A stretch of DNA of 64,000 bases from Owenia fusiformis (GCA_903813345.2 CAIIXF020000001.1:2728001-2792000), one strand, 5' to 3'; shown: positions 1 through 64,000, counted from the stretch's first letter. Translations and numbers: made by a program. Notes: generated by a model not told the origin, from the sequence alone.

Positions 1-3000
1 AGTTTCTAGGACAGCAACATGTTTTCTGAAAGCATGCTCCTCCGTTGAGACATACACCTCTGTCAGGGCATTCTCTATCAGAACTAGGCGGGGTCTCCTT
101 TACTGTGCAGTTAGCTTCTGGTCTCATCCAGCCATCAAGGCACACCTTATTGCCTGTCTGACAATCACATGTGAAGTGACCATCACAATCATTCTGAGGA
201 AGACAATAACGTTCGCAACGTTGACCATAATAATTAGGTGGACATCTTTGTACGTATCTCTCACAGTTCGTTCCTTCAAAGTTCTGGCAACAGCTACATG
301 TATAGCCTCCTATTCGTGGTGTACATGTTCCACCATTAAGACAGGGTTGACTTGCGCAATAATCAATAAACGTTTCACATCGACGTCCAGTGTAATGTTC
401 ATCACAGCAACAATTACCTTTATAGCATCTACCATACAAACAAGGAGAGTCTCTTGGGCAATCGGGGTCAGCTGGTGGAGGGATGGTCTTTATTTTACAA
501 TCCACATCGGGGTTGGTGTACCCCGGCAAGCACTCCTTGGCTCCAGTGAATGGGTTACAGGTATAATGACCTCTCTCACAATCATCGGCTGCAAGACAGT
601 ACACATTGCAAGCCGGTGGGTTGTAGTAATTTGGTGGACATTGCGGATCATATGTTTCGCAATGAGTACCAGTGTAGTCCCTCAAGCAGATGCATGTGTA
701 CCCACCGACCGTTGGACTACATGTACCTCCATTTTGACAAGGTCGGCTTACGCAATAGTCTATAAATGTTCCACATCTTGCACCAGTGTAATGTGTATTG
801 CAGCAACACGTTCGTCTATAGCATCTCCCATAAATACATGGAGAGTCAGTTGGGCAATCTGGATCATTTGGTGGAGGGAGTGTTTTTACTTTGCAGTCAT
901 TTTCAGGAACTGCATATCCAGGAAGACAAACCTTCGCCCCTGTGTTTGGATCACATGTATAATGGCCTCTGTCACAATCATCTGCAGCAAGACAGTAAAC
1001 ATTGCAAGCTGGTGGGTTGTAGTAATTGGGAGGACATTGCGGATCATATGTTTCACACCATCTCCCTGTGTAGTCTCTTGGACATGTACACGTAAACCCT
1101 CCAACAGTGGGATTGCAAGTCCCACCATTTTGGCATGGACGACTGACACAATAATCTATAAATGTTTCACATCTAACTCCAGTGTAATGTTCATTACAGC
1201 AACATGCTCGTCTGTAGCATCTTCCATAAACACATGGAGAGTCAGTTGGACAATCTGGATCAGTTGGTGGAGGGATTGTTTTTACTTTACAATCATTTTC
1301 AGGAACTGCATACCCAGGTAGACAAACCTTCGCTCCTGTGTTTGGATCACATGTATAATGGCCTCTGTCACAATCATCTGCAGCAAAACAGTACACATTA
1401 CACGCTGGTGGGTTGTAGTAATTGGGAGGACATTGCGGATCATATGTTTCACAATGTGTACCCGTGTAGTCCCTTAAGCAAGTGCATGTGTATCCACCTA
1501 CCATTGGATTACACGTACCTCCATTTTGACAAGGCTGACTTACACAATAGTCAATAAATGTTTCACATCTTACACCAGTGTAATGTTCATTACAGCAACA
1601 CGACTGTCTGTAGCATCTTCCATAAACACATGGAGAGTCAGTTGGGCAATCTGGATCAGTTGGTGGAGGAATAGTTTTGAGTTTACAATCATTTTCAGGT
1701 ACTGCATATCCAGGTAAACAAACCTTGGCTCCTGTGTTTGGGTCGCAAGTATAATGGCCTCTATCACAATCATCTGCGGCAAGACAGTATACATTGCAAG
1801 CAGGTGGATTGTAGTAATTTGGGGGACATTGCGGGTCATATGTTTCACAATGAGTGCCTGTGTAGTCCCTCAAACATGTACATGTGTAACCACCAACGAT
1901 AGGGTTGCACGTTCCGCCATTTAAACATGGTTGACTTGTACAGTAGTTGATGAACGTTTCACATCTAGTGCCAGTGTAGTGCTCGTTGCAACAACATCCA
2001 CGTCTGTAGCATCTTCCATATAGACACGGCGAGTCAGTTGGACAATCTGGATCCGACGGAGGTGGAAGAGTTTTGAGTTTACAATCGTTTTCAGGCACAG
2101 CATATCCAGGTAAACAAACCTTCGCTCCCGTGTTGGGATCACAAGTATAATGCCCTCTATCACAGTCATCTGCAGCAAGGCAGTACACATTGCAAGCTGG
2201 TGGGTTGTAGTAATTTGGAGGACATTGCGGATCATATGTTTCACAATGTGTACCAGTGTAGTCCCTCAAACATATGCATGTGTAACCACCTACCATTGGA
2301 TTACACGTGCCTCCATTCAAACAAGGTTGGCTGACACAATAGTCTATAAAGGTCTCGCATCTTACACCAGTGTAATGTTCATTACAGCAACACGCTCGTC
2401 TGTAGCATCTTCCATAAACACAAGGAGAGTCAGTTGGACAATCTGGATCATTCGGTGGAGGTAGTGTTTTTACTTTGCAGTCATTTTCAGGTACTGCATA
2501 TCCAGGTAGACAAACCTTCGCCCCTGTGTTTGGATCACATGTATAATGCCCTCTATCACAATCATCTGCGGCAAGACAGTACACATTACATGCAGGGGGA
2601 TTGTAATAATTTGGAGGACATTGTGGATCATATGTTTCGCAATGAGTACCAGTATAGTCCCTCAAGCAAGTGCATGTATACCCACCTACCATTGGATTAC
2701 ATGTGCCTCCATTTTGACAAGGTCGGCTTACGCAATAGTCAATAAATGTTTCACATCTTACACCAGTGTAATGTTCATTACAGCAACATGCTCGTCTGTA
2801 GCATCTTCCATAAACACAAGGAGTATCAGTTGGGCAATCTGGATCAGTTGGCGGGGGAACTGTTTTGAGTTTACAATCATTTTCAGGAACTGCATACCCT
2901 GGAAGACAAACCTTCGCCCCCGTGTTTGGATCACATGTATAATGCCCCCTATCACAATCATCTGCTGCAAGGCAGTACACGTTGCAAGCAGGTGGATTGT

Positions 3001-6000
3001 AATAATTCGGAGGACACTGGGGATCATATGTTTCACACCATCTCCCTGTGTAGTCTCTTGGACATGTACATGTAAACCCTCCAACAATGGGATTGCAAGT
3101 TCCACCATTTTGGCATGGACGACTGACGCAATAATCTATAAAGGTTTCACATCTAACACCTGTGTAATGTTCATTACAGCAACATGCCCGTCTGTAGCAC
3201 CTTCCATAAATACATGGAGAATCAGTTGGACAATCTGGATCCGATGGAGGTGGAAGAGTTTTGATTTTACAATCGTTTTCAGGTATAGCATACCCAGGTA
3301 GGCAAACTTTCGCTCCTGTGTTGGGATCACATGTATAATGGCCTCTGTCACAATCATCCGCAGCAAGACAGTAAACATTGCAAGCAGGTGGATTGTAGTA
3401 ATTTGGAGGGCATTGCGGATCATATGTTTCGCAATGAGTACCAGTGTAGTCCCTCAAGCAAGTGCATGTGTACCCACCTACCATTGGATTACATGTGCCT
3501 CCATTTTGACAAGGTCGGCTTACGCAATAGTCAATAAATGTTTCACATCTTCGACCAGTGTAATGTTCATTGCAGCAACACGACTGTCTGTAGCATCTTC
3601 CATAAACACAAGGAGAGTCAGTTGGGCAATCTGGATCATTTGGTGGAGGAATTGTTTTGAGTTTACAATCATTTTCTGGAACTGCATATCCAGGAAGACA
3701 CACCTTTGCCCCTGTGTTGGGATCACATGTATAATGCCCTCTATCACAATCATCTGCTGCAAGACAATACACATTGCAAGCAGGTGGATTGTAATAATTT
3801 GGAGGACATTGCGGATCATATGTTTCACAATGTGTACCCGTGTAGTCCCTCAAGCAAGTGCATGTGTACCCACCTACAAGTGGATTGCACGTGCCTCCAT
3901 TCAAACAAGGTTGGCTGACACAATAGTCTATAAAAGTCTCGCATCTTACACCAGTGTAATGTTCATTACAACAACACCCTCGTCTGTAGCATCTTCCATA
4001 AACACATGGAGAGTCAATTGGGCAATCTGGATCATTTGGTGGAGGGAGTGTTTTTACTTTGCAGTCATTTTCAGGCACTGCATATCCAGGAAGACAAACC
4101 TTCGCTCCTGTGTTGGGATCACATGTATAATGGCCTCTGTCACAATCATCCGCAGCAAGACAGTAAACATTGCAAGCAGGGGGATTGTAATAATTTGGAG
4201 GACATTGTGGAGCATATGTTTCGCAATGAGTACCAGTGTAGTCCCTCAAACATATGCATGTGTAACCACCGACCATTGGATTGCACGTGCCTCCATTCAA
4301 ACAAGGTTGGCTGATACAATAGTCTATAAAAGTCTCGCATCTCACACCAGTGTAATGTTCATTACAGCAACACGCTCGTCTGTAGCATCTCCCATAGACG
4401 CAGGGAGAATCAATCGGGCAATCTGGATCATTTGGTGGAGGTAGTGTTTTTATTTTACAATCGTTTTCAGGTACAGCATATCCAGGTAAACAAACCTTCG
4501 CCCCTGTGTTTGGATCACAAGTATAATGCCCTCTATCACAATCATCCGCGGCAAGACAGTACACATTGCAAGCAGGTGGATTGTAGTAATTTGGAGGGCA
4601 TTGCGGATTATATGTTTCACACCATCTTCCTGTGTAGTCTCTTGGACATGTACACGTAAACCCTCCAACAATGGGATTGCAAGTTCCACCATTTTGGCAT
4701 GGACGACTGACGCAGTAATCAATAAATGTTTCACATCTAACACCCGTGTAATGTTCATTACAACAACACGACCGTCTCCAGCATCTTCCATAAACACAGG
4801 GAGAGTCAATTGGGCAGTCTGGATCATTTGGTGGAGGGAGTGTTTTTATTTTACAATCATTTTCAGGAACTGCATATCCAGGAAGACATACCTTTGCTCC
4901 TGTGTTGGGATCACATGTATAATGGCCTCTTTCACAATCGTCTGCCGCAAGACAGAACACGTTGCAAGCTGGAGGATTATAGTAATTTGGAGGGCATCTC
5001 GGAATTTCTGTCTCACAGTTCAGACCGGTGTGAGTTGGTGGACAGATGCACTGGTAACTGTCTATCAGATCTCTACATGTTCCCCCATTTCTGCAAGGCT
5101 GACTATCACACACCAATATTCTACAGTCGCAAAGTCTTCCGGTCCAACCACTTTCGCAACAGCACCTTCCAGCAAAGCAGCTTCCTCTTTGACAAACGCC
5201 ATCTCTTGGGCATTCTGGGTCATTAGGTTTTGGTATGATCTTTACCTTGCAGTCTAAGTCAGGTCTAGTCCATCCACTACGGCAAATTTTAGCTCCGCTT
5301 GAAGGATCACATGTGTAAAAGCCACTAATGCAATCGTTCCTTTCCATGCAATATACACTACATCCCGGACCATAATAGTTTGGAGGACATCTGTTGATAG
5401 GTATCTCACAGTTTGTACCGGTCCAGTCGGGCTGACAAAAGCATTGGTATCTGTTGCCAACATTTGTGTTTCGACATACTCCACCATTTAGACAAGGATT
5501 ACCACCGGAACAACCAAGAATGATTTCTTCACAATACATTCCAGTCCAGCCCGGGTTGCACACACATCGTTGGTTCACACATGTACCATTTATACAATCA
5601 CCACTTATAGGACAGTTCTGCTTTATAGGAACCTGAACAGTACAGTTTGTTTCCGGTTCCGCAAAGCCATTTCGACATACCTTTTCTCCGGTGATTGGAT
5701 GACATAGGTAGTGACCTAACTTCTTGTCATCGACAGGTTTGCAGTAAACTTCGCATGATGGTCCGAAATGGTGCTTCTCGCAGTTTGGAATCCACTCGGC
5801 TGGTGACAATTGATCCCCAACAGCATCGATAACATCGGGGACGTCGAAGCCCATATCAACATCCGGGGATTCCACCACACCGGCATTTGCCTATTAAAAA
5901 TAACTTGGTTGAAATTTCATAATCGCATATTCCCCTTTCAATAACATCAATTTGCAAGAATTGTATTGGAACGGTCTCAGAAAAAAGTTTTGGTGATGTA

Positions 6001-6312
6001 CGTTAAATTGTCAAATAACTTTCAAGTTTTGTTTTTTCAAGTACATGATTCATAATTGATTAGAATGCGTATGATAAATGTGCACGTTCTGTTTTTCTAT
6101 TTGTTTTTCTGTTTGATAACAGTAAAATTACTTTTGCATTTAATTAGAAACAATGTACTAGCATAAACAATAAAAGAAATAATATTTTTAAATAGACAAT
6201 ATAGTCTTGTTACTATCAATATAGGCCCCTTAATGGAGTCCTTAATCAATTTCTTCAATATCAAACTTACAGTTACTGCAATGAGGCATAGTAGAAACAC
6301 CGTGGACAACAT
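1..6312 (-). CDS. Multi-DSL/EGF repeat protein (Delta-like), secretory pathway; 3' end lies outside the window
   Basis: Exon 1 6312-6271 (ATG...MLSTVFLLCLIAVT|GTAAGT) splices in phase 0 to an acceptor (tttttaatAG) at 5890, completing the signal peptide MLSTVFLLCLIAVTANA. Exon 2 stays in the same frame from 5890 to position 1 (about 1963 codons; absent from the ORF track, as expected if no stop is reached). DSL1 reads CEKHHFGPSCEVYCKPVDDKKLGHYLCHPITGEKVCRNGFAEPETNC, followed by EGFs such as CVSRPCQNGGTCNPIVGGFTCTCPRDYTGRWCE. DSL starts fall near 5780, 5390, 4995 and then every 396 bp down to ~243, giving 15. Confidence 0.9.
240..5000 (-). repeat. Coding tandem repeat, 396-bp (132-codon) unit = DSL+EGF+EGF
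   Basis: The anchor ggaggacattgcggatcatatgtttc (and variants) recurs at ~633, 1029, 1425, 1821, 2217, 2613, 3009, 3405, 3801, 4197, 4593 and 4989, an exact 396-bp spacing. Confidence 0.95.
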
Positions 6313-7689
6313 CGTCCTTTTAGCCACAAGGGTCGATCTCCGAAACCCGAAAAGTCTCACCATAGGTTTATATGGTTTTCAGTATCCGTTTCTCCGAATT
6401 ATAAAAACGAACGTCGATGTTTCCACAAGCTAAACCAATTCGAAATGTGATGAAAATAATTTCGAATTTGTTTTATAAAATACTTATTTAGAAACAGGTG
6501 GAGTCAAAAGATACAAGTATCTAACTTATCCAAAAAACGGAGATCATAGGGAATCATTTTGAGCTGTAGTGGTAGGCTACTTCAAGTTCTAGTACGGGAT
6601 ATGGGTGTTCTAGAACATCGCCTGATTTGTAAATAAACCGAACTGATAATTTCAGTCCATCAATTGGAACTACTCTCTTGAAGTGTCAAAGTGAGGGGTT
6701 GGGCAGATGAGTAATAACGTATCATTTTCCACCCCCGGTCAGTTAATATTGAACGCTTGTGAGTTTCTGAGTTGGGCGTGTCGATTTCATTCAACAGAAT
6801 TGCTATTCTTGGTATCATAAACATGGGCGAAACCAGGCATGTGGAGGGCGAGGCAAATGCCAAAATTATGTTAAACATAATATGTTGGAAGCACCTAAAA
6901 CTGTAAATGCAGTCCAAAAGTAGAAAAGTTGGTAAATTCGCCTAGATTTACATTTGCCTCACCTAATCTGATATATTAGCTACACCCCTAATGAATTACT
7001 ATTATGACCCCCGGAATTGTTGTCCACCCCTTGTCTTTTCAGTAGGTGTAAACGAGGATCTTATTACAACTATTTTCCACGCACCTTCATACTCACTCGG
7101 GCAAATAAAAGCCAGTAAGGTGAAAATAATTCATATGGGACCACAATTTTACGCGATTCCCTTGTGCGTTCTTCAAAGAATTGATTAACTGCCTAAGTAT
7201 GTGCGCGTGTAATATCAAGCGCGTAACCAGGCATACGCGAGGGTACGCAACTTTCGTCCTCTGAATGATTAGTGCCCCATTACACAGTCTGACATCGCTC
7301 AGAACGCACCATGGATGTATTGGCAAGTTGAAATCATGATTATCATTTCATCGCATTGTTAATTTCTGTAAGCGACTTTAAACAGATTATTTCTATTTTC
7401 AAATCAACAATTTGAAAATAGTTGAAAACAATCGAACCACGAGTAAGAGAAATTTACATTGATTGATTTGAATATGTAAGTATTTGTAGCCAATGTACGT
7501 TGAAGTAGCCTACGCAGAACAACACTCAGTCCATTTTACCCCATGGAGTGACATCGAGTCCCATGGGACCAAGTATTCTATTAGCCCCACTAGGTTACTG
7601 CAATTTTAAATCTATGAACAGAAGGTCCCATCGTGTGGTAACTGAGAACAAGTCATGTCAACAGCTGCAAATGATTACTAAAAGTGTAA

Positions 7690-7810
7690 CAGTTACACCT
7701 GAAGGTCAATCAAAGGTCAAATCTCAATTCTAAAGTCAGATTTGAACTTCTGAGAACTTATAGATGATATCGCAATTTGGAAACAGACCTTTTTGACCTT
7801 CGATATGTTG
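7690..7810 (-). repeat. Isolated copy of the satellite unit found in the Helentron-like element at 15973-17137
   Basis: aaggtcaaatctcaattctaaagtcagatttgaacttctgagaac is the reverse complement of the ttctcagaagttcaaatctgactttagatttgacatttgacctt unit at 16.1-17.1 kb. Confidence 0.7.
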
Positions 7811-8622
7811 CCATGGTAAAAGATTTTGGCAGAAATTGAAATATGTTGGAACCCATTATTATCATGTTGACAGTAAAAACTTGGAAGTCAATCTAAACAG
7901 TACTTTTCAAATTATTTGAAGTTGTAAGAATTCCGCGTAACGTACGCCAACCGCCAAACACAATTGACTTAGCATGGAATTGCAATTGACATTAATCGAT
8001 AGATATAAAGGATTAAAGTCAATTGCATCCCCATGTTAAGTCAATGGCACCCTTGTTGAAATCCTCATTTTCTCTGAACTCAAATTGAGTCCCAATAAGT
8101 ACGATTCATTTGTGAGAGTATTGCTAGAATCTTCTTTTTTCTTTTTTTTCAAATAAACATCAACGATGTATTGCTACAAACAGAAAAGGGGACTAGGCCC
8201 CTACTACTGGTGTATGGCTTCGTAGGGAATCAAGTGAGTGTCCTTCACTGTGTCATCAGCAGGCGTCTCAGATCGTCACATTTCGCCCCTTAGCCTGTAT
8301 GCATAATCTGAGTGGGGCAGCGATGGTTTGGTTTTAAACATCGCTCGCTGAAGGACATCACTTGTCATTCCTCTTCAGCCAGAGTCGCCGTCAACTGGAC
8401 TCTGCCACAGCTTGCTGACTCTGACTCTGCTGACTTCAGCTTGTATGGTGTTAGTCCTAGCTGAGATAGAGGGTAGCGCAGAGAGGAGGCTGCGAACCCC
8501 CTACATCCCACTTAGGTACTGCACTGCATGCCATCATGGCCTCGTCTACCAGATCTTGGTATTTGGTATATGACCATTTTCAATGGTAAGAATAAGGGAC
8601 ATTTAAGGACATTAAAGCTTAA

Positions 8623-8993
8623 AGGTGCAACAATTAGTGCAGAGGGGCCATTCAACGATCATGGACCAGTGTCAAAATATATTCAAGTTTGGATATTTCA
8701 TCAATTGCAAGACTAACATAAATTTTTATTATCTCGAAAGAAACCCCCTGGAAAATCATTATTTCAGCTGTTATTCCTCTTGAAACGTGATGGATCTTAA
8801 CAAATCTATACGTGACATGTATACCATTTATAGAAGCTTTGAACTGAATTTACACTTTGTAATGCTAAAATTGATAGTTTATCCATACAATTTAAGAAAA
8901 AAGGTCAAAGAAGATGATAAGCCAAATGTTGCCCTGATAGCTCAGAAAAAGTAAAGATTTTCGAATTTTCTCTCTACACGCCTCGTTGCCCCT
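8623..8993. mobile_element. Non-autonomous TTAA-flanked DNA element (Kolobok-like MITE)
   Basis: TTAA|AGGTGCAACAATTAGTGCAGAG ... CTCTACACGCCTCGTTGCCCCT|TTAA: imperfect TIRs with AGG termini and a TTAA target duplication. Confidence 0.55.
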
Positions 8994-9829
8994 TTAACCA
9001 AGGCCTTTTTGAAAATTTAGGTTTTTAGTACTTATTTCCAAATGCGGACTTTTGGTTCAATGTAACACATGTAAATAGTTTAATTCATGTATGTGTATGA
9101 TAACATATCAAGTGGTCATTTTCTGCATACCAACGTCGCACTTTACTTCCCCTTGACGTGTGGCCTCTGTGTTGATTGAAATATTCAAAAGCAACTAAGC
9201 TAAACAAATATTTATTTGAACCTAATCGTTGCTGTTTAGTTCATTTCTTTGTTATTACCTCTAAGCACACCAACTGTAGAATCTTGTGTCCTCTTTGTGA
9301 AAATGTGTTATCGTAATGTTATATATAAAAGGAAAACCACTTTCTTTACACCAGTCATAAGTCAACAGCTCATTGGAGTAAAACCATTTTACCTTGGTTT
9401 AGGTAAGTAGCTGACTGAGAGAACCATATAACTAAGAAAAGCTTTTTGGTTCTAAATCAAATGTCTTGACAAGAGCAATGATGCTGATACTTGTCACTAC
9501 AATACAAATGTCATCGAAACGGGAATTTAACTTACTGTATGTAGTATTTAAAATTGAAACAAATCTATTTAGGCTAAAATAGTTTTTTCAAGAACCATTG
9601 ATGTTGCGTCGAATTTGGCTTCGAATTACTTTTACGAGGATTATGTTTTGCTCGTTTTATATTCAATTTCTCATCTATTATTTCGTACAACAATGAAGCC
9701 AAATGACCGATATAAGTAAACAGAGATCAGTATGAAGCATGACAGCATTAATTATTTGTTTTTCAGTTGATCTTATTGTGATCGCGATACTTTAAGAAAT
9801 CATTTAAATCGAAGAAACTCTTAGAGCGC

Positions 9830-11322
9830 ATGCATAGATTGGAGTTGGATTATAAAATGGGGCCACGAGATTCAAGTCCATCTCCGACCAATAGTCCAAG
9901 GCAGAGGTCGGACTCCATCAAGGAACGCATAAGGGCAAGCCAAGCAGGAATTGAGGAGCTAAGGTTGCTAAGAAATAGCCAAGAAGCTTTGTTTATGGAG
10001 GTTCGAGACAAGATAATGGCGATGGGTAGCCCAAGGAAAATGCAGTCCTTGACGGACGGAGATTTCTCCGCAAGAAGACGGGCTTATTCTGATGGCGAAA
10101 CTGCGAATCTAATTATAGCCCAGGTATTTGTATAATTCATTCATTAAGTTTAAAATCAAAATGTAAAGCAATAATGAAAACTACAAACTCGAGTCTTGCA
10201 TCACGCATTTGGATCCAGTCATCAAAATCTCCAGAAATGTGCGGTATTTAAATTAACAAAACAATCTGGCAATGTACATTACATGTTTAGCCATTTGTTC
10301 AGTTTCCTTTTAGTTTCTGTTTTTAGTTGTAAATAGTTAATTGAATTAAAAAAATCATTCGATGTTTTTAGCAGCCTGCATTCAAAAGATGACCTTCAAA
10401 ACTTAGGGGCTTAGCAAATATTTGAATACTGAATTCATATAGTTAACAATAACCATCCCCGGGGCGCCCAAGACTGGCAATTAAATATTGATTTGCAATA
10501 ACAAGTCGAAATATTCTTTTGTAGAAAGCGGCACTGAAAAATCTCAAAAACAAACAGAATATCGAGCCCAAGAATGCTTGGGCCTCAACGCCAAGAAGAC
10601 GTTCAGCGAGTGTAACAAACACGACATATCAACGTAACAAGCATGAGACACTCTATTCTCCAAACAGGAAGTTACAATTCGAGTACCCAAGCCCTATGCA
10701 TGCAGTACTCCAGCAGTGGGACACTGCAGTTACAGGTGATGGAGACCCCAGCCCTGATGCTGAAAAATCAGACGTTCGCAAATCTTCTAAAGCTACTCCC
10801 TCTCCTTGCACCTTCAAATCTAAAACTGTTCAAACATTAAGTACAAAACAATCAGAAGAATTCGATAAGAGTCATACCATGTGCACAATGCGATCTCATC
10901 CAGAGGGACAGCATCGCGATCAAAGTGCAGATTCAATGAACGATTCAGTGAATGATCTTGATTTGTCAATGTCTACATCCCCAATGACAATTGGAAGCTG
11001 TGAAATCTTAGCGGAAGTGGTTGAAGAAGCGTATCGTAAAGACATTTGTGACCATAATGAGACAGGTGTAGCTAAAAAATACCCGACACCACCAGACACA
11101 ATTCAGAACAAATCAGGGGAAGGAAAAGTTTTCGATGACACAAATGGATATAATTGTTTTAACCAAAATAGGTTGTTGTTTTACAAGAACTCTGGTACTC
11201 TAGCCAATAATTCCCTGGAAAGACTAAGGAGACTCAAGCCAAATAAAACACGTCCTGGTTCTGGTGACCGGACAATTCCAGGGATGAGCTCACTTCGAGT
11301 AGGTCCCGATGCCAACGTATAA
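9830..11322 (+). CDS. Dact/Dapper (Frodo)-like protein, 363 aa, 2 coding exons
   Basis: Exon 9830-10123 (CAG|GTATTT, phase 0) joins exon 10525-11322 (tttgtAG|AAA), in frame with ORF 10696-11322. KERIRASQAGIEELRLLRNSQEAL matches the Dact N-terminal motif (vertebrate RERxEATLAGLxELxxLRQRQELL), and FEYPSPMHAVLQQ matches the Dact YRYPSPLHAVAxQ motif. The protein ends in Val (DANV). A 5'UTR acceptor (ttttcAG) lies at ~9767. Confidence 0.72.
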
Positions 11323-11446
11323 TTTTACAAATACTTGCAATAGATGCATGTTTATATAGAGTAAATGTGTGTATTATATAGTTAATTTGTCTTGTGTATT
11401 TTATTAAGTGAACAGTAACACGCTAGTTTTACTCATTAAAGCCTTA

Positions 11447-11630
11447 GCTTGTATTTGCGAATGCAACTATAACGCCTGTCGGCTACCGGATTAACCTACT
11501 TTTTTTTACTGGAAACTCATTTAAATATGAATAGTACCTGCCACTATTCCATTTATATTTCAATGGGTTGGTCATAAAATACTAGGTTAATCCGGTAGCC
11601 GACAGTTAGTTGCATTCGCGAATAAGGTTA
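11447..11630. mobile_element. Small foldback element/MITE
   Basis: Arm gcgaatgcaacta...ctgtcggctaccggattaaccta (11457-11498) is reverse-complementary to taggttaatccggtagccgacagttagttgcattcgc (11583-11619). Confidence 0.7.
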
Positions 11631-12217
11631 GTCACATTTGCTACGGCGACCGTACGGTCTATCATTTCTGCATTCAGTAACATTTCTACGCTCGGCTTAG
11701 CAATTCTGAGGTCAAATAATTTAGCAGTCACATTTGCTATAGCAACTGTACGGTGTATTTTGATTTTGAGGATACAAAACCTACGGTTGCCATACGGCTG
11801 ATAAATAATGACGTGCGGTCAACGTAGGGCGGTCCTACGACGGTAATAGTTTTCTTGACAAAATCCAAGGTAGTCGCTAGGCAGCCTGTGGTTCACAAAG
11901 GTCAGTTCAAACCGATGAACTCCAACGGCAGCCGCAAGTCGACCGTACGCCCAACGTGCAGCCACTGTGGAACCTTTCTACTGTCTAGCTACGGCCTTTT
12001 AATTTCTACGGTGACCGCAGAAATGAAAAAAGTTAAACCTCCAAGTCATGATTTCAACGGCGAGCCTGGGTGGCCTGTAAAAAATTGGATACGCCGTACA
12101 GAGACCGCAATGCGACCGCAGTTTTCCTACGCTCGTCGTAGAAATCTACTGATTTCAAGGAACTACAGTCGATGCATGGTCGACGAACGGTCGCCGTAGA
12201 GCAAATGTGACATGGGT
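11631..12217. mobile_element. GC-rich non-autonomous TIR element (possibly PIF/Harbinger-like)
   Basis: Left end gtcacatttgctacggcgaccgtacg and right end cgaacggtcgccgtagagcaaatgtgac are inverted. A second left-TIR copy lies at ~11727. The interior is CpG-rich against the AT-rich background. Confidence 0.65.
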
Positions 12218-13147
12218 TTAACTCATTGGTATGATATGTACGCTAGCAAAAATAAAGAAAATACTACAAAAAACAAGAAATACGGCGCGCATATACGGCG
12301 CCCATATTCATTTAGCAATTAAACAGTTAACTTTCTCCGATCACCGGGAGTGATAATGATGACAAATGAATGTATAATGTTATTTTAGCAGTAAAGCGAA
12401 AAAGGTTGGAGACAAAAGATCGAGACTGTCATTAAACAAGCTAGATATTTTTATTTTGAACTTGCATTCAACCATGATATGTAAACTATATCAATGTAAA
12501 AATGTGAAAACATACTAAAACCATTTCATTATTTGTATTCACAAGTATATCACAGGTTGGCTCGGATTGACGTGACTAGGCCTAAATTTCATATATTTCA
12601 TATTTTGCTCACAATATGTTTTTTCAAATGTTACTCATGAATACGATAATTCAATTTCCAATAAAATCCTTCAATCAAAACATGGACTTTCAACGAGAAA
12701 GCCTATAGGTTCTGGGCCGATATAAAGATGGCAATCACCAACAAATAAACACAGATCGCTTACCATGCCATCTTTATTTAAAAATTATTCCTATCGGCCT
12801 TTGCCTATGAGAAAGCCCATGATCAAAACAAGGTTTTCACTTTTCAGGTTTTAGGCCGATGCGATGGTAATATAAATATCATGCATTCTCTCTCCCCCCA
12901 GTCAATGTATAGCTAATGTCTAATACATAGTGAGTGGGAGGGGGATGAACTCTTGTTCCCATGTCTGTGCTCTTTGGCCCTGTGAAAACATGGTGAAAAT
13001 AATCAAAATATTGTCATTCGAGTACTATTAATCTATCATGTATACAAGCAAATGTCAAATTAAATCAAATTTCCTTTATAGAGAAATTGAAATAGTTGAA
13101 ACAGAAAATATTACTTTTAAAATACCCGCCCTTGAAATGGCTTGAAT

Positions 13148-13210
13148 GTCCCGGAAGTTTCACAGCGCAATCGAGTAGAACTACAACCCGGAAGTAAACC
13201 GGAAGTTTGA
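13148..13210 (+). promoter_or_regulatory. Arpin proximal promoter: three ETS/GABP-type CCGGAAGT sites and an ACTACAA motif
   Basis: cccggaagt at ~13150 and aactacaacccggaagtaaaccggaagt at 13179-13206, 50-110 bp upstream of the ATG at 13258. Confidence 0.6.
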
Positions 13211-13257
13211 AAATTTGAAAGTTACCAAAATCCATTAGTTCTACTTTTTCTGCTATT

Positions 13258-16200
13258 ATGAGTCGTATTTATGATAATAAGCCGCTATCATCTCTTCCTG
13301 TAGAGAACCATAACTGGGGAACATCATGGGATAAACAAAAAGTGAAGACAAAGTGAGTACAATTTAGCTTTGATGATTTAGTCTACTTTTAATTTCTGTT
13401 TTCAGTTTTTTCTATAAAGGACGATTCTCGGTTTGGAGAACGAAGTTCATCAATCTAGATGAGCATTATCCCTGCTTCGGACAAATTTGATTTTTTTACA
13501 TAATATAGATTTGAATGTTCTCTTTTGAATAGTCATAATTTAATTTGGGTAATATTTCTAGATTTTTCTCAAAAAAATATTAGCGCAGTACACTGATGAA
13601 CTTCTTTCCCCAAATCGAGACTTGTATTTTATTAAAATCGGTCTAATTGAGCGTTATCCCTGCTCCAGACCAATTTGATATTTTTACATCTTGTAGATTT
13701 AAATGTCCTCTTTTGAATATTCATAGTTTAATTTGGGTAATATTTCTATATTTTTCATGAAAAAAAATATTAGCTCAGGAGACTGTTCTCCAAACCGAGA
13801 ATCGTCCTTTCTGAAATAGTGGTGACCACTGACTTAGACCCTAAGCTCATTCTCAAGACAGATACTATACATGAAAGGGAGTGTGCTTGATTCAATGCCC
13901 CTTACGGGAACCCAACCCATGATCCTCCACCCACAAGTCAGACATTCTACCCCTGAGCATCTGTATACGAGTCATGTTGTAATCATAAAATTTGAAATCA
14001 AATGTTCACCATTTTTCCACATCACAATTTGAATTGCGAGTTTTGGTCTTATTACCTCACCGAAAATTCCAAAACAAGCATGAAGTGATCAATGTATTAG
14101 TTCACATCTTCTAGATCGCTAACTTCGAATTTACAGCCAGTTACTAATGTTAGACAATAACGACATTTCCTCCAGTTTTCGAATATCACCATTTTTCTTG
14201 GAACTGTTTATTTTGATTTTAGACGAAATCCTTACGAAATCATGCAATATCTCATCAAGGAGCCCAGCCAGTTCCATTTTTAATTCATGATTTATTTATT
14301 TGGCGATTTTTAAATTATTTAATAAATCTAAAACACGCCGGTCAGCTTTTTTCAAATGGTTCATGGTGTTCCAGATAAAATAACTTCAAGCCAAGAATAG
14401 GCTAGAGACTCGAGTAAAGCTACATTACACTACACTACATTTCAGCCGTGTTAATTTTGAGGCAACATGCTTTGAAATCGAGTATAAATTGGCATACAAA
14501 CTTCAAAGTACAAAAAAACACAATTTGTCATTCAAACCACAAACAATCGAGTAAGTTTTGTTTCTAAAATATGAAAAAAATTTTGACTGCTCAAATAAAC
14601 TGATTAAACTGGCTCTGGCTTGAAACCTAACAGACTGTACACAATTTATAAGCTGTAAACAGCAATTATTCCATATGTACTTAGGAACCATTCATCACTG
14701 CATATTGAATTTTTATTTGACAGAGATGGAGGAGCTATAATTGAAGGGACCATAGAAAAGAGATCAAAACATTCCATTCACGATACAGTGCAAAATAAGG
14801 TATGTGTTACCATGGAAATTGATACCTACTGAGGTTTAATCATATGGGTAATAAGCTTGAAATGTATTTGTGACATAGACATTGTTGTTTTTGTGATTTG
14901 TTTGACCATTGACACCATTTTGATTTAATATTCAGGTGAGATACCTGGTGCTGCATGTAAAGATATCAAGGGCCCACAAAAGGCAGTATGATGACAAAGG
15001 AAATGAAGTGGAACCAAATTTTAGTGAAACACAAAAAGTCAGAACTGGATATCTTCATTCCTCTTATAGTAAGTGCACTATGTCTCTACAGTACAGAAGA
15101 ACATCCTATATGTACTTTGTCTCATATTACAGTAAACTTGAGAGGAAGGGATGAAATGCATCAGCATAGTACAGTGAATCCTTTAAAGTGGAGTACCTCT
15201 AGAAGTGGAACAGTTTTCAGAGTCCCAAGACCAACTGACTTAATGTTAAATGATTATGATTATTAATGTGGAACACCTTCAAAGTGGAATACTTTTAGGT
15301 ATCAAAGGTATTCCACTTTGACAGGTTTCACTGTAATTACTAGCCCTCTGGGCCACAATAATTATTTATCGCAGGCAATGCTATTCTATTTCAGAGACAG
15401 AGGGAAAGGGTGTTTCAGACAAACTGACCAATGAGGAAACAAGATCACTGATTGATTCCCCTGAGATAACATCCCTAACCTCCAAGCATGCCCAGCCAGA
15501 ACTTGCTGCTCTCTGGATGGAGGAGAATGACAGCATGGAACTGGAGAATGGTGACTCTGTCAGGGTGAAGACATATGGAGGAGGACCCTTTATAGGTATA
15601 AGTAATAACTATAAACTACTAAACTGAGATGTTTGTATGGATTTACAAGTTACCATTTACAAAGCCAAACAATTTGTTGTCATATGAATCGGTGATGATG
15701 GTCAATGCTGGTTATGACTGTTTATAGATGGCGCCATTGCCCTGGGTTATATTTGTCATTTATAACACATTACAAAATGTGAAAAATACATTGTATCATC
15801 ATCAATAAGAATTTGGTATGCAATTAAAATAGACTAGTTAATCGAAATTTTAGTGATCAAGTATTTGATGGTATACAATGCAAGACCTGGCATCTGTTCA
15901 TATCTCCCATTTTGTTACAATTTTTAAGTGGTTATTATTGTTTACTTGCCCATATTCCAAGGCTACGGCTAATTATGTCACCACCACCAAAAGTGGTGAC
16001 ATATTGTTATGGTCTCCGTTTTTTTTGCGACGGCGGTTGGTGGTTGGCGTCCGGCGGTTGGTGGTTGGCGTCCGGCGGTTGGCGTCTGTAACAATTTCTT
16101 ACAACTTCCTATAACTTAACAAATACTGTTTAGACTGACTTCAATTTTTTCTAAATCATCTACATGTTCTCAGAAGTTCAAATCTGACTTTAGATTTGAC

Positions 16201-19133
16201 ATTTGACCTTCAATGACCTTCTCAAGGTCAAAAAGGTCTTTTTTCAACTTGCTTCACATTGACTAAATTTTTTTTCAAAATCATCTACATGTTCTCAGAA
16301 ATTCAAATCTGACTTTAGATTTGACATTTGACCTTCATATCTGACTTTAGATTTGACATTTGACCTTCAATGACCTTCTCAAGGTCAAAAAAGGTCAAAA
16401 AGGTCTGTTTTAAACTTGCTTCAAATTGACTAAATTTTTTTTTCAAAATCATCTACGAGTTCTCAGAAATTCAAATCTGACTTAAGATTTGACTTAAGAT
16501 TTGACATTTGACCTTCAATGACCTTCTCAAGGTCAAAAAGGTCTGTTTTCAACTTGCTTCAAATTGACTAAAAAGATTTTTCAAAATCATCTACGTGTTC
16601 TCAGAAATTCAAATCTGACTTTAGATTTGACTTAAGATTTGACATTTGACCTTCAATGACCTTCTCAAAGTCAAAAAAAGGTCAAAAAGGTCTTTTTTCA
16701 TCTTGCTTCAAATTGACTAAATTTTTTTTCAAAATCATCTACATGTTCTCAGAAATTCAAATATGACTTTAGATTTGACTTTAGATTTGACATTTGACCT
16801 TCAATGACCTTCTCAAGGTCAAAAAAGGTCAAAAAGGTCTTTTTTCAACTTGCTTCAAATTGACTAATTTTTTTTTCAAAATCATCTACATGTTCTCAGA
16901 AATTCAAATCTGACTTTAGATTTGACATTTGACCTTTAATGACCTTCTCAAGGTCAAAAAAGGTCAAAAAGGTCTGTTTTCAACTTGCTTCAAATTGACC
17001 CAATTTTTTTTTCAAAATCATCTACATCTTTTCAGAAGTTCAAATTTGACTTTACAAGTTCTCAGAAATTCAAATCTGACTTAAGTTTGAACTCATAATT
17101 GTCATGTTATGACATTTTGTCATGTTAATGCCTTGTTGTATTCATAAAATGTGATTATTTTCAGAAAGTATCGCAAAGCTCGATATTCAGTCATCCACTG
17201 TGTCAAACTATGGAGGAGGCCAAGCTGTAGGTGGCTCATGGACTGACAAGGTGATGACAGTGAAGGCACAAGACAGGGTGGCCCCGCAAGAGAATGAAGG
17301 TGTAGAAGATGATGAATGGGTAAGAGAACTATAGATTTGAAACAATAGATTCAAGATTGCCTCCCTCCCTCTGTCAGTCCATCCATCTGTCCGGGTGATA
17401 ACTCAAATACCGTTGCCCCGATTTTGTTCATATTTTGTACACATATGCTCTATGGGGTTAGAAGTAGTGCTTGCAACGGTAATGGATCTCACTGCCGGTA
17501 AATTTCACCTCCATTACCTTACCGTTACCGATAATCGTTGATACTGATAATGTTCCTAAAATCCTGGGGAAAAACCTGAAAGTGAAACTAAAATATTTGG
17601 AAAAATCCTTAACGAAGCCGATTTCTCAGCTTAATTTCCCGCTCACATCAACTACAGTGGATATATTGTATCATCGTGTATCTCGTGTGTGATTGTGTAT
17701 TGTTAGGAAGTCTTTGAATGATAATATAGACTGAGTGAATTCGATCAAAATTGATCAAACTATTTGTGTTTGTTTTTACTTCACCGAAATATCACGTTAC
17801 GTGATTTGTTAATCTCGCGGCATGGGAGATGATTGACAGAAGTGGGTGGGGTTTTGCTTATCCTCCCGCCTTTTACGAATGCTTTGCAGTTGATTGACAG
17901 ATTAGCTCTTCAAATGTGGAGATTGAAATATACATGATTGATAAAATATTCTTAAACGAACATTGTTTCGTAAATTTGACAATGGATCGCAATGCCAATC
18001 ATCATGTTGCAGCAGCATGGCGATTATCGGCAATGGATTTTATTACCGGCAATTGAGAGTATCTACTGCCGCTGCCGACAACCCGGCATTACCGTAAGGC
18101 ACTAGTTAGAAGTTCTGCTCGAAAGCTGATTTTCAAAATAGCCACTCGTTTCAAAATGGCGGCTATTTTAGTGCCGATTTTACAGTAATTTAGGTACAAT
18201 ATGTAAAACTGGAAGAGCAATATGTTTTAAATGTAAAAAAATTATATATGACATTAATAAAGCTAAAGATCATTGTCCAAATTGCTCAAGTTATTAAGTT
18301 CAGGATCGGACTCCCGTATAACCCGTAACATTTAATTAAAAAAGTAGCTGTGTTTATGTTACAATAAAAGTATCAAATTGTTTCATTGAATTAAAATGTG
18401 AAAATTCAACTTTAAGGCTGTGCATGACCATTTTTCAATACAATCATTTTTGGGCATAAAAAATCTTGGTTAAAATAACATTTCAATCGATCAATTAAAA
18501 TTTTATTCTGGCAAAGCTGATTTCAATTATATCTCATATATTGTGCTAATGTTGCAAATAGGTTAGTAGGTCATGCTGACCTGAAAATATTCATAAAATC
18601 TTTTTGATTTTAAAAACTTAATTCTTGGTCTAAAAATAAACTCAGCAAATGTACAATAAATCTAATGATATAACTCTCCAAAGTTCTACTTTTGATTGAC
18701 AGATCTATTTGTGGACCTTCCATATTTGGGAGTGAAATTGATAACCTGTGTTAAAAATACTAGGTCAAGCTGATCTGGTCACTCTCTAAGACAATTTGAA
18801 AACAGAATTTTGACTGAAATTGATTGATTCTATTTTGATTTTTCTCAATAATAACATATTTATATAATAGTTGACCTTTCAAATCATTCTTTGCTATCTA
18901 ATATCAGTTTATTTGTGACGTTTTAACCACAATTATTTACTTTTTAAAATGAGAGTTTTGTAGTATTTTATGGGGCTATTTTGTCAAAGAATTTCTATGG
19001 AAAGAACAATTTTACAATTACATGTTATCCCTTAGTCCATGATTCATTCAGAAGGTATTTTGGGAATTATTATTCAACCAGACATTGATTGTTTCTATAA
19101 ATTAGCTTTCAACTGTTTTTGCAGGATGACTGA
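13258..19133 (+). CDS. ARPIN: Arpin (Arp2/3 complex inhibitor), 222 aa, 6 exons
   Basis: Exons 13258-13352, 14724-14799, 14936-15068, 15395-15595, 17165-17319 and 19125-19133 are all GT-AG and phase-consistent (669 nt). Translation MSRIYDNKPL...RYLVLHV...DDKGNEVEPNFSETQKVRTGYLHSSYK...VRVKTYGGGPFIESIAKL...GGSWTDKVM...EGVEDDEWDD* matches Arpin, including the acidic-Trp C-terminus. Confidence 0.96.
13416..13810. mobile_element. MITE with 26-bp perfect TIRs and an internal ~188-bp duplication (Arpin intron 1)
   Basis: aaaggacgattctcggtttggagaac ... gttctccaaaccgagaatcgtccttt. The internal block gagc(a/g)ttatccctgct...aaatattagc occurs at ~13461 and ~13649. Confidence 0.8.
13865..13960 (-). mobile_element. 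Degenerate tRNA-derived SINE head
   Basis: The minus strand reads gctcaggggtagaatgtctgacttgtgggtggaggatcatgggttgggttccc, with A-box-like and decayed B-box-like spacing. No intact cloverleaf. Confidence 0.4.
15171..15334. mobile_element. Tc1/mariner-pogo-type MITE (TA|CAGT...ACTG|TA); related copies at ~37153-37340, 46153-46350, 49915 and 63012-63086
   Basis: tacagtgaatcct...aggtttcactgta termini. The same tacagtaaaacct/aggttttactgta ends and gaacacct sub-repeats recur at the other loci. Confidence 0.6.
15973..17137 (+). mobile_element. Helentron-associated (HINE-like) non-autonomous element carrying a ~130-150-bp satellite array
   Basis: 5' tatgtcaccaccacc-aaaa-gtggtgacata inverted repeat, then a (cggcggttggtggttggcgtc)n microsatellite and about 7 tandem aaatcatctacatgttctcagaaattcaaatctgactttagatttgac...ttgcttcaaattgact units, ending tgacattttgtcatgttaatgccttgtt. 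Short relatives at ~53010-53092, 55810-55900 and 57776-57900. Confidence 0.65.
17465..18104. mobile_element. Non-autonomous hAT-type element with 8-bp TSD
   Basis: GTTAGAAG (17457-17464)|TAGTGCTTGCAACGGTAATG ... CATTACCGTAAGGCACTA|GTTAGAAG (18105-18112). Confidence 0.85.
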
Positions 19134-20426
19134 GCAACCAAACCTATATATTATATATAATCTTCAAATGAAGTCAGCCAGTTCTTTATCAGATCTGTCA
19201 ATCATGATCATCACTCTGCTTGTATGCTGATAAAACACACAGTGATCCGCCACAGATACGATGTGCATCCATTTGACATTGAGTCATACTCAACATTGAT
19301 GGAAGAAATCCCATTTAGAGAAGCATGAGGCACGTTGTATACAAGAGGAGGACAGTTTAGCCCCATTTGCACTTTGCATATGCTTCAGGTGATAGAAAGA
19401 TTGTTCATGAAAAGATGGCAGCACAAAGGAACTACCCTACTGCTATCTTTATATTGGCCTAAACATAATGCCTATTTGTAAACAGCAATGTCAATCTTTG
19501 CAAAAGTACTTAGATCAAAATAGAATGCTAACTGAGTTACTTTAATGTATATTGTCATTAATTAGAAATAAGGAGTGATATGGTTGGAAGAAAAATACTT
19601 CATATGGACCGTATTTCTAACTTGAAATTAATGTACATGTTTGATTTATTGATAATGATGTTAGTTTTACAGTACATCTACCATAGATAAATGGGCAGCT
19701 AAAATAATGTCCCCAAAAATCATAACTACATTTTTATTGACTTTTCCTCTGCTTGAATATTAAAGGTGTATATTCTATATTTATCCCAGAGCTTTCTCAA
19801 TGCATGAAAAATATGTTATATATCCGATCAATTTTTGTTATATCCAAAAAGTTACCATAAACACATTTATTCCATTTCCATGATTAACAATATTATGGCA
19901 ATAAATAATATTCACAAGTTAGAGCATGATATTTTGTTTATATTGGCCATTACACCTTTTACGCTTTCCATGGTTATAGAGGTAACCAAAAGTTAAAAAA
20001 CCAAGTGAAATCTAAGAACTCTAACCAAATAGGAATGATTTTAGATATGCTCGGTGACGTATTCCTATTGGTCGAGGCTTAATCAACCAGTGTTCTGAGA
20101 AAATGAGTATTTCATCGACTAGTGTGTATTGACTTAACATGGTGCTTAACTTGGGATATCATCCCGGGATCATCGTATACCCATATTATCATCATTGAGA
20201 TATCATGAAATCCTCATTATCTCAGAAGAACATTGATTGATTCAGTCTCAACCAGGAAATCTGTTACTTGGTATAATGTATTATCAATATTCTAAGTACC
20301 GGGAGTAATTAGAATATGGGTTCTTAATGATTTTAGCTTAACGGCGGCTTTTTGGTTGAATAATGGGAATCCCCTTTCCAATTTTATATGCTGATGGCTT
20401 AGGAAAATAGGACATTTGCTCAGCTT

Positions 20427-20556
20427 CAGCTGGAAAGTAACATTTTGGTAAAAATTGCTATACCTGCACATGTTATTTTCATTTACATTTATTTTGTACC
20501 AGAAAATAACATGTGCAGGTATAGCAATTTTTTACCAAAATGTTATTTGCCAGCTG
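20427..20556. repeat. Near-perfect 130-bp hairpin (foldback MITE)
   Basis: cagctgg..taacattttggtaaaaattgctatacctgcacatgttattttc pairs with gaaaataacatgtgcaggtatagcaattttttaccaaaatgtta..ccagctg. Confidence 0.8.
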
Positions 20557-22299
20557 TACCTTAACGCTTCTTCCCACATATTGTGCTTTTTCATTTAATA
20601 GACCAGTGCCTTATGGTCATCTCTGCACGAGAAGGAATTTCTAGTGTTTACAACTTTTGTCAAAAGGAGACAATTTACTACCCTGTTATTTCTATTACAC
20701 GACATGATCAAGGTTCCAATATAATATGATTTGTTTGGGGAATGTGACATGGCTGATATCGTATCCAAGATTTTGAAGTTATGGAAAACTAGTGTCACTT
20801 TACTCACCGGTAGGCTATTTATTTTTAATATATGCATGTATGCCCTCAACATGGTTCCCCACTTTTTAATGTGTTTTGATAGGCTTGACAAGAAATGATT
20901 GGAGGCATATAGGAAAAAAAGTAATTTCCTATTTTCTAGGAAAGAACATTTAATTCGAATGATTTATAATTATGGATCATTACTAATAGAATAACAATTT
21001 GTATTTGCACACCGCCCAATTTTGAAATAAATATTCTGGGAGTCCAAGCACACAATGCAACCATGGAAAATGAGGACATCAACAGCGAGCAAGTACATCT
21101 TCATGTAGTCTTCTGAAGGATACTTGACTTGGTACTTTGAGCAAGAAAACTAAAGGATCAAGCGTCAAACGGAACCGAGATAGTCCCAAATTTTATTGAC
21201 GGGAACAGATCGCATTACACTCAAAACCACTTAAGTGTGAAATTAATTTTGTTAAAAAGTGAAAAAAAATCTAAAATGTTTTTTTCAAATAGACATATAG
21301 TATATATCTGTATACGATTGTACATTCGTTACCCAAGGCATTGAAGTAAACTCCAAGGAAAAATAGGCGAATTTTCAAATTGAAATTAGGGTCCGTCTCA
21401 AACATGTCGATTTCATATCTTGACCCCCTGGTTAATATGTCAAGCTATTCAAATTAGAATGCAACATTTTCAAAAAACCAAGAACGTTCCTCATGGTACT
21501 TAATTGTCCTTTAAAATCGCAAATGGATTTGGACTGCAAGCTTTTCCTTTTTGATGTGCATCACTTGTCAACATGAACCAATAAAATCTATAATTTTTCT
21601 CGATTTTTTTACTAACCTTTTGTTTTTAATTTGAATAAAATTGAAAGGGTCGACTTTATTGAAACATGAATCGATGCGATCATGAAAAATGATCCTAAAG
21701 ACGATAAAAATGATAACAGTTTTATTTGGGAAGAATTGATCATTACGCTATTTCACTATTCAACCGCATGTCGATTTTCACAAGACAATTAGAAACAAAT
21801 GACAATGATTTAGAAAGTTCATTTTAAGGAACGCTTACTTCACGAATCGACATTTTTGATATGTAGGATATAACTAGCTAAATTGAGAAACACCCAGTTT
21901 GTATTTGTATCCAAATATGACCACGTTCATGTAAAATTTCCCGTCAAAACCCGACATACGTAAAACATGATTTGGAGAATCCTGTCGTGTTTCACATTTT
22001 ATTCTAAAATATCGTCAAATAGAAAATAAACTTAGGACATGTACGTATTACGTCCGCAAAGTTTATATGCACTGAACACATCTTTTCTACATCCTCTTCA
22101 CACCAACTTTACCAAAACATTGCACTGATTCATGAGACAAGGGTTTACATTTTTAGATTGAATGAGAATTGGGTGACAGATGCCATGTCGTTAAAATATT
22201 TTTTGACACCCTTGATGTATGTTTCCCTTTTTCTCATATACCAGGTATGGTACCTTGCCTTGTTTTTACAATTTGAGTCATTTTTCCTTTGGGTTTTGC

Positions 22300-22700
22300 T
22301 TTTAATGCATGCTTAGAACAGTTGCAGGTTGACGTAGTGACGTTTTACTTGCATGTATCACACCAACAGGACAGCCATTTACGTAATATTGAAGTACAAA
22401 CAGCATCTATCTAGATATCTAGATCTGAAATGTCCCTCTAACATATTTCAAATCAAGAACCCGATCCTTATTCTACTCGAGTGTACGTTATCAATTGAAA
22501 CATATGATATTGATGTCGAGTCGAGTCCAGTAAGGCTGACGTATACGTATAGTTCAATCATAAAAATCATCTGCACCGGTGTAGAGACGTTTCTCTTGAC
22601 ACCATTATCTGCGGCGCGCTTCGCCGATAAACCCCCCCCCCCTCTCCAAGTTCCTATCACAAGACTTTTTTCCATGACCACCGGAAGTGTTTTTATTACT
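22300..22700 (-). pseudogene. Decayed DNA-transposase fragment (Sola2-like), probably inside a larger ~21.3-24.1 kb relic
   Basis: Across frameshifts and stops the minus strand gives GHGKKSCD...GGLSAKRAADNGVK...GADDFYD...LKYVRGTF...WLSCWCDTC, resembling the HGKGxCDGxGGxxKR and later SCxCxxC motifs of DDD transposases. The motif catgtcgattttcac repeats at ~21403, 21767, 23668 and 24028. Confidence 0.5.
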
Positions 22701-25700
22701 ATGCTTTGCTTCATTCTGAGATTTTTGTTTTAGCCGCTATAATTTCCGCTTTAGAGAAACAAATTTCTTTCTTGTCAGACTCGATCCCTTTTCCGGATTT
22801 GTTTCTTCTGGTGTTTTCTTTGAAGCTCTTGAGGTCTGTATATTTTAGTGGTCTACCCCCGGTTTTATTTTTCGAAGAGGGGAAAAATCATCTCGCTTTT
22901 GTTGCCTCTATCGTCGCATGCGCATCTTGTGCTTTATGTTTCTATAATGCTAGTTAATTCGATTGGCGATATTTTTCAATGAGGAGCGTAATCTTATGCA
23001 CCTCATCTCTTGATTTTTTGATTTATTTTATTCTCGGACATTGATTTGCATTGAATAAAGTTTGACGAGTGCATTCCGAATCTTGTACATCAGATCGTGA
23101 TGTATCTAGTAGATCAGATCGTAATAATGAACTTAGAAAGTAATGATAAGCAAATAAACATCGTTGAAAAGCTATAAAATCTTTCATATTACAAATAAGA
23201 GATGGCTTTTTATGTTGTTCACCATTGAGAATGATGCATTCATTGAAAAGGAAACTGAACCCAAACGTTCATAGACTTTATAATTGAAGTCAGCACTCCC
23301 CGGGAATGCACTGAACGAAACGTTAATTACAGAGGTTGACACATTTTGGGCTATAATGGTCTTCATAATGATTTTTGTAGTGAAAATCTTTCGGTAAATT
23401 ATGCTTATGGAAGTTCCAAATAACTTATCATCTGCTTGCATGTAACGTATTTTTGTAAAGACGTATAAAATGGAAAAGAGTACGCTGGACAAAGAGAAAA
23501 CTCTTTAGCTGTTATCTTTTCATTGTCTATCAATTGATCTGTATGCGTAATTATCGGAAAACTGCTATGTATGTGTGATCAGTGTATTGGTAATCATTGG
23601 AATCAAATCAATCAATTTGTGATTTATAGAAATTACTAATTCACTGCTTTGAGTTCAATGGTATAACCATGTCGATTTTCACGCATGTCGATTGTCACAG
23701 TTTCACATCATATTCGCTCATAGATGGGGCCGTACTAGTTATTTCATAAAATGTTTTCGCTAAAATAGAGTGGATATATTGTTTTCTTGAATAGTGTCCG
23801 TCTTTACACTAGAATGCTGCCCATGTGTGAATTACATCTTGGTCGTTTTTCACAAGAAAAATGGTGAATTTTCAGAAATGTTCAGATAATGCTCATTATA
23901 ATTCAATCACAATTATTATCACGATTTGGAACATGCTGGTCTGATAAACTGAATCAAGGACTTGCTAACAACATATAACTTATTTTTCTCGGATTTCCCT
24001 AATGCCGTGTGGGTGTGTTTAAACGACCATGTCGATTTTCACAGACATTTATTTACATTTACTTTATTTGATCTATATAATTGGTAATAGGGTGAGATCA
24101 AATACAGTGCTCTCATCACACTCTGAATGAATGTTCTCTATTCCAGCATAACCAAAATTAAAAGATGCGACCATTTATTATTGAGATATGACATGTTTTC
24201 AAAAGCGTGTTGTCCTGTTACATTGACAATTTCACGAAATTCACAATTTTGAAGCCAGATATCAACGCTACTTACAATCGGAACGATCAAAAAAGTATGC
24301 TGACGTAGTTCATATAAAGGCATTATATTTTAGAATACATAAAATGATGAGCAAACACAGGTTTAGTTTCAGCTATGTTCAATTACATCAAAAATGTCAA
24401 TTTTTAACACTTATTTGTTTACACTGATTACATCTTCAAAAAAGTTTGGAATAAGTATGAGGGTAGGTATATGTTAAGCCTGGGACTAGGCACTTTATTT
24501 CAATATGTACAGAAAATAACAGAAGAAGCAATTCAGTATCCAAAATAAAGGCAGAGAAATTATTCCAACATGTTTCTTTATTTAAAAATCTTCAGGGAAT
24601 GAAGAAATATAATATAAATATATACTTAGTATACACACCAGATTTCAGAAATAATATAAAAAGATAAAATAAAATGAGACTGGGAGCTAGTCCTGGTAAT
24701 AGAGCTAAACTTTTAAAAGAAACGTTGTTCAAATGATCCCCGTGGATTACTGTCCCCACGACACGTTTTCTTTATACTCAATCGGCAAGAATGCAACTCG
24801 AAAGTAAGAACTAATCATTAGAGTTTAAAAACGTATACTAGTACTTAAACCTTCCTAATGACAACTTCATTGGGTTACTTTGACACCATATCAGGTTGCT
24901 CTCATATTTGCTTATACTTCCCTTTCCGGGTGATGTTTGCATCTTTGATGTACAGCTTCGTCTCCCAAATTATGAGGCATGATAGACATAGTAGCTATAG
25001 TAACTGGCATAGGTTCGAACCAATCTTTTTGAGGTTAGTATATCTAACAGCACAGTATTGGAGAATGTAAATCTAATCAGAAGTAGACTATTTGAATTGT
25101 ATACCTGCATTATAAACGACCGATAAGTTCACAATTGTACGAAAGATACAATATGATATTGATACAATAATATTGTCCAAGGTCAAAATTATGACTTAGA
25201 AGGGATACTAAATATTAGTGATGCTGTTTTGCTCAATTTTGTACTTCTTTATTGTTTATTTCAGATGATGCCTCAAAAGCTACATTGCCTAGATCAGCTC
25301 AGAAAACATATCACTTCTCTTTTTAATTTTAAGGTAGTTATCAATTTCTTTCATCTCGAATCTTACTTTTATTAATTCAGATAGGAAGAATAAGATCACT
25401 CGCCCGGAAAGCAAGAAGGGGTCGTTGGTTCGATCCCCACTGGGTGAAATGACTTTTCACATGCTTTGCACAGGATTTTTTCTGTTTTATCATTAACCAT
25501 AATAGTTCATGATTTAGGCTAACTAATGCGTCCAGGTCAACATGGCATGTTGTAAAATCAATTTAGTGCAGAATCAGTGTTTTTCTGAGATTATATGTCA
25601 AGTTACGATGTCAAGTACTTCTGTAATGTAAGTAAGTGAAGGTCCAATGAGGAAAATAATTACTCATACACTACATGGACGAAAAATTGTTACAGCTCGG

Positions 25701-26813
25701 AATTTGGTTTCAAGTAAACTTTCCTTTTTTTTTATGCCAGCGACATCTTTTAATTTCTTTTTAAGTTATTAGTATTTTACAGGTAAAATGCATCAAAGCG
25801 TATCACATTATTTTTATACAATTTTGAATTTTTACTAAAGTAGAATAAGATCGATCGATTTAATTGACGGTTGTTTTGATTAAATCATAGAGTATTTATT
25901 TAATTATTGCAGTGAATCGGGAATTAATCAAGTACAGCATTATTTTGTTTAATTAGAATCAGAAATATAAGCGATTAAAAACTGAGCAATCTGGCAATAT
26001 CCAGAGCAACCTTGCTAGTAAAGATGTTCCACTTGATTTGTCCACGCCTTCATTGTCATGTATTCGCGTCATGCTCAATTAAAGCATTTATCTCAAATAC
26101 ATCCTATTGTCCAAATGCGAATCAGCTAAATGTAAAATGGCCAAGAAAGTATACGATTAACCATATTCCAAATATAGTCTTGAAAGCAGAATGTAAACAC
26201 GGCAAATACAAACGTGAGTAATAACTTCGAACAAATAATAATACCATGCATTAAGTTGAATGGAACTCTTTAAAATCTACTTTTGCTGTATTCTAGCTGG
26301 TGATTGCTGATGTAAAGCAAATCAGGGCCTTTAAGCTGTGTATTTAAAGTATAAATAGAAAACTACATATGTTTGTCACATACCATATTTACCTGTGATA
26401 AAATATACACAGGTAGCATGTACGACACATATAACTCTATTAAGTGGAAAGTTCGTGAGGTCAGACATATTTAAGGTCGAAGAAAAGTCGTGTGACATTT
26501 AAAGTACGATGAATAAGCTACAACATTTCAAAAGAAGTTGAACAAATATAAAATACAGGATATTCAATATAATACTCAACCGGGATAGTCAACACTCGGT
26601 CGTGATCACTCCATAAAATATATTAAAGGAGAGATAATATTGGAACACACACATTACTCTTTAAGTGAATATACTATAGATTCATAGAGTCGAACACTAT
26701 AGGTTCAGATATTGTGATAATATAAAAACGGTTCTGATGAAGTTGTGAATGATGGGATGTTATTTGTAGTATTACTTGGCATTCTTCCTTGAATATTAAT
26801 AAACCATTGAATA

Positions 26814-26916
26814 GGTATAAAAAGATCTGAATCAGACTTTAAGGACACTTAGATATCAATGATGGAGATAACGAGATAAGGATTTTCATATAAGGAAAAT
26901 ATCATTTTGTGCTATC

Positions 26917-26931
<15 letters not shown>
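26814..26931 (+). promoter_or_regulatory. Candidate TATA promoter and first coding micro-exon (MADKK) of the mosaic protease gene
   Basis: TATAAAAAG at ~26816. ATCATGG context with ATG at 26917 and AAG|GTAAGG donor at 26932; phase 0 matches the acceptor at 31781. Confidence 0.5.
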
Positions 26932-62370
<35,439 letters not shown>

Positions 62371-64000
62371 TAGGAAAGTTACAGGGGCCAGTTACTCAAA
62401 AGCATATACATTATACATAATTGTGAATCTTTTAATCAATCATTGATAATTTTGCCTTTTCTTGCAACTGAATGATTAACTTGATGCCATGATTAAAAAG
62501 CAATTCATTATCCATGGGATATTTTACATGTGGATATGACATGCGGCTTTATAATTTCATAATTCACAATATGGTATTGCAAACAACAAAGGCTTTCGAG
62601 TAACATCTTTCAAATTCAGGATTGAACAAAAATCACTTCCTACCTTGTATGTAAACTTATTACTTATTCTACTCTGCCTGCCTAATGAACAAACAAACAA
62701 ACAAAATTATGCAAAGCTACATGAAATGTCTCAAATTCATCGCTTATTCATTTATCTGTGGCTGTGCAGATCACAGTGTAGAAAAGCCCAGATTGGTTGC
62801 TGAAAAAGTCTTGTTAAGGTGTTTGTTGTATTGCTCCATATGTGCAAATATTCTATGGAAAAGAAATACGGGCACATTGATTATAGGTGTATTTATGTAG
62901 TTTATCCGTTTATCATACACATTTATACCATCATTTGCTTTGTAAAGAGCCTACATAAAAATATTCAAATTTCTTATCCTACTCTTCTTCAGTAATGAAG
63001 CAATCGCATGCTACAGTAAAACCTGTCTTATCCAAACACCAGATGTTCAGATTATAGAGGTGTTCAGATATGCAGGTTTTACAGTAGCCCAGTGTGTGTG
63101 TGTGGTCGCTATACAGATATAATTGACACCAAATGTGTCAACTCTTTATATCATTTGAAATCCCTGGTTAAAGATATTCAGAGTGGTTTTTCACTTGATT
63201 ACACTTGTATTTAAAAAATTAAATCATGTGATGTAGCAACGAGACGTATGTGATAATAGGACCATTTTACAGTATATAAAGTCTGTGGTATTTATAATAT
63301 TCAGGGATAATCACATGTACCCAATCTGATATAGATAGAGCCTTTTTGCTTAGTTTAAGTGACTATACGTAAGTTAAAAATGAAATTGCACCATATTGAA
63401 TGATAAGAAATTGTCATAAAATCCTTAGTGAAGAAATTCCATCGACATGTATTATATTCCCATATGTATACTTGTATCATTCCATTCTTTGAATGGTAAC
63501 TAGATCAATGCATTTTTGACATAAACGAGGCAGGGGCTTTGTTTCTTATTAACATGTTGTAGTACCAGTAACTTACTAGTACTTATTGGCACTAGTGCTA
63601 ACCTATTTGTTAAGTACTACATTTACGTTAAGTGCAGAAGCGCTTGTCAGATGATTTTCTATAAAGGAGCTGCTTTTTTCATGAGACTGATCAAACCAGT
63701 TTATTGTTTTCAAAATCTTGTTTGAATTTTCTCAGATTCAAAAATTTAAATCATTGATTTTTTACTATTTTGAGACAGAGAGCTTACACACTAATTACAC
63801 ACTCCCTCTGGGACATGTTTCTGTATGTTAATTCAACCAATCCATTCTCTTTTGCTTTCTACTAATGATTTACCCCCTATGAAAAATAGGTGTATACTAT
63901 CAGGGGGAAAGTCAGGATCTAAAAGTGCCTCGCTTGGCTACACCCGTGACTATAACAAAAGCAAAAATAAGTATACAATGTACATATATTTATATTTGAG

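Follow-up and report, generated by a model that had tools for sequence, protein, structure and literature searches.

The locus at 9830-11322 of the window, by which we mean the whole stretch of 64,000 nucleotides of Owenia fusiformis DNA that was analysed, is a genuine, transcribed, two-exon gene of this annelid, and its product, a protein of ~354-363 amino acids, gives a weak two-site match to the Pfam Dapper profile. No other family gives this protein a better signal, and the match, though real, lies below the threshold of the family. The Dact/Dapper/Frodo proteins are Dishevelled-binding adaptors of Wnt and TGF-beta signalling in chordates. Judging from the sequence, we lean slightly towards the view that the Owenia protein is a divergent relative of these adaptors that would have kept only their N-terminal module, with a putative motif 1-like helix near the protein start and a candidate YPSPxHAV-type motif ~100 residues further on.

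A frame scan of the sequence gives two stop-to-stop frames, 9782-10135 and 10525-11322, both on the + strand. The preliminary description had put a Dact-like motif into the first of these and the string YPSPMHAV into the second, and had proposed that splicing 10123 to 10525 joins them in a protein of 363 aa. Both stretches do lie in these frames, and the gene is built as follows (window coordinates):

9830-10123, + strand: exon 1 as annotated CDS, 294 nt, that is 98 codons from ATG 9830
9844-10123, + strand: exon 1 as seen in RNA, with its 5' end near 9844-9846, so that ATG 9830 lies upstream of it
10124-10524, + strand: intron of 401 nt, GT..AG, phase 0, between Q98 and K99
10525-11322, + strand: coding portion of exon 2, 265 codons followed by TAA

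Read in frame, exons 1 and 2 give 363 aa with 100% identity to the database protein P0001 (363 aa), whose record, tied to a contig of 62 Mb, reads 'unnamed protein product [Owenia fusiformis]' and has no Pfam domain on it. This identity settles that the host is a protostome, which the preliminary description had left conditional. It had also allowed for an invertebrate homologue being annotated already; the record of this protein is unnamed and devoid of a Pfam domain.

Raw reads of two stranded RNA-seq runs labelled with this species (X17 and X18) were mapped over 9000-12200. The reads of both runs all point in a single direction, which corresponds to + strand RNA for the usual stranded libraries. 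The 401-nt skip occurs in 20 reads (11 starts) of X17 and in 23 reads (17 starts) of X18, and is also present in one 806-nt contig of X13, which, together with the GT..AG borders, bears out the proposed splice. RNA depth is ~20-37 across the exons versus 0-1 across the intron. At the 3' side the transcript extends to about 11371-11460, an X13 contig ending at 11371, and ATTAAA is present at 11435-11440. No junction leaving exon 2 was found in the RNA mapped over 9000-12200, and this, taken together with the drop in depth after 11353 and the ATTAAA site, indicates that the gene consists of two exons.

The annotated start fares less well than the splice. The 5' edge of the RNA is sharp near 9844-9846: in X17, 8 molecules end at 9844 versus a depth of 10, and the X13 contig has its end at 9846. 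Moreover, position 9853 is A in 10 of 10 X17 reads and in 4 of 5 X18 reads, which converts codon 8 from TAT to the stop codon TAA. Given the coverage edge near 9844 and this stop allele, ATG 9830 is probably not used, and the start codon is probably ATG 9857-9859 (M10). The 363-aa protein of the preliminary description thus stands as a match to the database entry, while the real product is probably 354 aa long; residues are numbered here from ATG 9830 throughout. The sequence ATTTAAAT is located at 9802-9809, 35-44 nt 5' of the observed RNA 5' end, and an AG at 9843-9844 makes an upstream or trans-spliced leader exon possible.

Other elements in the window were also recorded. Directly past the 3' end of the gene, at 11452-11624, lies a MITE-like element with nested terminal inverted repeats of 18 nt (11452-11469 / 11607-11624, 94%) and 30 nt (11476-11505 / 11576-11605, 93%). 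Its summed contig depth in X1 is ~21,000 versus ~24 nearby, with many loose ends, which identifies it as a very high-copy repeat; both of its strands are transcribed. On the - strand, an uninterrupted frame of 1963 aa (2-5890) runs off the window end; it is made up of tandem units, near-identical and ~146 aa long, that each combine a DSL domain with EGF repeats (Pfam DSL E 1.5e-26, 5 stretches in the first 630 aa). As an intron-free array of Delta/Serrate-ligand domains it is unusual in its length. Two exons of a gene for the Arp2/3 inhibitor Arpin, which the preliminary description had put forward for identifying the species, are found at 14924-15627 (+; PF10574 E 3.9e-19 and 5.4e-14), and a corin-like or enteropeptidase-like gene at 35869-62370 (+), with Fz at 35869-36378, many LDL-receptor class A (LDLa) units and trypsin exons at 61543-62370. 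At 41876-43747, a 39-aa LDLa unit is repeated ~17 times, almost identically and in open frames, as would result from a recent expansion in tandem or from a collapse in the assembly. A single-exon sulfotransferase ORF of 427 aa (38264-39547, -; PF00685 E 3.8e-10) is located between the Fz exon and this array, on the opposite strand, and seems to sit inside an intron of the corin-like gene. The DSL/EGF gene, Arpin and the Fz-LDLa-trypsin gene show no link to the Dact loci in the available text of PMC4236578, in which the neighbour of the lancelet dact gene is RPA2.

The protein itself carries the following features, the motif 1-like stretch beginning with ERIRASQAGIEELRLLRNSQEAL (residues 32-54, nt 9923-9991, frame 9782-10135):

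9923-9997, + strand: motif 1-like stretch ERIRASQAGIEELRLLRNSQEALFM, residues 32-56, which the Pfam Dapper alignment places on profile positions 1-25
10594-10611, + strand: basic/serine stretch RRRSAS, residues 122-127, upstream of YPSPMHAV
10684-10707, + strand: YPSPMHAV, residues 152-159, in frame 10525-11322
10801-11319, + strand: C-terminal half, residues 191-363, predicted to be disordered except for helix 307-333, with no family match, ending in PDANV

YPSPMHAV agrees at 7 of 8 positions with YPSPLHAV, which we take to be the corresponding vertebrate Dact string; a full-text search for this vertebrate string returned only papers on PIPKI-gamma/talin and integrin/talin, and none on Dact. 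Its composition makes RRRSAS a candidate phosphorylation site of the basophilic-kinase type. By inspection, the only heptad-spaced leucines are L47 and L54, and the residues at a/d positions (L44, L47, L54, V58 and M65) describe an amphipathic helix and no zipper. The weak match to the leucine zipper in the preliminary description is therefore reduced to these two leucines, a 5-6x zipper being absent, whereas the C-terminal tail is as it had been described: the protein terminates in PDANV and has DANV in place of MTTV.

The family signal comes from the Pfam Dapper profile (PF15268), which has a length of 817 positions and a gathering cutoff of 27 bits. The following matches were obtained:

Exon 1 (residues 1-98): E 0.0072, 15.7 bits, one stretch, in which residues 32-72 align with positions 1-37 of the 817 in the profile; the sole family found
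Residues 26-75 (50 aa): Dapper E 0.0035, 16.7 bits; second match DUF7613, E 0.11, 12.8 bits
Residues 26-170 (both motifs, a fragment picked after the motifs were seen): Dapper E 5.2e-05, 22.8 bits, two stretches
Whole protein: Dapper E 0.056, 12.8 bits, two stretches

PF15268 was the top family in each scan of a sequence containing motif 1, and no non-Dact family scored better there, in line with the assignment first proposed. It should be noted that none of the Dapper scores reaches the gathering cutoff of 27 bits (best 22.8, whole protein 12.8). The Pfam scan gave no match for residues 129-181 or 99-190, each of which contains YPSPMHAV, and no Dapper match at E<=10 for residues 191-363. The first positions of the profile align close to the N-terminus and within exon 1, where chordate motif 1 is also located, and this supports a relation to Dact.

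The presence of a second matching stretch follows from the way in which the scores change with length. Extending the motif 1 fragment from 50 to 98 aa lowers the score by 1 bit (from 16.7 to 15.7), as the HMMER length model predicts, and at 145 aa motif 1 alone would be expected to score ~15 bits, the longer sequence costing ~1.5 bits. Yet once residues 76-170 are joined to motif 1, the score climbs from 16.7 to 22.8 bits and two stretches are counted instead of one. This gain of 6 bits, obtained despite the length cost and the penalty for a second local hit in a profile of 817 positions, implies a second, separately matching stretch within residues 76-170, which shows up with the addition of residues 99-170 to exon 1. 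YPSPMHAV, the sole candidate, is probably this stretch, and a collinear order of both stretches on the profile is putative. Alone, the second stretch would contribute ~7 bits, which is below the HMMER filters and explains the blank scans of the fragments containing YPSPMHAV. The chance that such a second stretch appears within 95 residues, for one pre-specified profile, would be ~1e-4.

Other aspects of the profile scores speak against the Dact claim. The whole-protein score is by our estimate ~7 bits under the length-based expectation; a composition correction would be a guess at the cause, and we count the shortfall against the claim. The motif 1 helix also matches DUF7613, an unrelated helical family, at E 0.11, from which we conclude that its helical composition earns part of the score. 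An example of a spurious sub-threshold match is given by an LDL-receptor repeat ORF in the window, which hits L-rhamnose isomerase at E 1.4e-4 owing to a repeat effect.

An AF2 model computed without an alignment has a mean pLDDT of 45.2 and predicts helices at residues 23-64, 79-85, 89-109, 263-267 and 307-333, with disorder elsewhere. Motif 1 is inside helix 23-64, and pLDDT reaches 73-80 over residues 31-60, the sole confident part of the model, compared with <50 over residues 191-363. As modelled, the protein is mostly intrinsically disordered. A confident helix at 23-64 with disorder elsewhere is how an adaptor built of motifs in disorder is expected to look, and the model therefore lends support to the proposed relation. 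A homodimer prediction for residues 20-115, run without controls, scored 0.03 and 0.01 versus a mark of 0.32, values that speak neither for nor against self-association.

The distribution of polymorphisms along the coding sequence is uneven. At least 21 coding SNPs are present, the 21 listed positions being part of a longer list; 5 are synonymous and 16 protein-changing, one of the latter being the codon 8 stop and two sharing a codon. Among the SNPs listed, the remaining 15 changing and 5 synonymous ones give an overall pN/pS of ~0.84. Codons 17-66 and 95-173 hold 0 changing and 3 synonymous SNPs among those listed, and the remaining codons past codon 8 hold 15 changing and 2 synonymous ones (Fisher test computed by hand with post hoc boundaries, p ~0.009); residues 191-363 account for 9 of the 15 changing SNPs listed in the protein body. 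The parts that bear the motifs thus look constrained while the remaining sequence drifts. Indels were also seen: a 6-nt insertion after 10963, in frame, in 9 of 26 and 8 of 22 reads; a 3-nt deletion at 11087, which keeps the frame; and a 23-nt insertion after 11298 in one X1 contig, which shifts the frame and replaces the last 7 codons. This contig of 1676 nt retains the intron and has several other indels; it is probably DNA or unspliced RNA, and has the appearance of a divergent haplotype whose C-terminal tail differs. The tail looks unconstrained, which makes a PDZ ligand there unlikely.

Searches for relatives returned the protein itself or nothing of use. An exhaustive phmmer search of 1.84 billion representatives gave only self at E<=0.001. 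Word-index searches gave 1 of 305 candidates with exon 2 and 1 of 191 with residues 20-175 against proteins of similar length, which was self in both cases; for residues 24-70, compared with longer proteins, 0 of 5 candidates came out at E<=10. Since E<=10 is out of reach for a short motif in a set of 5.8 billion sequences, the blank results are hardly informative on chordate Dacts. In the ESM Atlas, the best values were 0.83 for the whole protein and 0.76 for residues 22-165, both below the 0.9 lead level, and no Dapper cluster was present among the neighbours. A sequence search of the PDB gave a de novo protein at E 0.15 and a Pol protein at E 1.1, both meaningless.

The likeness to Dact might be due to chance, the protein being an orphan or a very fast-evolving, disordered Owenia protein in which an amphipathic helix rich in E, R, L and Q, of a kind that would fit any helical profile in part, happens to be accompanied by a short proline-rich stretch. 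We regard this as a distinct possibility, though one on the less probable side. Relatives were found in no species searched, the ESM Atlas offers no Dapper neighbour, the whole-protein Dapper match is at E 0.056 with all scores under the cutoff, and the helix also matches DUF7613; polymorphism is near neutral overall, and the C-terminal tail is altered in one haplotype contig, all of which is in keeping with coincidence. In addition, the candidate came from a very large scan, from which a few coincidences this strong are expected. However, chance would have to place two separate stretches on one profile with a library-corrected E of 5.2e-05 over residues 26-170, the second of them at an estimated ~1e-4 for 95 residues; it would have to let the start of the profile meet the N-terminal region in exon 1, as in Dact; and it leaves aside that, among the SNPs listed, none of those changing amino acids falls in the motif-bearing segments. 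If the likeness is due to chance, the gene is one more unannotated disordered orphan.

Convergence of short linear motifs would produce the likeness without common descent, similar docking motifs having evolved for the same conserved partner, so that a Dact-like module would be possible all the same. Two motifs that lie ~100 residues apart in the protein and match the profile of the same family are hard to obtain in this way, and the second, which shares 7 of 8 positions with the string that we take to be that of vertebrates, exceeds convergent motifs in their typical length; we therefore consider convergence improbable. It gains something from the remainder of the protein showing no likeness to the profile, and from the fact that both the Owenia protein and Dact, as the latter is portrayed in the available text of PMC4236578, are disordered scaffolds whose conservation is confined to short motifs. 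The locus might also be a transcribed non-coding locus or an annotation artefact that makes no real protein, and the high pN/pS, the absence of homologues and the lack of RNA coverage at the annotated start could be read in this way. This is very improbable indeed, since a frame of 354-363 codons stays open and in phase through the splice junction although the DNA is AT-rich, two runs show stranded and spliced expression, and of the three CDS indels two keep the frame and the third, of 23 nt, alters the last 7 codons only.

Returning to a divergent Dact relative as the reading that we prefer, the protein would consist of an N-terminal helical module (residues 23-64 and 89-109) followed by short constrained motifs in a fast-evolving linker. 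It has no classical leucine zipper, and no counterpart of the conserved C-terminal region or of the PDZ-binding tail. It may act as a cytoplasmic scaffold whose amphipathic N-terminal helix and short motifs dock partners. By analogy with chordate Dact, these partners might be Dishevelled or Tcf-type proteins, contacted via the N-terminal half, and the PDZ domain of Dishevelled would not be engaged through the C-terminus. We infer homology, a role in Wnt signalling and the identity of the binding partner alike, in part by analogy, and binding to Dishevelled is putative.

Dact is treated as a chordate innovation that had a part in adapting planar-cell-polarity signalling to vertebrate convergent extension, which is the rationale given in the available text of PMC11897371, a Nat Commun paper of 2025 that still calls Dact1 chordate-specific. 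A search of the full-text literature yielded no report of a non-chordate Dact, one apparent hit being due to an author named Dapper. Support for a pre-chordate Dact comes from one species and ~35 aligned residues, and such an origin is plausible on this sequence evidence. We hold it to be an evenly balanced proposition that a short ancestral Dact, made of the motif 1 helix and a YPSPxHAV-type docking motif, was present in the bilaterian ancestor and has survived in the slowly evolving Owenia; that the chordate or vertebrate stem later gained the zipper, the Vangl-binding region and the Dishevelled PDZ ligand; and that the gene was lost or became unrecognisable in most protostomes. If true, the family would date from the bilaterian ancestor, the gene would have been lost repeatedly or have diverged to an extreme degree in other invertebrates, and the ancestral core would be motif 1 plus the central motif, the Dishevelled PDZ ligand being a later addition. 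It would also provide a testable handle on the original function of Dact.

As far as the available text goes, Schubert et al. 2014 (PMC4236578) found Dact solely in vertebrates and Branchiostoma, in a survey that included no annelid genome and in which Aplysia was the sole lophotrochozoan genome, complemented by a search of protostome ESTs. The features of Dact given there are motif 1, which lies in the 'centre of exon 1' and is a putative nuclear export signal; a 5-6x leucine zipper for homo- and heterodimerisation, which is reduced in Dact3 and absent in Dact4; central motifs (3c, 4b, 5a-c); a conserved C-terminus, whose motifs 11a-g comprise a serine-rich Vangl-binding domain; and a K-L/V-MTTV tail. 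A motif of the YPSPLHAV type would be one of the central motifs, which are part of the N-terminal half. The Owenia protein would share with Dact the N-terminal match (profile positions 1-25 or 1-37) and a second matching stretch ~100 residues downstream, the location of motif 1 in exon 1, and an architecture of a helical N-terminus followed by long disorder with short motifs. It differs in being about half the length of Dact or less (363 aa), in having two heptad leucines (L47 and L54) instead of a 5-6x zipper, in ending in PDANV instead of K-L/V-MTTV, and in having two exons, whereas most vertebrate Dact genes are described with four and that of Branchiostoma with three. Nothing in it matches the conserved 200 C-terminal amino acids of Dact, which include the Vangl-binding region.

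Two members of the family come closest to this reduced form, according to the portions of Schubert et al. 2014 that describe them. The dact gene of Branchiostoma floridae, the closest outgroup Dact and the sole non-vertebrate one reported there, is very divergent and, like the Owenia protein, has no recognisable PDZ-binding motif; motif 1 has been retained in it along with several others from the N-terminal half, and its likeness to the Owenia protein is one by description. However, it encodes ~1000 aa (73 + 58 + 872) with a 5x zipper and the C-terminal motifs 8b and 11e-g, none of which is seen in the Owenia protein. Dact4 of gnathostomes, the 'anti-Dact', is also reduced, having kept motif 1 and central motifs and lost the zipper and the PDZ-binding domain, but it is a clear family member with motifs 2d-f, 3a-c, 4b, 5a, 5c, 6, 10 and partial 11a-c, and its likeness to the Owenia protein is one of architecture and not of orthology. 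Since the Branchiostoma protein does without the PDZ motif, and Dact4 without both the zipper and the PDZ motif, the absence of these elements does not disqualify the Owenia protein as a relative of Dact.
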